Source of the DNA: Candidatus Altimarinota bacterium
Lineage (GTDB): Bacteria > Patescibacteriota > Gracilibacteria > UBA4473
Assembly: GCA_965231215.1 (NCBI GenBank)
Contig: OZ246423.1
Coordinates: forward strand, 160,001 to 224,000
Direction of reading: 5' to 3'
Length of the DNA stretch: 64,000 bases
Below are positions 1 through 64,000 of this stretch, piece by piece (the stretch's first letter is position 1; each line of letters begins with the position of its first letter). The notes under the pieces are model-generated. The model was not told the DNA's origin, searched no databases, and saw nothing but the letters and a program-made list of their open reading frames with translations. The position numbers and the translations under genes are program-made.

Positions 1-394
1 CATAAACGTCATACTTATCCCCTACTTCATCTTCAATTAAGCAGACCCTAGTCTCATCTTCTAAAAGTAATTTTAATTTTCTCCCAGCCTCGATAGCAAA
101 GGGCTGGATAGCCGTCCCTTTTCTTTTACTTTCCGGCGTATCAATCCCGATCATTCGAACCCGAATTCTATCCTTTTCATCCTGAACGATAAGCGTATCT
201 CCATCTACTACTCGTTCTAAATCAAACCACTCACAATCGATTTTGAAATTTTGGGAAATCCAATTATTTTTAGAACTAATTTTTTGTTCTTGTTCAGTAT
301 TTTTATTCAATAAAAAGCTGTCTAAATCCTTCCCCTGATTAAAATTACAACCAAATAAAAACAGGCTTAAAATAGATAAACAAAAAAATTTCAT
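1..394 (-). CDS. Thermonuclease (SNase/staphylococcal nuclease family) lipoprotein, 3' end outside window
   Basis: Not in ORF track. Manual translation from ATG at 394: MKFFCLSILSLFLFGC (lipobox)...RVVDGDTL...RVRMIGIDTPE...DKYDVY. These are SNase motifs; the frame is open to the window edge. Confidence 0.9.
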   Translation of the reverse strand, partial: MKFFCLSILSLFLFGCNFNQGKDLDSFLLNKNTEQEQKISSKNNWISQNFKIDCEWFDLERVVDGDTLIVQDEKDRIRVRMIGIDTPESKRKGTAIQPFAIEAGRKLKLLLEDETRVCLIEDEVGDKYDVY

Positions 395-479
395 ATGCTC
401 AAAATTTATTTAAATAAAACAAACGTGCAACCCACTTCAAAAAAATATAAACTTGTCCCTATAGCGTAAAACATATCTT

Positions 480-2033
480 ATGAACTGGATTCTCAAAAAA
501 CTCGACAAAGCCTTACTCACCCCCATTAAAGCTATTAAAAAACGCTATATCCCCCTCCTCCTCATCTATTTTGCCTATGGAGCTCAAGGATTAACGGCCA
601 TAGCTCTCACTTTTTGGGAAAAAGAAAATCTGAGCTTAAGCGCTGAACAGCTGGTTTCTATCACTGTATGGGTAAGTCTCCCTTGGACTATAAAAATGAT
701 TTTTGGGCAACTCGTTGATGTTGTTCCCCTCTGCGGGTCAAAAAGAAAAGCCTACGTATACCTAGGAGCAGGACTCATGGCGTTGGGGTATTTAATGCTC
801 TATGGAATGGCTACCGAAAACCCAGGCATTACCTGGATAGGCAGTCAGTTTAATATGTACCTAGCTTCTAGCTTGGTAATGGTACTGGGTTTCCTGATCC
901 AAGACGTAACCGCCGATGCTATGAGTACTGAAGTAGTAGATCGAAACCAAAAAGAATCGGCTATAAAAAAGGAACTCACACTCATACAAATCCTAGGCCG
1001 CCTAAGCCTTATGATTGCCGCTGCTGTAGTCGCTGGACTCAGCGGTTATTTAGCCGATAAATTTACGTATGAACAAGTATTCCTAATAGCGCTGATTATT
1101 CCTGTCATTTCCGTTGTTGGCGCCACCTTTGTAAAACTCGAGACTTCCAAAGAAAAATCTACCTTCGATATTAATATCCTTGGAGGAGGAATTGCCTTTG
1201 CCATATTTACCATAGCGATGGCTTTTAGCTCTGTGCCTTATTCCCAAGAAATAGTCCTAATAGTATCTTTTGGGTTACTCTCTTTTATGCTTCGCTCTAT
1301 TCTGAAAGGCCAAGACAAAAGTTTAGTGCAGGCTATTGTTCTCACCTTTGCCGTCCTTTTTATTTTCAGAGCCACTCCCAGCGTAGGCCCAGGGTACAAT
1401 TGGTGGGCGATTGATGTACTTGGGTTTGACGAAATGTTTTTTGGTCTACTCAAACAAATCAGCTCTGTTACTGCTTTAGTCGTACTTTGGCTCATTGCAG
1501 ATTATATTGCCAGTCGGCCAGTCAAGGCCGTATTACTACTATTAATCGTGGTAGAGTTACTCTTCGATATGCCTAACTTGATGCTGTACTACCAATTGCA
1601 TGAAGTAATGGGTATATCGGCCCGAACTATGGCTCTGTTTGATACCGCTGTTGAAGCTCCGTTAGTACATATCTCTATGATTCCAATGTTGGCTCTTATT
1701 GCCTATTATGCTCCCGTCGGGAAAAGGGCTACCTGGTTTGCCGTTGCCGCTAGCTTTATGAACTTAGCCTTGAGCACAAGAGAAATTTTCACCAAATATC
1801 TAAATCAGTTGTTCATTATAAGTCGAGAAACCAAAGATGCTGAAGGCCATATCGTTACCCCTCAAGACTATTCTGAACTCGGGATGCTGCTTTGGAGTGC
1901 TATCTTAATTTCATTTTTTGTCCCACTTATAGCCGTTCTAGTACTGCTAAAAGATCCCGAAAAACCAAGTCAATTTAATTGGGTAAACCGCATATTCCGA
2001 ATATTTGGACGACGAAATGAGCCTATAAACTAA
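480..2033 (+). CDS. MFS transporter, BT1/folate-biopterin transporter (FBT)-like
   Basis: About 12 hydrophobic segments; YFAYGAQGL, LPWTIKMIFGQLVD..P, QDVTADAM motifs typical of the BT1 family. Confidence 0.75.
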   Translation: MNWILKKLDKALLTPIKAIKKRYIPLLLIYFAYGAQGLTAIALTFWEKENLSLSAEQLVSITVWVSLPWTIKMIFGQLVDVVPLCGSKRKAYVYLGAGLMALGYLMLYGMATENPGITWIGSQFNMYLASSLVMVLGFLIQDVTADAMSTEVVDRNQKESAIKKELTLIQILGRLSLMIAAAVVAGLSGYLADKFTYEQVFLIALIIPVISVVGATFVKLETSKEKSTFDINILGGGIAFAIFTIAMAFSSVPYSQEIVLIVSFGLLSFMLRSILKGQDKSLVQAIVLTFAVLFIFRATPSVGPGYNWWAIDVLGFDEMFFGLLKQISSVTALVVLWLIADYIASRPVKAVLLLLIVVELLFDMPNLMLYYQLHEVMGISARTMALFDTAVEAPLVHISMIPMLALIAYYAPVGKRATWFAVAASFMNLALSTREIFTKYLNQLFIISRETKDAEGHIVTPQDYSELGMLLWSAILISFFVPLIAVLVLLKDPEKPSQFNWVNRIFRIFGRRNEPIN

Positions 2034-2706
2034 TAGTTACCTCTTTCCATTCACCAGGTTTTAAAGCCCCTAACTCAACGTCTCCAAATCGGACTCTAAG
2101 GAGATCTAAAACTTGGTAATCTAATTTCCCACACATACGACGAATCTGTCGGTTACGCCCCTCTTTTAATATAATACTAAAGACACTCGCCTCCACTACA
2201 GAACATTTACAAGGCGCTGTTGGTTTTCCTTCTATATCTAACCCTTGCTCCATTTTTGAACAAAATTTTTGATCAATCTTTTTGTGCACTGATACTAAAT
2301 ATTCTTTCTCTTTTTGATAGCGTGGGTGCATCAGTTTATTAGCTAAATCCCCATCATTGGTGAGCAATAATAACCCCTGTGAATCTTTATCTAAACGCCC
2401 AATAGGAAAAACCCTTCCTACTCCAAAATCCACATTAGCAAGAGTCATTACCCCTTCAATCGATTTAAGTGTCGTTTCCATCCCCAAAGGTTTATAAAAA
2501 GCTAAAACAATAGGCTGCACTTCATGAGTAATATCCAGTAATTCCCCATCCAAATAAATATTTTCGGTTCCATCAACTCTATCGCCTAGACTTACCAAAT
2601 CACCATTTACTTTAAGCCTTTTTTTACGGATAAAGTCTTCTACCTGACGTCTAGAAAAAAGCCCCTTTTGAGATAAAAACTTTTGGATACGAATTTTTTC
2701 TACCAT
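2023..2706 (-). CDS. rRNA pseudouridine synthase, RsuA/RluB/RluF family (S4 + catalytic domain)
   Basis: RIQKFLS..G..SRR S4 domain; GRLDKDSQGLLLLTNDG catalytic motif; EGRNRQIRRM. Confidence 0.93.
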   Translation of the reverse strand: MVEKIRIQKFLSQKGLFSRRQVEDFIRKKRLKVNGDLVSLGDRVDGTENIYLDGELLDITHEVQPIVLAFYKPLGMETTLKSIEGVMTLANVDFGVGRVFPIGRLDKDSQGLLLLTNDGDLANKLMHPRYQKEKEYLVSVHKKIDQKFCSKMEQGLDIEGKPTAPCKCSVVEASVFSIILKEGRNRQIRRMCGKLDYQVLDLLRVRFGDVELGALKPGEWKEVTISL

Positions 2707-2814
2707 GACAATATTAACTCTATTAAAAAATAGCCAAAACTAAAGTATTGACGAATAAAAAGACACACAACTACCAGATGTCATACTTTAAAGTAAAGCA
2801 AGCTAAAAAAAACT

Positions 2815-4206
2815 TCAGCCTCGACGTAAAAACCCAAGCATAAAGAGCGCTCCCAGAATAATCGCTACTCCTAAAGCGACGACTTTTGTAGATCCTCCAG
2901 ATTGAACCAGCTTGGTAGAAAAAGTCAAACTCGCTCCATAAGACTCATTATCACTCGTATCAATAGTTACCAGTCTCACTTGATAGTTTTGATTTGAAGT
3001 TACATCAAGCTCCGTGCTGGTAGCATTTTTACCCAAAGAATATCCCTGATCCCAAGTTCCTAAACCTACACGAGTATAAAGCACTTGGTCCTTAATATCT
3101 CCATCGATGTCTACCGCTGGAGTCCAGTTTAAAGTTACTTTATTTTTAACCTGAGCTTCTCTGGTATCTACCGATAACCCTCGAGCATCTTGAGGAGGAT
3201 TTTGATCTCCAGTTTGTGGTGCTGAAGATCTTGGTGTCTCTTCAGGAAAGCTATCTGGAACATTAAAATCTACAGAATTATTAATATCGCTTGGCTGTTC
3301 CAAAAAGGAATCCAAAAAATCAAACTCTTCATCCTCAGGAATAAGTACTTCATCATTCTCTCTATCTTCATCAAGCAGTATAGCTTCAATCGGATCAACG
3401 CTATTTTCTTCCTCAGTGTTAGTATTTACTTCTGGTTCTTCTATTACCGCTGGGGGCAATTCGCTTTCAAAGCTGACCTTAGCAATAAATTTAACTGTAT
3501 CGGTAATCCCTGAACTTACAGGGTTCCCTTCTAAATCCGTCACTCCAGAAGTAGCGGTAATTCGGTAAGGTCTTCCCGGCATAAGACTTCCTTCCTCTAC
3601 AAAAAGAGTCAATTTCTCTGAGTTTAGGCGCGTATCTAAGATCAGAATCTCAGATTCGTTTGCGTCATCATTTAACAAAAAGGCATCAGTCTTACTATCA
3701 ACCTGAACGGTTTCGGACATAGTCACCACAATCTCAGTAGGCGCAATATGTTCAGCTGACTGTACACTTGGAGATTGCCCATCGCCTTCTCCAGAAGTAC
3801 TCCCCGCACCGGCAATCGGGGTAGCTGAAACTTCCAACGAGTAATTAAGGGATTCATTCTGCTGATCATCCAACGCCGTCACGGCAAAGAAATAAGATTG
3901 TCCATTCAACAAATCCTCAACTGTAAACTCCGTATCATCTGTATCTAAAGGTATTTCTGCATCATACGCATCCCCTTCGGCAATTACCGCAGAAGTCCCA
4001 TAGTAAACTTTATACCCAGCAATAACCCCATCAGCATCATCCGCTTCATCCCAAGCAAGCAACACAGAGGCATCTAATGGAGTCGCTCTCAAATTTTCTA
4101 CATCCCCTGGCGGTTCAAGCTCTTGAGCAAAAACGTGGGATACCAACAATACCCCCATGATGAAGATTTTTAGAAAGGACTGAGAAACAAATTGATTTAT
4201 ACGCAT
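2815..4206 (-). CDS. Secreted/surface fibronectin type III + Ig-like protein with acidic linker and C-terminal membrane anchor
   Basis: Signal peptide; FN3 motifs (LAWD...GYKVYYG...LLNGQSYFFAVTALD; LNWTP...YQVRLVTID); VTDLEGNP Ig-like motif; C-terminal LVQSG + hydrophobic helix + RRG. Confidence 0.8.
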   Translation of the reverse strand: MRINQFVSQSFLKIFIMGVLLVSHVFAQELEPPGDVENLRATPLDASVLLAWDEADDADGVIAGYKVYYGTSAVIAEGDAYDAEIPLDTDDTEFTVEDLLNGQSYFFAVTALDDQQNESLNYSLEVSATPIAGAGSTSGEGDGQSPSVQSAEHIAPTEIVVTMSETVQVDSKTDAFLLNDDANESEILILDTRLNSEKLTLFVEEGSLMPGRPYRITATSGVTDLEGNPVSSGITDTVKFIAKVSFESELPPAVIEEPEVNTNTEEENSVDPIEAILLDEDRENDEVLIPEDEEFDFLDSFLEQPSDINNSVDFNVPDSFPEETPRSSAPQTGDQNPPQDARGLSVDTREAQVKNKVTLNWTPAVDIDGDIKDQVLYTRVGLGTWDQGYSLGKNATSTELDVTSNQNYQVRLVTIDTSDNESYGASLTFSTKLVQSGGSTKVVALGVAIILGALFMLGFLRRG

Positions 4207-4224
4207 AGATCAGGTTCAATTCTA

Positions 4225-6705
4225 CTACTTTGCAAAAATTTGAACAACATAAAATTCGCCATCTTCATTCTGGGCTAACCCAACGCCCATTCTGCGCCAT
4301 CTAGAAGCCAAAATATTCTTTCTATGTGAAGCAGAATTTTCAAGCCCAGACAAGGCTAAGTTAAGACTAGAACCAAAGCTCAAATTTTCGGCAAAAGACG
4401 TTACTTCAATTCCTTCCAAACGATCTGATACATCCTCACCTTGTGGATCTGTATGCGCAATAAAGTCTTCATCCGCCATTCTCTGAGCGTAAGCTTGAGC
4501 TACATTTCTAAGCTTTACATCTGGCACTAATTCAGACTGCCCATTTCTAAATCGGATGCGGTTAATCCAATCATAGACAGCCTTACTACTATTAACTTTT
4601 ACCACTGTTTGAGTCCGCGTAAATACTGGCAAAACTTTTGCATCATTAAAGTAAATAGCTCGATTAAATAAAATTTCTCCCTTAGTTGAAACCATTTCAA
4701 CCGCATACATTCCCATCTTCTTGGGCTGAAACCAAAAATTAAACCAGTCACCGTTTTTACTCAAAGATAAGGTATCTACTTCTCCATCAGGATTAATAAT
4801 AAAGACCTCTTCAGGCAACTCTATATCTGGATCCAAAATCTTTCCTTCCACCTTTATGGGTTTGAGAGTGCGATAATAACGCTGAAAATCTTTAACCGAA
4901 ATACCTTTGACCTCAGCATCTGGAAACCCCTGTATAAGCTCTAGGTTTTCAAAAGTTACCTTTTTCCAGTTAGTAAACTGTTTATCCAAAGTCCCATCTT
5001 CAGACTCAGCTTGAAACACATCAATCGCTAAATTTTGTCCCTCTCTAAAAGCACGAAAAAACTCATAATCAAAATCAAAGTGGCTCATCCCATGAGTAAA
5101 TAGAGCTCTTTCAATTTTATTTTTTTGTGTAAATTCAAATTTAGTTAAACGATTTGGAGCACTAGACCATCGGAACCAAATTTTTTCATCTTCAGGCACT
5201 AAACTCAACTCCAAATCAGAACTAAATCGAATATCGCTAGATGGATATTTTCTTTCTCGAGGATAATCCACTACCTCAACTGGCGCTACCCGAGATTGTC
5301 TTTGTGCATCAAATACAATCCCCATATCAAATTTTCCTCGCTTGAAAAAACTCACCGGCACCGAAAAGTTTTTACCAGAAAGATTGCTTTTAAAGTGGTC
5401 TTGCTCACTCCCTCCTTGTGGCTGAATAAAGACCGTCACCTCACTAAAATTGTCTTCCAAAAGCGACCTCCCCCGCACCGGAGTTACGAGCCCTTTAATC
5501 ACTTTCTCAGGAATTACATGGCGCAGTTCAATATCAGGAAAGAAGGTTTTTCCAGAAGCACCTACCGTTTCCAAAAAGAGTGGTTGATTAAATAATGCAG
5601 ACCTTTTAGGGGCTTCTTCAACCGTATCAAATACATCCGAAGTTAGCTGATCTTTGATCGTTTCAGGAATCACGTGACGTCTCGATTCAGACTCTAAATT
5701 TGGTCTAATTTGTTCTGGGAGTGGACTTTTTTCATCTTGAGGGTCATTAAACACCTCAAACTCTACATGGATCACCCCACTAGAAATAGGCGCCAGTTCC
5801 TCAAACGCTTTTTGGGATAAATCTAGTACTCTATTTTTATGATAAGGCCCTCGGTCATTAATACGCACTACTACAAAGTCTCCGTTGTCTCTATACACTT
5901 TCAAACGAGTCCCAAATGGAAGCGTCCTATGAGCCGCCGTAAGATCAGTAGGATCATAAATTTCTCCACTAGCAGTAGGTTTTTGGGCGAATCCTTCGTT
6001 ATAATAACTGGCTTTTCCAAAACCTGAAAAGAGGTATTTATAAGTAAAGTCATTCTCCGCTACCTTGATGGTTCGATAAATAATTTCTGCTACCTCTCCA
6101 CGAGAAAGTAGTTGGTTAGGGGTATCATCCTTTGGCAGTAATCTAAATTCTTTAGCTCTATTAAAATAAGGTTCATACCATACTTGGGTGTCTGTCGGTT
6201 CGGGCACTTCTACCTCGAAGGTTTCTAAAAGCATTTTCAAAAAACCCGCTCGGGTTACCTTGGCCCCAGGATAAAAATTACCATCTGGAAACCCTTTCAC
6301 TATCTCAAGCTCTGCAGCGGTATTCACATAAGGATAAAACCAATACGCTTTAATAACATCTGGGAAAGCAGATTCCGTTTCCATAGATAAAGGAAGGTTA
6401 GCCGAAAGCAGTAAAATTTTGAGCGCTTCTGCCCGGTTAATTTTTTCTAGAGGTTTAAAATTTTGTTTGCCTTCAACTGTATGGCCTTTGACAACATCAT
6501 TTTGCCGCAAATATTCAATCGCATGAAAATAGGGGTGAGTGACATCTACATCCAAAAAGGCCGCTTTAGCAGATGGCAGGCTCACAAAGAGCAAACCAAG
6601 AACTAAAGCTAACCCAGTAAGCTTAGATAAATTGATTTTAAAAACGAAAAAGCCTCTGAGATAAGGGTATTTGATCAATGTGCATTCGAAAAAATTTTTC
6701 AGCAT
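4225..6705 (-). CDS. Multidomain surface protein: SLH repeats + RlpA-like (DPBB) lytic transglycosylase + C-terminal CAP/SCP domain
   Basis: SLH motifs (FKPLEKINRAEALK, GFPDGNFYPGAKVTRA); RlpA motifs ASYY, TAAHRTLPFGT, VRINDRGPY, LDLS; CAP motifs AHTDPQG, AENL, SASHRKNIL, YVVQIF. Start moved to ATG 6705 just after the ndk stop; the exact start is uncertain. Confidence 0.85.
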   Translation of the reverse strand: MLKNFFECTLIKYPYLRGFFVFKINLSKLTGLALVLGLLFVSLPSAKAAFLDVDVTHPYFHAIEYLRQNDVVKGHTVEGKQNFKPLEKINRAEALKILLLSANLPLSMETESAFPDVIKAYWFYPYVNTAAELEIVKGFPDGNFYPGAKVTRAGFLKMLLETFEVEVPEPTDTQVWYEPYFNRAKEFRLLPKDDTPNQLLSRGEVAEIIYRTIKVAENDFTYKYLFSGFGKASYYNEGFAQKPTASGEIYDPTDLTAAHRTLPFGTRLKVYRDNGDFVVVRINDRGPYHKNRVLDLSQKAFEELAPISSGVIHVEFEVFNDPQDEKSPLPEQIRPNLESESRRHVIPETIKDQLTSDVFDTVEEAPKRSALFNQPLFLETVGASGKTFFPDIELRHVIPEKVIKGLVTPVRGRSLLEDNFSEVTVFIQPQGGSEQDHFKSNLSGKNFSVPVSFFKRGKFDMGIVFDAQRQSRVAPVEVVDYPRERKYPSSDIRFSSDLELSLVPEDEKIWFRWSSAPNRLTKFEFTQKNKIERALFTHGMSHFDFDYEFFRAFREGQNLAIDVFQAESEDGTLDKQFTNWKKVTFENLELIQGFPDAEVKGISVKDFQRYYRTLKPIKVEGKILDPDIELPEEVFIINPDGEVDTLSLSKNGDWFNFWFQPKKMGMYAVEMVSTKGEILFNRAIYFNDAKVLPVFTRTQTVVKVNSSKAVYDWINRIRFRNGQSELVPDVKLRNVAQAYAQRMADEDFIAHTDPQGEDVSDRLEGIEVTSFAENLSFGSSLNLALSGLENSASHRKNILASRWRRMGVGLAQNEDGEFYVVQIFAK

Positions 6706-6709
6706 TTTT

Positions 6710-7177
6710 TTAGTCTTTTTTATCACATTGAGCATACACACTCTTCCACTCTTCCTTATCATATTCAAAAAGCTCAGTCTCAAGAAAAAAACGATTGATC
6801 TCCCGAGTCGCTGTGGCTTCCGAATCTGAACTATGAATAAGATTTTTCTGACTCGAAGAAGAAAAATCACCACGAATTGTTCCAAATTCAAAGTTATCAG
6901 TGCCCGATAGCTTTCGTACAATTTCAACTGCATTTAGGCCTTCAAGACACATCACTAGCACTGGGGAAGAGCTCATAAACTGAGCTAATTCTGCAAAAAA
7001 AGGGCGATCCACCACATGAGCATAATGCTCGCGTAAAACCGCATCCTTAAGCTGCATCATTTTAAAGCCAACAATCTTGAGTCCTTTGGACTCAAAACGA
7101 TCAACCATTTTTCCAATCAAACCACGCTGTACAGCATCTGGTTTAATAATCACGAGACTTCTTTGCATTTCATACAT
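6710..7177 (-). CDS. ndk: Nucleoside diphosphate kinase
   Basis: IIKPDAVQRGLIG, HYA, PFF, GTIRGDF, NLIHSSDS (catalytic His). Confidence 0.96.
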   Translation of the reverse strand: MYEMQRSLVIIKPDAVQRGLIGKMVDRFESKGLKIVGFKMMQLKDAVLREHYAHVVDRPFFAELAQFMSSSPVLVMCLEGLNAVEIVRKLSGTDNFEFGTIRGDFSSSSQKNLIHSSDSEATATREINRFFLETELFEYDKEEWKSVYAQCDKKD

Positions 7178-7196
7178 CTTTAATAGGGTAAAAGAA

Positions 7197-7244
7197 AAAG
7201 CGAATGAGTTTTATATTCAATATAGTAAAAATTTCATTCGCTTT
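7197..7244 (-). terminator. Inverted repeat / probable intrinsic terminator after ssb
   Basis: AAAGCGAATGA...TCATTCGCTTT 11-bp stem followed on the minus strand by a T-rich tail. Confidence 0.55.
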
Positions 7245-7258
7245 GAATTAGTTTAAAT

Positions 7259-7726
7259 TTAGAATGGTAAATCTTCTGGATCAATTTCATCCAGAGAGTC
7301 TGTCTTTGAGGCTTCTGTAACTGAAGCCTTGCCGGCCGAATCAGTATCACTTGAATTATCAGCACTCGTGTACGCATCCTCCCCAGCACCACCATTTCGT
7401 GGGCTTAGAATAATCATATCATTAGCTACAATTTCAGTCCGGTAGTGTTTCACTCCTCCTTCATCTTCCCAATTACGAGTTTGCAACCGCCCTTCAAAAA
7501 AGACTTTTACTCCTTTTTTTAGGTGTTCAGCACAAATTTCAGCCAATTTTCCCCAACATACAATATTGTGATATTCAGCCTCATCACGTTTTTGACCACT
7601 AGAATCAGTCCAGTAACGGTTAGTCGCAACACCGACCGTACAAACAGATTGTCCTCCCGTGGTTTTTTTGAGTTCTGGGTCACGAGTCAAGTTCCCAATT
7701 ACCTGCGCTTTGTTCAAAGAATTCAT
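7259..7726 (-). CDS. ssb: Single-stranded DNA-binding protein
   Basis: LNKAQVIGNLTRDPE, EGRLQTRNW, acidic tail ending DLPF. Confidence 0.97.
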   Translation of the reverse strand: MNSLNKAQVIGNLTRDPELKKTTGGQSVCTVGVATNRYWTDSSGQKRDEAEYHNIVCWGKLAEICAEHLKKGVKVFFEGRLQTRNWEDEGGVKHYRTEIVANDMIILSPRNGGAGEDAYTSADNSSDTDSAGKASVTEASKTDSLDEIDPEDLPF

Positions 7727-7821
7727 CCTACTTATCGATTAAAAAATACATGACGCCGAATGATTCTAAAACATTTAAAGTCGCCTCCAAATGATTTCAA
7801 TTGACAGATTTATTAAAAATT

Positions 7822-8277
7822 TTATGACTGTTCAAATTCAGATACTTTGTCTAACCGTCTTTGATGACGCCCGCCTTCAAATTCAGTTAAGAGCCATAAT
7901 TTAACCGCTTCACTTGCAAAATCTGGACTCACAAACCGAGCTCCAAAAGAAAGTACATTAGCATTATTGTGAGTTCGAGAAAGTTCTACCAAATCCATAT
8001 TCTCAGTATTAATCACAGCCGCACGAATACCTTTAACTTTGTTAGCCGCCAGGGCTTCCCCCTGACCAGAACCTCCAAAGACAATGCCCATAGCGTCCTT
8101 GGTCTCAATTACTTTTTGAGCTGTCGGGATTATAAAATCTGGATAATCACAGCTTTCTGGACTCTCGCATCCCATGTCTACAACTTCGTGCCCTTCAAAA
8201 ACTAAAACATCCCTGATAACTTCCTTGAGTTCATATCCCGCATGATCAGTTCCTAAAAATATCTTCATCGCGCGCAT
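7822..8277 (-). CDS. rpiB: Ribose-5-phosphate isomerase B (RpiB/LacAB family)
   Basis: DHAGYELK, DYPD, GGSGQGEALAANK (Mycobacterium-like Glu type), HNNANVL, FEGGRHQRR. Confidence 0.93.
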   Translation of the reverse strand: MRAMKIFLGTDHAGYELKEVIRDVLVFEGHEVVDMGCESPESCDYPDFIIPTAQKVIETKDAMGIVFGGSGQGEALAANKVKGIRAAVINTENMDLVELSRTHNNANVLSFGARFVSPDFASEAVKLWLLTEFEGGRHQRRLDKVSEFEQS

Positions 8278-8278
8278 T

Positions 8279-9406
8279 CTAAATATGTTTCTCCAAAAAC
8301 TGAATTAAATTTGTCTGAAAATTTTTCACACTAAATTTTTCGGCTCTGCGTTTTATTTTTTTTGAACTAAATTTTTGCTCAATTTTAATAAATTTATCAA
8401 GAGCCTTTTGCAGCGATTTGGGCGTTTGTGAGGTAAAAAACAATCCTGTATCGGAGGTAACTGACTCTGTCACACCGCCTTTCCCATACCCTATAACTGG
8501 CACTCCTGCGGCCATTGCTTCGACAGGCGTAAGTCCAAAATCTTCTTCGGCTGGGAACACAAAACCTCTCGCTCCTGCATATAAATCAGGCAACTCTTTA
8601 TCTGCTACAAATCCCAAAAACTCAATATTATCAACCCCTTCAGCTAAAGCTTTGCAACGTTTAAGTTCTGGTCCAATCCCGGCTAATTTGAGGGGTAAGC
8701 CATTTTTTTTAAAGGTTTCGATAAGCAGATCAAACTTCTTGTAAGGAATAAATCGTCCGAGAGCTAAAAAATAAGTTTTTTCCCTAGGCGGTTTCGATTT
8801 CAAAAATTTTTCTATGTCCGTACACGGATAAATAGTGGTAGATTCACGGTCATAGTATTTTTTAATTCGCTGACCTATAAAATCAGAATTACTAATAAAA
8901 TAATCTATAGCTTTTGCTGCAGCTAGATCTTTTGGGGTTACAAAATTTAGTATAAAAGGGAGTACCCACTTAGCAGGTTTTGCCCACCAAGGGAGTGGAT
9001 ATGAGTCAATATACTCATCCCGTGCATGATACAGATATCGAGTTGGACTATGACAGTAACAAATATGGATTTGATTATCCCTAGATTTTTTAACACACTT
9101 TGCAAAGGCCGAACTAGAACTAATAATAATATCCGCCTCACTCAAATCCAAAGCCGCAAAAGCTCCGGGGAAAAACGGAAGCAAAAACTGATGTTTTTTA
9201 CGAAATATAAAAGGAAGTTTTTGAAGCCACGTAGTGCGAATACGATCTTCGTATTTTTTAAGTGCGGGGATAGCCCCGCTGCTGTACACCGAAGTATAAA
9301 TCAAAGCTTTCGGAAACATCTCAGCCAAAGCTACAATAACCTGCTCTGCTCCGCCTTGGTTCGTCAACCAATCAGCAATAATTACAACTTTTTTATCTTT
9401 TAACAT
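8279..9406 (-). CDS. Glycosyltransferase family 4
   Basis: DWLTNQGGAE, YCHSPTRY, EDFGLTPVEAMAAG; ATG at 9406 preferred over upstream TTG. Confidence 0.92.
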   Translation of the reverse strand: MLKDKKVVIIADWLTNQGGAEQVIVALAEMFPKALIYTSVYSSGAIPALKKYEDRIRTTWLQKLPFIFRKKHQFLLPFFPGAFAALDLSEADIIISSSSAFAKCVKKSRDNQIHICYCHSPTRYLYHARDEYIDSYPLPWWAKPAKWVLPFILNFVTPKDLAAAKAIDYFISNSDFIGQRIKKYYDRESTTIYPCTDIEKFLKSKPPREKTYFLALGRFIPYKKFDLLIETFKKNGLPLKLAGIGPELKRCKALAEGVDNIEFLGFVADKELPDLYAGARGFVFPAEEDFGLTPVEAMAAGVPVIGYGKGGVTESVTSDTGLFFTSQTPKSLQKALDKFIKIEQKFSSKKIKRRAEKFSVKNFQTNLIQFLEKHI

Positions 9407-10187
9407 TCGTTTCAACCTTAACTGATTTGGGAGATCTAATCCATGTGATCATAACAAAACTAATAAACATTAAGAGATACCAAGAGCCTATTTTTTCATA
9501 CGAAACTATTCGCCATCCCTCTAGCTGTTCTGGATAAAACCAAGCCGAAGAAAAGGTGCCAACATTTTCGGCCAACCAAATAAATAAAGTAACTAACAAA
9601 AACCCCAAAAGAAGCGGCATCTTATAATAAGTATCGGTTACCTTATAATAGATATGAGTTCTAAAATAGAGATAAAATAGAAAAACAAAAAGTACATATC
9701 GAATATCAGGCAAAAAGTGATGACTAAAAAAGTTTATATACACAAGCACTCCCAAAAGACTCGTCATCCAAATAGCCGGATAACCGATAAATTTAAATTC
9801 AAAAATACGCCATACTCTGGCGAGGTAACTCCCCACTGCCGCATACATAAAACCCGAAAAAAGCGGCACGCCCATAATCCGCATAATGTTTTCTTCCGGG
9901 TAACTCCAAGAGCCTATCCCTTCACTAGTTTTGAATATCTCCATACAGGTTCCCACAAGGTGAAACAAAAAAATAATTTTAGCTTCTTCAAAGGTTTCTA
10001 ACTTAAACAACAGCAAACAAACCTGAGTACACACCGCCACCAAAAATAAAAAATCATACCGTGAAAGAGATTCCAGTGGATAGTAAAAACCCGTTACCAA
10101 AATAAAGAACAAAAGTATCCCTCCAAACACACAGGCCCACGCTTGCTTTAATCCAAAAATCCAAAAATCGTACATTAATTTCTTCAT
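9393..10187 (-). CDS. DUF817 (YoaT-like) membrane protein
   Basis: FGLKQAWACVFGG, FHLVGTCMEIFKT, GSWSYPE, VPLFSGFMYAAVGSY, FIWLAEN. Confidence 0.85.
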   Translation of the reverse strand: MKKLMYDFWIFGLKQAWACVFGGILLFFILVTGFYYPLESLSRYDFLFLVAVCTQVCLLLFKLETFEEAKIIFLFHLVGTCMEIFKTSEGIGSWSYPEENIMRIMGVPLFSGFMYAAVGSYLARVWRIFEFKFIGYPAIWMTSLLGVLVYINFFSHHFLPDIRYVLFVFLFYLYFRTHIYYKVTDTYYKMPLLLGFLLVTLFIWLAENVGTFSSAWFYPEQLEGWRIVSYEKIGSWYLLMFISFVMITWIRSPKSVKVETNVKR

Positions 10188-10285
10188 TCAAGATTCATAT
10201 TGAGGGATGAAAAAATTTCATAAACTAAGTATAGAAAGGAGATAATACAAAAATCAGTATCCTTAAAAGATTGTGGAATTTAGGA

Positions 10286-10314
10286 TTGAAAATCAAGGCA
10301 ATTTCGGCTATAAT
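10286..10314 (+). promoter_or_regulatory. Sigma70-type promoter for small ORF at 10351
   Basis: TTGAAA-17 nt-TATAAT. Confidence 0.7.
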
Positions 10315-10350
10315 GATCTAATTATTTTTTAAACACCCAAAAAAACAAAA

Positions 10351-10506
10351 ATGAAAACAAAAGTACTCGCCCTCACCGAACTCTGGTCTGACTTCTTTAT
10401 TGCCGCAGGTATTGTAGCGCTGTCAGGCGTGCTTGGATTTTATGCTCGAGAGTTCGCGCTGATGACACAAGCGAGTCTATTTATTGGTGACTGGGGTGTT
10501 TTTTAA
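10351..10506 (+). CDS. Small (51 aa) single-pass membrane protein, not in ORF track
   Basis: MKTKVLALTELWSDFFIAAGIVALSGVLGFYAREFALMTQASLFIGDWGVF*; GC-richer than its flanks; consensus promoter upstream; A-rich start context. Confidence 0.7.
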   Translation: MKTKVLALTELWSDFFIAAGIVALSGVLGFYAREFALMTQASLFIGDWGVF

Positions 10507-10571
10507 AAAACCATAAAAACCAAAATTTAAATTAAGGGATCAAGAATCTAAAAACTGAACAAAATTTGTGT

Positions 10572-11756
10572 TCAGTTTTTTTGTTTCAACCTTTTAACCG
10601 CCTCAATTTTCCACTTTTCAAAACTCCCTTCTAGAATTTTTTCTCTCATGGTTCGCATTAAATCATGATAAAAATACAAATTATGAAGCGTCACTAACCG
10701 GCTGCCTAATGCTTCTCCTACCTTAATTAAATGGTGTATATACCCACGGCTATACCCTCCAACACAAGCCGGACATCCACAATTTGGGGCCATGGGGTTT
10801 TTATCCAACGCGTATTTTTCATTACTAATTCGAACCTGACCATTCCAGGTATAGACCGTTCCATGTCGAGCATTACGTGACGGGTAAACACAATCAAACA
10901 TATCAATCCCCCGACTTACCGCTTCAATCAAATCTATCGGACTTCCAACTCCCATTAAATACCGCGGTTTGGGCTTCGGCAATTTATGGGCAATTTCATC
11001 CAGTACTTTATACATAGCTTCAGGCGGTTCTCCTACCGCTAAACCCCCCATAGCAAAGCCATCAAAAGGAAGGGCCGTAATTTCGGCTAAAGATTTTTCT
11101 CTTAGATCCGGAAAGGTGCCTCCCTGAACAATTCCAAAAATTTGAGGTCTTTTAGTAGCTGGAAGATTTAACGGATATTTTTTTTGATGCACATCTAGAG
11201 AAATTTTGGCCCATTCAGTCGTACGCTCTACAGCTTTACGCACTTTAAAATAAAGATTTCTTTCTTGTTTTTTTAGATCCCCATCAGGATTGAAGTTGGG
11301 CAATCGACTCGGCGGACATTCATCAAAAGCCATAATCATATCCGCACCAAGAGCGTGCTGAATCTCAATAGAGCGCTTGGCATCTATAAAAATTCTTTTC
11401 CCATCTATGTGAGAATTAAACCACACCCCTGTATCTGTAATCTTTTTCCGTTTGATAGAAAACACCTGATATCCACCACTGTCGGTGAGAATAGGTTTAT
11501 CACATTTCATAAAATCATGTAACCCTCCCATTTGCGCTACTACGGATTCACCAGGTTTAAGGTGCAAGTGGTAGGTGTTGGCCAAAACCACTGGGGCTTG
11601 CACATCATCCAAATCCTCCATACTCACGCCAGCCTTAATCGCCGCTCGAGTAGCCACCGACATAAAAAATGGAGTCTGGATATCCCCGGCTCGAGTTTTT
11701 AAAATTCCCGCACGAGCTTTCCCTGAAGTCTTTTGTAAATTAAAATTTTCGCCCAT
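10572..11756 (-). CDS. tgt: tRNA-guanine transglycosylase
   Basis: TPFFM, ANTYHL, TDSGGYQVFS, FGIVQGG, GGLAVGE, YLMGVG, DMFDCV, CGCPAC...HNL zinc site. Confidence 0.97.
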   Translation of the reverse strand: MGENFNLQKTSGKARAGILKTRAGDIQTPFFMSVATRAAIKAGVSMEDLDDVQAPVVLANTYHLHLKPGESVVAQMGGLHDFMKCDKPILTDSGGYQVFSIKRKKITDTGVWFNSHIDGKRIFIDAKRSIEIQHALGADMIMAFDECPPSRLPNFNPDGDLKKQERNLYFKVRKAVERTTEWAKISLDVHQKKYPLNLPATKRPQIFGIVQGGTFPDLREKSLAEITALPFDGFAMGGLAVGEPPEAMYKVLDEIAHKLPKPKPRYLMGVGSPIDLIEAVSRGIDMFDCVYPSRNARHGTVYTWNGQVRISNEKYALDKNPMAPNCGCPACVGGYSRGYIHHLIKVGEALGSRLVTLHNLYFYHDLMRTMREKILEGSFEKWKIEAVKRLKQKN

Positions 11757-11892
11757 AAATATTTTTTAAAGATACTTAACCATCACGAAATGAAATTTTT
11801 TTCTATAACTTGACACTCATTATAACAACGCAATAAGCTTAATGTTTGAGCCTCATTATCAGTTGTAGGAAGCATATTTAAATTCATAATCT

Positions 11893-12363
11893 TTACTTAA
11901 GACAATTAGTAACTTCCCTAATAATGTCAAAATCAAATCCTCTTCCAGCCAGGTAGTGGGATAACTTTGCACGCATTTCAAAGTCTGAAATATGAGGATA
12001 TTTTTTTTGAATCTGAGTTCGTTTTTTGTCCGCTAATCTTTGGGCTTGTTCTAGAGTATCCCCTCCACTAATAACTTCATCACATTTACGTTTAGCCAAA
12101 TGAGGGTCAATCCCTTTCTGTAAAAGTTTCTGATAAATTTTTTGAGATCCATTCCCCTTCTGAACCTGAGACTTAATAAATAAATCACAAAATCTATCAT
12201 CATCTAGATATTTTTTTTGAATAAATTTTTTGATCAAAATTTCAATTTCCTCAAATTCATCTTCAAAGTGTTCTTGGCATTTTTTTTGTAGCCCAGCAAC
12301 AGAGTATTCTCGTGTTCCCAAGAGCCAGAGAGCATATGCTTCTAGTGTCTTTTTTTTACGCAT
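11893..12363 (-). CDS. recX: Regulatory protein RecX
   Basis: ALWLLGTREYS, YLDDDRF, G..KI...L.QKGI, YLAGRGFDFDII. Confidence 0.88.
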   Translation of the reverse strand: MRKKKTLEAYALWLLGTREYSVAGLQKKCQEHFEDEFEEIEILIKKFIQKKYLDDDRFCDLFIKSQVQKGNGSQKIYQKLLQKGIDPHLAKRKCDEVISGGDTLEQAQRLADKKRTQIQKKYPHISDFEMRAKLSHYLAGRGFDFDIIREVTNCLK

Positions 12364-12430
12364 CCCATTAATAATATTGGTTTTAATTCCTTTTGAGGAG
12401 ATTTTTTCATAAAACCTTAAAAAGTTTTAT

Positions 12431-12490
12431 AAAAATTTCTTCGCAGGGAGGCCTTTTTTGATTCGTTTTTTGGCCACGCAAAAAAGGAAT
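12431..12490 (+). repeat. Dispersed hairpin element, copy 1
   Basis: AAAATTTCTTCGCAGGGAGGCCTTTTTTG-ATTCGTTTTTTG-GCCACG-CAAAAAAGGAAT, homologous to 57373-57428. Confidence 0.75.
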
Positions 12491-12508
12491 AAAATAAATT
12501 TATAGAAC

Positions 12509-12560
12509 TAGATTGCCAACGCTATTGTAAAATAAAATTTCAACTTCGCTCGCAATCACA
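12509..12560. repeat. REP-like palindrome (GATTGC...CTCGCAATCAC)
   Basis: GATTGC (12511-16) pairs with GCAATC (12552-57); ends resemble the widespread GATTGC..CGCT..CGCAATGAC REP family; single copy in the window. Confidence 0.45.
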
Positions 12561-12565
12561 CAAAT

Positions 12566-12594
12566 AAAAAAGCCCCGCAATAGCGAGACTTTTT
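12566..12594 (-). terminator. Intrinsic terminator after cupredoxin-like gene
   Basis: Minus strand AGTCTCGC-TATT-GCGGGGCT-TTTTT. Confidence 0.8.
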
Positions 12595-12619
12595 AGTCCT
12601 CCTCTCCCCAGAGAAAGTC

Positions 12620-13261
12620 TTAATTAACAACCGTAAAGTTTTCTGTCATGCCTCGTTCGTAATCTTGTCTTCGTTTAGAGAAAGTTTCGTACTCACCAGC
12701 TCTTAGTTTAACCGTGAAAGTTTGAGTGTCTCCAGGACTAATCTTCCCAAGAGTTCCAAGTCCATCAATCGCAAAATCATGAGTAAAGCGTCCATCATTT
12801 TGAACTTGAAAGTTCACCGTCCCAGCTGGAATAGTCCGAACAGATAGATCAATATTCCATTCGTACAAGTAGACTTTAACATCTGTAATTCGATTAGGGG
12901 CTACCGGGGTTCGCACTACCGGCGCTTGAGTTACTGAAGGCGTAACGGTTGTTGGAGTTTCAGTTACGGGCGTTTCTTCTTGGTCTGTTTCAGCTGGGGT
13001 TTCGGGAGTCACTGTTTCTGTTTCAATTTCAGTTTCAGGCTCAGCGGTTATTTCTTCAGTTTCGGCCGATGTGTCAGTTGCTTCCTCATCGGCTGCTTCT
13101 GACTCAGTATCAGTATCTTCTTCCGTATTTTCCGTTTCTTCCAAAACTTCAACGGCTTCTGTGTTTGCTTCCTCTTGTACTTCAGAGGCATTATCTTTGT
13201 GAGTAAGCCACCAAAAAACGCCGAACAGGAATAAAACTAAAACCAAAACTCTTTTAAACAT
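12620..13261 (-). CDS. Membrane-anchored protein with acidic/Thr-Pro linker and C-terminal cupredoxin-like domain
   Basis: N-terminal TM; E/T-rich stalk; IPAGTVNFQVQNDGRFTHDFAI...ISPGDTQTFTVKLRAGEY...GM cupredoxin pattern. Confidence 0.75.
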   Translation of the reverse strand: MFKRVLVLVLFLFGVFWWLTHKDNASEVQEEANTEAVEVLEETENTEEDTDTESEAADEEATDTSAETEEITAEPETEIETETVTPETPAETDQEETPVTETPTTVTPSVTQAPVVRTPVAPNRITDVKVYLYEWNIDLSVRTIPAGTVNFQVQNDGRFTHDFAIDGLGTLGKISPGDTQTFTVKLRAGEYETFSKRRQDYERGMTENFTVVN

Positions 13262-13341
13262 ATTGTGTGGGTTGATAAATTCTTAACGGACGTGATGCTA
13301 AAACAATTTCCCAAAGCGTGCAAATTATTTTTTAATAATTT

Positions 13342-13797
13342 TTAGGCCTTATGAAAATTTTTACCTCCAGCTATTTCAAGTGCCCTATATATCTGCTCCT
13401 CCAACATAAGTCGTGCTAAATTTTTAGTCCATACCATGGCCCCAAAAGACAGTTTCAGATTAGCTCTTTCTAGCAAAGATTGATCAAGTCCATGCGCCCC
13501 TCCAATCACAAAATTTATTTCTTTCTTCGCTTCTAGGGTTGCTTTAAACCATTGAGAAAAACTATTTGAGTCGTAAGTTTTGCCTCTTTCATCTAGGACT
13601 ACCAAAAAGTCCTGATCCGTGATTTTTGACAAAAGGGATTGAGCTTCTTTTTGTTTCGCTACCTTTGCCTCTTTAATGCCGGCTTGAGGTAAAGCGATAG
13701 TTTCAATTTGAAGACTAAAACCAATACGCTTTAGATACACAGCTTCCAAATCAATTTTGTCAGATTTTTTACCAAAAAAATAGATTTTGATTTTCAT
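13342..13797 (-). CDS. rlmH: 23S rRNA (pseudouridine1915-N3)-methyltransferase
   Basis: VLDERGK..DS, FVIGGAHGL, LSFGAM, LEEQIYRA..I..G..FHK. Confidence 0.93.
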   Translation of the reverse strand: MKIKIYFFGKKSDKIDLEAVYLKRIGFSLQIETIALPQAGIKEAKVAKQKEAQSLLSKITDQDFLVVLDERGKTYDSNSFSQWFKATLEAKKEINFVIGGAHGLDQSLLERANLKLSFGAMVWTKNLARLMLEEQIYRALEIAGGKNFHKA

Positions 13798-13829
13798 ACT
13801 CAGCCAGCTTAGAATAAGAGCAAATAAAA

Positions 13830-14333
13830 ATGAAATATTTATCTCTCGCTTTCATCTTGCTCCTGGTCGGTTGTGGTGGGGCTAAAACGCTTAATACCAA
13901 GTACATTGATGACAAATTTAGTTTTGGAGATCAGGCTTGGCAGGTAAAACTCCCCATAGACTGGAGAAAACTCCCTCTGGAAGCCGATGTGATTTATATG
14001 GCGAGAAAATCTGATGAAAATTTCGTAATCTTGGAAAGAGAAAAAAAGGAAGTCCCAATTTCTCAACAGATATTAGAAAGTGCAGAAAGTGATTTTTTTC
14101 AGTTTGAAATAGAAGAATTCGCCGCTAATCAATGGAAATTTCAAGGCAAACCAAGAGCCAGCCTCCCCTTGAGAGTATTCTGGCAAAAAGTACATGAAAT
14201 TCCTGGAAGCAATAAATTTCTACTAGGAAGTTGTAGCTACCAAGTAACCAAAAATGAAAGTGCTCAAAATGAATGCGCGGTTATCTTAAACAGCTGGGAA
14301 ATCTACCAAGAACCAGAAGAGAACTCTAACTAA
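13830..14333 (+). CDS. Lipoprotein of unknown function
   Basis: Lipobox LLVGC; W.V.LP.DW pattern (PsbP-like fold possible). Confidence 0.7.
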   Translation: MKYLSLAFILLLVGCGGAKTLNTKYIDDKFSFGDQAWQVKLPIDWRKLPLEADVIYMARKSDENFVILEREKKEVPISQQILESAESDFFQFEIEEFAANQWKFQGKPRASLPLRVFWQKVHEIPGSNKFLLGSCSYQVTKNESAQNECAVILNSWEIYQEPEENSN

Positions 14334-14360
14334 AACCAGTATCCTCCCTATTTTTTAAAA

Positions 14361-14448
14361 TGGTGCCCAGGGCGGGAATCGAACCCGCACGGCTGTTTAG
14401 GCCACAGGATTTTAAGTCCTGCGTGTCTACCAATTCCACCACCTGGGC
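14361..14448 (-). tRNA. tRNA-Leu(TAA)
   Basis: GCCCAGG acceptor stem, CAGGA-CT-TAA-AA-TCCTG anticodon arm, long variable arm, GGTTCGATTCC, encoded CCA. Confidence 0.97.
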
Positions 14449-14453
14449 TTGGT

Positions 14454-14527
14454 TGGAGGCGCCACCCGGGATCGAACCGGGGTACAAGGCTTTGCAGGCC
14501 TCTGCGTAACCACTCCGCCATAGCGCC
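14454..14527 (-). tRNA. tRNA-Cys(GCA)
   Basis: GGCGCTA.../TGGCGCC-T-CCA (U73 discriminator), GAGGC-CT-GCA-AA-GCCTT anticodon arm, GGTTCGATCC; 5-nt spacer to tRNA-Leu. Confidence 0.97.
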
Positions 14528-14663
14528 AATAAAACAAAAATAGCTAGGCGATTCTAGAAATTTTATTTAAAATGTCTATACGAGATTTCCAAAAAAAATA
14601 GCATAGATTTTTTTCAGGAAAAAGTTATAAAATAAAGTTAACCAAGACACACTTAAAATAAAC

Positions 14664-16679
14664 ATGTCATTATCTAAATATATTTTTCAGCTCTCAATCC
14701 TAGTTATAGGGGTTTCTAATCTCGCTTTTGCTCAGATATATTCTGACCTTTTTCTCAGAGAAAGTGATTTAAAAAGCAACACCGATGGACAGTTAATTAT
14801 TGAACAAGGAAAAACCGCTCGAGTGTATCTCCAAACCAATAACCAATCTGCCGAGGATTTTAGAGGATGGGTTACCTTCCGGGATATCCCAACTAAAACC
14901 GTACTTAAAAAAGATTTAAGTATTCACGTCCGGTCTAACAGTGAGGACTTTTTGTGGACAGACATTACCTTTGTAAGTCCTGAAGAATACCAAATTGAAG
15001 CCCTCATTACCGATGTGCCCTGGAATGATGCTGATTTTTGGGCCGAAAGAGCCACTCTCAAAATCGTGAATGATATAGATTCAGATAATGATGGCCTCTT
15101 TAATATAGAAGACCCTGATGACGATAATGACGGAACACCCGATACCATTGATGCTTTTCCGCTGGATCCAACAGAGTCTCTGGATAGTGATGGCGATGGT
15201 CAAGGAAATAATGCTGACGGGGACGATGATAATGATGGGCTGTTTGACAAAGAAGAAACAGAAAAATTAGGAACAGATCCTACTAAAAGAGATACCGATG
15301 GTGACGGTGTTGGAGATAAGGAAGACGACCTTCCACTTGATCCAACAGAAACCACTGATACAGACAGTGATGGGCAAGGTGACAACACTGACCCCGATGA
15401 TGACAATGATGGGCTCAGTGATATTGATGAGGCCAGTATCGGAACCGATAGCCTTAAAGCCGATTCAGATGAAGATGGCACAAGTGACTCACTTGACTCA
15501 TTTCCTTTAGACCCCACAGAAAGTGTGGACACTGACAACGACGGAATTGGAGACAATGCCGATACTGACGACGATAATGATGGTATCTCCGATGTAGACG
15601 AAATCTCTATTGGCACGAACCCCAATTACAAAGATACTGATGGAGATGGCGTTGAAGACTCACTGGATAAATTCCCATTCAATGCCTATGAATCTGGAGA
15701 TCACGATAATGATGGCCTCGGAAATAATGTAGACAAAGATGATGATAATGATGGCCTCTATGATGAAAAAGAAAAAGACTATGGAACAGACTTTCTCAAC
15801 CCTGATACCGATGGTGATGGTATCACCGATGGGGACGAAGTAAAACTCGGGCTTGACCCCACCAGTCGTGACACAGACGGGGATGGCGTGTGGGACAAGC
15901 AAGACGCTCTACCACTAGACCCTAGAGATAGTACTAACTTTGATGGCACAGGACTAGGAGACAATCTTGACCCAGATGATGATAATGATGGAGTTTCGGA
16001 TAGAGATGAAAAAGAATTGGGTACTAATCCAAAAAATGCCGACACCGATGGGGATGGCCTGAGTGATAGTGCTGAAATTCAAATCGGAACCGATCCCCTC
16101 GCCTATGATTCTGACGGAGATGGCCTTGATGATCAATTTGAGCATGCGATTGGCTCTAATCCCTTAATTGCTGATTCTGATGAGGATGGGGTTAATGACA
16201 GAGATGAGTGGATGGCCAAAACCTTTCCCATAAATCAACCGGCTTTTATCGTAGATGAAAAAGGTAAGCGAGTTACTTTTGTAAAAGATGGGCAACTCCA
16301 ACCAGAAGGCCTCAAGGTAAACCGAGAACAAATGAAGATCACGGTAGAAGGATCAGACCAACCACAACACACTCAAACCGAATGGTGGTTTAACGGTGTA
16401 AAATCAGCCAAAGGGCATTACAGACTCCCCTTCTATAAACCTTTCGGAAGAATCCATGTAGTAGAGAAAATTACTAAAGGCCCACACCTACAAACCGTAA
16501 AAGAATACCACCTATGGATGCTCAGTCCCTGGTGGTTCGCTTTAAGCTGTTTGGGGATTATCTGGTTTATGTTCTTGAGTCCTTACGGAATAGCCGCACA
16601 CATGCCGACAAAAAAGAAAAAAACTAAAAAACCCATCAAGAAAGTTGCTAAGCGGAAAACCACACGGAAGAAAAAGTAA
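14664..16679 (+). CDS. Surface protein with extended thrombospondin type 3-like (DxDxDG) Ca-binding repeats, C-terminal TM and Lys-rich tail
   Basis: Signal peptide; many DTDGDG/DDDNDG and GTDP/FPLDPTE repeats; WWFALSCLGIIWFMFL TM; KKKKTKKPIKK tail. Confidence 0.85.
   Translation: MSLSKYIFQLSILVIGVSNLAFAQIYSDLFLRESDLKSNTDGQLIIEQGKTARVYLQTNNQSAEDFRGWVTFRDIPTKTVLKKDLSIHVRSNSEDFLWTDITFVSPEEYQIEALITDVPWNDADFWAERATLKIVNDIDSDNDGLFNIEDPDDDNDGTPDTIDAFPLDPTESLDSDGDGQGNNADGDDDNDGLFDKEETEKLGTDPTKRDTDGDGVGDKEDDLPLDPTETTDTDSDGQGDNTDPDDDNDGLSDIDEASIGTDSLKADSDEDGTSDSLDSFPLDPTESVDTDNDGIGDNADTDDDNDGISDVDEISIGTNPNYKDTDGDGVEDSLDKFPFNAYESGDHDNDGLGNNVDKDDDNDGLYDEKEKDYGTDFLNPDTDGDGITDGDEVKLGLDPTSRDTDGDGVWDKQDALPLDPRDSTNFDGTGLGDNLDPDDDNDGVSDRDEKELGTNPKNADTDGDGLSDSAEIQIGTDPLAYDSDGDGLDDQFEHAIGSNPLIADSDEDGVNDRDEWMAKTFPINQPAFIVDEKGKRVTFVKDGQLQPEGLKVNREQMKITVEGSDQPQHTQTEWWFNGVKSAKGHYRLPFYKPFGRIHVVEKITKGPHLQTVKEYHLWMLSPWWFALSCLGIIWFMFLSPYGIAAHMPTKKKKTKKPIKKVAKRKTTRKKK
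15073..16215 (+). repeat. Intragenic degenerate tandem repeats (TSP3-like)
   Basis: Recurring unit of DDDNDG..D..E...GTDP...DTDGDG..D..D.FPLDP.E..D.D.DG.G.N; synonymous sites are diverged. Confidence 0.8.
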
Positions 16680-16719
16680 TTTTTTTAATATTCCAAACGC
16701 ACCATCTGAAATAATCCTT

Positions 16720-18177
16720 TTAACTGGGTTTAGTATTAAAATATGCTTCTTCTAAATAATCTAGGAGTTCAACAATTTTAACTCTTTCTTGTTCCATACT
16801 ATCGCGATCTCTCACTGTCACTGAATCATCTTCTAAAGACTCGTAATCAACCGTAATACAGACCGGAGTTCCAATTTCATCTTGGCGACGATATCGTTTC
16901 CCTATAGCGCCCCCATCATCATATTCACAATTTCCAAATACCCCTACTTTACTAAGTACTTCTTCCGCCTTTTCGGGAAGTCCATCTTTTTTCATCAATG
17001 GCAATACGGCTACTTTAACTGGAGCTAAAACCGGTTTGAGATGAAGCACCGTTCGAATAGATCCATCTTCTAAAATTTCTTCTTCATAAGCAGAAGTTAA
17101 CACTGCTAAAATAGAACGACCTACCCCGAAAGTAGGTTCTATAACATGTGGAATGTATTCTTTATTTGTTTGAGGATCTCTATAGGCAAGTTTTTTCCCA
17201 GAAAATTTTTGATGCTGAGATAAATCAAAATCTGTTCGATAAGCACACCCATAAAGCTCTTTTTGCCCAAAAGGAAAATCAAACTCAATATCAAAAGTGC
17301 GTTTAGAATAATGTGATAATTTTTCTGGTTTATGTTCTACAACATGACATTTATCAGCCGCCAGACCAATAGCATCACACCAAACATTCATGGCTTCAGC
17401 CCATTGATCAAAAAAACCATTTACATAGTCTTTCATTTCCTTTGGCCATTCATCTAGATGCGGTTTTTGCATTAGTTCCTCTCTCGCTTCCTCAAAACCC
17501 TCTGGAGGAGTGAAAAAATATTCAATCTCCATTTGTTCAAACTCCAACTGACGAAAAATAAAATTCCCTGGAGTAATTTCATTCCGAAAAGCTTTCCCAA
17601 TCTGAGCCATTCCAAACGGGACTCTTACTCGAGTCGAATCAAGCACATTTTTAAACTCTAAGAAAATTGCTTGAGCTGTTTCAGGGCGGAGGTAAACATG
17701 GCTTCCCTCTCCCGTTTTTGACATCTCGGCTTGGAACATCAGATTAAACTGTTTGACTGGCCCTTTCAATAAAGTTCCAGAGGTCGGAGATTTAACCGGA
17801 TTATCCTTCAAAAAACCATCAATTTTTTCTAAGTCCCATCCTTCAACATCAATCTCATGTTGTTCCTCAATCAAGTGATCTACCCTGAACCGATGTCGAG
17901 TTTCTGGATCCTCAATCAGAAGATCATTAAATCCTCCTACATGACCACTAGCTTCCCAAACGCGTGGATGCATAAAGATATCACCATCAACGCCCACCAT
18001 GTCTTGCCGCTCTTCTACAAACATTTTCCACCAAAGATCTTTGAGGTTCTTTTTGAGTAAAGATCCATAGGGGCCATAACTATAGGTATTTCCAAATCCT
18101 CCATAGATATCTGATCCTGGATAAATAAATCCACGTCGTTTACAAAGAGCTGTAATTTTTTCCATCGTGTACATCAT
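16720..18177 (-). CDS. glyQS: Glycine--tRNA ligase (homodimeric alpha2 type)
   Basis: CKRRGFIYPGSDIYGG, WEASGH, YLRPETAQ, FRNEITP, EFEQME, IEPTFG, IGKRYRRQDEIGTP. Confidence 0.97.
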   Translation of the reverse strand: MMYTMEKITALCKRRGFIYPGSDIYGGFGNTYSYGPYGSLLKKNLKDLWWKMFVEERQDMVGVDGDIFMHPRVWEASGHVGGFNDLLIEDPETRHRFRVDHLIEEQHEIDVEGWDLEKIDGFLKDNPVKSPTSGTLLKGPVKQFNLMFQAEMSKTGEGSHVYLRPETAQAIFLEFKNVLDSTRVRVPFGMAQIGKAFRNEITPGNFIFRQLEFEQMEIEYFFTPPEGFEEAREELMQKPHLDEWPKEMKDYVNGFFDQWAEAMNVWCDAIGLAADKCHVVEHKPEKLSHYSKRTFDIEFDFPFGQKELYGCAYRTDFDLSQHQKFSGKKLAYRDPQTNKEYIPHVIEPTFGVGRSILAVLTSAYEEEILEDGSIRTVLHLKPVLAPVKVAVLPLMKKDGLPEKAEEVLSKVGVFGNCEYDDGGAIGKRYRRQDEIGTPVCITVDYESLEDDSVTVRDRDSMEQERVKIVELLDYLEEAYFNTKPS

Positions 18178-18193
18178 AAAAATTTATAAAAAT

Positions 18194-18234
18194 AAAAAAA
18201 GCCCCAGATCTACCAACTGTAGATCTGAGGTTTT
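18194..18234 (-). terminator. Intrinsic terminator after DsbA-family gene
   Basis: Minus strand CCTCAGATCTAC-AGTTG-GTAGATCTGGGG-C-TTTTTTT. Confidence 0.85.
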
Positions 18235-18247
18235 AAGGTCTTAGTGA

Positions 18248-19378
18248 TTAGAGCTCTTGATCTACCGCTGCACGGAAAACATCAGGGCCAATAGCTCCTG
18301 GCATCATTTGAGTTCCGATAAAGAGAGCCGGGGTTCCAGACACTCCAAATCGACTTCCTTCTGCTAAATCCGCTTGCATTTCAGCCTCTATAGCTGGATC
18401 ACTCATACAAGAGGTAATATCAATACCCATATTATCAGCCAGCGCTATCATTTGAGTTCGAGCTTCGGCTCCTTTACCAGACCAAGCTTTTTGAGTTCTG
18501 AATATCTCAGCATTCATGCTCCAGTAGTCATCTTGCCCAGACTCTCTGAGCACACAATTTGCCGCCTTATGAGCATCCTTAGCTTCTAAATGAAAATTAA
18601 GCGGGAAATCTTTTACTATATAGGTAATTTTGTTTGCAGCTACCAATTCGGCAATTAGCTCTTTGTTTTGGTCATACAACCGTTTACAGAAAGGACACTG
18701 ATAATCCGTAAACTCTACAACCCTTACCGGACCCGTTCCGAGTTTTGGCTCTGTATCCAAATCCGCAAATTCTGGAGCTTTGATGAACTTCCCAGGTCTA
18801 AACCCGGTAGCCGCCCCATTGAGATGATACAAATCATCTTTTTCAGTTAATACTCCAACCGGAAGGTTATCTATAAATTTAGAACCATCATCCGCTCCAA
18901 GCGACTCAATGCCTTCCCCGAAGAAATATTGAGGTACCGAAACCAGATCAAAAGATTGGATTAATGCTTGCCCTTCCTCTGAAGTGACATCTACCTCAGT
19001 TACAATCAGCGCTGGACTTATGTTTTGCTTTAAAGCCGCAATCGCTTGTGTGGTATCACACCCAGAAGTACATTGCCGATCATTAAGCACCATAAGTTCA
19101 ATTGGTTTTCCCTTAACGGGAATCCAGGTTTTATCGCCCACCACTACCATAGCTTTATCCTCATCAAATTTTTCCATCATCATCGGCTCAGCCAAAAAAG
19201 ACCCCACAAGTCCTCCTAATAAAAACACACAGGCAATCCAAGCTATTGGAGCCATAGTCATCCCTTTAGTCTGAATCGGCTTAGAAGTTGAAGCCTTTTT
19301 TGCCGCTTTAGCTACTGTTTTTTTAGGAGCCGCTTTTTTGGTCGTTGTCGTTTTAGTTGTTTTTTTTGCAGGTGCCAT
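18248..19378 (-). CDS. Membrane-anchored DsbA/thioredoxin-family oxidoreductase
   Basis: EFTDYQCPFC active site, DFPL.FH, GVSGTP cis-Pro; extra domain with C...C (QCTSGCD); Lys-rich N-terminus then TM. Confidence 0.9.
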   Translation of the reverse strand: MAPAKKTTKTTTTKKAAPKKTVAKAAKKASTSKPIQTKGMTMAPIAWIACVFLLGGLVGSFLAEPMMMEKFDEDKAMVVVGDKTWIPVKGKPIELMVLNDRQCTSGCDTTQAIAALKQNISPALIVTEVDVTSEEGQALIQSFDLVSVPQYFFGEGIESLGADDGSKFIDNLPVGVLTEKDDLYHLNGAATGFRPGKFIKAPEFADLDTEPKLGTGPVRVVEFTDYQCPFCKRLYDQNKELIAELVAANKITYIVKDFPLNFHLEAKDAHKAANCVLRESGQDDYWSMNAEIFRTQKAWSGKGAEARTQMIALADNMGIDITSCMSDPAIEAEMQADLAEGSRFGVSGTPALFIGTQMMPGAIGPDVFRAAVDQEL

Positions 19379-19406
19379 AAAGGTTTAATATTAAAAAGTA
19401 TTTATT

Positions 19407-19583
19407 TTATCCACAAGAGCCTCCTCCACGCCCCATATTTAATGAACCTCCAGGCGCTGGAGCCGAAAAATTTTCCAGAGGCGCTACCTCTTTTAACTGG
19501 GCTTTTACTACCGACATTCTTACGCCGCCTCCAAGAACAACACCAATAGCAAAAGCGAAAACAAAGTAGGTTAAATTTTTCAT
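19407..19583 (-). CDS. Small (58 aa) exported/membrane peptide ending GGGSCG, not in ORF track
   Basis: MKNLTYFVFAFAIGVVLGGGVRMSVVKAQLKEVAPLENFSAPAPGGSLNMGRGGGSCG*; signal-like N-terminus; 28 nt upstream of the DsbA gene on the same strand. Confidence 0.7.
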   Translation of the reverse strand: MKNLTYFVFAFAIGVVLGGGVRMSVVKAQLKEVAPLENFSAPAPGGSLNMGRGGGSCG

Positions 19584-19766
19584 CGAAATCGATTCTAAAA
19601 TTTGAAGTCAAAAAAGCAAAAAAAAAATGATTGCTATAATAAGGAAAATACTCAGAAATAAGAAGTCTAAGAAAAAATAAAAACCGAAGCAAAGTCTACT
19701 TTTAACCTATAGATTTGAGAATATTTTTATGAGGGCACAGAAATCTAAATTTTTCTGGCATTTTCA

Positions 19767-19795
19767 TTGAATTTGAAGGGTTTTTCTGCTATAAT
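19767..19795 (+). promoter_or_regulatory. Sigma70-type promoter
   Basis: TTGAAT-17 nt-TATAAT with extended -10 TG. Confidence 0.65.
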
Positions 19796-19819
19796 GCTCA
19801 GATTCAAATATAAAAATCA

Positions 19820-20395
19820 ATGCAAGAAAAAGAAATTCTGCTTCATCTCGTCGAGTCCCTAGAGGCCGCACGCTCTTCATTAAAAGCTGCTGAAAAATGG
19901 GCAGAAAAGCTTGGTAAAAAGCTTAATGTACCTATTTCTAGCATTGAAAGTGCAGCTCAAGAAATAGAAGCTGTTCATGAAAATGAGGAAGAAAACGGGA
20001 AAGTTATTGAAGGGGTATTTGATGGACAAAATATGATTGATAAGGAAGGCACCACCTATCCAGTACCAGCCAATTACGCTTCTAAATCAAAGTTAGTTGA
20101 AGGCGATAAGCTTAAACTAAATATCGCTGAAAACGGCGCCTTTATTTATAAACAAATTGAGCTCGTACCAAGAGACCTAATGGTAGGACATCTCGTTATT
20201 GATGGCTCGCAGTACCAAGTACTCATAGATAAAAAAGTCTACAATGTTCTCTACGCATCAGTTACCTTTTATCGTGCTAAGGTCGGAGATCAAGTGACTA
20301 TTATTGTTCCACAAGGGGGGAAATCTAAATTTGCCGCTATTGAAAATGTTATTCCACAAAACCTTTCTGAAAAAAGTGAAATAGCATTACTTTAA
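19820..20395 (+). CDS. Conserved hypothetical protein typical of CPR/Patescibacteria
   Basis: IEGVFDGQNM...YPVPANYASKSKLVEGDKLKL...F.YKQI...LYASVTFY; I recall this pattern from CPR genomes; function unknown. Confidence 0.75.
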   Translation: MQEKEILLHLVESLEAARSSLKAAEKWAEKLGKKLNVPISSIESAAQEIEAVHENEEENGKVIEGVFDGQNMIDKEGTTYPVPANYASKSKLVEGDKLKLNIAENGAFIYKQIELVPRDLMVGHLVIDGSQYQVLIDKKVYNVLYASVTFYRAKVGDQVTIIVPQGGKSKFAAIENVIPQNLSEKSEIALL

Positions 20396-20463
20396 GAATG
20401 ATTGAAGCCTGTCACTAAAGTAGTTAGAATGCCGTATGGTAATTTTTAAGTATATTTTTGGTT

Positions 20464-21597
20464 ATGAAAAAGGCACTATTTTTGGTTTTCACACTTTTAT
20501 TGGTAAGTTTGGGCCACACCCACGCCCAACACATAGAAAGATATTCAGATCACGCTATCACCCCAGATTGGGCAAAAACAGCTTTCAATGCGATGTTGGC
20601 TGGTCAAATTATCAGTGGAAACGCTGATGGAACGCTTAAACCAAACCATCCCATAAACCGAGCTGAGCTCTGTAAAATTTTAGTAAAAGCTACTAAAAAA
20701 CCACTCGTAACTCCTACAAAAAACACATTCCCAGATGTCCTTCCAGAACATTGGTTTTACCCATACGTAGAAACCGCTTATAGCTTAGGCTGGATCAAAG
20801 GATACCCAGATGGAACCTTTAAACCAGGAAACAATATCAACCGAGCCGAAGTGGCGAAACTTATAACTAAATCCTTTATTTTAAATGTAGGCATTAGTGA
20901 TAGCAAAGATTGGTACGCCCCTTTCGTAGAATCTTTAGAGACCTATGGCGTTTTACCATTTAACACCAAGGTCTATAACTTTGATCCAAGCCGAACCCCT
21001 ACCCGCGCTGAAATTTTTGAGCAAATCTATCGAACCATTAGAGCCGATAGTAATTTTATAACCGAAAACCAAGGGAACCCTGGACTCATCAAAACCACTC
21101 CAAAAGATCCTTATGAGATAACTGGAAATTTCACCATTAAACTAGCGGTAAGCGAGAACTCTGGATCACTAGATATGAAAAGACCAGAATATCAACCCAG
21201 AAAAATCAGTGTTAACTCTGGAGACAAAAGCCAAAGTGTTTTCCAGCTAGAGTTAGTAGCCCGAAACGCGCCGGTTGAAATTGCAGAAATTCAACTCCGA
21301 AGGATTGGAAATGGAACCATCAAAGACTTTGGACATATGTGGATGGAGATTAATGGAGTCCCAGTCACTGATAAATTCATCGCTCAAGAAGACCTCGTAA
21401 CTTTTCAATTCAGAACCCCTCAGAGCTTTCCCGTAAATCAACTAAGAACTTTAAAGCTCGTATCTGATATTGCTACCAGTGCCAAATCTGGACACTCTCA
21501 TCGATTTGTGCTCTACCTACCCGATTGGCTCAACGCGAATACAAACGAAAAAATTGGGCTTTTCCCCTTTGGGGGATCCGATATTGAGATCAAATAA
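20464..21597 (+). CDS. S-layer homology (SLH) domain protein
   Basis: Signal peptide; ISGNADGTLKPNHPINRAE, IKGYPDGTFKPGNNINRAE, PTRAE; beta-rich C-terminal domain. Confidence 0.88.
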   Translation: MKKALFLVFTLLLVSLGHTHAQHIERYSDHAITPDWAKTAFNAMLAGQIISGNADGTLKPNHPINRAELCKILVKATKKPLVTPTKNTFPDVLPEHWFYPYVETAYSLGWIKGYPDGTFKPGNNINRAEVAKLITKSFILNVGISDSKDWYAPFVESLETYGVLPFNTKVYNFDPSRTPTRAEIFEQIYRTIRADSNFITENQGNPGLIKTTPKDPYEITGNFTIKLAVSENSGSLDMKRPEYQPRKISVNSGDKSQSVFQLELVARNAPVEIAEIQLRRIGNGTIKDFGHMWMEINGVPVTDKFIAQEDLVTFQFRTPQSFPVNQLRTLKLVSDIATSAKSGHSHRFVLYLPDWLNANTNEKIGLFPFGGSDIEIK

Positions 21598-21814
21598 TTA
21601 CGAAATATTCACGCTATGTTAAGTTTGGTTTTGACCTCTCAAACTGTAGAGAAACCCCATTTCTCTATGATTTCAAGTAAAAACTAACATCCCCCAAAGT
21701 TTTCATAAAACATAGTTTTATTAAGAAAACGAGTGTAAAAATACACATTTGGTTTCGCATTTGGCAGGGTTTGTTAGTACAATAAAAACGTCCTTCAAAT
21801 ATAAAAATCAATCA

Positions 21815-23092
21815 ATGTCAGCACTAAAAAAAGTACTTATGCTTGGCTGGGAATATCCTCCACTTTTCTCAGGAGGTTTAGGGATTGTCACCAGGAATTT
21901 AGCAAAGGCCTTGGTCTCTAGAAATGCGGACATTACGCTCGTACTGCCACAGTTTATTACTCGTGAAATTATGGCTTCACATTTTGATCCAGGCGTACCA
22001 CTACTCACCTTTAAAGATCAAACTCACTATGAAAATACAGTAAAGTTAATGCCAGTAGATACTTTACTCTATTCACCCTATCTCGATCAGCACAGTTATA
22101 GAGATTTAATTCAGAGTATTAATTCAAGTACTCAAAAAGAAGCCAAAAAAAGAGACCTCACTGTCTATGGGGAAAACCTCTGGCAAGAAATTGAAAGATT
22201 TGCAGCAGAAGTTGTGGCCCTGACTCAAGGTCAAGGGTTTGAACTTGTTCATGCTCATGACTGGATTACAGCCGAAGCGGCCATACAGCTAAAACTACAA
22301 AGAGGACTCCCTTATATTCTACAAATCCATGCCACAGAGGTAGACCGAACCGGCAACATGAATCCTTCTGGTGAAGTCTTTGAAAGAGAAAAGTATGCAA
22401 TGGAGCTAGCAGATGAAATTATTACGGTAAGCCTCTATACCAAGAAAATTTTGGTAGATATATATGGTATACCCTCTGATAAAATCACGGTAGTCTATAA
22501 CGCTTATGAAGCTAAAACCCCTACCCCTGAATATATAAAGGCCCGTCAATTCCCAAAAGACAAATCTGAATTCTGGGTACTCTTTATTGGTCGAGTAACC
22601 CTTCAAAAAGGACCTGAATACTTTATAGATACGGCCAAAAAAGTCGTACCACATAATTCCAAAATACATTTCCATATAGCCGGAGACGGTGACATGATGC
22701 CTCAAATAGAACGCATGATTGATGAGGCCGGCATAAGAGATAATGTCCATTGTCATGGGTTTCTTCCTCCAGCCAAAAGAGATGCCTTGTATATGCTTGC
22801 GGACGCTTGCATTATTCCATCGGTTTCAGAACCTTTCGGACTTACCGCCATTGAAGTAATTGATAACTGTACCCCACTCATCATTTCAAAAAACTGTGGA
22901 GCCAATGAGATTATTGGACATAAGCTTGAAGTAGATTTTTGGGATTCAGAAAAAATGGCAGAATACGTATTAGCCCTTCAACGCTATCCAGAACTCAGAA
23001 GAACCCTTCGTGAAAAAGCGATGTCAAATCGATCCCGCATCACGTGGGAGGCTCAAGCGGCTAAAGTGATGGAACTCTACCAATCAATCTAA
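21815..23092 (+). CDS. GT4 glycosyltransferase (glycogen/starch synthase-like)
   Basis: MLGWEYPP..SGGLG, HAHDW, HATE.DR, PSVSEPFGL; start at ATG 21815. Confidence 0.9.
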   Translation: MSALKKVLMLGWEYPPLFSGGLGIVTRNLAKALVSRNADITLVLPQFITREIMASHFDPGVPLLTFKDQTHYENTVKLMPVDTLLYSPYLDQHSYRDLIQSINSSTQKEAKKRDLTVYGENLWQEIERFAAEVVALTQGQGFELVHAHDWITAEAAIQLKLQRGLPYILQIHATEVDRTGNMNPSGEVFEREKYAMELADEIITVSLYTKKILVDIYGIPSDKITVVYNAYEAKTPTPEYIKARQFPKDKSEFWVLFIGRVTLQKGPEYFIDTAKKVVPHNSKIHFHIAGDGDMMPQIERMIDEAGIRDNVHCHGFLPPAKRDALYMLADACIIPSVSEPFGLTAIEVIDNCTPLIISKNCGANEIIGHKLEVDFWDSEKMAEYVLALQRYPELRRTLREKAMSNRSRITWEAQAAKVMELYQSI

Positions 23093-23102
23093 TTTACACT
23101 CT

Positions 23103-24389
23103 ATGGCACAATCAATCTGTTTCTATTTTCAAGTTCATCAACCCTACCGGATACGTGAACACTCTCTCCGGTATCAACCCGAAAATCATAAATACTTTCA
23201 AGGGGTAAAGCCTCAGTCCAATGAAGAAATTTTTAATAAAGTGAGCCAAAAGTGCTATATCCCTACAACCGCTTTACTCTGGGATTTATGTGAAAATCAC
23301 CCAGATTTTCACTGCGCTTTCTCCCTTTCTGGAGTATTTGTAGACCAGTGTGAAGAGTTTAACCCCATAGGGGATGAAGTGCTTAAAAATTTCAAAGGAT
23401 TAGCCAAAACCGGTAAGGTAGAATTCTTGGCAGAAACTTACTATCATTCTCTTTCATTTCTCTTTTCTAAACTTGATTTTGCCGAACAAGTAACGGCTCA
23501 AAGAGCCCTAATGAAAAAACACTTCAACCAAAATCCTGAAGTGTTTAGAAATACAGAGCTTATCTACCGGGATGATCTCGGGGAATTTATTCGAATTATG
23601 GGATTTAAAGGAGTTACTGCTGAAGGATGGGGCAACAATCTTCCTGATAACAACCCCAATTATGTACGACATAATCACTCAATAGAACTTGGAAAAGACG
23701 ATTTTGATGTCGCCCATAAATACCGAATCAACAAACGCAAAAAACCAAACACTCATATCAAAATTCTGACCAAAAATTATAAGTTATCTGATGACATTGC
23801 CTTCCGTTTTGGTGATGCCGCTAGATCAGATCTTCCGCTTACGGTAGAAACTTTTGCCGAGTGGATCATTGACTCCCCAGGCGATACCATAAATTTGTTT
23901 ATGGACTTTGAAACCTTTGGAGAACATCAGTGGGAAGATACCGGTATCTTTGAATTTTTAAGACACTTACCACGGGCCTGTGCCGATAGAGGTATTACCT
24001 TTAGAACTCCAAGCCAAACTATAGACCACTTTGAAGCTGTACATCATTATCAAGCGATTGAGTTTGTCTCTTGGGCTGATGAAGAAAGAGATATCTCTGC
24101 CTGGCTTGAAAATGATATGCAGAGGAACGCGTTTAACGAACTAAAAAAAATTGAAGCTAAACTTTTCCACCATAGAGGCACTCCGAATAAAGACCTTCAA
24201 CAAATCTGGATAGATTTTAGAAGACTCCAAACTTCAGACCACCTTTATTACATGTCTACTAAGTTTTGGGCCGATGGAGATGTGCATACTTATTTCTCTC
24301 CCTATGAAAATCCTTATGATGCTTACATTAACTTTATGAATACCCTCAAACATCTTGAATGGCGAATAGGGGTAATCACTACTCCGTAA
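23103..24389 (+). CDS. Glycoside hydrolase family 57 (alpha-amylase-like)
   Basis: FQVHQPYR, ETYYHSL, FRNTELIY, LSDDIAFRF, DFETFGEHQW, LQTSDHLYYM. Confidence 0.93.
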   Translation: MAQSICFYFQVHQPYRIREHSLRYQPENHKYFQGVKPQSNEEIFNKVSQKCYIPTTALLWDLCENHPDFHCAFSLSGVFVDQCEEFNPIGDEVLKNFKGLAKTGKVEFLAETYYHSLSFLFSKLDFAEQVTAQRALMKKHFNQNPEVFRNTELIYRDDLGEFIRIMGFKGVTAEGWGNNLPDNNPNYVRHNHSIELGKDDFDVAHKYRINKRKKPNTHIKILTKNYKLSDDIAFRFGDAARSDLPLTVETFAEWIIDSPGDTINLFMDFETFGEHQWEDTGIFEFLRHLPRACADRGITFRTPSQTIDHFEAVHHYQAIEFVSWADEERDISAWLENDMQRNAFNELKKIEAKLFHHRGTPNKDLQQIWIDFRRLQTSDHLYYMSTKFWADGDVHTYFSPYENPYDAYINFMNTLKHLEWRIGVITTP

Positions 24390-24451
24390 CAAAGGTGCAT
24401 ATAGTACAAAAAACATCTATAATTTATTTAAATATTCTCTTCTTTTAATAA

Positions 24452-26434
24452 ATGCCACAATCCTTGGTTGTTTCTAACGGAAATATGCTCGTCAACTTTG
24501 ATAAGCATCTTCAAATGCGTGATTTTTTCTATCCATTCGTAGGACAAGAAAATCACTCTGCTTTTGGAAAAGCTCATCGAGTTGGGTTATGGGTAAATGG
24601 CCAATTTTCTTGGCTATCGGATGGGAGTTGGGAATTTGAGATCAAATATCATGAAGGCAGTTTAGTTGGTTTTTCTACCGCTATTAACCACAACCTTCAA
24701 GTAGAATTATGCTTTGAGGACTTTGTTTATACCACCCACGATATTTTATTTAGAAAAATTACTATCAAAAATTTAGCTGAATCAGAAAGAGATTTTCGAA
24801 TCTTTTTTAACCAAGATTTTTATATTTACGGAGATAAAAAAGAAGACACCGCCCAATACGAACCTTCGCTTAATGCCATTCTTCACTACCGAATGAAGCG
24901 CTACTTTTTGGTGAATGGTCAATGGGATCACTGCCATGAATGTATTGCTGATTTTACTACTGGAAAATCAAACTATGGTGACCGAGAAGGCACCTGGAGA
25001 GACGCTGAAGATGGACATCTACACAAAAACCCTATTGAACAAGGATCAGTAGATTCAACCATTGGGTTTCATCAGATTATCAATCCCAAAAAACCACGAG
25101 TTTTATACTACTGGATTTCGGCTGGAACCAATTATGGTGATGTTATCCGAAACAATAATCGCGTAATGAATCTCGGCCCAGAAAAAATATTCCAACATAC
25201 CTTAGGTTACTGGAAACAATGGGCGACCAAACATGAATTCAAGCTTAAAGGCGTGACCAAACCCATAAAAAAATGTTGGTATCAAAGTCTGCTTTTGATG
25301 CGGTCTCAAATAGATAATCGTGGAGCCATTATTGCTTCCACTGATTCTGATATTATGAAATTCAATAAAGACACCTATAGCTATATGTGGCCAAGAGACG
25401 GAGCGCTCGTTTCTATGGCGTTATCTGAAGCTGGCTATTATGAACCCGTAAAACAATTTTTGGGGTTTTGTCAAAGAATCATAACTCCCGAAGGATACGT
25501 ACAACACAAGTTTACTCCTGATGGTTCATTAGGCTCTTCTTGGCATCCAAAATGGAGGGGCGGAAAAGCCCAAATCCCTATCCAAGAAGATGAATCCGCT
25601 TTGCTTTTAGTTTCGCTATGGAAACTCTACGAAGAATCCAAATCCATCGAAATTGTCCAAAAACTTTTCAATCCGATGGTTCTTAAAATCGGTAGGTTCT
25701 TAATGCAATACAAAGACACAGAAACGGGACTCCCAAAACCCAGCTACGATCTTTGGGAGGAACAATACGGAGTCTTTAGTTACACTTGTGCTACCGTTTA
25801 TGCCGGACTCAAAGCAGCCGAAAATTTATCTCAAGCCACCGGACATCATGAAGATGAAGTCATTTTTCGTGAAGCCGCTAAAAAGATGAAAAAAAGCATT
25901 TTAGACCATATGTATTCAGCGACTGATAAACGATTCGTAAAAAAACTCTATTACGAAGAAGGTGAAGTTAGGCTCGATCCAACCGTAGATTCAAGTGTCG
26001 CTTTTATCTGGGAATTAGGATTACTCCCTCCAAATGATCCGCGAGTAGTCAACACCATGAAAGCCATTGAAGAGCACTTAAAAGTACACACAGAAGTAGG
26101 GGGAATTGCCAGATATGAAGGAGACTTCTATCACCGAAATTGGGATTATGAATATTCGGCCAAAGTTCCAGGAAATCCCTGGATTATCACGAGCCTTTGG
26201 GTGGCTAACTGGAAGCTCGCTTTAGCTGAAAAAACTTCAGACCTACATGAAGTAAAAGAAACCCTGAATTGGGTAGTAGAAAAAGGAAGCCTGGCCCATA
26301 TTCTACCAGAGCAGATGGATCCGTTTACGGGCGAACCACTCTCAGTCGCTCCCCTCACCTGGAGTCATGCTACTTTCGTAGATACCGTAATTCGGTACAC
26401 TAAAAAGTGCCAGGAAATTAAATCAAAAAAATGA
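24452..26434 (+). CDS. Glycoside hydrolase family 15 (glucoamylase-like)
   Basis: YSYMWPRDG, QEDE, DLWEE, GIARYEGD, LPEQ, PLTWSHA. Confidence 0.93.
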   Translation: MPQSLVVSNGNMLVNFDKHLQMRDFFYPFVGQENHSAFGKAHRVGLWVNGQFSWLSDGSWEFEIKYHEGSLVGFSTAINHNLQVELCFEDFVYTTHDILFRKITIKNLAESERDFRIFFNQDFYIYGDKKEDTAQYEPSLNAILHYRMKRYFLVNGQWDHCHECIADFTTGKSNYGDREGTWRDAEDGHLHKNPIEQGSVDSTIGFHQIINPKKPRVLYYWISAGTNYGDVIRNNNRVMNLGPEKIFQHTLGYWKQWATKHEFKLKGVTKPIKKCWYQSLLLMRSQIDNRGAIIASTDSDIMKFNKDTYSYMWPRDGALVSMALSEAGYYEPVKQFLGFCQRIITPEGYVQHKFTPDGSLGSSWHPKWRGGKAQIPIQEDESALLLVSLWKLYEESKSIEIVQKLFNPMVLKIGRFLMQYKDTETGLPKPSYDLWEEQYGVFSYTCATVYAGLKAAENLSQATGHHEDEVIFREAAKKMKKSILDHMYSATDKRFVKKLYYEEGEVRLDPTVDSSVAFIWELGLLPPNDPRVVNTMKAIEEHLKVHTEVGGIARYEGDFYHRNWDYEYSAKVPGNPWIITSLWVANWKLALAEKTSDLHEVKETLNWVVEKGSLAHILPEQMDPFTGEPLSVAPLTWSHATFVDTVIRYTKKCQEIKSKK

Positions 26435-27276
26435 ATGTTCTAGGTATTGATATTGGAGGCACTAAAATCTTTGTAGGGCGGTATAATCAAAACTTGGAAT
26501 TAGAAGCTCAAACTATACACCTAACAGAAGCTGATAAAGGGAAAGATGCTATCTTACAAAATTTAACCCAAGCCATAAATGAGGTACAAAATGACCAGAC
26601 TCAATGTATAGGCATTTCTTGGGCCGGATTTGTTGATACCAAAAAAGGCATTATTGAAAAAGCCCCTAATATCCCCGCTTTAAATTATTTTGAGCTACCC
26701 ACTTATCTTGAAAAAACTACTGGTTGTTCAGCCGTTATTGGTAATGATGCTCGACTTTTTGCCTTTGGAGAAGCCAAAACACAAACCCCAACCCCTGATG
26801 TTTTACTAGGCATCATTATTGGTACTGGCGTTGGAAGCGGGCTTATATTAGAGGGAAAAATATTCAAAGGCGCTCACAACTTTGCCGGAGAGATTGGGCA
26901 TGAACGTCTAGGAGGTGAAGAGATTGAAACCCTTATTGCCGGTCCAGGACTACAAAAATTTTTAGGCCTGAATCGTTTGAGTGAAATTGACGTCTCTATC
27001 GAAACTGAAAAAGAAAAAATATTGAAAAAAATTGACCTACAATTTCAAACACTCTGCCAGTGGCTCGCCAATATCTGCTTGGCCTTTGATCCAAAAGAAA
27101 TTGTTATTGGTGGAGGGGCTGGACTTCATTTTTGGAACCATTTTGAAACAGAAATCATCGAAAATACTAATAAAAAGTTAAAAGGATACCCCCTCAAACT
27201 TAACCTTAGATTTTCTAAACTTGAAAATGCTGGCGCTATTGGTGCCGCAAGTTTAGCTTGGGAAAAAGCGAGTTAG
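26431..27276 (+). CDS. ROK family sugar kinase (glucokinase-like)
   Basis: GIDIGGTK, NDAR, GTGVGSG, AGEIGH; overlaps the GH15 stop (ATGA); lacks the Cys-rich Zn motif. Confidence 0.9.
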   Translation: MNVLGIDIGGTKIFVGRYNQNLELEAQTIHLTEADKGKDAILQNLTQAINEVQNDQTQCIGISWAGFVDTKKGIIEKAPNIPALNYFELPTYLEKTTGCSAVIGNDARLFAFGEAKTQTPTPDVLLGIIIGTGVGSGLILEGKIFKGAHNFAGEIGHERLGGEEIETLIAGPGLQKFLGLNRLSEIDVSIETEKEKILKKIDLQFQTLCQWLANICLAFDPKEIVIGGGAGLHFWNHFETEIIENTNKKLKGYPLKLNLRFSKLENAGAIGAASLAWEKAS

Positions 27277-27331
27277 AGTATTGACATTTTTACAAAAATA
27301 TTTAAAAAATATTTTGAGTATCTAGGTTTAA

Positions 27332-28438
27332 ATGTCTTTTTTATTTTTCCGTAAACAATCGCAAGAGGCGCCTGAAATAGGCGAAACTGCAGCCTCCAAA
27401 AATCCAGATTTGAATCGAAGACGCTTTTTAATAGGAACCTCCCTCCTGGTTCTAAGTAATACTACAAGCTCTAAAGTTTTTCAAACAATTGCCGGAATCT
27501 CTGAAGCCAGCGCACAAGGAATCCAAGAAGATTTAAATTCGCCAATTCAACATCCAAGAGATCATGTGGAAATCAACGGTAATATCATTGTAGACCAAAT
27601 AGTTACACGAATGAACCAAGACCTAAAAATTGAGGATCAAGCTACGCACGATCGACTTATGGGTCAGTGTACTTACAGTGCAAGAGTTCCTTCCAATGGG
27701 GAAGCACAGTATATCTATGATCACTTTAAGTCTGAAGTAGATCAAATTATGGCTAAATGCCGCAGCGGACAATCAGGGCTACTTTTGGATGGACTTAATA
27801 GAAACCTTTATGTGATTAAAAAAACTGCTGAAGGCAAAATGGCCTTTACTAGAGCTTATTGGGTTACTGTTGGAGCAGGACTTTTTAATCCAGCTAATAG
27901 AAAACATACCCCAACCGGACTTAAAGAGGTCTGGACTCAGCGGGGTGGAACAAAAAAAGTTAAAGGAAATGCTGACACTGGTTTTCCATCAGTGAGCACC
28001 TTAGGAAGAACCGTTTACTGGAAATTAATTAAAAAAGAAGGAACAAGACAACATGCTGTATTTCCTAATCCTGGAAGTGCCAGTATGACCACCGTAGCAT
28101 GTGGATTTCATGATCCACATAACCCTGTTTGGGATGAATTTTTTGCTTTTCATGGAACAGATCGCGAGGTTTATGTAAATCAACCAGACAATCCAACAGG
28201 TATGGGAGATGGTCGAAGTGGGGGATGTGTAAGAATGTGTAACGCTGACATCCTAGAACTGATTGAACTTCTAGCCCAAGGGAGAACAAACAGCGTAGGT
28301 ACACCATTCTATATTGCTCATAAAACAGTAGAAAATTACACTCGATCGCAATATCAATTTACCATTTTAGGAAGCCCAGACAGAATAACTGTAAAAAGAG
28401 AAAATTTGCAAACACTTAGAGAAAGAGGCTGGTCATAG
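27332..28438 (+). CDS. L,D-transpeptidase (YkuD) family protein with twin-arginine-like motif
   Basis: TPTG, FAFHGT...GDGRSGGCVRM catalytic His/Cys motif; LNRRRFL near the N-terminus. Confidence 0.8.
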   Translation: MSFLFFRKQSQEAPEIGETAASKNPDLNRRRFLIGTSLLVLSNTTSSKVFQTIAGISEASAQGIQEDLNSPIQHPRDHVEINGNIIVDQIVTRMNQDLKIEDQATHDRLMGQCTYSARVPSNGEAQYIYDHFKSEVDQIMAKCRSGQSGLLLDGLNRNLYVIKKTAEGKMAFTRAYWVTVGAGLFNPANRKHTPTGLKEVWTQRGGTKKVKGNADTGFPSVSTLGRTVYWKLIKKEGTRQHAVFPNPGSASMTTVACGFHDPHNPVWDEFFAFHGTDREVYVNQPDNPTGMGDGRSGGCVRMCNADILELIELLAQGRTNSVGTPFYIAHKTVENYTRSQYQFTILGSPDRITVKRENLQTLRERGWS

Positions 28439-28439
28439 A

Positions 28440-28643
28440 TTATTTATTGTAATAATCAATCAATAAATAAGAACCCACTAAAATTAATACCAGTGGCCAA
28501 TTTTGTTCTAGATTTATAAAATTCCACAAACTCCATTCTGGAAAATAGTTTTTTAGCCAAAAGTAGAGCCCTACAAAAAACATAGAGAATCCTACAACAG
28601 CCTTCGTACTTAAATTTTTTTGAAAGAGTTTCATCAAAACCAT
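28440..28643 (-). CDS. Small two-TM membrane protein (LiaI/LiaF/DUF5668-like)
   Basis: G..LFFVGLYFWL.N...NWPLVLILVGSYLL. Confidence 0.6.
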   Translation of the reverse strand: MVLMKLFQKNLSTKAVVGFSMFFVGLYFWLKNYFPEWSLWNFINLEQNWPLVLILVGSYLLIDYYNK

Positions 28644-28674
28644 TATAAATAAAAAGCAGTCATATAAAAATTAT

Positions 28675-28702
28675 TTGACGCCCCTAAACTTTTTCATAGA
28701 AT
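28675..28702 (+). promoter_or_regulatory. Promoter of tRNA-Asp
   Basis: TTGACG-16 nt-TAGAAT, 15 nt upstream of the tRNA. Confidence 0.65.
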
Positions 28703-28717
28703 CTTCTGGCTACGGGA

Positions 28718-28794
28718 GGGATCGTAGCTCAATTGGTTAGAGCACCTGCCTGTCACGCAGGAGGCTGCGGGTTCGAGTCCCGTCGGTCCCGCCA
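28718..28794 (+). tRNA. tRNA-Asp(GTC)
   Basis: GGGATCG/CGGTCCC-G-CCA acceptor, CCTGC-CT-GTC-AC-GCAGG anticodon arm, GGTTCGAGTCC. Confidence 0.97.
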
Positions 28795-28797
28795 GAT

Positions 28798-28826
28798 AAA
28801 AGAAACTTCAAAATGAGGTTTTTTTT
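28798..28826. terminator. Probable bidirectional terminator between tRNA-Asp and purE
   Basis: AAAAGAAACTTCA-AAA-TGAGGTTTTTTTT. Confidence 0.55.
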
Positions 28827-29301
28827 ATATATTCTTGGCATCTTCAAGAATCTTCTGTTCCATCCTGGATTTATATTCAGCAAGTTTTTTAGAAACGGTT
28901 TCATCACTGGTAGCTATGATTTGTGCCGCTAAAATCCCTGCGTTTTTGGCTCCATCGATAGCCACCGTAGCCACCGGAACGCCTCCTGGCATCTGCACAA
29001 TAGAGAGCAAAGAGTCTATTCCCTCAATAGAATTACGAGATTTAACGGGGACTCCAATAACCGGCAAGGTAGTAAAAGACGCCGTCATACCTGGTAGGTG
29101 TGCAGCGCCTCCAGCTCCGGCAATAATCACTTTGAGTCCCCTTTTTTTAGCAGTCTTTCCATACTCAGCCATTCGGTCTGGAGTTCTATGAGCCGAAACT
29201 ATTTCTATTTCATACTCAACCCCTAGTTCCTCCAAGATATCAGCCCCTTCCTGCATAACTGGAAGATCTGACTTCGATCCCATAATAATTCCAACACTCA
29301 T
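28825..29301 (-). CDS. purE: N5-CAIR mutase
   Basis: [43 protein letters not shown]. Confidence 0.97.
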
Positions 29302-29408
29302 ATTGTTTAGTTAAGTGTTTCTTTTATAGATTAAAATCCTCGTTATGACAAATCCCCCTTAAAAAATTTTTCTCTATGGGGTTTTCTAAAAGCAAAAAAT
29401 GAACTAAT

Positions 29409-30524
29409 TCACTCAGCTATTACTTTTACATTTTCTAAAACCTCATCTCCTAACTTTTTTGCTACTTCCACACTTTCGGCACAAATCGTGACATGCCCCA
29501 TTTTCCGTCCGGGTTTAGTCCTATTTTTTTCATACCAGTGTAGATAAATTCCTTCTCGCTCTAAAATTCCATTGGAATCTACCAACTTAGAAGTTCCTGT
29601 ATATCCATCCTCTCCCAACAAATTCACCATAACGCTGGGGGAAACCATTTTAATTTCAGGCAAATCGAGTCCCATAACCGCTCTAATATGAACCTCAAAT
29701 TGACTACACGTAAGTCCTTCAATTGTAAGGTGTCCACTATTGTGTACTCGTGGAGCCGCTTCATTAATCAACACCTCTCCACTTTTAGTTACAAAAAATT
29801 CAACCGCTAAGACACCTACCATTTTGAGTTTTTCAGTTAGTAATTTAGCTATTGATTCACACTTTGCCTCAATAGATAATGCCAATCCACTGCGCATTTT
29901 TACGTATTTAACCAAATTAAGTTCGGGGGAGAATTCCATATCGACTGGAGGAAATACCCGAACTTCACCCTGTTCATTCCGAACCACAATGACTCCAATT
30001 TCTTTATCAATATCCACCATATCTTCCAAAACTGATGGCGTCGTAAAAGCTTTTTCTAAATCCGATTTAGATTTCAAAACCTGTACCCCTTTTCCGTCAT
30101 ACCCTCCAGTTCTCACCTTTTGAACCATTGGAAACTGATCAATTTCAGATACATCCTCAATCAAACAAAAGTTAGAACTAGGCAAACCGTGGTCAGCGTA
30201 AAACTGTTTTTGTAGTCCCTTGTCTTGAATGGTTCGAAGCACCTTTGAAGACGGAAAAACCTTTATCCCTTGAGTCTCTAAATATTCTAGAGCCTCTACA
30301 TTTACATGTTCAATTTCAACCGTGAGTCGATCAACCTTTTGGGCAAAATCAATAACGGTTTGGTAGTCTTTAAAATCACCTTCTATAACACGCCCACCAG
30401 CCACAGCACTGCTACACTCAGGATTTGGATCCAGGAAAAGCAGATCAATCCCTAATCTTTCAGCCGCCTCCATCATCATGAGCCCTAACTGTCCACCCCC
30501 AAGAATTCCTAATGTTTTAGACAT
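29409..30524 (-). CDS. purK: N5-CAIR synthetase
   Basis: GILGGGQLG, EIEHV, GGYDGKG, NEAAPRVHNSGH, KPGRKMGHVT; adjacent to purE. Confidence 0.96.
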   Translation of the reverse strand: MSKTLGILGGGQLGLMMMEAAERLGIDLLFLDPNPECSSAVAGGRVIEGDFKDYQTVIDFAQKVDRLTVEIEHVNVEALEYLETQGIKVFPSSKVLRTIQDKGLQKQFYADHGLPSSNFCLIEDVSEIDQFPMVQKVRTGGYDGKGVQVLKSKSDLEKAFTTPSVLEDMVDIDKEIGVIVVRNEQGEVRVFPPVDMEFSPELNLVKYVKMRSGLALSIEAKCESIAKLLTEKLKMVGVLAVEFFVTKSGEVLINEAAPRVHNSGHLTIEGLTCSQFEVHIRAVMGLDLPEIKMVSPSVMVNLLGEDGYTGTSKLVDSNGILEREGIYLHWYEKNRTKPGRKMGHVTICAESVEVAKKLGDEVLENVKVIAE

Positions 30525-31494
30525 ATTGATCACGTATTAAATCACTACTCGTTTCTTTAATGCAAGAAACCTCTAAATTATCTACTAAATTTTGGATTCC
30601 TTCTTGGAGTTCAATTTTGGGATCAAATCCTAATTCGTCAACAATAAGAGAAATATCAGCATGTTGCCCTCTCACATATCCTTCCTTTACCGGATTTGGA
30701 ATATAAAGAGGTTCAATATTTTTTCCTAAAGCGTTGTTAAGAGCTGCAAAAATATCATTAAAAGAAGTGCCATTACCTCTTCCAATATTATAAACCTTAT
30801 TCCCAAACCCTTCTGGAGTGTTGATAGCAAGCCCTATAGCCTGAACAATATCACGAACCTCTGTAAAATCTCTGAACTGATTTCCATCCCCGTAAATAAC
30901 TGGAGGCAAATCCCGGGCAATGTCCCATAAAAATTGAGAAATCATATTAGCAAATTGGCCTTTGGCTTCTTCATTAGGCCCATACACCGACATAAACCGA
31001 AACCCAAACGTATCCATTTCTGGGTAGACTTTGTTATAACACGCCGCACAATGTTCATAACAAAATTTAGTCGCCGCATAGTGATTCAACGGTGTAACCT
31101 GCTGATCTTCAACGAGTGGTAAAGGATTGTTCCCATAAAGTGAAGACGTTGAGGCGTAAATAAATTTTTTAGCTCCAGATAATCGCGCAAACTCAATAGT
31201 ACGCACAAAACTTTCAACCGAATTCACATATCCATCCGCGAACCCTTTGCCCATAAACATCGGAGCAGAGCTCGTTCCCGCAAAGTGGATCACTATGTCA
31301 AAATGGCTTCCACATTTCTCCAAATCTTCAATCTTACAAGCATCACCCTCAATAAACGCTATTCCCTCTTTTAGGTTTTCAGGCGTTCCTAAAAACAAAT
31401 TGTCTAAAGCGACAATTTCATACTGGTCTTTATTAAGATTACAAAAATTTGAACCAATAAAACCAGCTCCGCCAGTAACTAAAATTTTTTTCAT
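30517..31494 (-). CDS. NAD-dependent epimerase/dehydratase (extended SDR)
   Basis: TGGAGFIG, ASTSSLYG, YAATK, R...VYGP, RDF; start at ATG 31494. Confidence 0.92.
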   Translation of the reverse strand: MKKILVTGGAGFIGSNFCNLNKDQYEIVALDNLFLGTPENLKEGIAFIEGDACKIEDLEKCGSHFDIVIHFAGTSSAPMFMGKGFADGYVNSVESFVRTIEFARLSGAKKFIYASTSSLYGNNPLPLVEDQQVTPLNHYAATKFCYEHCAACYNKVYPEMDTFGFRFMSVYGPNEEAKGQFANMISQFLWDIARDLPPVIYGDGNQFRDFTEVRDIVQAIGLAINTPEGFGNKVYNIGRGNGTSFNDIFAALNNALGKNIEPLYIPNPVKEGYVRGQHADISLIVDELGFDPKIELQEGIQNLVDNLEVSCIKETSSDLIRDQYV

Positions 31495-31703
31495 CACCAA
31501 TATTAAACTGATTATTTGGGCCAAGGCAAAGTTTCTCCTACCTGTTCCCCTTCAAAACACTCACTTAAACCTATGGCTAAATAGTTAGCTGTTTTGGTTT
31601 CTATCTTCAAACGAATTCTTTCTGTACCGAGACAAGACCGCTCCTTCAAAATTACCTATATACTTGATATCTACTCCTCCTTTTGGAACTGCCTAAATTT
31701 GAA

Positions 31704-32159
31704 CTATTTCTTCGCTCCCTTCTTTACCGTTTTGGTGGCTGTTTTTTTAGCCACTGACACTTTTTTGGGAGTTGTTTTTTTTACTGCTTTTACTTTTTTG
31801 GTAGCGGTTTTTTTGAGTTTATCAGCTGTTTTTTTGGCTTCTTTAGCCATTTCTTCAAGACGCTTTGTAGCGGCCGCCCTTGCCTCATCACTCATATCTT
31901 TGGCATGCGTGGTTACTGCTTCAAAATTTTCTTTTCCCACAGACATAAGCTGTTTAATTTCTTCCGAATTTTGAGCCCAATCAAATACGGTATCACGTGC
32001 TTCCTTATCTACTTTTATGCCTTCATCAAAAAGCGTTTTCCAGGGATTTTTTGATTTAGTAAGCTCCTTCCGAAGTGACTTCCCGCTCCGCTGAGCAAAA
32101 AGCATTCCATAAAGAGCTCCAATAGTAAGACCGAATAAAAGTTTAAATAAACCTCGCAT
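31704..32159 (-). CDS. YtxH-like protein with Lys/Ala/Thr-rich C-terminal tail
   Basis: LLFGLTIGALYGMLFAQRSGKSLRK (YtxH GxxxGAxxGLLxAPxSGxxxR pattern), coiled coil, histone H1-like tail. Confidence 0.75.
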   Translation of the reverse strand: MRGLFKLLFGLTIGALYGMLFAQRSGKSLRKELTKSKNPWKTLFDEGIKVDKEARDTVFDWAQNSEEIKQLMSVGKENFEAVTTHAKDMSDEARAAATKRLEEMAKEAKKTADKLKKTATKKVKAVKKTTPKKVSVAKKTATKTVKKGAKK

Positions 32160-32306
32160 ATAAAAATTATTAAGTTCGATATTTTTTTAGCTACTTCCAG
32201 GAGTTTTTGCAAACCTTTTCCTTGATTTTTTTGTAAAAAAAGCATAATTGATACACCTTATAAAAATTTTTGAAACTCAAACAATTACAAAGCCTTATTT
32301 AATATT

Positions 32307-33620
32307 ATGCCAAAATTCTTCAAAGCTCCCGCTGGAACCGTAGATTTCTTACCTGACTATCACGACTATTTTACTTTTGTAAAAAAAGTGATTCGTCATC
32401 GATTTAGGCAATCCGGTTTTCGTAGAATTTCGCCTCCCATGTTTGAAGAAACAGAAGCTTTTTTACGATCCCTTGGAGAAACCAACGAAATTACAGCTCG
32501 AGAACTATACAGCTTTAAAGATCGACAAGATCGTGAATATACACTCCGACCAGAAATTACGACCGGTATTGTTCGATCTTTTATTGAACATGAGATGAAA
32601 GAAGAAGCTCTACCAGTAGAGCTTTATTATATTGAACCGTGTTTTCGGTTCGAGCGTCCAAATTCTAGAACTCGCAGACAATTCTGGCAGTTTGGAGTAG
32701 AAGTTTTGGGAGAAACCGATTCTTCCATTGATGCCCAAATTATGTACCTAGGGCATCGAATTCTTTCTGATTTGAAAATCAAAGACATCTGTGAATTACG
32801 GATCAATACTATTGGAGGCCCAGAAGATAGAAAGAAGTTTTTTGAGGCCCTAGAAAACTTTTATAGCGGCAAGGAACGGAGTCTCAGTCCAGAATCAAAA
32901 GAAAAACTCGCACAAAAAAAATATCTAGAGCTTCTAGACCCACGGACTGAAGATGAAGAAATATTAGTACAAATGGCTCCTAAAATTACGGACTTCCTTT
33001 CAGATGAATCCCGAATGTTTTTTCAACAAACTTTAGAATATCTAAACAGTTTTGGAATTGAATACCAAATTGACCATTCCCTCACTCGACCACTGGATTA
33101 CTACACTCAAACTGTATTTGAATTCCGTGAAAAAGATACGCGCAATAAAGTACTCGTTGGAGGACGATACGATGGACTCATTGAAAAAATGGGCGGCCCC
33201 AACCTTGGGGGGGCCGGATTTGCGGCTGGAGTAGACAGAGTCATTAAATTAATGAAACAGCAAGGGGTAGACGTCCCACGCAAAGATACACTGCAGATCT
33301 TTTTGGCCGCAACAGGGCCGGTAGCCAAAACTTATGCCCTACCTATTTTGGTAAAACTACGTGAACACGGATATCATGCTGTAGGGGTTTTGGGGAAAAC
33401 CTCTATGCAAGAACAACTCAAAAGGGCCCAGCATTTTGGAGTGCCTTATACCTTGCTTATGGGAGATTTAGAAATAAAGAAAAAACAAATCATCGTTCGA
33501 AATATGGAAACAGGGAAACAAGAATGGGTGGATCAAGATACAATTTTGCCACACATGGACAAACTTTTAGGCGCCCCCAAAAACCTAGACACGACAACCG
33601 ATTTCCTAGGGCATCAATAG
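32307..33620 (+). CDS. hisS: Histidine--tRNA ligase
   Basis: GTVDFLP, LRPEIT, FRFERP, RQFWQ.G.E, LDYYT..VFE, GGRYDGL, anticodon-binding domain. Confidence 0.94.
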   Translation: MPKFFKAPAGTVDFLPDYHDYFTFVKKVIRHRFRQSGFRRISPPMFEETEAFLRSLGETNEITARELYSFKDRQDREYTLRPEITTGIVRSFIEHEMKEEALPVELYYIEPCFRFERPNSRTRRQFWQFGVEVLGETDSSIDAQIMYLGHRILSDLKIKDICELRINTIGGPEDRKKFFEALENFYSGKERSLSPESKEKLAQKKYLELLDPRTEDEEILVQMAPKITDFLSDESRMFFQQTLEYLNSFGIEYQIDHSLTRPLDYYTQTVFEFREKDTRNKVLVGGRYDGLIEKMGGPNLGGAGFAAGVDRVIKLMKQQGVDVPRKDTLQIFLAATGPVAKTYALPILVKLREHGYHAVGVLGKTSMQEQLKRAQHFGVPYTLLMGDLEIKKKQIIVRNMETGKQEWVDQDTILPHMDKLLGAPKNLDTTTDFLGHQ

Positions 33621-33786
33621 AGCACAGAGGGAAAGATTTTTCCTTACAAAACCTGCTTTTAAAATAAAATTTTTAAATTTAGGGAACCCACAAGACCCTA
33701 AAATAAAAAATGAAATCAAAATATTTATTTTGTTTTTTGTCTTGGCACTAACAAGTGAGCAAACTATCATACTAGCAGATTAAAAA

Positions 33787-34392
33787 ATGCAGACTCTACC
33801 TCAAAGTATACAAAGCGCTATTGATGCTCTTTCTGACCTTCCAGGGATTGGAAGTAGAAGTGCCGAAAGGCTCGTTTTTACCCTCCTCCAAAATGACTCT
33901 GCACTAGACCAAAAACTCGCTCGAGCCTTTGGGAATTTGAAATTAAACCTAAATGAATGCTCAATCTCTTACAATTACTGCGAAGGCAAAAACTGCCCTC
34001 TAGCCACACATCCCAATAGAGATGACAAAGTGATCTGCGTAGTTGAGACCCCTATGGATCTACTCGCTATTGAAAGAACCCAAGAGTTTAAAGGTCGTTA
34101 TCACGTCTTACACGGAGTTATTTCTCCTATGAACAAAGTAAGGCCAGAACAATTACGAATTAACCAACTCATCGAACGTGTAGAAACCTCAGACACCATT
34201 GAAGAAGTCGTTTTAGCCATGTCAGGAAACGTAGAAGGTGATGCAACCGCTTTTTATATCACCGAGAAACTTCAACATAATTTTAATGGCAAAGTTACTC
34301 GCCTAGCACGAGGCATTCCTACTGGTGGAGACTTAGACTACCTCGATGCTGGCACTCTCAGCAGAGCCTTGATCGATAGAAGAGAATTTTGA
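33787..34392 (+). CDS. recR: Recombination mediator RecR
   Basis: LPGIGSRSAERL HhH, ICVVE, YHVLHG.ISP, EGDATA, RLARGIP.GG.L.Y.D..TL..A...R. Confidence 0.96.
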   Translation: MQTLPQSIQSAIDALSDLPGIGSRSAERLVFTLLQNDSALDQKLARAFGNLKLNLNECSISYNYCEGKNCPLATHPNRDDKVICVVETPMDLLAIERTQEFKGRYHVLHGVISPMNKVRPEQLRINQLIERVETSDTIEEVVLAMSGNVEGDATAFYITEKLQHNFNGKVTRLARGIPTGGDLDYLDAGTLSRALIDRREF

Positions 34393-34400
34393 AAAAATAA

Positions 34401-35165
34401 ATGAGCTATACTGAGCGCCGAACTAAAGAAAAAGACCTAGGCCTCCATGGTATTATATTCGGGAAAAGAGCCTTAGAGTTTGACGGTATTTTGACGGAAA
34501 TCCCAACCGTCGCACAAATTCAAAAATTAGAAAAAATACTGAGTCAAATACGCGGAAGCTCAGTCACTATAAAAAATATAATGTACGACCAGGATGGCAC
34601 TCTTGGTGGAGCCAAAGAAGGCATATCTGAAGAAAGTAAAAAAAGAATTAATGAACAAAAAAAAGCGGGTCTCAATGTTGCCATCCTAACCAATGACCCA
34701 AGCGAAAGTAAAAAAGCACAATGCCAAAAACTTAATATCCCCCTCTGGGGAAATCCACAATTTCCCAAACCTCATCCAAAAGCTTTTTTAATACCTTTGG
34801 AAGAAATGAAATGGGAGCCTGCTCAAACACTGTTTATCGGGGATACTCCTGCTACAGATAAACCTCTAACCCAAAGCGCAAAAGAATTTAAAAAAATACT
34901 GATTCTAAAATCTATCCTCATTCACGGATGGACTACACCAAAAAAATCTAAACTTAATCTCATTTCCCTTCCTACAGAAGATCTTCACCCCAATAGGGAT
35001 AAAGAAATGATGGGCACTAACTTTTTGATCTACCCACAACCAACAACACTAAAGTTCTATCAAAAACCCAAAAGACATATTCACCGAAGATTTATAAATA
35101 CTGGATTGTATTATTTCTTAAAAAAACGATCTAAGTTTATTACAACCAAACACCTAATCCCTTAA
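34401..35165 (+). CDS. HAD-superfamily phosphatase (YqeG/IIIA-like)
   Basis: DQDGTL motif I, LTN motif II, KPHP motif III, FIGD...TD motif IV. Confidence 0.75.
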   Translation: MSYTERRTKEKDLGLHGIIFGKRALEFDGILTEIPTVAQIQKLEKILSQIRGSSVTIKNIMYDQDGTLGGAKEGISEESKKRINEQKKAGLNVAILTNDPSESKKAQCQKLNIPLWGNPQFPKPHPKAFLIPLEEMKWEPAQTLFIGDTPATDKPLTQSAKEFKKILILKSILIHGWTTPKKSKLNLISLPTEDLHPNRDKEMMGTNFLIYPQPTTLKFYQKPKRHIHRRFINTGLYYFLKKRSKFITTKHLIP

Positions 35166-35539
35166 CTCTTCATACAAAAAACACTAAGCTTATTACCATC
35201 TAAGTCACGAAAATAAGCTTCGTAAAACATTTCGCTTCTTGCCCCTGGTTCTCCTTCATCTAAAGCTCCAAGTTCAATCGCTTTGGCATAAACGGCTTTT
35301 ACCTGCTCTTCATCTTTACACTGCAATCCCATCATCGTTCCATTGCCTACTGTGGCAGGCTCCTCATTAAAAGGCGTCCCAATTGAAAAACCAACTTGAT
35401 CCCAATTGCCTCCTTTAGACCAAGCTATTCCCTGTGGATTTTCCATAAGCCTTTTCCCCTCCAACATTTCTAAAATTTCATCATAAAAAGACGCCGCTTT
35501 TTCCAAGTCATTAGTACCAAGCATAACATATCCAATCAT
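35162..35539 (-). CDS. VOC/glyoxalase family protein
   Basis: MIGYVMLGTNDLEKA..FYD, PFNEEPATVGNGTM, DEGEPGAR, AYFRDLDGNKL. Confidence 0.92.
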   Translation of the reverse strand: MIGYVMLGTNDLEKAASFYDEILEMLEGKRLMENPQGIAWSKGGNWDQVGFSIGTPFNEEPATVGNGTMMGLQCKDEEQVKAVYAKAIELGALDEGEPGARSEMFYEAYFRDLDGNKLSVFCMKS

Positions 35540-35609
35540 TATAAAAAGGGTTAAAAAATATATCTGAAACTACGCCCTTAAAGAAAGAAAATCAAAAAAA
35601 TTTATAAAT

Positions 35610-36443
35610 CTATATTTTCCCTAACCAGGCCTTTTTCCAACACCGCCACCAGTAGACTCTTTTAATAAAACTAAAGGGAGCCACAACAAAAATAAATATT
35701 TGGAGTTGCCATTTTTTTAATCCTTTTGGTAGGATTTCTATCTCTGGGTGAAGCCGTTCAAAAGTAAGCGCATTGCTGCGTGCTTGCCTGGTTTGAGCCA
35801 TCATTTTTTCCAGCGTTTGCCTGTGATCATGAAAAACTTCTACCAGTTTATCATAATGGATCTGCATACCCTTTTTTTCTAATCGATATCCCAATTCACT
35901 ATCCTCAAATCCCCATCCATAAAATTTTTCACTAAACCGTTGTTCTCCAATAAGTTCACGTTTAAGCGAAATATTTGAAGTATAAAAATGATGCCAGTCT
36001 GGTGTTTTTCCTTTATCTAAGTTTTTAAAATCAAACTGCGCGTGAGACTCAAGCCATACATGAAATGGGTCTTTAATTAAATCTTCTGTCCAATGAATTC
36101 GTCCAAGCAACGCTTGATTTTTATTACTATTTTCTGAATGAAAAATATGAATTTTCTGTAACCAGTTTTTATCCGGAAAGGTATCATCTCCTATAAAAAC
36201 AATCACATCCCCTATAGATTTTTCTATACCAAAATTACGCGTACCGCTAACTCCCACTTTTTCACCTGTTTCTAAAATTTTCACATTATCATGTTCAATT
36301 ACAAAGTTAGATGACTGCCTTCCGTCAAAAACAACTAAAATTTCTGGGTTAATTTGATCAAATTTTTTATTCAAAAAAAGAGCCTCCAATACGCCTCCCA
36401 AAGTGCGGCGTCCAACGGTAGGAATGATGATAGAAATTTTCAT
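35610..36443 (-). CDS. Glycosyltransferase family 2
   Basis: SIIIPT, RNFGI, FIGDD, GWGFEDSELGYRL. Confidence 0.9.
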   Translation of the reverse strand: MKISIIIPTVGRRTLGGVLEALFLNKKFDQINPEILVVFDGRQSSNFVIEHDNVKILETGEKVGVSGTRNFGIEKSIGDVIVFIGDDTFPDKNWLQKIHIFHSENSNKNQALLGRIHWTEDLIKDPFHVWLESHAQFDFKNLDKGKTPDWHHFYTSNISLKRELIGEQRFSEKFYGWGFEDSELGYRLEKKGMQIHYDKLVEVFHDHRQTLEKMMAQTRQARSNALTFERLHPEIEILPKGLKKWQLQIFIFVVAPFSFIKRVYWWRCWKKAWLGKI

Positions 36444-36572
36444 ATCTTTTTTTCTATTTAGTTTTTAAAAATGTTTTTAGCCCAGGAGATCAAAAAAATT
36501 TTAATGAAACGTAGTATTTTTTACGACAAATAAATTTTTTTGCAACTGACAAAACATAAGTCATTTTTGGAG

Positions 36573-37586
36573 CTAAATTATGTTTACTTCTCGCTCTAGG
36601 GTAATCCCAAACCGATCCTTCACCTCATTTATAATCAATTCTGAAATCTCATAAATTTCTTTTCCTGTAGCACCATTATGGTTTACCAATACCAAAGCTT
36701 GATCTTTATGCACTCCACAATTACCAAAAGTCTTTCCCTTAAAACCTGAAATTTCAATCAACCACCCAGCAGGAATTTTTACATCAAATGGACCCATTTT
36801 GTAAAACGGCATGTCTGGGTATTTTTTAGCTATGGCTTCTTGTATAGATTTTTTTACAATAGGGTTTTTAAAAAAACTTCCTGCATTACCTATTACTTTT
36901 GGATCTGGTAACTTTGATTGCCGAATATCAATAACGGCATTGCTTACATCTTGTATGGTAGGATGCTCAATATTTTTATCAGCTAAGACTTTTTTGATTA
37001 CTCCATATTCTAAGTTGAGTTTTGGGTTTTTAGACAGTTTATAAGTCACAGAAATAATAATCCATTTCCCTTTTTCTTTCCCTTTAAAAATAGAATCTCT
37101 GTAGCCAAATTGGCAGGCTTCTAAACTAAACTTTTTGATATTACCCGTAGCAATTTCTAGGGCTTCCAAAGACTCAAAACAGTGCACCTGCTCTACCCCA
37201 TAAGCGCCAATATTTTGCAGCGGGGCAGCCCCTACCGATCCGGGAATTAGTGAAAGGTTTTCTAATCCTCCCCAACCATTTTCAACCGTCCATAGAACTA
37301 ACTCATGCCATAATTCACCAGACATAGCTTTAATCAACACAAAGTTATCTGTTTGTTTTTCCCGAGTTATTCCCTCCATAGAATTTTTGATAACCAGACC
37401 TGGAAAATCCTTTGTAAAAAGCACATTACTCCCCCCCCCTAAAACCATAAGAGGCATCGTTTTATCTTGATACCAAAAAATAACTTCTTGAAGTGTCTTT
37501 AGATTTTTCACCTCAACAAAAAATTCTGCTTTAGCCTCAACCCCGAAGGTATTAAGTTTGTTTAACGAAACATTTTTCTGAATCAT
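36573..37586 (-). CDS. murB: UDP-N-acetylenolpyruvoylglucosamine reductase
   Basis: NTFG, GGGSN, GLENLSLIPGSVGAAPLQNIGAYG, FGYRDSIFK, GNAGSFFKNP, QALVLVN, LEREV. Confidence 0.97.
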   Translation of the reverse strand: MIQKNVSLNKLNTFGVEAKAEFFVEVKNLKTLQEVIFWYQDKTMPLMVLGGGSNVLFTKDFPGLVIKNSMEGITREKQTDNFVLIKAMSGELWHELVLWTVENGWGGLENLSLIPGSVGAAPLQNIGAYGVEQVHCFESLEALEIATGNIKKFSLEACQFGYRDSIFKGKEKGKWIIISVTYKLSKNPKLNLEYGVIKKVLADKNIEHPTIQDVSNAVIDIRQSKLPDPKVIGNAGSFFKNPIVKKSIQEAIAKKYPDMPFYKMGPFDVKIPAGWLIEISGFKGKTFGNCGVHKDQALVLVNHNGATGKEIYEISELIINEVKDRFGITLEREVNII

Positions 37587-37622
37587 GGTAGGATTACTCT
37601 ATCACTCTTCGTACTTTTGTCA

Positions 37623-38528
37623 CTACATCAACTCCAAAAGCGCGACTCCTACAAACATAATTAAAATACCAATAAGTTTTTGGAATATAACTTCTTTGTG
37701 AACTGATTCCTTCACCATATGAGGAAAAAACCAGGTCATAAATAACCCGATCGAAAAAACAAAAAAGCCTTGAGATCCTCCAATGGCGCCTACCAAGGCG
37801 ACCGGTGCTAAAGCTAAAGCCCATAAATAAAAAGCAAAAGCTATGAAAGAAATAAAATCATTAAACATAAACAATGGAAAAACTGGGCGAAAAGTTTTTT
37901 TAAAACTTCCAAATAACCCTTTCTTCCACAAACATAAAACAAAAAGTAAACAAGAAGCTGTTTGTCCTAAAAGTTGCCAAGCATATAAAGTCCAAAAAGC
38001 ATTAGGAAAGATCTGATGCACATACTTGAAACTTACAAATACAATAGCTACAAAAAAAGTAGAAATCAGCATCATAAAAAATACAGGCCTCAATGCAAAA
38101 ATAGAAAGTGAAAGTTTTTCAGTAGAAAGTATCAACCCTCCAAAAAGAATAATAATAAAGGCCCAAAGGTCACTTCCTACCAAAATTTCTCCTAAAAAAA
38201 CATAAGCCAAAACCGCTCCCCAAACAGGGCTAAAGTTAAATAAAGGCACCACAAAAGAAGCTTCCTCAATCTTAAGAGATTTTAAATAAAACCACATCAT
38301 AAAGGAGAACGTCCCTCCACCTAAAAAGACAATACTTACATAAAACCAAGGCAAAGTATACAGCCCTCCTAAATAGATCCAAATCCCTATGGCAAAAATC
38401 AAGGAACCTAATCCACTAAAAATATAATACAGTCCCATTGAGGGAATTTTTTTTTCAGTGATCTCTTTATCAATAAAGTTAACAATGGCCCAAATAAACG
38501 AAGCCAATAATGTAAAAATAATCCACAT
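37623..38528 (-). CDS. EamA/DMT family transporter
   Basis: 10 TM in two repeats; LAYVFLGE, F..KES; start at ATG 38528. Confidence 0.85.
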   Translation of the reverse strand: MWIIFTLLASFIWAIVNFIDKEITEKKIPSMGLYYIFSGLGSLIFAIGIWIYLGGLYTLPWFYVSIVFLGGGTFSFMMWFYLKSLKIEEASFVVPLFNFSPVWGAVLAYVFLGEILVGSDLWAFIIILFGGLILSTEKLSLSIFALRPVFFMMLISTFFVAIVFVSFKYVHQIFPNAFWTLYAWQLLGQTASCLLFVLCLWKKGLFGSFKKTFRPVFPLFMFNDFISFIAFAFYLWALALAPVALVGAIGGSQGFFVFSIGLFMTWFFPHMVKESVHKEVIFQKLIGILIMFVGVALLELM

Positions 38529-38542
38529 CAGATTAAGTCTAC

Positions 38543-39109
38543 CTAATTCTGGGAATAACAGAAGCAATCAGTCGTATGATCATTCACCATTCCCACCGCC
38601 TGCATATAAGCATAAACAATAGTAGTGCCAACAAATTTTAGACCTCGTTTTTTGAAGTCCTTTGAAAGAGTATCAGAAAGGTCAGTAGAAGTCGGCACCT
38701 CTGATATTTTTTCCCATTTATTTTTGATAGGCTTGTGATCTACAAAACCCCAAAAGTAATTGGAAAAAGAACCAAACTCTTTTTGAATTTTAAGAAAAGC
38801 TTGAGCATTAGTCCGAACCGAAAATACTTTAAGGCGATTACGAATAATTCCAGGATTTTCTAAAATTTTTTCTAACTTTGTATCTGAATAAGTAGCTATT
38901 TTTTGGGGGTTAAAATTATCAAATAGCATTTTATACGCTGCCCGTTTTTGTAAAACAGTTATCCAACTAAGCCCTGCCTGAGCCCCTTCAAGGCATAGCA
39001 TTTCAAAAAGATACCGGTCATCATCAAAAACCGGTATCCCCCATTCATGATCGTGGTAATCTTGATAAATTTTTTTATCGCCCACCCAAGCACAACGAAC
39101 TTTAGTCAT
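38543..39109 (-). CDS. tag: DNA-3-methyladenine glycosylase I
   Basis: RCAW, YHDHEWG, LFE.L.LEGAQAGLSWITVL, IIRNRLK, GLKFVG.T, VNDH...C; start at ATG 39109. Confidence 0.96.
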   Translation of the reverse strand: MTKVRCAWVGDKKIYQDYHDHEWGIPVFDDDRYLFEMLCLEGAQAGLSWITVLQKRAAYKMLFDNFNPQKIATYSDTKLEKILENPGIIRNRLKVFSVRTNAQAFLKIQKEFGSFSNYFWGFVDHKPIKNKWEKISEVPTSTDLSDTLSKDFKKRGLKFVGTTIVYAYMQAVGMVNDHTTDCFCYSQN

Positions 39110-39177
39110 GTCTAAACTATAAGTTATAAAATCTGAAAGTGATAGAAAATTTGAAAGTTCGAGACAAAACATAAGTT

Positions 39178-39217
39178 CCTGCAAAAGCCGTACTTTTGTT
39201 TGTACGGCGTTGCAAGG
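39178..39217 (-). terminator. Hairpin / probable terminator after 39265..40233 gene
   Basis: Minus strand GCCGTAC-AAACAAAA-GTACGGC-TTTT, extendable by TGCAA/TTGCA. Confidence 0.6.
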
Positions 39218-39264
39218 TTTCGTTCTTTAACAAGGAAATTTCAAATTTTAAATACTTTCCTCAA

Positions 39265-40233
39265 TTAGCTTTCAAGTAGGTCGTTTAGGAATCCATCAAT
39301 ATCTCCTAAATCTCCTGATCTGTATTCTTCCTTCCACATGTTTAGATGACGATCTAGATAATCCACAATAAAGGTTTTAAGTTCATTCCCTTGTTCCCAT
39401 CCATAAAGTCGTTCTTGGATTTTTTCAATAACTTTAATTTTTCCTTGAACCTCCATTTTAGCATTATCAAGCCGCCCTTTAAGTCTTTCTAGAAAAGCAT
39501 TTAATTTGGGTTCTACTTTCTCCATAACAGCGGCCATTCGATCATCTGATATATCGTGCTTATGAGACATCATTTTTTCATGTTTGTCTTCCATTCGTTC
39601 CTGCATCATTTTTTTCTTTTCTTCCATTTTTTTGTGCATCATTTCCTTTTCATGCATCATTTTTTCTTTCATCATTTGGTGATGTTTTTCATCTTCTTGG
39701 ATCATTTTATGTTTTTCTTCTTCAGACCAATCATCTTCACACTCACCACTAGCACTGTAGTTTTCACAGTAGGCTTCTCTGTCTTCTTTTTGATCCATAT
39801 ACCGTTCACGGTTATCAATGAATCCATTTGGCACTTCTACCCAAACAACATTACTACAGTAACGTCCTTTTTTATCAGTGATAGTACAAACCCGGTAGTA
39901 AGCGCTTTTGTCTGGCCATTCATCTACAAATCGTAGATCACTGACGCTATCCATAGCCACCATGGCTGGGTCTTCTGGATAAACTGGGTTAGGTTCGTGA
40001 TGAGATTTCATAACCTTGTAATACATAAACACTTCATCATTACGACCTTCAAAAGGGGTCCATTCCATAGCTACTACGCCTTCTTCTTCATCAAATTCGG
40101 CCATAAACTCAATACCTTCATACACTGGTACGCGATATTCAGATTCACTACCCGCAGAGTCATTAGACATTGCAAAAACCGCCGGTGCACACAGCATCGA
40201 CAGAACGAGAGCCGAAAGAAACTTTAGTTTCAT
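39265..40233 (-). CDS. Secreted protein with FN3-like domain and Met/His/Lys/Glu-rich helical tract
   Basis: Signal peptide MKLKFLSALVLSMLCAPAVFA; W...F.YYKV..S...PVYP...YYRVC...YCSNVV; HHQMMKEKMMHEKEMMHKKM tract. Confidence 0.75.
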   Translation of the reverse strand: MKLKFLSALVLSMLCAPAVFAMSNDSAGSESEYRVPVYEGIEFMAEFDEEEGVVAMEWTPFEGRNDEVFMYYKVMKSHHEPNPVYPEDPAMVAMDSVSDLRFVDEWPDKSAYYRVCTITDKKGRYCSNVVWVEVPNGFIDNRERYMDQKEDREAYCENYSASGECEDDWSEEEKHKMIQEDEKHHQMMKEKMMHEKEMMHKKMEEKKKMMQERMEDKHEKMMSHKHDISDDRMAAVMEKVEPKLNAFLERLKGRLDNAKMEVQGKIKVIEKIQERLYGWEQGNELKTFIVDYLDRHLNMWKEEYRSGDLGDIDGFLNDLLES

Positions 40234-40289
40234 TTTTTTATTTTTATATTCAATCACCTTTATAAACAAAAAAGTTGTTCAATGCAAAT

Positions 40290-41423
40290 TTATGCGGAAA
40301 ATCTTTTTATCACAACGCCAGCCCTATCTCCTTCTCCAACATCATCTTTGGCAAAAAGTAATGACTGACCAGAATTAATTTTGTAATATTCTCCATTTGA
40401 TTTCGGCACTAATAATTCATGTTCTAAAGGCACAAAATCCTGAGGAGGCGGGACCCTACCTGCTTCTAGCGTTTCATAAAAACCAAAATCTTGAACTCCT
40501 TCTTCGCGAAGTATTGTCTCAACCTGTTGCCAAACATCCATCGGAATATTAGCTACTTCTTTTTTACCTCCTTGAAGCTGAAACCGCAAAGATTCCAACA
40601 TCTTATCGGCAAAGGTGATATTATTAGGATTACCAATAGTCCCCAATTCCGCCGTTATAGATTCTGCCCCAAACTCTCGAGCTGTTATCCCCGCAAAAGT
40701 TTCGGCCTTTCCAGATTCAGAAATAACCGCTCCCGCAAACACATCACCATATTTTTGTCTAAACCTTTTCAGACTAGCGTAGACCATCGCATAAGTGTAT
40801 TCACTTTCATCTTGATATTCCCCTCGAACTTCGCTTACTTTGGGAACTTTAAAACTTTGATGAAGATCCAAATGTTCAGGAGCCCCCTGAATATCCTGAG
40901 TATCAGTCCCACCTTTCAGTATTTCATTCAATGCTTTCCAGATTTCCCACTGTCGGCGAGAAGCATAGCTACCATTGGTTGATAGCTTTTCCAATAATTC
41001 CACTACCCATTGTCTATTTGCATTCGCCACTAAACCACCATAAGACGCATCTCCATCAAAATAACGAGAATTCATTACCATCCCTTGCTGCTTCTTGGTG
41101 AGAGCCTGTTGCATAGCCTTTAAATTCCCATCAATAAATAAAACATGTTTTCTTAATTCTAATTTCCCCGAAAAAATTTCTGCCCTCAGGGCATCCATAA
41201 TCTCAATTCCTGCTAACTCATCACCGTGTAACCCACTACTAAGAATCATTACTTTCGCATCAACGGGAGCCTTGCTTTCAAAAAAATATATACCCTTTTC
41301 CGGATGCTCAAACCGAGACACGCAACTATTAGAACAAACTATCTCAGCCAGCTCGCCCTGCATCTCCTCAGCCATACTAAGCTGAGAAGCTCTGTCATAA
41401 AATTTATCTACATCCAAAGACAT
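40290..41423 (-). CDS. Succinylglutamate desuccinylase/aspartoacylase (M14) family hydrolase
   Basis: GLHGDE (HxxE), GNLKA, NANR, HLDLH, TAELG; ATG 41423 lies 1 nt after the thrC stop. Confidence 0.8.
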   Translation of the reverse strand: MSLDVDKFYDRASQLSMAEEMQGELAEIVCSNSCVSRFEHPEKGIYFFESKAPVDAKVMILSSGLHGDELAGIEIMDALRAEIFSGKLELRKHVLFIDGNLKAMQQALTKKQQGMVMNSRYFDGDASYGGLVANANRQWVVELLEKLSTNGSYASRRQWEIWKALNEILKGGTDTQDIQGAPEHLDLHQSFKVPKVSEVRGEYQDESEYTYAMVYASLKRFRQKYGDVFAGAVISESGKAETFAGITAREFGAESITAELGTIGNPNNITFADKMLESLRFQLQGGKKEVANIPMDVWQQVETILREEGVQDFGFYETLEAGRVPPPQDFVPLEHELLVPKSNGEYYKINSGQSLLFAKDDVGEGDRAGVVIKRFSA

Positions 41424-41424
41424 C

Positions 41425-43143
41425 CTAACTAGATACTTCTCGTTCAGCTTCAGATTTTGCAGCAATAGTTTTAACTTTTGCGACTACATCTACCACCTGA
41501 GCCACCACATCTTCAGGATTATGAGGATTCTCTGTATCAAGGGCTTTAAGTCTATGGTGTGTTTTTTCTGGAACATCCATTCCAATTTTTCGGTAAGCAT
41601 CTGGGAACTTATCAGGATGAGCCGTTTCTAAAACAATCGCATAATCATCTGCCTCAATAGCGCCTCTCCCTCGCGCATTCTCCAACGCATCAAAGGCACA
41701 AACTCCATGAGGTTCCAGTAGTGTCGAGTTTTCAGAATGTCTCAATACAGCCTCAATACGATTAAGCGCTTCTTCATTAGAAGTATTATCCGCATAAAAT
41801 AATTCACCCATTCCTACTTTCATTTTTTCCGTCACTCCATACTTAGACAGTGGAATACCTTCTTGACCTGGAACAAAAGCTTTGGTGTCTTTTTTCAACT
41901 GCTCAAGATCAATTTTAGCTTCTGGATCATATAAATCCCGAACAATCGTAAGTAGTCGTTCAAGATTACTCGGATCGGCAATATCCATGGATGGAGAATC
42001 TGTCACCTGAGCTTCGTTTTCATCCTTAGCATTTCGGGTGAGATTATGATGATTTAGTTCAAAGTCACGAATCGCACACGCGACAATATCATTATCATTC
42101 GTTCCAACGACAAATTTTTTCACTGGAAGCCCTAACTGCTTCGCATAAAGCCCCGCCATTAAGTGCCCAACATTACCGGTTGGCACAGCAAATACTATGT
42201 CTTGATCAGCCTCAATTCTTCCCTCTTTAACCGCTTCAGCATAACTCACAAAATACTGTGTCATCTGAGGCAGTAATCTCCAAATATTAATGGAATTCGC
42301 ACTCGCCAGTTCTAGTTTTTTAAGTTCTTCTGCTAAATCGGTAATCGTTTCATCCGCTAAAGAAATATTTAGCTGTTCTTTCATCTTAGTTGATAAAGCT
42401 TCAACTCCACCTTCTTCTGCAGGATCTAAATCACGCATAAACTGCATAGATTTAGAAAATGCCTGAGCTTTATCAAAATCCCCATCAACGGGAATACACT
42501 GAACATTTGGATATTTTTCAGCCGCATCGATCATCTGAGCTTCTTGTACAGGGCTTACTTTACCTGCTGGATAAAGCACCGTAACCGTCACCCATTCAGA
42601 ACCACCAAAAGCATCAGCAATAGCCACTCCAGTATCCCCAGATGTTGCCACTACAATATTTTTCGGAGTCTGAGTTCTCTCACAATTTTTTTCTAAAAGT
42701 TGAGCAATGGCTCGAGCGGCAAAATCTTTAAAACTAGCTGTTTCTGATTCACTCAGCCACGCCACACTTGTCCGTTCATCCAAGAGCTCTAAAGGCAGTT
42801 CAAAATTATGAGCAATATCCATCATTTCTTGTAGCTCTTGATTTGAAAGGCCATTTTCTCCTTCAGAAGGAATAAACTGACGAAGCAATAAAGCCGACAT
42901 TTGAGACATAGAAAGATCATAAATCGAAGGTTTCTCACCTTCTCCTGATGGCTGGAAAAAAGAATCGTCAAAAGGCTTCATATCTTCCACATCTGGAACA
43001 TATAAACCTCCATCAGGAGCCTGTCCTGCGACTAGAGCTTCCCAAGCATCCGCGGTTTTTTCGGGATCACGAGTACTTCTAAATTCAAAACCTGGGATAG
43101 CCTTTCCAGCAGGAAAATGTGCGTCAAGAGTTGCCAAATCCAT
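41425..43143 (-). CDS. thrC: Threonine synthase-like PLP enzyme (long, divergent)
   Basis: STR, APDGGLYVP, T.SFKD (PLP Lys), ATSGDTG, SANSINIWRL, VPTGNVG, SPSMDI..PSN.ER, ETAHPDKF. Confidence 0.85.
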   Translation of the reverse strand: MDLATLDAHFPAGKAIPGFEFRSTRDPEKTADAWEALVAGQAPDGGLYVPDVEDMKPFDDSFFQPSGEGEKPSIYDLSMSQMSALLLRQFIPSEGENGLSNQELQEMMDIAHNFELPLELLDERTSVAWLSESETASFKDFAARAIAQLLEKNCERTQTPKNIVVATSGDTGVAIADAFGGSEWVTVTVLYPAGKVSPVQEAQMIDAAEKYPNVQCIPVDGDFDKAQAFSKSMQFMRDLDPAEEGGVEALSTKMKEQLNISLADETITDLAEELKKLELASANSINIWRLLPQMTQYFVSYAEAVKEGRIEADQDIVFAVPTGNVGHLMAGLYAKQLGLPVKKFVVGTNDNDIVACAIRDFELNHHNLTRNAKDENEAQVTDSPSMDIADPSNLERLLTIVRDLYDPEAKIDLEQLKKDTKAFVPGQEGIPLSKYGVTEKMKVGMGELFYADNTSNEEALNRIEAVLRHSENSTLLEPHGVCAFDALENARGRGAIEADDYAIVLETAHPDKFPDAYRKIGMDVPEKTHHRLKALDTENPHNPEDVVAQVVDVVAKVKTIAAKSEAEREVSS

Positions 43144-43240
43144 GGTAATTGTGGGTTAATTCAAGTTGTAAATTATTATATTTAAACTTTTTTGCAAATT
43201 TTAATTGAAATTTATAAAAATAAAACTAGAAATAATACAG

Positions 43241-44113
43241 ATGGAAAAAGGCTACCCAGAAGAAGTTTTAGAAAAAGAATTCACTAAACCGAACCCACTA
43301 AAAAATATTTTAAATACAGTTGGAAAAACTGTTGAATCCGTTCTAACTTTTGGAATTGAAAATATTTCTGGACAAAGATATGAGCCAGGCGATCTCGGGA
43401 GAATTTCTCAATTCACTTATTTACGTTCACTAGAAAAGCTAGATGAAAAAGGAATAAGTCCAAATAGATTAGTAACTATCAGAGTAGCTATCGTACTCGC
43501 GGGGGGAACTACTTTGTTTATAGATCCGAATCTTCCACAAGAAATTAAGTCCGCTTTAGAAATATTAGTCCTAGCGGGGCTTTTAGGTGATCGAGTAGAC
43601 GGTGATTTAGCAAGATATACCAATCAATGTACTCCTGAAGGCGCCACCTTAGATGCTGGAGCTGATAAAGTAATTACTATCCCAAGTCTGACTGCAATCA
43701 GCTTGTATCAAATAGTACAAAATTGTGGAGAAATGTTTCAGACCGACTTAAAAATGGGAAGCGCCGTAGTTATTTTAGCTGCAGGAACTCTCGCCCTGGC
43801 AAAAAATGATATAGATTCTCAAGCTAAACGAACTAATAATTGGGAAGCTGCAAAAGCTTTCTGGACTCCTCCCATACTCAAGTCTGAAAGAAAACCAGCT
43901 AAAAAAACCGAAAATGATGCCTCAATGATAAGTAAGATGAAAACAGTACTACAAATGCTCGTCATTGCTGGATATATAAAACAGGAATCTATTACAAACC
44001 TCACAGGAATGCCTGATGATATATTTAACCTGAGTGCAGCAACAATGTTAGGGGTGGCCTTTGTCTGCGGACAAAAAGGACAAAAACAAAGAACCACTCA
44101 AACCCTAGTCTAA
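43241..44113 (+). CDS. CDP-alcohol phosphatidyltransferase family protein
   Basis: SPNRLVTIR; D..DG.LAR......GA.LD..ADK signature; SKMKTVLQM (PgsA-like GK.KT..QM). Confidence 0.85.
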   Translation: MEKGYPEEVLEKEFTKPNPLKNILNTVGKTVESVLTFGIENISGQRYEPGDLGRISQFTYLRSLEKLDEKGISPNRLVTIRVAIVLAGGTTLFIDPNLPQEIKSALEILVLAGLLGDRVDGDLARYTNQCTPEGATLDAGADKVITIPSLTAISLYQIVQNCGEMFQTDLKMGSAVVILAAGTLALAKNDIDSQAKRTNNWEAAKAFWTPPILKSERKPAKKTENDASMISKMKTVLQMLVIAGYIKQESITNLTGMPDDIFNLSAATMLGVAFVCGQKGQKQRTTQTLV

Positions 44114-46530
44114 TTCACCACAAACCCAACAATCTTGTTAGGGACAAATATCTCTTTCATAATTTCACCTTCATTGAGGTATTGAGACACTTTTTCAATG
44201 TCTTTCGCAGCAGCAATAACTTCATCTTTGTTTCCGTCCTTGGCAAATGAGAGTTCAGCTCGAACCTTCCCATTCACTTGAACCGCATACATAACCGTCT
44301 CTTCCACCAAATATTGTTCTTCAAATTGGGGCCAATCCACGTAAGCAATAGTTCCTACGTGACCTAAGTTTTCCCACAAGGCTTCGGCTAAATGTGGCGC
44401 GAATGGAGAAAGAATAATGGCAAATTTCTCTAAAATATCTTTTGGTACTTTATCGAGATTAGTCAGTTCATTAGTCAAAATCATCATCTGAGAAATCGCC
44501 GTATTGAACTTAAAGTTATCAATATCATCTCCAACTTGTTTAATGGTTTTATGCAGAGTGGAAAGTACTTTTTTATCCACTTCTACCTGGTTATCAACTT
44601 TTTCAAAAACTCGATTTACTCGTTCCAGCCATTTACGGATTCCAGCCACAGAATTCATGTTCCAAGATTTTCCTTGCTCGAATGGCCCCATAAACATTTC
44701 ATAACATCGTAGAGTATCAGCTCCGTATTCTTGAACCACATCATCTGGATTTACCACATTCCCTAAAGACTTAGACATTTTCCGCCCATCTTCAGCCGCA
44801 ATCATTCCCTGATTTACCAATTTAGTAAAAGGTTCTTTCGTAGACACGTATCCCAGATCATATAACACCTTGTGCCAGAACCGTCCATATAAAAGATGTA
44901 ATACCGCATGTTCAGCGCCTCCTACATACAAGTCTACCGGTCCCCAGTATTGCTCTCTTTCTTTTGAACAAAATTCTTGATCATTATCTGAATCCATAAA
45001 TCGAAGCCAGTACCAAGAAGACCCCGCCCAATTCGGCATGGTAGACGTTTCTCGGGTAAAATTGAGAGAACCGTTTTCTGAAATCTTTACCGTTCCTTCT
45101 GGCGTAATATCTCCCTTCACATTCACCCAATCCTCAACCTTAGCTAAGGGTGATTTACCATCATCTGACGGTTCATAATCTGGTGTTTCTGGAAGAAGCA
45201 CTGGCAACTCTGAATCATCCAAAGGATAAACCTTTCCATCTTCATCAAAAACCAAAGGGATAGGTTCTCCCCAGTATCTCTGACGAGTAAAAATCCAATC
45301 CCGAAGTTTGAAATTCACCTTTCGTTCCCCTTTCTTTTGTTCTTCAAGCCAATCAATAATTTTACTCATTCCTTCTTCGACCGTCAGTCCATCCAAGAAT
45401 TCTGAATTTTTTAGACTTCCACCTTCTTTCTGGAAAGGATTTTCTAGTCCATCAATGACCTCAATAATCTCTAAACCAAATTTTTCAGCAAATTCTAAAT
45501 CTCTCTCGTCATGGGCAGGAACAGCCATAATAGCTCCGGTTCCGTAACTCATAAGCACGTAATCGGCAATCCACACCGGGATTTCTTTTCCATTAACAGG
45601 GTTGATAGCGTAAGCGCCAGTAAAAACCCCCGTTTTATCTTTATTAAGCTCGGTTCGTTCTAGATCAGATTTAGCCGAAACTTCTTTTTGATACGCTTCT
45701 ACTTCGGCCTTTTGGTCATCAGTTACGATGTCAGCAATCATTGGATGTTCTGGAGACATGACAAAGTAAGTCGCCCCAAACAGCGTATCTGGACGGGTTG
45801 TATAAACTCGAACTTTTTCACCTTTGATTTCAAAATCAACCTCCGCTCCTTCACTTCTACCAATCCAATTAGATTGCATGGCTCTAATTTTTTCTGGCCA
45901 ATCCGGAAGATCATCCAGATCATCAAGAAGTCTTTGTGCATAATCGGTGATTCGAAACATCCACTGTTTCAGATTTCTTTTTTCAACCGGCGTCCCACAT
46001 CGTTCATGCAAGCCATTTTCAACTTCTTCATTCGCACAAACGACCTTACATTTTGGACACCAATTCATTCCCATAGCTTTTTCGTATGCCAATCCTTTCT
46101 TGTAAAGTTGAAGGAATATCCACTGTGACCATTTGAAATACTTTGGATCGGTCGTTGAAAAACATCGATCCCAATCATAACTAAACCCAAGTTCTTGAAT
46201 TTGTCTTTTAAAGTTGGCTTCATTTTCCGCCGTAGAAATACTCGGATGAACACCGGTTTTAATCGCATAGTTTTCAGCCGGAAGTCCAAAGGCATCCCAT
46301 CCCATTGGATGAAGCACATTTTTCCCTTCCATTCGTTTCTTACGACTAATGATATCAGTCGCAGTATATCCCAGAGGATGCCCTACATGCAGTCCTGCTC
46401 CTGACGGATAAGGAAACATATCCAGAGCATAGTATTTTTCTTTGCTTGGATCTTCTGTGGCTTTAAAGGTTTTGTTTTCAACCCAAAATTTTTGCCATTT
46501 TTGTTCGATCGCTAAATGGTCATATTTCAT
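44110..46530 (-). CDS. leuS: Leucine--tRNA ligase
   Basis: MFPYPSGAGLHVGH (HIGH), TTRPDTLFG, GTGAIMAVPAHDERD editing domain, KMSKS. Confidence 0.98.
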   Translation of the reverse strand: MKYDHLAIEQKWQKFWVENKTFKATEDPSKEKYYALDMFPYPSGAGLHVGHPLGYTATDIISRKKRMEGKNVLHPMGWDAFGLPAENYAIKTGVHPSISTAENEANFKRQIQELGFSYDWDRCFSTTDPKYFKWSQWIFLQLYKKGLAYEKAMGMNWCPKCKVVCANEEVENGLHERCGTPVEKRNLKQWMFRITDYAQRLLDDLDDLPDWPEKIRAMQSNWIGRSEGAEVDFEIKGEKVRVYTTRPDTLFGATYFVMSPEHPMIADIVTDDQKAEVEAYQKEVSAKSDLERTELNKDKTGVFTGAYAINPVNGKEIPVWIADYVLMSYGTGAIMAVPAHDERDLEFAEKFGLEIIEVIDGLENPFQKEGGSLKNSEFLDGLTVEEGMSKIIDWLEEQKKGERKVNFKLRDWIFTRQRYWGEPIPLVFDEDGKVYPLDDSELPVLLPETPDYEPSDDGKSPLAKVEDWVNVKGDITPEGTVKISENGSLNFTRETSTMPNWAGSSWYWLRFMDSDNDQEFCSKEREQYWGPVDLYVGGAEHAVLHLLYGRFWHKVLYDLGYVSTKEPFTKLVNQGMIAAEDGRKMSKSLGNVVNPDDVVQEYGADTLRCYEMFMGPFEQGKSWNMNSVAGIRKWLERVNRVFEKVDNQVEVDKKVLSTLHKTIKQVGDDIDNFKFNTAISQMMILTNELTNLDKVPKDILEKFAIILSPFAPHLAEALWENLGHVGTIAYVDWPQFEEQYLVEETVMYAVQVNGKVRAELSFAKDGNKDEVIAAAKDIEKVSQYLNEGEIMKEIFVPNKIVGFVVN

Positions 46531-46657
46531 ACGAAGTTGATTCTAGTTTTGGACTTAAAAAAGGCAAATTACCATTCAGGATTCTAAGGCAAAATTCCTC
46601 CCCCGATGAAAAAACATTTTTCTAAAACTGGAAAAGCCAGAGTGTTTGAAATATCTA

Positions 46658-47992
46658 CTACTGAATTGATTCAAGCACCGACCACATAGCATCACGATAG
46701 CTAGCCGGCCCAGAAACTTCAAAGACAGAAGATTCATCCCTCTTTTTAATCAGCGTAATCTGCTGATCATTAATAATTTCTTGTGTTTCGGCTGACGGGC
46801 TATCTTTGGCTAACAACTTCAACCAAAATTTAACATCAGCTCTAGAATTTAATGCGTTATCGGCAAACCCAAGTTCGGTAATAACACCATAACTCGGTCC
46901 ATAGTTTTGATACCAATAACCAAAGGGCGCTTTAAGGTGTAACCCATAATAGTCGGAGTTATAACTATACGCTCTATTATCAATAAGGTTTTTAAAGTTT
47001 CCAGAAACAAAGTTACGGGTATCAACATTAGATACTGACGTTGGCATTGATACTTCTGATGGTTCCCTCTCTGGTTCTGGGGCCACTTCTACTTCAGGTT
47101 CTGGTTCTAGAAGTTTTTCAAAAAATGAAGGTTCATCCGCTTCCTCCTTAGATGTTTCATCCTCAGAATCATCTGGTTTGGCTTCCTCTTCTTGGACTAT
47201 TTTTTGAGCTTCTTTTTCAGCTTTCGCTTTCGCTTCCTCCTCTAAGATTTCTTGTACTTTTTCTTCCCCTTCGGCAAAGGAGTTTAATAAATCAAAGACG
47301 GCTTTTTTAGTATCAAAATCTTCAAATTCATAGGTGGCATTAAACACATATTTTTTATTTTCTAAGTTAGAAAACAAAGTAATGGTTTCTTTTTCTTTTT
47401 TGTTTTCGTCCGTTTTGAGATCTTTAATGCCTGAAAATCCATTGAGTAAAATATTGGTAGTTAACCGAGTTTCTTCAGGGGAATAATCTTCTACCGCAAA
47501 GGTCAAAAATACTTTCCGAGTTGGGTCTTCCTTATTTAAAAAGTAGGCAATCCCTGCTGGAGAAAGTGAGTACTCCCAAGCGTCTGGATAAAGAAAGGTG
47601 AATTTTTTGGTTGTAAATCTGAGGGGTTCATTGGCTTCTTCTAGATCCTCTTCAGTTTCTAAGTCTTCAATTCGGATAGCCTCTACCCAAAATATCTGAC
47701 GCATTTTTTCATTTCGCCACACTCCATCCAATGCGACCTCTCTTCCCTCAAAATCAGCTAACTGAACTAAATCTGAGGACAAATATCCCACTAATTTTCC
47801 CTCCAACTCTAAACGATGAGTAGCTCTCGTAGAAACTGAAACCGAAAACGGAAATAATTTTCCTGAAATAGTTTCAAGTTGTTCTTCGGGCAATCTTTCA
47901 AAGGGATCTTCCTTCTCTGGAACAATACAAGCGGTTAAAGTCAGGAATACCATTCCCACAATAATCCAAAAACGTCCTAAAAAATTTCGCAT
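46658..47992 (-). CDS. Lipoprotein of unknown function with acidic/Pro-Glu linker
   Basis: Lipobox LTAC; F.F.YP.AW; EPEPEVEVAPEPE linker. Confidence 0.7.
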   Translation of the reverse strand: MRNFLGRFWIIVGMVFLTLTACIVPEKEDPFERLPEEQLETISGKLFPFSVSVSTRATHRLELEGKLVGYLSSDLVQLADFEGREVALDGVWRNEKMRQIFWVEAIRIEDLETEEDLEEANEPLRFTTKKFTFLYPDAWEYSLSPAGIAYFLNKEDPTRKVFLTFAVEDYSPEETRLTTNILLNGFSGIKDLKTDENKKEKETITLFSNLENKKYVFNATYEFEDFDTKKAVFDLLNSFAEGEEKVQEILEEEAKAKAEKEAQKIVQEEEAKPDDSEDETSKEEADEPSFFEKLLEPEPEVEVAPEPEREPSEVSMPTSVSNVDTRNFVSGNFKNLIDNRAYSYNSDYYGLHLKAPFGYWYQNYGPSYGVITELGFADNALNSRADVKFWLKLLAKDSPSAETQEIINDQQITLIKKRDESSVFEVSGPASYRDAMWSVLESIQ

Positions 47993-48033
47993 CAACTGCG
48001 CCAGATTATGTGAAAATAAAACAAAAAATCAAA

Positions 48034-49302
48034 TTAATGACTCTTTCTTTTTAAACTTTTTTTATGCGGTTTTACAACACAAAGTTTTTCTAACCCGGTA
48101 ATACGTGAACTAAGCAAAAGCATCAAAGCCGCCGCTACAAATATAATAGTAAAGACAACCCTATCGGCTTGAGGGGCTAGGTAAAACACTACAAACAGTA
48201 AAAAAAACGCCAGCAAGTAAGCATGATGAAACACCACCTGTCTCATATGACTTCGCTCTACCTGGTTTTCATAATTAATCCATTTGTATAAAATCACAAA
48301 GTAAGGGACTTTAACGGTTTGATTATTTACCTTATTCAAAGAATCGATAATCGTAAGTGTAATGGGATCCATACTTACCCCTCTAACCAAATTAATCACC
48401 GTAGACCGCAAGGCTGCTGATTTAAGAATATGCCCTGGGGCTTTTTTGCCTGAATCAATTTTCTTCCCGATCCAGAAAGACAATATCATCGCCGCAAAAG
48501 AAGAAACCCCTACGACCATCCCCATAGAAGCGATATCTTTTAATACTAAGACCAAAAATAAAGGCCAAGCTAGAAAGATCACCGCATCAAAAAACACTCT
48601 TCCAGTCTCTCCTAAAACAAGATTTTGAGGGGTTTTTTTAAAGACATCTTTTATTAATTTTTTAGGCGTATAAGGCAGTTTAAACCTTTCATCAGGTGTT
48701 AACATAAGCACAATCCACCCTCCCATCATCGCCCCCAAACCAAACAAAGTCGTAAAATGAAACCCAAAATATTTAGTAATAAAGCCTCCTAAAATTGGCG
48801 CAATTAAGGCTCCCGCCATAATCACTATCTGAAAGAAAGCCATAGCGGTTCCTCTGTTTTTTTTGTTTATATGATGAGATAAAAATAAATCATACCCCAT
48901 CAAGGCCGTATTATTCCCAAAAGCATTCAGAAAAAAGAAGGGAATTAAAAACAGCAAACTACTATAAAAATCGGGAGTCAAAAAATACAAGATCGCGACA
49001 AAATAATAACTCGCACAAATACATCGAAGTCCCAAAGCATGCTTAATCCCCAAACGTTCAATTACAAACCCAATAAATGGAATCACTAAAACATGAGCCA
49101 TTTGCCAGACGAGAAAAAAGGCACAAATCTGCCACAATTGATATCCCAAATTGTTATACATATAGAATACCAATGAAAGGAGCATCAAATCCCGCCCCAA
49201 AAAGAAAAGCAATCTATAAACTCCTACCTCAAGCATCTCCCGATCCATATGAAAATGAAGCAGGTGATGAAATGGGGCGTTGGGCGCTCTATTATATGGC
49301 AT
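48034..49302 (-). CDS. MFS transporter
   Basis: 12 TM pattern; G..IERLG.K, RGTA, APILGGFI, IGKKID. Confidence 0.85.
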   Translation of the reverse strand: MPYNRAPNAPFHHLLHFHMDREMLEVGVYRLLFFLGRDLMLLSLVFYMYNNLGYQLWQICAFFLVWQMAHVLVIPFIGFVIERLGIKHALGLRCICASYYFVAILYFLTPDFYSSLLFLIPFFFLNAFGNNTALMGYDLFLSHHINKKNRGTAMAFFQIVIMAGALIAPILGGFITKYFGFHFTTLFGLGAMMGGWIVLMLTPDERFKLPYTPKKLIKDVFKKTPQNLVLGETGRVFFDAVIFLAWPLFLVLVLKDIASMGMVVGVSSFAAMILSFWIGKKIDSGKKAPGHILKSAALRSTVINLVRGVSMDPITLTIIDSLNKVNNQTVKVPYFVILYKWINYENQVERSHMRQVVFHHAYLLAFFLLFVVFYLAPQADRVVFTIIFVAAALMLLLSSRITGLEKLCVVKPHKKSLKRKSH

Positions 49303-49310
49303 AAAAAAAA

Positions 49311-49673
49311 CTAAATATTAAAACTAAAACAAACAAGGTATCCAACCATACTCAGCAGAACCAGAATTTTGAGCCCGTCTAAATGAAAGTAGTTTAAAAT
49401 TTGAACAATTTTTTTATTCAAAAATAAATGCAAAACTTTAAAAAATTTATATTGGCTGATTTTGATAAGGCTTTGCGCCAGAGTTGGTAAAAATTTACGC
49501 TTACACCAATTTTTGCAATCTTTTTTGCCCTCTATAATAGAAGCTATAAGAGTCTGCGCTACAAATTTTCGCATACCTTTTTTTAGCTTCCGTTCGTATT
49601 TCACCACGTTTTTACGAAATAATTTCCACAAATACAAGTCTCGAAACGACGGCCAATAAGTTTCTAAAATCAT
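49311..49673 (-). CDS. Basic hypothetical protein with C-terminal hydrophobic segment
   Basis: Fills the gap with 2-nt and 8-nt spacings to same-strand neighbours (operon-like packing); no recognised motif. Confidence 0.55.
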   Translation of the reverse strand: MILETYWPSFRDLYLWKLFRKNVVKYERKLKKGMRKFVAQTLIASIIEGKKDCKNWCKRKFLPTLAQSLIKISQYKFFKVLHLFLNKKIVQILNYFHLDGLKILVLLSMVGYLVCFSFNI

Positions 49674-49675
49674 GA

Positions 49676-50947
49676 TTAGTTTTTAACTATTAAACGATCT
49701 GATTTATCCAACATAAATCTCAATTTTTGACTTTGATTTACATACGCTTGCAACGCTCCTTCATCTAGGGCAAAAAAGTGTTCATCGACCTCTAAAACTT
49801 GGTTTAAATATTCACGAGTTTTTGGGCCTAGATTTCCCGCCCCATTAGCATGTGCCGATTGCACAATTCCATTAGCTATCTGAAATTCTGTTAAAGCCTT
49901 TTCAGTCAGCTTTCCAAAATACCCAGTAGGCGCATGATCTAAAAACTCTTGTTGTACTAGAATTTCCTGTAGTTTAATAACGGCAATGTCTCTTTTGCCT
50001 CGAGCCATATTTTTATCAAATTCGAACCCAACCCATTTTTCGGCCAGTCTTTGCTGCGTTTCAAAATCATGTAAAGTGCGAGAAAGTGATTCTCTTGTTT
50101 TTGGTCCAAATCCTCCAGCGCCTTGGCTTGAAGCAGATTCAACCACAAAGTTATCAAGCTGGAATTCCAAAACAGCGAGCCTAACCGCCTCACTATAAAC
50201 TCCATCAATTTCACCATCATAGTGGCTTAGGTCCTGAAGCGCTTGTTGAAGTTCTTTTACGGCTTCACCGTTATTCCCCGCATAAAGGTTTTCAGAAAAT
50301 TCACGGATGATCGGCAAATCTAAAATTTTTGAAATCGGCGTAGCCGCTTTAAAATTAACCGCTACTTCAACTGGCGCTCCTGCAGCATAGATAGTGCCTT
50401 CGGTATGCCACAGTCCAAGTTCAAGGGCTCGTGCGAGTCCTTCTTCCCCATAACCAAGCCACAGATCTAGACGATCATGTCGAGCAATATTTCGGCCTCC
50501 TTTTTCTACAATCGCGCCTCCCCTATCATGCACTTGCCCACACCCAAAATTTGGCAAACACACTTTGGTTCCAAACCTATAACTACTTGGGGCGGCAATC
50601 ATACCGGGAAAAACTGGCGTCCCATCAGCGCCTCTCACTCCATGCCCATTAAGGCGGATATCCCCTTCATAGCTCCCAGTAACATAAAAATTCTGGTTTG
50701 GTAGAGGTGAATAATACCCTGTAACGGTAAACATTCGCTTCTCTCCCTCGGTACTAAGGGCTTGTACGCTTATAGACGGTAAAACAAGAAATAAAAAAGC
50801 TAACTGGAAAGACTTAAAACAAAGAAAATTAAGACATCGGAAAAATACTGAAGATAAGCGTATTTTTATACGCGTTCGAGGCATTTTTTCAGGTAACGCC
50901 AAGTTTCGAAGTTTTTTAGTATTTGCAGTGGTTAATATTTTCTTCAT
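49676..50947 (-). CDS. 3D-domain (MltA-like) protein with two peptidoglycan-binding domains
   Basis: VTGYYSP, IAAP..Y.FGT, VHDRGGAI, RLDLWLG (3D); G.AVKELQ..L...DG.Y...V..FQ and LQ..L...TGYFG.LT..AL..FQ (PG_binding_1). Confidence 0.88.
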   Translation of the reverse strand: MKKILTTANTKKLRNLALPEKMPRTRIKIRLSSVFFRCLNFLCFKSFQLAFLFLVLPSISVQALSTEGEKRMFTVTGYYSPLPNQNFYVTGSYEGDIRLNGHGVRGADGTPVFPGMIAAPSSYRFGTKVCLPNFGCGQVHDRGGAIVEKGGRNIARHDRLDLWLGYGEEGLARALELGLWHTEGTIYAAGAPVEVAVNFKAATPISKILDLPIIREFSENLYAGNNGEAVKELQQALQDLSHYDGEIDGVYSEAVRLAVLEFQLDNFVVESASSQGAGGFGPKTRESLSRTLHDFETQQRLAEKWVGFEFDKNMARGKRDIAVIKLQEILVQQEFLDHAPTGYFGKLTEKALTEFQIANGIVQSAHANGAGNLGPKTREYLNQVLEVDEHFFALDEGALQAYVNQSQKLRFMLDKSDRLIVKN

Positions 50948-51030
50948 AAAATGAATAAAAATCCCACCATTATAGGAAAAAATGGCTTTTTTAGCAATGC
51001 TTATGGGTTGGCAAAAAAAGAGATTATATT

Positions 51031-51711
51031 CTAATCACTCTTCTTTTCAGCTGCTTTTGCTGCTAGAAGAGCCTTCTTTCTTCTTCCTATCTCTTCATCG
51101 GTAAGCTTATTCTCTACTGAAGTATCAGCTGCGACTGGCTTTCCATGGTGAGTACGATGTTGCTGAGGTCCTTTTCCTTTAAGTATTTTCCCACCTCTTC
51201 TAGTTTCTACGACAACCTTTGGGGTTCCCCGATTAGAATGATGAACTCCGCCTCCTATAGGTTTTTGTCTGTCACGTACTACTTGACGTGCTGCAGCAGC
51301 GGCTTGCTCACGTGCTTCTTTAACTGCGTTAACTCCTTGTTTAATTATTTCTAAAGCTCTGCCCTGTATCTCACTAATAACAGCCCGTTCACCAACTACG
51401 TCCATTACAGATCTAGCGATTCTTCTTACTTCTCCCTTCGCTATTCCTAAGTTTTGTGATTTAGCCAATTCTCGGACTCGATCTCTTGCCCAAGTATCAA
51501 CAGACTCACCTCTAGGAGTATCGGCTACAGGTTGCGGTTGCGGCTTTGGTGTAGGAACACTAGGGACTGTTTGAGCAACCCTCCCCCTTGTTTCTGTAGA
51601 CCTATTGTTAACTCTGCTAGTCTTTTTTCTTTCTTTCCCAGCTTTTGGACGAGCGGGCAACTGAGTTCTTTCTGATGATCTGGGTGCTAAATTTCGCTGA
51701 GATCTACACAT
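51031..51711 (-). CDS. Highly basic, largely disordered hypothetical protein
   Basis: 226-aa ORF rich in R/K/P/Q; 14 nt downstream of the large ORF. Confidence 0.6.
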   Translation of the reverse strand: MCRSQRNLAPRSSERTQLPARPKAGKERKKTSRVNNRSTETRGRVAQTVPSVPTPKPQPQPVADTPRGESVDTWARDRVRELAKSQNLGIAKGEVRRIARSVMDVVGERAVISEIQGRALEIIKQGVNAVKEAREQAAAAARQVVRDRQKPIGGGVHHSNRGTPKVVVETRRGGKILKGKGPQQHRTHHGKPVAADTSVENKLTDEEIGRRKKALLAAKAAEKKSD

Positions 51712-51725
51712 TTTTTAATAATAAT

Positions 51726-54700
51726 TTAGATTGTGGTGAGAGCGGCTCTTTCTTTGGCATAAGTTCCATCATTCCAGAGCCCTTGACTTAATTCTTGCAC
51801 TTTTTCATCATACTTGTCAACTACATCTCGAATATCGCTAATAATACAGCTCTTGCCATTCCCAAAAGCCTCAAAAGCAGCGTAGTAAGCGTCTTGGCAT
51901 GGTTTCACCGCTTCTTCAAAGTGACGAGGGTCATTTTCTCTAAACTTTTCTATTTCACTCAAAAACACCCAAGGCGCATCCAGGACGGCTCCCAAACTAT
52001 AATCTCTCAATAATCCTTCATATTCTGATCTCAAGGAAGACGCTAAAACACCCATTGGCTTACCCGTAATCTCTTGGGCTAAAATATTATGGAAAATCCA
52101 ATACCTATGAGCATCATCTATATGCATTCGCCCTAAAACATCCGTCCTCCCTTTACCACCTTCTGGCACAAAGGGCGCTTGGATTTCATTATAACCAGGA
52201 GCATCATAAGCCATCATTCGAGCACCTGTTAAATCATTGTGATCACTAGTGTCAAAAGATTTAGCGTTAAACCTAGCTGTAACATCAGTGGAAAGAAGCA
52301 TCATACTCCCTGTAATACCACAGTCTCGATTTGGGATTCTTACTGAACCACAAAGTTGAATTTCTGGCGAATCTGCAGAAATGAGTCCTTCTTCTTGAAG
52401 CAGTCGAGCAAACAAGGTTATTTCTGCAGAAGTTGGCATTGGAGGAAGGCATAAGGATTCACCAGCATGAATTAGCTTAAATGATGTTTGACTCAACCCA
52501 AGAAAACGTCTTAACCGTCTAAACAAATCTTCAGTAAAAGTTCCATGAAGATGGACCTTTCCAGCAAGAGGCATCATCCCAAAGTATTTTTTTCTTTGCA
52601 TCAGTATGTATTCACGAAATACTGGGAAAAAGTCTTCTAAAAGTTCTACATTTGTTAATGCTGTGCCAATTTCTCCTCTAGAATTTGGGGACATCAATAA
52701 AGGGAGATCACTGCTATTTGGGTGTCTAGCTGCCAGTAAAAATCCTGAAAGCAACGAGGCTCTTGTAGCCATCTCCGCATAACCACCTGGATTTTCTGTG
52801 TCTTTAGCTAATGGTATTTTCATGGCGGCTTGCCACACGTCTCCATACTCTAAAGGCCATCCAAAACTACGGAAAAAATCAGAAAAGCCTTCAACCTTTA
52901 GGTAACGACCCTCAGCCCAAATAGTTTTAAAGCTCATCAAATCAACATTAACATCAGGATCGTTATGTTTAGAGCCAGTATCTGAAAGCTCACGCATAGC
53001 CGTATGCAGTTTAATAATGTTGGTAAGATCTGTATGAAGTAGTTCTATAATCGAAGCTACCGTAAGTTCACTATTTTTATCTAAACTGGATAAGTCTTTT
53101 AAAAGCTTTTCTGTATCAAAAATATCAAGCCTAAAAGCCTTGTCTAAAGTAGAAACATTTAAATCCCCAGAACGGAAAATCTGAGAAAAATTTTTAGGAT
53201 CAAAATCAGTAATTTCCTTAACTTCACTTAAAACTCTAGCGATAATTAACCCTGATATGTTATCCGTAATAGCTCCTGATTTTAGCAAAATATCAACGAC
53301 CCGAATAAGCCCTATCGAAAACATTGTTTTAGCTAAATTTTGGTTTTGGCTTTGCTCTTGTAAATCAAAGAGTTGGGCATTAACCCTAGATACAATTTTT
53401 CTAATAGGGTGATCACTATACCCTTCATAGAAATAATGATCTTCTGAAGTCTTAGCAGTATCCAGATCAATCATCAATGGATCACCTTTTTGATTTCTAT
53501 CAGCAACATATCGCCCCCAAACCTCTGTCCAAAAACAAGCATGAGGTATCAAATCCAGGTCTATGGCTGATAGTTGCCATATATCTCTAAAGAATCTAGA
53601 AGCCTCTAAAACTATAGCTTCATCCGTTAATTTCTTCTTGGTCTTTTCATATTCTTCACCCGAAAATCCTTCTAACATCCAAGAAAGCCAATCTTCTACC
53701 TGTTCCCAAGTAAGCAGCCCATCAGCAAAAAAACCAAGTAAATTATGCATAACCATTGACCGATTAAGATAACTCTCTGTATTTTGACGATGTACATCTC
53801 TTCTTTCTTCACTGCCTGGGGTCTCAAATAGCCATTCATAGCTAATAGCCGGATTTTGAATATTCAGAAAAATATGAAGATATCGTATAAAACCATCAGG
53901 TGGGTTTAGCGGATCTTCAAAGAACCCAGCACAACAACTAAAATAAAAGCTCGCAACATTAGCATAACTAGAACGAAACCTCTGCATACTTTCACACTCT
54001 CGATAGAATTTCTCATAAAAATCAACAAAAGCCAAGCGTGGATTTTCAAGGCTTGCAGGAACAGATGAATCTAAAACCTCCTCTGGATCTGAAAGTCTTA
54101 AATGAGTTAGTGAAGGTAGTGCTAATCGATCAGAAATATCTTGAACTCTCCCATCTCTAGTTTGTATGCTAGCAGGCCTCCTTTCTTTACGGCTTTTAGC
54201 TAAATAATGAGGCACGTGTTCAGCGATCATTGCATCATCCACCGAACTAAACAAAATAGTGTCTGCATCAATTTTTCCAGACAAAGCTATGAGATTTTGC
54301 TGTCCTGGTAATTCGACTATAGTCTTTTTATCTTCAAGTAAACCTAACATTTCATTGTTTGGTTTATTCCTATCAATAAGCCCAAAAAACTTCTCTAAAT
54401 ATTCAACCTTTTCATCCTGAGTTTCTTTTACTATTTCAGTAGCTTGAACAATAAGCTTTTTAGCTCTGTCTGGATTCCCTACACCAAATTTAGCCACCAC
54501 TCGACTTACAAAATCAACAGCCAAGCTCTCATCCCCTCCTAGTGCTGTACATAGACCCATACCTACCTCAGCATAAACTTTAGCCGTATCCTCATAAGCA
54601 AAATGACTTTTCTCGGCAATAGATGTTAAAGTCTCAAGAGGAAGGCCTAAATCTGCCTGAACTAAATCACAACGATGTTTAAACCACCAAGGAGCCTCCC

Positions 54701-56006
54701 CCTCTGAATAAACGCGGCTCATTAACTTTATTGTAGTCCTAATGGCTTTCTCGATATTTCCTACTTCTTTTTTAACTAGAAATATCTGCTCTACAAAATC
54801 CAGAATATTCAGACCATTGCTCAAAGCTACGTTGAAGTCTTCAACAAAATTATAAAACCACAAAGCGTTATCTCTAAAAGCTTTTTGGAAAACAGGCCGC
54901 AATGAAGAACGAGTAAACAAATACAGCAACTCAGCAGTACACAAATCACCTAATTGAGACTGAACTTTCTCACACCAACTTTCGTTTCTAGTGTTTAAGT
55001 CAACCCTTACTGGTTGGGCTAATTGGGCTGGACTCAAATTTCCAACACGCTTTGCCATCTCCGTGTAGGCGTATTCCAATTGCCGAAAATCAAAATCATC
55101 TGCCCATAACTGCCAGCAAACACCTAGAGATGATTTAATTCTAGAGTTAGCCCATTCTAGGGGGCTATCAAATGCTTCATTCTGATCTAAAGCTTCTTCT
55201 ACCGCTTTAAAAAATTGAGGCAAGGCAAAACTGATTTGATGCTGGCCATCTTTACAACGCCCTTGTTCAAAATACAACCCCATACAAAGACGATCTTGTG
55301 GAATAAAAATTGGGTTTTTAAGAGAAAAATTAAGTACAAGATGATCCTTATTATTAGCAATAGATCCTTCCCTTGTCCCTATGACTGAACCAGGTTGATT
55401 TATATAGTCATCAAAATTTGTATCTAAGTCTGTTGGATGTAAAAACCCATTAGCCCGGACTCTATTTCTAGAGTCTAGCTTTGAAGCTCCAGGCTGCCTT
55501 CGAGCTACCCCCAGAATCATAAAAAGTGGAATATTATCCCCAAACCTACGAAGCATCCCCTCAATTTCGCTATTAACCCTTTGCCTTGCATGATCTCCAA
55601 CGAAAAAACGTTCTCTAAACATTCTCGCTTTAAGATGAGTACGCTCTGTCTCAAAATCAAATTGTTTACCGGTAGGTTCTCTTGTGAAACTTTCCTCCAA
55701 ACGCAGACTAAAAGAATCCGGTAACCCAGACCATGGAGCCTGAGTACTCATTAGAGAAGGGTCGGTTAAGTTCAACCTAAGACTTCTATATGTAGGAAAC
55801 TCTAAGTCATCTTTAAAAAAATCTAAAGATTCTGCAAAAACACGCTCACAGTCTTTTTCGAACTGGGCTTGCTGCGCATCTATTTTCTCTTCAAGTTCTT
55901 TCCATTTTATATCGTCCGAACAATCATACTCTTCTTCATCGGGATCAATAAATCCAACTAAATCCAAATCTTCAAATTCCGGAGAGATTCTATCCAACCT
56001 GCTCAT
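51726..56006 (-). CDS. Large (1426 aa) cytoplasmic hypothetical protein
   Basis: Uninterrupted 4.3-kb ORF; no signal peptide or TM; no family confidently recognised. Confidence 0.8.
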   Translation of the reverse strand: MSRLDRISPEFEDLDLVGFIDPDEEEYDCSDDIKWKELEEKIDAQQAQFEKDCERVFAESLDFFKDDLEFPTYRSLRLNLTDPSLMSTQAPWSGLPDSFSLRLEESFTREPTGKQFDFETERTHLKARMFRERFFVGDHARQRVNSEIEGMLRRFGDNIPLFMILGVARRQPGASKLDSRNRVRANGFLHPTDLDTNFDDYINQPGSVIGTREGSIANNKDHLVLNFSLKNPIFIPQDRLCMGLYFEQGRCKDGQHQISFALPQFFKAVEEALDQNEAFDSPLEWANSRIKSSLGVCWQLWADDFDFRQLEYAYTEMAKRVGNLSPAQLAQPVRVDLNTRNESWCEKVQSQLGDLCTAELLYLFTRSSLRPVFQKAFRDNALWFYNFVEDFNVALSNGLNILDFVEQIFLVKKEVGNIEKAIRTTIKLMSRVYSEGEAPWWFKHRCDLVQADLGLPLETLTSIAEKSHFAYEDTAKVYAEVGMGLCTALGGDESLAVDFVSRVVAKFGVGNPDRAKKLIVQATEIVKETQDEKVEYLEKFFGLIDRNKPNNEMLGLLEDKKTIVELPGQQNLIALSGKIDADTILFSSVDDAMIAEHVPHYLAKSRKERRPASIQTRDGRVQDISDRLALPSLTHLRLSDPEEVLDSSVPASLENPRLAFVDFYEKFYRECESMQRFRSSYANVASFYFSCCAGFFEDPLNPPDGFIRYLHIFLNIQNPAISYEWLFETPGSEERRDVHRQNTESYLNRSMVMHNLLGFFADGLLTWEQVEDWLSWMLEGFSGEEYEKTKKKLTDEAIVLEASRFFRDIWQLSAIDLDLIPHACFWTEVWGRYVADRNQKGDPLMIDLDTAKTSEDHYFYEGYSDHPIRKIVSRVNAQLFDLQEQSQNQNLAKTMFSIGLIRVVDILLKSGAITDNISGLIIARVLSEVKEITDFDPKNFSQIFRSGDLNVSTLDKAFRLDIFDTEKLLKDLSSLDKNSELTVASIIELLHTDLTNIIKLHTAMRELSDTGSKHNDPDVNVDLMSFKTIWAEGRYLKVEGFSDFFRSFGWPLEYGDVWQAAMKIPLAKDTENPGGYAEMATRASLLSGFLLAARHPNSSDLPLLMSPNSRGEIGTALTNVELLEDFFPVFREYILMQRKKYFGMMPLAGKVHLHGTFTEDLFRRLRRFLGLSQTSFKLIHAGESLCLPPMPTSAEITLFARLLQEEGLISADSPEIQLCGSVRIPNRDCGITGSMMLLSTDVTARFNAKSFDTSDHNDLTGARMMAYDAPGYNEIQAPFVPEGGKGRTDVLGRMHIDDAHRYWIFHNILAQEITGKPMGVLASSLRSEYEGLLRDYSLGAVLDAPWVFLSEIEKFRENDPRHFEEAVKPCQDAYYAAFEAFGNGKSCIISDIRDVVDKYDEKVQELSQGLWNDGTYAKERAALTTI

Positions 56007-56158
56007 TGCTATTTATATAAACTTTTTTTAAAAAAAGTCAATATTGGATATCACAAATTTTCTGTACAAAAAATTTGACCAACTTCGAACAAAAATTATA
56101 TTCAAGGGTGATGTTAAAAAAATTTCCTCTCCTAGGAGCCAAAAAAAACAAAAAAAAA

Positions 56159-57238
56159 ATGAGAGTCATCTTCTACAACGAGGTAAAAAAAACATCTTCC
56201 TACTCACTAAAACCCACTAATACCGTTAAAAATGCTTCACGCGTTTGGGGGCGTTTTTGCCTGCTTATTGGTATTTCTTCTATTGCTTTCTTCGTAAATA
56301 CTGAAGCATTTTATGACGTAGGTGAAACCGATCCACACCTTTCAACTTTCAATCATCTTCGAGATGTAGGCATTATGAAAGGTTCAGCTGATGGCAATTT
56401 CTACCCAGAAAAATTAATGACCCGAGCCGAAGCCCTCACCGTAGCGCTCAGATCAGGAGGGATTTCTATTCCCCAGTATTCAGGGGAAATACATTTTAAT
56501 GATGTAGATCCAAATGCCTGGTATGCGTCTACTGTAGCCAGAGCCGTAGAAACCAACGTTATCCGACCTGGATACACCAATTTTAGACCCGAGCAAGCGG
56601 TATCCAAAGCTGAGTTTTTAACTTTTCTTTTCCGGGCAACACTGACCGACCTCAAACCACATTACTCATCTCGGAATGTAGCCAGCGACATCCCAAATGA
56701 CAGTTGGATGGTTCCTTACTTTGATTATGCCAAAAGATATCAAATCGCTCATCTCCCAGCCGATGACCTTTATAGGCCTGCCAAAGCTCTCTCCAAAAGA
56801 GAAGTGGCACTCATGACTTACCGTCAACTCAAACTCTTCCACGGAAATGATGAAACAAAATTACTAGTAGAACTCAATGCCGCGATAAATCAGTTTCTGG
56901 AACTCATCCGAAATGGAAAAAACGAAGAAGCCGAATTCCAAGTACACCGACTCCTCCAACTCAATGAAAAAATTGCCCGAACCCGAAACAGTAGTGACGC
57001 CGTAGCGGCACTAGCGATCTCCAGGTCTATGGAACACCTCAGTGAAAGTTTTCGATATTTTCGATACGGCAACAACCTCCGAGGCATTGAGAACCTACAT
57101 CTAGCCCTCAAACAAGCCAGGCGAGCCCAAGAAAAATCTGTTGCCATGGAAGGTTTTGCCCAAGAACTTGCTAACATCATTAGTGAAAGTCTCATCACCT
57201 ACACTCAACCAAGTTTAGGCAGATACAGTCAGAATTAA
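56159..57238 (+). CDS. SLH domain protein with helical C-terminal domain
   Basis: MKGSADGNFYPEKLMTRAEA, FRPEQAVSKAEF, YRPAKALSKREVA; start uncertain (56111 or 56159). Confidence 0.85.
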   Translation: MRVIFYNEVKKTSSYSLKPTNTVKNASRVWGRFCLLIGISSIAFFVNTEAFYDVGETDPHLSTFNHLRDVGIMKGSADGNFYPEKLMTRAEALTVALRSGGISIPQYSGEIHFNDVDPNAWYASTVARAVETNVIRPGYTNFRPEQAVSKAEFLTFLFRATLTDLKPHYSSRNVASDIPNDSWMVPYFDYAKRYQIAHLPADDLYRPAKALSKREVALMTYRQLKLFHGNDETKLLVELNAAINQFLELIRNGKNEEAEFQVHRLLQLNEKIARTRNSSDAVAALAISRSMEHLSESFRYFRYGNNLRGIENLHLALKQARRAQEKSVAMEGFAQELANIISESLITYTQPSLGRYSQN

Positions 57239-57372
57239 ATCTATAAAAAACTCCCCTTTCTCCCTTTTAAGAAATTTTTCTAAAAATATCAATGAACCAT
57301 TCGTTAAAAAAGCCATGCATTGTTGAGCGACAGCAAGTTTGGATTTTTTAGAATGTGAGTTATTTATTTTTT

Positions 57373-57428
57373 AAAATTTTTTCATGGGATGACCTTTTTG
57401 GTTCGTTTTTGGCCACGCAAAAATGAAC
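57373..57428 (+). repeat. Dispersed hairpin element, copy 2
   Basis: AAAATTTTTTCATGGGATGACCTTTTTG-GTTCGTTTTTG-GCCACG-CAAAAATGAAC, homologous to 12431-12490. Confidence 0.75.
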
Positions 57429-57437
57429 ATACAGAAT

Positions 57438-57465
57438 TTGACAAAACACAAATCCTAATTAAACT
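57438..57465 (+). promoter_or_regulatory. Sigma70-type promoter of leader-proB transcript
   Basis: TTGACA-16 nt-TAAACT, 10 nt upstream of the leader ATG. Confidence 0.7.
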
Positions 57466-57475
57466 GAAAATACAA

Positions 57476-57523
57476 ATGAAAAATTTGATTGTTGTTCCCG
57501 CTCCACGCCCTCCGCAAAACTAG
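57476..57523 (+). CDS. Proline-rich attenuator leader peptide (15 aa)
   Basis: ATG AAA AAT TTG ATT GTT GTT CCC GCT CCA CGC CCT CCG CAA AAC TAG = MKNLIVVPAPRPPQN*; 4 Pro in 6 codons; stop overlaps the antiterminator strand. Confidence 0.8.
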   Translation: MKNLIVVPAPRPPQN

Positions 57524-57597
57524 CGAGTGGTATTTTGGTACAACAATAAAATTTTCAAAACCTTCACTCGCTCAAACCCGATAGCGAGTATTTTTTT
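57477..57597 (+). promoter_or_regulatory. Transcription attenuator (protector / antiterminator / terminator)
   Basis: Protector: AAAATTTGATTGTTGT(57480-95) with ACAACAATAAAATTTT(57540-55). Antiterminator: AGCGAGTG(57522-29) with CACTCGCT(57565-72). Terminator: ACTCGCT(57566-72) with AGCGAGT(57583-89), then A-T7. Confidence 0.8.
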
Positions 57598-57611
57598 ATG
57601 CAGGAAATTAA

Positions 57612-58415
57612 ATGCTAAACAAAATTATTATCCCAAAGTACGGAACTAACACCCTCACTACAGAAACTATAGATGGGGGAAAAGCTATTGATCATAATAA
57701 CATGGCAGAACATGGAAAACTCATTAATGCTCTTACTGATCCATCTTTAATTGTCAGTTCAGGAGCCGTTGGATACGGAAAAGCTCTAGCTGATTTTAGC
57801 TGGATTGAAGATCCTGTTCTTAGAAAAAGAATCCAAGCTATGAAAGGAAATCCTCATTTAGCTATCGCCTGGGATAAATTTATTAAAGATAAAGAAGTCT
57901 TACAAGGTCTCGCAACTCATAGAGCTTTTGCTAACGGAACTAAGCAGGAAGTAAGTAGAGTGCTTAAAGCTATTTACAGTGATCCTCTGAAATGTGTAGC
58001 GGTACTAAACGATAATGATTTCCTTTCTGATGAAGAATTGAAAAATTTAAGAGGCGGAGATTTTGGAGATAATGATAAAGAAGCCATACTCGCCGCAGAA
58101 GTATGTCTAGACTTTGCTGAAAGAGTAGAAGTCATCATTCAGACTTCAACCAACGGAGTACTAGATAGTACAGGGAGAACAATAGATCAACTTAAAGTGA
58201 GTGACCTTAGTGACGAAGTTATAAGAGAGCTCTGTGGAGAAACCACTAGCGAAGATGGAACTGGTGGAATGGCCGGAAAACTAACCCATGGAAGAGAACT
58301 CATGAAACAGTTTGGAGATCGTGTAAGTCTCGTAATTATTAATGGAAAAAACCCACAACAATTCAAAAACTTACTAGCCGGTAAATCTGTAGGAACTCAA
58401 CTTTTAGCCGCTTAA
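57612..58415 (+). CDS. proB: Glutamate 5-kinase (amino-acid kinase family, no PUA domain)
   Basis: KYGTNTL, VSSGAV, NDND (canonical NEND), FGDND, GTGGMAGKL, VGT. Confidence 0.8.
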   Translation: MLNKIIIPKYGTNTLTTETIDGGKAIDHNNMAEHGKLINALTDPSLIVSSGAVGYGKALADFSWIEDPVLRKRIQAMKGNPHLAIAWDKFIKDKEVLQGLATHRAFANGTKQEVSRVLKAIYSDPLKCVAVLNDNDFLSDEELKNLRGGDFGDNDKEAILAAEVCLDFAERVEVIIQTSTNGVLDSTGRTIDQLKVSDLSDEVIRELCGETTSEDGTGGMAGKLTHGRELMKQFGDRVSLVIINGKNPQQFKNLLAGKSVGTQLLAA

Positions 58416-58452
58416 AAAATAAAAATTTTATAACCTTTAACCTAAACCTATC

Positions 58453-59148
58453 ATGGAAATTTTAGTTCTCATACTGACCATCGCGGCTATTGATTTTTTA
58501 TCCATTCTGACACCTGGACAAGACTTTGCGATAGTTACCCGCAACACCTTAAAATACTCCAAAACTATTGGTATTTATACCGTTTTTGGAATTGGGTTTA
58601 TTACGCTTTGCCACTGCTTACTCGCGATGACCGGACTCAGTATCATCATTACCAAAAATCCAAACCTCATGGCCGGGATCAAAACTATTGGAGCTCTCTA
58701 CCTTATCTATCTAGGCACTAATTTTTTCAAAAATGCAAAAAACTTAGATATAGGATCTGAGTCCGGACTTCTCATAAAAAATGATTCACCTGAAAACTCA
58801 AAAAAACAATCCCCGAACCCAAAAGTCCGGACTCAAGATTCTATATCCCCTAAAAAAGCATTCCAAACCGGCGCTATTGCTAACCTCTTTAACATAGAAC
58901 CTATAATGGCCTTTGTAAGTATTTTTGCCATCATACTACCACCAGAAACTCAGACTTCTACAAAGCTCATTATTTGTGTGCTCCTGCCGTTAAACACTAT
59001 CTTATGGTTGTGTTTTATAACCCATATTTTCAGTGTGAAAAAAGTGCAGTACTTCCTGGCTCATCGAATGAAGGAATGCGAGCAAATCATTGGGATTATT
59101 CTCATTTTTTTCGGTTCAAAAACTTTAATAGAGCACAAAAACAACTAA
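58453..59148 (+). CDS. LysE/RhtB family amino-acid exporter
   Basis: TPGQDFAIV, GALYLIYLG, AFQTG...NL.N, about 6 TM. Confidence 0.88.
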   Translation: MEILVLILTIAAIDFLSILTPGQDFAIVTRNTLKYSKTIGIYTVFGIGFITLCHCLLAMTGLSIIITKNPNLMAGIKTIGALYLIYLGTNFFKNAKNLDIGSESGLLIKNDSPENSKKQSPNPKVRTQDSISPKKAFQTGAIANLFNIEPIMAFVSIFAIILPPETQTSTKLIICVLLPLNTILWLCFITHIFSVKKVQYFLAHRMKECEQIIGIILIFFGSKTLIEHKNN

Positions 59149-59158
59149 ACTTTCCTCG

Positions 59159-60832
59159 ATGCAAAAAATCGTTCAAGACTACTTAGCAAAAAACTGGAAT
59201 CCAGACTACGCTACAAAGCTCAACTTTGCTCCAGTACCCAAAGGACAGTCCGGGGATCTAGCGATGAACTTTTTTGCCCTTACCAAAGAACTCAGCAAAT
59301 CCCCTATTGAAATTGGAAATGAAGTATCTGAAGTTTTAAACGGATGTGACATTTTAGAAAAAACTGAAATGGCAGGGCCTTATTTAAATTTATACTTCAA
59401 ACCTGAAAAGTTCTTTGAAACCGCGCTCCAAACCCCACTCAAAACTGAGTTACTTAAAAACCAAACCGTTGTAGTTGAATACTCTTCCCCCAACACCAAC
59501 AAACCACTTCATCTGGGACACATGAGAAATCATGCCTTAGGGATTTCAGTTTCTAATCTACTTGAAGCTGTTGGAGCTAAGGTCGTTCGAGCCGCCATTA
59601 TTAATGATCGCGGAATTCACATTTGCAAATCTATGCTCGCCTACCAAAAGTTTGGTAACGATGAAACCCCAGAATCTACCGGCAAAAAACCAGATGAATT
59701 TGTAGGGCATTATTACGTAATGTTTGAAACCGAAAACAAAAAAGATGAATCACTCCTTAAAGAAGCTCAAGAAATGTTACGCGCCTGGGAAGATGGAGAC
59801 CCAGAAATTCGAAAGCTTTGGGAACAAATGAACGAGTGGACTTACCAAGGACATCAAAAAACCTATGACAGGCAGGGCGTTACTTTTGACAAAAAATACT
59901 ATGAATCTGACACCTACCAAATGGGAAGAGAATTTGCTCTCAAAGGGTTAGAAGAGGGAATCTTTTATAAAAAAGACGGAGCGGTCTGGATTGACCTATC
60001 AGATCAAGGGTTAGATGAGAAAATTATTATTCGTTCAGATGGAACCACCGTCTATGTAACCCAAGATCTCGCCACTACTTTTTTGAGAGCTAAAGATTTC
60101 AACTTCGATCAACATATCTGGGTAGTTGCCGATGAACAGAATTATCATTTTCAGGTACTTATTGCCTGTTTAGATAAACTTAAATTATGTGAGAAAGAAA
60201 AATTATTTCACCTGGGATATGGACTAGTACACCTGCCTGACGGACGAATGAAATCTCGAGAAGGAACCGTAGTCGATGCGGACAACCTCATGGATCAGCT
60301 GAAAGAAATGGCTACTACCAAGGTAGAAGAAAACAATAATGATTTCACAGCCGATGAAACTGAAGCTATTGCCGAAGCCGTACAAAACGCCGCTTGGAAA
60401 TTTTATTTACTGAAAACGTCTCCTAATAAAACCATTACTTTTGAAGCCGAAAAATCTATTGATTTTCAAGGCGCCACAGGGCCTTATCTTCAATATGCCG
60501 GAGTCAGAATAAAATCTATTTTACGTAAAGCCAGTAACTTCGATGTTAAAAATATCGCCGCCCTTGGCGAGGCAGAAAAACCATTAGGGGTAAAAATACT
60601 GGAATGGCCAGAGGTGCTAAACCGCGCCGCGGAAAACAAAAACCCAACCTATATGGTAACCTACTTACTAGAATTGGCACAGATCTGGTCTAGTTTTTAC
60701 GCCGAAAATTCAGTGCTGAATGCCGAAGCCCCTGATACAAAAAATGCCAGATTGGTACTGGCCCAAAAAGTGTTAGAAGTGCTCGAAACTGGGCTCAATA
60801 TCTTAGGCATTGAGGTGCCAGAAAAAATGTAA
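59159..60832 (+). CDS. argS: Arginine--tRNA ligase
   Basis: GPYLN, EYSSPNTNKPLHLGH, YESD, RSDGT.VY.TQD, MKSREG, GPYLQYA, PEKM C-terminus. Confidence 0.97.
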   Translation: MQKIVQDYLAKNWNPDYATKLNFAPVPKGQSGDLAMNFFALTKELSKSPIEIGNEVSEVLNGCDILEKTEMAGPYLNLYFKPEKFFETALQTPLKTELLKNQTVVVEYSSPNTNKPLHLGHMRNHALGISVSNLLEAVGAKVVRAAIINDRGIHICKSMLAYQKFGNDETPESTGKKPDEFVGHYYVMFETENKKDESLLKEAQEMLRAWEDGDPEIRKLWEQMNEWTYQGHQKTYDRQGVTFDKKYYESDTYQMGREFALKGLEEGIFYKKDGAVWIDLSDQGLDEKIIIRSDGTTVYVTQDLATTFLRAKDFNFDQHIWVVADEQNYHFQVLIACLDKLKLCEKEKLFHLGYGLVHLPDGRMKSREGTVVDADNLMDQLKEMATTKVEENNNDFTADETEAIAEAVQNAAWKFYLLKTSPNKTITFEAEKSIDFQGATGPYLQYAGVRIKSILRKASNFDVKNIAALGEAEKPLGVKILEWPEVLNRAAENKNPTYMVTYLLELAQIWSSFYAENSVLNAEAPDTKNARLVLAQKVLEVLETGLNILGIEVPEKM

Positions 60833-60968
60833 GTCAGACGTCAGTGAAGTTAAACTAGTGGACTCATCAAAACCCCCTCCAATAAGCGCTCAAAACTTAG
60901 CCCAAAGATCGCATACTATAAGCCCTAATCTGAAACTCAAATAAGTTCAGAAGGATATTAAGAGTTTA

Positions 60969-63284
60969 TTATAACAAAAACTTCGCCTCCCTCAACCCAT
61001 CAATTTTTTGTACCACCTGTAGAGAATCAATATCGATTTTACCTACGTATAAATCAGCGATTTCTCCGCCCTTTTGAAGATATTTTTCAATATCACGATT
61101 CCCCATAAAGTAGATTGCATCTTTAGTAAAGGCGCCTTTTGATTCACTATCGGCATACCCTCTTTTGGCCTTGAGGCACAATTTCCAAGCCAGGTCATCA
61201 CTTACATTAAAGGTGCTTTTTAGATAGTGGAATAAGTCGTGAAACCCCATTCGATTAGCCAAATAAATTGTAATAATTTGATAGGCAGGGGTGAGGAATT
61301 TTTCTCCAAGGTCTAACCCTAATTGATTTTGATTCCAGACAGCTAATCCTTCTTCAGTTCGAAGATAGTTAGCGGTTCCTCGTTCTAAAATTCGAAAAGG
61401 CTGCAGCTTTCCATTTTCATATCGGAACACATGTGTCCCGATCTCATGCACCAACAACGCATGCAATCTATTTCTTCTAAACTTAGCTCCTTTTTTTAGG
61501 AGTATCGCATCTCTTTTGGTTACCTGAATATCAGCTACAGATTCATCCAAAATTTTGATCTGCCAATGCCCAAGCCCATACTCTTTCAAAAAGTTATTCA
61601 AGATTTCTAAAGATTTTTTAAAATCAAGTTCTTCACTTTCATCAGCCTTAATTTTGCGTTCATGGTCTCTAATAAATTTTTGAGCCTCTTGATAAATATG
61701 TCGTGTAACTTTACCGAAGACTCTTTCTGAAAACAGTGCATACTCTGAACTTCCACGCGCCTCTAGCATTGACAGCCTATCCTCTAATTCTTGAATTTTT
61801 TTCTGAAACAGGGGGAATAATTCATGATTTACCTCTGGTAGTTTTTTGAGATCATTCCGCATAGCCGGAATATCTAGATTAATATCTTTATAGGTAAACC
61901 GAGGTGAAAATTCTGGACTCGCCAAAAATATTTCTTTTTGTTCTCTCAGATTCCGTGGATTGATAAATGACAGTAACTTTATCTGTGTATCAATCTCGGC
62001 AATTTTTAAATCAATATTTTTGAGCATACGTTCATCTACAGAATGAGTAGAAATCTCGGCAAGATTTTCTTTTTCAAACTTTTTATTTGGGTCAATATAA
62101 AAATCACTCAAAAACTTACCAGCCAGGATGAGGTCAGCGTCTTTTAAATCCTTGTGACTTTTCTCTACTGGAAGTTTCAATCTTTTGCCGTGAAGTGTAA
62201 TATCTAAAACTTTATTTTTTTCATCATAATACTCCTTAGCAATAAAATTTTTTTCAGCATTAAGCGCTACACGAGCCACTAAACTTTGTGGTGGATCAGA
62301 ATTCAAAAGTACATTCTCATAGATACCCACAATAGGTTTTGGGATGAAGTGTTCTTCATACACAGATTTTTCAGCAAAAAGAGTTTTCGCTACATCCACC
62401 CCTTCTTCTGGGGTAAGGACTTTTAGATCTACTACTTTATCCAGCCTTTTTTTAAGCGGGACTCTATTGGCCACTTGAATTTTAAGTCCCGGACGAGCAT
62501 TAAGTTCCAATATCTTAACTCCGGTATTAGTAACCACTAAATCTACTCCCAAAAACCCAATTTTGGTAACTGACTGAGACTTAGCTACCGCATGCAAAAT
62601 CTCATCCCAATAAGGCACTTTAAATCCCGCAGCTTTTTCTCCGTTAGGAAGTCTGGTAATGAATTTAGATTTCTTAGCCGCCCCTGTAGTAATGCCCGAA
62701 CCAATATCTACTCCCATAGCAATTGCGCCAAGCTCCATATTGGCTTTGCCCTCAGATTCTACCGTTGGAACTCGTAGCATAGCCATCACTGGCACCATAT
62801 TAAATACGATTACCCGAACATCTGGAAGGCCTGTTTGAGTCAACAATCTGAAGTCAGGATGTGGATCTAATTTTTCCTCAAAAATGATATAATCATAAGT
62901 CCCTGAAATGGAATATTTCCCTTCTAAAATGTCAATGCAGTGCAGATATAAATGTTCTTGATCATATTTTTTACCAGAAACCGTCACCCAATTTTTCCCT
63001 TTACGCTTATCAATCACCAAAATCCCGCCTCCCGCAAAACCTCTGTTAGGTTTAATTACAAAAGATTCTGGTAACCCTTCAAAAAATTCATTCGTTAACT
63101 GACGTTGGTTTTTTACGGTATGAAAAAGTCTAGCCGCTCCAATCCCTCGGGATTCTAAAAACTGCTTGGTAAAAATTTTATCATCAGCAAATTTTTTATT
63201 ACTACTCGAGTTATACCGCGAAATATAGAGTAAATTTCGCGCATTCATTCCCAAAATGCCAGAGGTATCGTTAGTAAACAACAT
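60969..63284 (-). CDS. Fusion: alpha-L-glutamate-ligase-like ATP-grasp + degenerate RimB/retropepsin-like domain + DUF1704 (MATCAP-like) metallopeptidase
   Basis: GILGMNARN..YI.RYN, ADDK..TK, KPNRG..G.GI, GLPDVRVIVF..VPVMAMLR.PT..S.GKAN, ELNARPGL.IQ.AN; middle IVGIYENV..ARVALNA..LILAGKFLSDFYIDP; C-terminal HEIGTH, TEEGLA, AKRG, FTKD.IY..G, LYVGKI. Confidence 0.85.
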   Translation of the reverse strand: MLFTNDTSGILGMNARNLLYISRYNSSSNKKFADDKIFTKQFLESRGIGAARLFHTVKNQRQLTNEFFEGLPESFVIKPNRGFAGGGILVIDKRKGKNWVTVSGKKYDQEHLYLHCIDILEGKYSISGTYDYIIFEEKLDPHPDFRLLTQTGLPDVRVIVFNMVPVMAMLRVPTVESEGKANMELGAIAMGVDIGSGITTGAAKKSKFITRLPNGEKAAGFKVPYWDEILHAVAKSQSVTKIGFLGVDLVVTNTGVKILELNARPGLKIQVANRVPLKKRLDKVVDLKVLTPEEGVDVAKTLFAEKSVYEEHFIPKPIVGIYENVLLNSDPPQSLVARVALNAEKNFIAKEYYDEKNKVLDITLHGKRLKLPVEKSHKDLKDADLILAGKFLSDFYIDPNKKFEKENLAEISTHSVDERMLKNIDLKIAEIDTQIKLLSFINPRNLREQKEIFLASPEFSPRFTYKDINLDIPAMRNDLKKLPEVNHELFPLFQKKIQELEDRLSMLEARGSSEYALFSERVFGKVTRHIYQEAQKFIRDHERKIKADESEELDFKKSLEILNNFLKEYGLGHWQIKILDESVADIQVTKRDAILLKKGAKFRRNRLHALLVHEIGTHVFRYENGKLQPFRILERGTANYLRTEEGLAVWNQNQLGLDLGEKFLTPAYQIITIYLANRMGFHDLFHYLKSTFNVSDDLAWKLCLKAKRGYADSESKGAFTKDAIYFMGNRDIEKYLQKGGEIADLYVGKIDIDSLQVVQKIDGLREAKFLL

Positions 63285-63286
63285 AA

Positions 63287-64000
63287 TTATTCTTGGCTAT
63301 CTTCGTTAAGTAAGCTTCTAAATTTAATATATTCTGAGACCCGTAGCCCTGTAAATCTCCCCAGCCAAACAGTGCCTAAGATGGGAAGAAGAATTAGCTC
63401 AGGCGTCGCCAACACGTTATCTTTCACTACTTCCCACGTTACAAACATAAACGCTACAAACGCTACAAATACCGTTTCTACTGCAGAAACAATCGCGTTT
63501 CGCATCCCTTCACTTGATTGAGATGAAAGAAATTTTTCTGAAAAAGTCGACATCACCATCATCGGAAAAATTGTCAGTGAAAGATCCATCGAAGTTCCAA
63601 AATAAACCGCTAATCCCAACACTACAAAAAAGGAAAGGGCCAAACAGCTAAGCAACAAGGAAACCTTTGGAATGTAGAGAAGCTCTACCCTATCAAACAG
63701 CAATCTAATCGCATAGCTCACCAACATTACCACTCCAAACACCATCAACCCAAATTGAAGTCCCAGTACTAAAAACGCCAACGCCAACATTAAAGGCGCC
63801 AAAACTCCAAAAGTAGAAACCCCAATAAACTGACGGAAAAACGCAATAATGAAGGCCAAAAAAGGCACCGAAAGCAAGATATAAATCACCGTTTGTGATA
63901 ACCCATTAGAAGAGAAAAAATTCATTAATCGACTGAAGGGAAGCAACCAACTAATTCGACTTCTTGAATCTACTCTTTGATTTTCAATCCCTCGAAGGTT
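63287..64000 (-). CDS. 7TM domain protein (7TM_transglut-like), 5' end outside window
   Basis: LL.VP......FRQFIGVSTFGV..P, LLYIPK, FPM....SEKF, LGRFTGLRVSEY.KFR. The frame is open upstream of the track's 63946 start to the window edge; 2 nt before the ATP-grasp gene. Confidence 0.88.
   Translation of the reverse strand, partial: NLRGIENQRVDSRSRISWLLPFSRLMNFFSSNGLSQTVIYILLSVPFLAFIIAFFRQFIGVSTFGVLAPLMLALAFLVLGLQFGLMVFGVVMLVSYAIRLLFDRVELLYIPKVSLLLSCLALSFFVVLGLAVYFGTSMDLSLTIFPMMVMSTFSEKFLSSQSSEGMRNAIVSAVETVFVAFVAFMFVTWEVVKDNVLATPELILLPILGTVWLGRFTGLRVSEYIKFRSLLNEDSQE

What the first reader, a model, noticed from the sequence alone, without database searches (positions are those of the whole stretch)
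57438..57611. Complete proline-sensing leader-peptide transcription attenuator upstream of glutamate 5-kinase (proB)
Seen in sequence: a promoter (TTGACA-16-TAAACT) precedes an unannotated 15-codon ORF, MKNLIVVPAPRPPQN*, with four Pro among six codons and each Pro codon (CCC, CCA, CCT, CCG) used once. Three mutually exclusive helices follow. 1:2 protector: 57480-95 with 57540-55 (15 of 16 pairs), plus inner CCAC/GTGG masking the antiterminator strand. 2:3 antiterminator: AGCGAGTG 57522-29 with CACTCGCT 57565-72, plus TTTTG/CAAAA. 3:4 terminator: ACTCGCT/AGCGAGT followed by A-T7, ending 14 nt before the proB ATG. The leader stop codon overlaps the antiterminator 5' strand. Established: this is the trp/his/thr attenuator geometry, and ProB catalyses the first step of proline synthesis. 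Inference: a ribosome stalled at Pro codons frees 2:3 and allows read-through, whereas one reaching TAG blocks 2:3 and the terminator forms. The proline controls I know are T-boxes (Bacillus proBA) and Pro-rich leaders of Mg transporters (Salmonella mgtL). I know of no classical attenuator for proline biosynthesis, and none in CPR-type bacteria. The RPP motif could alternatively or additionally sense EF-P.
Basis: partly seen in the sequence, partly recalled or inferred. Interest (0 to 1): 0.92.

Follow-up and report, generated by a model that had tools for sequence, protein, structure and literature searches.

The report
Proline-codon attenuator before a ProB-like kinase
A short proline-rich leader peptide with switchable RNA hairpins sits in front of a glutamate-5-kinase-like gene and is conserved in related Gracilibacteria-type genomes, so it is very probably a textbook-style attenuator with a specificity (proline) not described for a biosynthetic operon.

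Summary
A 15-codon ORF (57476-57523, MKNLIVVPAPRPPQN*) lies 10 nt after a -10-like hexamer. It is followed by three mutually exclusive helices and a T7 run that ends 14 nt before a 267-aa kinase gene.

The same build precedes ProB-type kinases at nine loci from four genera of one family, whose named members are Candidatus Gracilibacteria MAGs. Pro10 and Pro13 are invariant, Pro10 is written with four synonymous codons, and in one genus all three helix strands have a different sequence. In three genomes the leader heads a full proB-proC-proA or proB-proA-proC operon.

Folding with a ribosome footprint removes the terminator only when the A site sits on the Pro-codon stretch. This held in 7 of 9 sequences and was weak in 2.

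The same genome carries equally built leaders whose enriched residue matches the gene: Thr before thrS, Leu before leuA, Val before valS.

Caveats:
- The window's kinase scores below the ProB cut-off.
- The complete genome has no proA or proC, so here the attenuator controls an orphan kinase, possibly with a LysE exporter and argS.
- No RNA data exist.

Verdict: a new member of the classical leader-peptide attenuators. Five literature searches found no such element for proline biosynthesis.

The parts
57438..57465 (+). Promoter-like site: -35 TTGACA (57438-43), 16-nt spacer, -10 TAAACT (57460-65). The -10 hexamer ends exactly 10 nt before the leader ATG.
   Evidence: A TAnnnT hexamer ends 10 nt before the leader ATG in 9 of 9 leaders. 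No transcription start has been mapped.
57476..57523 (+). Leader ORF of 15 codons, MKNLIVVPAPRPPQN*. Pro codons at 8 (57497), 10 (57503), 12 (57509) and 13 (57512); Arg codon at 11; stop TAG 57521-23.
   Evidence: A 15-21 codon ORF with Pro10 and Pro13 is conserved at nine loci.
57480..57498 (+). 5' arm of the outer helix (P0), inside leader codons 2-8.
   Evidence: An equivalent helix with a different sequence appears in the unconstrained folds of G001, G003, L114, G015, G004 and G002.
57507..57515 (+). Region 1: codons 11-14 (CGC CCT CCG), which pair with region 2 when no ribosome is present.
   Evidence: Minimum-energy fold. The same kind of hairpin appears in G001 and G003.
57522..57531 (+). 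Region 2: AGCGAGTG(GT), the 5' strand of the antiterminator. It overlaps the last two bases of the leader stop codon.
57537..57555 (+). 3' arm of the outer helix (P0).
   Evidence: 19 nt, 89% complementary.
57565..57572 (+). Region 3: CACTCGCT. It pairs either with region 2 (antiterminator) or with region 4 (terminator).
   Evidence: Its CTCGC core is invariant in the six aligned leaders and also present in G002 and G004. G024 has TCATCTC instead, with matching partners.
57583..57597 (+). Region 4 (AGCGAGT, 57583-89), then A, then a T7 run (57591-97). Together with 57566-72 this forms the intrinsic terminator (7-bp stem, 10-nt loop).
   Evidence: It is not listed by the scan, whose loop limit is 8.
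57612..58415 (+). Kinase of 267 aa from the amino-acid kinase family. It is ProB-like (glutamate 5-kinase type), has no PUA domain, and has no ProA or ProC partner in this genome.
   Evidence: for family and residues; for the missing partners.
58453..59148 (+). LysE/RhtB-type exporter, 231 aa, 37 nt after the kinase. Possibly co-transcribed.
   Evidence: No hairpin terminator is visible in 58416-58452. Co-transcription is inferred.
59159..60832 (+). Arginyl-tRNA synthetase, starting 10 nt after the exporter's stop. Possibly in the same transcript.
   Evidence: Inferred only.

Best explanation
This is a ribosome-mediated (leader-peptide) transcription attenuator that reads the supply of charged tRNA-Pro.

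How it most likely works:
1. Transcription starts a few bases before the leader AUG. The -10 hexamer ends 10 nt upstream, and this genome almost lacks Shine-Dalgarno motifs, so the leader ORF is probably translated as a leaderless or near-leaderless message.
2. With no ribosome, the outer helix and the region 1:2 hairpin form. Region 3 is then free to pair with region 4, and the 3:4 hairpin plus U-run terminates transcription.
3. A ribosome that runs on to the stop codon covers region 2, which overlaps the stop. The terminator forms again.
4. A ribosome waiting for Pro-tRNA at codons 8-13 has melted the outer helix and region 1 but leaves region 2 free. Region 2 pairs with region 3, the terminator cannot form, and RNA polymerase reads into the kinase gene. 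Codon 10 is the most robust sensing position.

Status of the steps: the anatomy, its conservation and the thermodynamic switch are shown. The transcription start, the termination event and the response to proline are inferred.

In relatives the element heads proB-proC-proA or proB-proA-proC, that is, proline biosynthesis. In the window's genome only a diverged ProB-like kinase remains downstream, perhaps with the LysE exporter and argS. The sensor is therefore classical, but its output here is not a canonical proline pathway.
For: (1) Anatomy.

(2) Conservation. Nine loci carry a 15-21 codon leader, regions 2/3/4, a T-run of 6-8, and a ProB-type kinase 11-32 nt further on where the script measured it (8 of 9 loci; 14 nt in the window). 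They are G000, G001, G002, G003 and G004 (one genus), G011, G015 and G024 (three more genera), and metagenome contig L114.
- Pro10 and Pro13 are present in 9 of 9, Pro12 in 5 of 9, Pro8 in 6 of 9.
- Pro10 is written CCA, CCC, CCT and CCG, so what is conserved is the codon family and not the RNA sequence.

(3) The leader evolves far more slowly than the gene behind it. Mean column identity is 82% among four same-genus-type leaders, while the kinases are 21-39% identical to the window's.

(4) Helices.
- The 2:3 duplex is -10.8 to -18.2 kcal/mol in 9 of 9, with shuffle p of 0.038 or less in 9 of 9. Region 2 always starts between -12 and +1 nt from the stop codon.
- G024 has entirely different strands (GAGGTGA / TCATCTC / GAGGTGA).
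- G011 changes A-U to G-C in both 2:3 and 3:4.

(5) Footprint-constrained folding.
- In the window the terminator probability is 0.94 when free or at the stop, and 0.01-0.07 with the A site on codons 9-13.
- The switch also appears in G001, L114, G011, G024, G004 and G002, making 7 of 9.
- It persists for at least one Pro codon at all four footprints tested.

(6) Cognate function. The leader heads ProB-ProC-ProA in G001 and G015 and ProB-ProA-ProC in G024, with ProA over the TIGR00407 cut-off in all three. In G011 the next gene after the kinase is a ProRS N-terminus.

(7) Same design elsewhere in this genome, with the enriched residue matching the gene: Thr x5 before thrS, Leu x6 before leuA, Val x5 before valS. 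Each shows the same fold switch. Thr-rich leaders precede thrS in 11 of 30 family loci.

(8) A single tRNA-Pro(UGG) reads all four Pro codons, and the genetic code is standard.

(9) Only 26 of 932 predicted starts have an SD-like motif, and TAnnnT peaks 6-10 nt before ATGs.
Against: - There is no experimental or transcript evidence of any kind.
- In the equilibrium model two of nine leaders barely switch: G003 0.91 and G015 0.82-0.84.
- With a footprint of A-site +12 or more, Pro13 falls on the terminating side in the genus-type leaders.
- In G024 the antiterminator already dominates without a ribosome: terminator probability 0.16.
- RNAalifold on the MAFFT alignment found no pair with compensatory change, because the helices are out of register in that alignment. 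The covariation argument therefore rests on my per-sequence duplexes, not on a formal covariation test.
- Only three or four independent lineages are sampled.
- The attenuator was not found at 12 other family loci that hold a long ProB, at 4 loci of other families (L007, L017, L018, L022), or at 30 further loci of other families of the class.
- The window's kinase is below the ProB cut-off, and proA and proC are not found in this 99.3%-complete single-contig genome. A proline-starvation signal therefore has no obvious useful output here.
- Five of nine leaders carry Arg codons inside the sensitive stretch.
Confidence: 0.8

Rival explanations
1. The leader senses how efficiently Pro-containing motifs are translated (EF-P activity or general translation capacity), as proposed for Salmonella mgtL/mgtP, and not the proline supply.
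For: Pro-Pro at codons 12-13 occurs in 5 of 9 leaders. The genome encodes EF-P: TIGR00038, 220.6 bits. That Pro codons are intrinsically slow is recalled knowledge, also stated in the passages of review PMC12856214 that I read.
Against: Four of nine leaders read P-R-R-P with no consecutive prolines. The invariant positions are Pro10 and Pro13, not a PP pair. Three leaders head complete proline operons. Sibling leaders in the same genome are enriched in the residue cognate to their gene (Thr-thrS, Leu-leuA, Val-valS), which points to tRNA charging as the shared signal.
Confidence: 0.08
2. In the genomes that lost proA and proC, the attenuator was re-tuned to sense Arg as well as Pro (PRRP/PRPP) and now serves arginine-related genes such as argS, argG or a LysE/ArgO-type exporter.
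For: Arg codons at positions 11-12 occur only in the five genus-type leaders with an orphan kinase. The full-operon leaders read PQPP, PQPP and PLPP. Codons 11 and 12 lie inside the stretch where a stall removes the terminator. argS follows in the window and in G003, and an argininosuccinate-synthase-like ORF follows in L114; that name is my reading of the translation and was not tested.
Against: In G003 the kinase is followed by two hairpin-plus-T-run sites, and the next gene by another, so argS is a separate unit there. G011 has an orphan kinase but no Arg codon in the sensitive stretch. One or two Arg codons make a weak signal. No co-transcription data exist for the window.
Confidence: 0.08
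3. The ORF and helices are a chance arrangement around an ordinary terminator or 5' UTR, with no regulatory role. Alternatively the 15-aa peptide itself is the functional product.
For: The promoter scan alone is not above chance. Rfam gives no family match at gathering score. There is no RNA evidence.
Against: The whole build is conserved at nine loci while the flanking kinase diverges to 21-39% identity. The helix strands change together. My detector gives only 2 hits in the whole genome. The peptide's non-Pro residues vary freely.
Confidence: 0.02

Closest known systems
Classical leader-peptide attenuators of amino-acid operons (trpL, hisL, leuL, thrL, pheL, ilvL in Proteobacteria; also reported in Actinobacteria and for hisS in Bacilli)
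   Same: A short ORF with clustered codons of the regulatory amino acid. Regions 1:2, 2:3 and 3:4 with an intrinsic terminator just before the first gene. A stop codon placed so that a terminating ribosome masks region 2. Cognate biosynthetic genes lie downstream in three relatives.
   Different: - The amino acid is proline. Five searches found no such attenuator for proline biosynthesis, and three further papers read by passages name none.
- The host is a Gracilibacteria-type (CPR) lineage. A search for 'Candidate Phyla Radiation' with 'leader peptide' and 'attenuat' returned 0 papers.
- The leader ORF has no Shine-Dalgarno motif and starts 10 nt after the -10 hexamer, so it is probably leaderless.
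- An extra outer helix encloses the 1:2 hairpin.
- No Rfam leader family matches: Phe_leader 16.8 bits against a gathering score of 55.
Salmonella mgtL and mgtP (Pro-codon leaders of mgtA and mgtCBR)
   Same: Short leader ORFs whose Pro codons couple translation speed to formation of alternative stem-loops and to transcription of the downstream gene (abstract of PMC3641672 in the listing; passages of PMC12856214).
   Different: Those leaders control Mg2+ transport and virulence genes, and mgtA read-out goes through Rho (PMC12856214). Here an intrinsic terminator is used and the regulated genes are proline-biosynthesis genes or their remnant. There is no sequence relation.
T-box leaders of proBA/proI in Bacillus (recalled, not checked in a paper here)
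   Same: They control proline-biosynthesis genes by a terminator/antiterminator choice that reports tRNA-Pro charging.
   Different: A T-box binds uncharged tRNA directly and needs no translation. No T-box match was found in 56900-58000 at E up to 10.
Glutamate 5-kinase ProB (E. coli structure 2J5T; TIGR01027)
   Same: The best solved relatives of the kinase subfamily are glutamate 5-kinases: 2w21 and 2j5t, E about 1e-25 over the whole kinase domain. K9, G11, S50-G51, N133, D136, G152-D155, G219 and K223 (window numbering) are invariant in 8 of 8 subfamily members.
   Different: It scores 65 bits against a cut-off of 186, has no PUA domain, and evolves fast. In this genome it stands without ProA or ProC.

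Membership tests
Leader-peptide (ribosome-mediated) transcription attenuator | A short translatable ORF in the 5' leader with clustered codons of one amino acid | tested here: met
   15 codons, with 4 Pro among codons 8-13. Conserved at nine loci with Pro10 and Pro13 invariant. That it is translated is inferred.
Leader-peptide (ribosome-mediated) transcription attenuator | An intrinsic terminator (hairpin plus U-run) between the leader ORF and the first structural gene | tested here: met
   7-bp stem 57566-72 / 57583-89 with T7, ending 14 nt before the ATG. A hairpin plus T6-T8 is present in 9 of 9. The simple scan does not list it (10-nt loop).
Leader-peptide (ribosome-mediated) transcription attenuator | An antiterminator helix that is mutually exclusive with the terminator | tested here: met
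   57522-29 / 57565-72, 8 of 8 pairs, sharing region 3 with the terminator. Present in 9 of 9 at -10.8 to -18.2 kcal/mol, shuffle p 0.038 or less.
Leader-peptide (ribosome-mediated) transcription attenuator | Geometry: a ribosome stalled on the regulatory codons frees the antiterminator, and a ribosome at the stop codon blocks it | tested here: met
   Constrained folds for the window: terminator probability 0.01-0.07 at codons 9-13 and 0.94 at codon 14 through the stop. Seven of nine sequences switch and two are weak. This is an equilibrium model only.
Leader-peptide (ribosome-mediated) transcription attenuator | The regulated genes make or charge the sensed amino acid | tested here: inconclusive
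   Met in G001, G015 and G024 (full pro operons) and in G011 (proS next). In the window only a ProB-like kinase remains, with no proA or proC.
Leader-peptide (ribosome-mediated) transcription attenuator | Read-through rises when the amino acid or its charged tRNA is scarce | not testable with these tools
   Needs a reporter or transcript assay.
Rfam leader families (Phe_leader RF01859 and others) and Arrc14 RF02860 | A score at or above the family's gathering threshold | tested here: not met
   Phe_leader 16.8 bits against 55. Arrc14 29.6 bits against 99. The Arrc14 alignment shows only a similar hairpin-plus-terminator layout.
T-box leader | A match to the T-box covariance model (specifier and T-box elements) | tested here: not met
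   No T-box hit in 56900-58000 at E up to 10.
Glutamate 5-kinase ProB (TIGR01027 equivalog) | A score over the curated cut-off of 186 bits | tested here: not met
   Window kinase 65.1 bits. G004 104.6 bits and G002 34.8 bits. The long ProB of G024 passes at 242.3 bits.
Glutamate 5-kinase ProB (TIGR01027 equivalog) | Kinase-fold catalytic and substrate motifs (K-x-G-T/S, S-G-A, N-x-N-D, G-D-N-D, T-G-G-M-x-x-K) | tested here: met
   Invariant in 8 of 8 subfamily members. The best PDB relatives are glutamate 5-kinases. Which residues are catalytic is recalled from the E. coli enzyme.
Glutamate 5-kinase ProB (TIGR01027 equivalog) | Works together with ProA and ProC in the same genome | tested here: not met
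   No TIGR00407 or TIGR00112 match in the 99.3%-complete genome. tblastn with the same-genus ProA and ProC gives best E values of 4.1 and 2.8. The one aldehyde dehydrogenase present is generic.

The most novel reading that the evidence does not exclude
This Gracilibacteria-type family runs a set of leaderless leader-peptide attenuators as its amino-acid sensing system: Pro before proB, Thr before thrS, Val before valS, Leu before leuA, and perhaps Met. The proline sensor has outlived the proline pathway. In at least five genomes it still guards a fast-evolving ProB-like kinase that keeps its catalytic residues although ProA and ProC are gone. That would mean the kinase has acquired a new function that is induced by proline starvation in a reduced, probably symbiotic cell.
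Probability: 0.3. Interest if true: 0.78.

Novelty: new member of a known kind. Interest (0 to 1): 0.62.

Why it matters
Proline is one of the amino acids for which no classical attenuator of a biosynthetic operon turned up in my literature searches. Textbook proline control is feedback inhibition of ProB, T-boxes in Bacillus, or Pro-codon leaders of Mg2+ transporters.

Finding one that is conserved and heads real proBCA operons extends the attenuation paradigm in two ways: to a new amino acid, and to the Candidate Phyla Radiation, where almost nothing is known about gene regulation.

It also gives a compact element of about 125 nt that can be tested in E. coli. Together with its Thr, Val and Leu siblings and the near absence of Shine-Dalgarno motifs, it suggests that attenuation can run on leaderless leader ORFs.

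The retention of the sensor in front of an orphan ProB-like kinase is a concrete lead to an unknown function in genome-reduced bacteria.

Tried and rejected
1. Bacteroidota 'leaders' such as MPPPALPMVGNLV upstream of proB. They are the out-of-frame reading of the conserved 3' end of proA, which precedes proB there. Rejected.

2. L009 (G027), MLSVNFGKYEIVHPPILDPTFL. There is no hairpin before the T-run. Rejected. L086 (a Lachnospiraceae MAG) gave one detector hit that I did not follow up.

3. Rfam. Arrc14 and Phe_leader score far below gathering, and the Arrc14 alignment shows layout resemblance only.

4. RNAalifold on MAFFT alignment A5. It gave 14 pairs and none compensatory. The helices are shifted by 2 nt between the window and its relatives, so the alignment is not in structural register. 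For that reason I built no covariance model and ran no count of structure pairs. Per-sequence duplex and constrained-fold scripts were used instead.

5. Genetic code 25 (TGA = Gly), which some Gracilibacteria use. It is rejected for this genome: frames ending in TGA mostly run only a few codons further before the next stop (median about 8; 4 of 58 run 100 codons or more), and there is no tRNA with anticodon UCA.

6. RNA evidence. No RNA holder was listed for 57000-59200. Read laying was not used, because contigs cannot show RNA ends.

7. DNA-level search for the valS and thrS leaders in the four same-genus genomes: nothing at E of 0.001 or less. The protein-anchored search then found Thr-rich leaders at 11 of 30 family thrS loci. 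None of those 11 is one of the two same-genus loci examined, G001 and G002.

8. The Arg/argS co-regulation idea is weakened by terminator-like hairpins after the kinase gene in G003.

9. Attenuator search outside the family: 0 of 30 class loci and 0 of the 4 other-family loci.

11. Supplementary files of papers were not consulted. Lists of predicted attenuators in the supplements of PMC2965389 or PMC4833913 could hold a proline case that I could not see.
Full report
**1. What is in the window**

Between an SLH-domain protein gene (56075-57238) and a 267-aa kinase gene (57612-58415) lies a 373-nt spacer. It contains:
- TTGACA (57438-43), 16 nt, TAAACT (57460-65);
- ten bases later an ATG (57476) that opens a 15-codon ORF, MKNLIVVPAPRPPQN, ending at TAG 57521-23. 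Codons 8, 10, 12 and 13 are Pro (CCC, CCA, CCT, CCG) and codon 11 is Arg.

- 57480-98 with 57537-55 (19 nt, 89% complementary);
- AGCGAGTG 57522-29 with CACTCGCT 57565-72 (8 of 8);
- ACTCGCT 57566-72 with AGCGAGT 57583-89 (7 of 7).

These are followed by A and T7 (57591-97), 14 nt before the kinase ATG.

The minimum-energy fold of 57470-57611 is -29.5 kcal/mol, z = -2.64, and 4 of 200 shuffles fold as well. It shows the terminator, the outer helix and, inside it, a hairpin that pairs 57507-15 (codons 11-14) with 57523-31.

Two results do not help. The promoter scan is not above chance by itself (14 sites against 12.6 expected).

**2. The genes behind it**

The kinase belongs to the amino-acid kinase family (PF00696, 28 bits) and is closest to ProB. 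It scores well below the curated cut-off: TIGR01027 65 bits against 186.

A profile of the subfamily finds E. coli glutamate 5-kinase structures as the best solved relatives, at E about 1e-25 over the full kinase domain. The motif residues are invariant in 8 of 8 members.

Next come a LysE/RhtB-type exporter (58453-59148) and arginyl-tRNA synthetase (59159-60832). I see no hairpin terminator in the 37 nt between kinase and exporter. Co-transcription is not shown.

**3. The genome**

- The window lies in a single-contig genome of 1,326,059 bp that is 99.3% complete.
- It uses the standard code. Frames ending in TGA mostly run on only a few codons, and there is no tRNA with anticodon UCA.
- It has one tRNA-Pro (UGG), EF-P and a ProRS.
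- It has no ProA (TIGR00407) and no ProC (TIGR00112). tblastn with the ProA and ProC of a same-genus genome gives nothing better than E = 2.8.
- Its one aldehyde dehydrogenase is generic.

The kinase is therefore an orphan here.

**4. Relatives: the decisive test**

A protein search in 61 relatives and then in all 43 genomes of the family found four clear orthologues of the short kinase. One DNA search found two more same-genus loci whose kinases had diverged too far for the protein search. A detector script found one more in front of a canonical long ProB. One metagenome contig added a ninth.

Loci from the genome search are not re-oriented. My first look at two of them was on the wrong strand and was corrected.

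The nine leaders:

| Genome or locus | Leader peptide |
|---|---|
| G000 (window) | MKNLIVVPAPRPPQN |
| G002 | MQNLFLVPAPRRPLN |
| G003 | MRNISLVPTPRRPLN |
| G004 | MTYTVSVPAPRRPLK |
| L114 (metagenome) | MQNTVLVPAPRRPLN |
| G001 | MQTTVLVSTPQPPLS |
| G015 | MNLQQTVILPQPPLHQE |
| G011 | MFLTNTLPVPTPPALTLRREE |
| G024 | MISTLINNTPLPPFFPSR |

- Pro10 and Pro13 are invariant (9 of 9), Pro12 is present in 5 of 9 and Pro8 in 6 of 9.
- Pro10 is written with all four codons.
- In all nine a TAnnnT hexamer ends 10 nt before the ATG.
- The distance from the ATG to the T-run is 107-118 nt.
- The kinase ATG follows 11-32 nt after the T-run in the eight loci where the script measured it, and 14 nt after it in the window.
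- Four same-genus-type leaders share 82% mean column identity, while their kinases are only 21-39% identical to the window's. The leader is under much stronger constraint than the gene behind it.

L034 and L035 from genome contigs are the same contigs as G011 and G015 and are not counted twice. L115 has the kinase at a contig end, so no upstream sequence is available.

**5. What the leader heads**

| Genome | Genes after the leader |
|---|---|
| G001 | proB-proC-proA (ProA 398.5 bits, over cut-off) |
| G015 | proB-proC-proA (ProA 401.6 bits) |
| G024 | long proB (242 bits, over cut-off)-proA-proC |
| G011 | kinase, then a ProRS N-terminus at the contig end; no proA or proC found (93% complete) |
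| G000, G002, G003, G004 | kinase only; no proA or proC found |

In three independent cases the element thus controls a complete proline pathway, which is what a proline sensor should do. In the window's genus, apart from G001, the pathway is gone but the sensor and the kinase stay.

**6. Alternative structures across the nine**

For each sequence I took the hairpin next to the T-run as regions 3:4. I then asked for the best duplex between region 3 and the 31 nt around the leader stop codon.
- The 2:3 duplex is -10.8 to -18.2 kcal/mol.
- It is reached by at most 3.8% of 2000 shuffles in every one of the nine.
- It starts between -12 and +1 nt from the first base of the stop codon.

The strands differ between lineages:

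| Lineage | Region 2 | Region 3 | Region 4 |
|---|---|---|---|
| Window's genus | AGCGAGTG (AGCTGGGTG in G003 and L114, with a bulge and a G-U pair) | CACTCGCT | AGCGAGT in the window; other partners in the relatives |
| G015 | AGAGTGAGTGG | CCACCTCGCTCT | CAGAGTGA |
| G011 | GGCGAG | CTCGCC | GGTGAG (A-U replaced by G-C in both helices) |
| G024 | GAGGTGA | TCATCTC | GAGGTGA |

RNAalifold on a MAFFT alignment did not recover this, because the helices are out of register in that alignment. I therefore claim covariation from per-sequence pairing only, not from a formal test.

**7. Does the geometry work?**

I folded each leader from 3 nt before the ATG to the base before the T-run. All bases up to 10 nt beyond the first base of the A-site codon were forced single-stranded, and I read the mean probability of the terminator pairs.

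| Sequence | Free | A site on the Pro-codon stretch | From the next codon, or at the stop |
|---|---|---|---|
| Window | 0.94 | codon 8: 0.32; codons 9-13: 0.01-0.07 | codon 14 to stop: 0.94 |
| G004 | 0.98 | codons 6-13: 0.00-0.07 | from codon 14: 0.98 |
| G011 | 0.98 | codons 7-14: 0.00-0.04 | from codon 16: 0.99 or more |
| G024 | 0.16 | codons 8-14: 0.00-0.01 | from codon 15: 0.95 |
| G001 | 0.98 | codons 11-13: 0.26-0.34 | from codon 14: 0.98 |
| L114 | 0.93 | codons 10-13: 0.25-0.43 | stop: 0.93 |
| G002 | 0.99 | codons 8-13: 0.20-0.75 | stop: 0.99 |
| G003 | 0.98 | no better than 0.91 | stop: 0.98 |
| G015 | 0.96 | no better than 0.82 | stop: 0.96 |

G024 has no protective 1:2 hairpin, which explains its low free value. 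G003 and G015 hardly move.

With footprints of +8, +10, +12 and +14 the picture holds for at least one Pro codon in the same seven sequences. Pro13 moves to the terminating side at +12 or more in the genus-type leaders. The invariant Pro10 is therefore the robust sensing codon.

This is an equilibrium model. It ignores the order in which the strands are made, which would favour 2:3.

**8. The same design elsewhere in this genome**

I ran the same detector for every amino acid over the genome, followed by folds and family assignment. Three more leaders are enriched in the residue that matches their gene:

| Leader peptide | Downstream gene | Score |
|---|---|---|
| MQNTTNTTTAKAG | thrS | 680 bits |
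| MKNFSLLLLLTLEIRAV | leuA | 750 bits |
| MRQPFVVVVNV | valS | 864 bits |

- The valS leader uses the same AGCGAG/CTCGCT/AGCGAG strands as the proB leader.
- Each has a -35, a TAnnnT hexamer 10-11 nt before the ATG, and a terminator probability that collapses only while the A site is on the leader codons.
- A Met-rich leader precedes a weak methyltransferase-like gene. I leave that one open.
- Thr-rich leaders precede thrS in 11 of 30 family loci examined. One further hit of that scan, L244, was dropped because its next ORF is not ThrRS.
- Only 26 of 932 predicted gene starts have an SD-like tetramer at -18 to -5.
- TAnnnT hexamers peak 6-10 nt before ATGs: 91 at spacing 8 against about 30 in the background. 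Leaderless messages seem common here, and a leaderless leader ORF would be normal for this organism.

**9. Distribution**

- The Pro leader was not found at 12 other family loci with a long ProB (L006, L008-L013, L015, L016, L019-L021; flanks of 1500 nt).
- It was not found at 4 loci of other families, or at 30 loci of other families of the class.
- It was not found at the non-Gracilibacteria ProB loci from the two collection scans, apart from one hit that I did not follow up (L086).
- G009, G061 and G063 were not examined.
- In the class sample, 143 of 401 genomes have a ProB match at E of 1e-10 or less. Proline synthesis is thus common there, and the attenuator is a speciality of part of one family.

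**10. Comparison with what is known**

In mechanism this is the trp/his/leu type.
- Five full-text searches for a proline attenuator found only the Salmonella mgtL/mgtP work and nothing on proline biosynthesis.
- Naville and Gautheret 2010 (PMC2965389, passages) and Korolev et al. 2016 (PMC4833913, passages) do not mention proline.
- A 2026 review of proline and translation (PMC12856214, passages) names SecM, MgtL and CadC as the Pro-based regulatory devices.
- A search joining 'Candidate Phyla Radiation', 'leader peptide' and 'attenuat' returned 0 papers.

Papers outside the held library, for instance Russian-language comparative surveys of attenuators that I recall but could not read, and the supplementary tables may contain a prediction I could not see.

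**11. Verdict**

- I put 0.8 on a Pro-tRNA-sensing attenuator.
- The main corrections concern the output. Here it is an orphan, sub-threshold ProB-like kinase with no ProA or ProC, possibly together with an exporter and argS.
- What a proline-starvation signal achieves in this genome is unexplained. The persistence of sensor plus kinase in at least five genomes that lack the pathway argues for a retained or new function.
- Novelty: a new member of a known kind.
- Interest: 0.62.

Noticed in passing
G000:C1 655326-655367 (+), locus L234; outside the window: A 13-codon leader MQNTTNTTTAKAG* (5 Thr) lies 10 nt after a TAATAT hexamer. It is followed by CCCTGGAGG / CTCCGGG / CCCTGGAG and T9, then thrS (TIGR00418, 680 bits). 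The terminator probability is 0.00-0.07 with the A site on codons 2-12 and 0.95 at the stop. Thr-rich leaders precede thrS in 11 of 30 family loci.
   Followed up: partly
G000:C1 around 1119271 (-), locus L235; outside the window: Leader MKNFSLLLLLTLEIRAV* (6 Leu, five of them in a row), followed by a terminator and then leuA (2-isopropylmalate synthase, 750 bits). This is a classical leu-type attenuator in a CPR-type genome.
   Followed up: partly
G000:C1 around 743579 (-), locus L236; outside the window: Leader MRQPFVVVVNV* (5 Val) before valS (864 bits). It uses the same AGCGAG/CTCGCT/AGCGAG strands as the proB leader. No DNA-level match was found in the four same-genus genomes.
   Followed up: partly
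G000:C1 around 637408 (-), locus L237; outside the window: A Met-rich leader MAMTMMMTSLKRSGRISA* with a strong terminator lies before a 206-aa protein. That protein matches HemK/PrmC-type methyltransferases only weakly (34 bits, below cut-off). A second Met-rich short ORF lies at about 72532 (-).
   Followed up: partly
whole genome G000: Shine-Dalgarno-like tetramers are nearly absent before genes (26 of 932 predicted starts). TAnnnT hexamers pile up 6-10 nt before ATGs, which suggests that leaderless mRNAs are widespread in this organism.
   Followed up: partly
L004 2438-2863 (G003), L114 3922-4353, L196 (G004) and L197 (G002), downstream of the kinase: A conserved protein of about 140 aa with no Pfam match follows the orphan kinase in the same-genus relatives. 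The window has a LysE exporter at that place instead.
   Followed up: no
window 60969-63284 (-): A 771-aa protein that joins an ATP-grasp domain (PF14397, 183 bits) to a MATCAP-type tyrosine carboxypeptidase domain (PF08014, 157 bits). This is an unusual fusion for a bacterium.
   Followed up: no
window 51726-56006 (-): A 1426-aa ORF was seen and not analysed.
   Followed up: no
window 57401-57428: An 11-bp inverted repeat, GTTCGTTTTTG / CAAAAATGAAC, lies just upstream of the -35 hexamer. It could be a terminator remnant of the SLH gene or an operator. It was not examined in relatives.
   Followed up: no
class-level ProB search: In several other families of the class the ProB matches contain 6-29 in-frame TGA codons, as expected for lineages that read TGA as a sense codon. 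The window's own family uses TGA as a stop.
   Followed up: no
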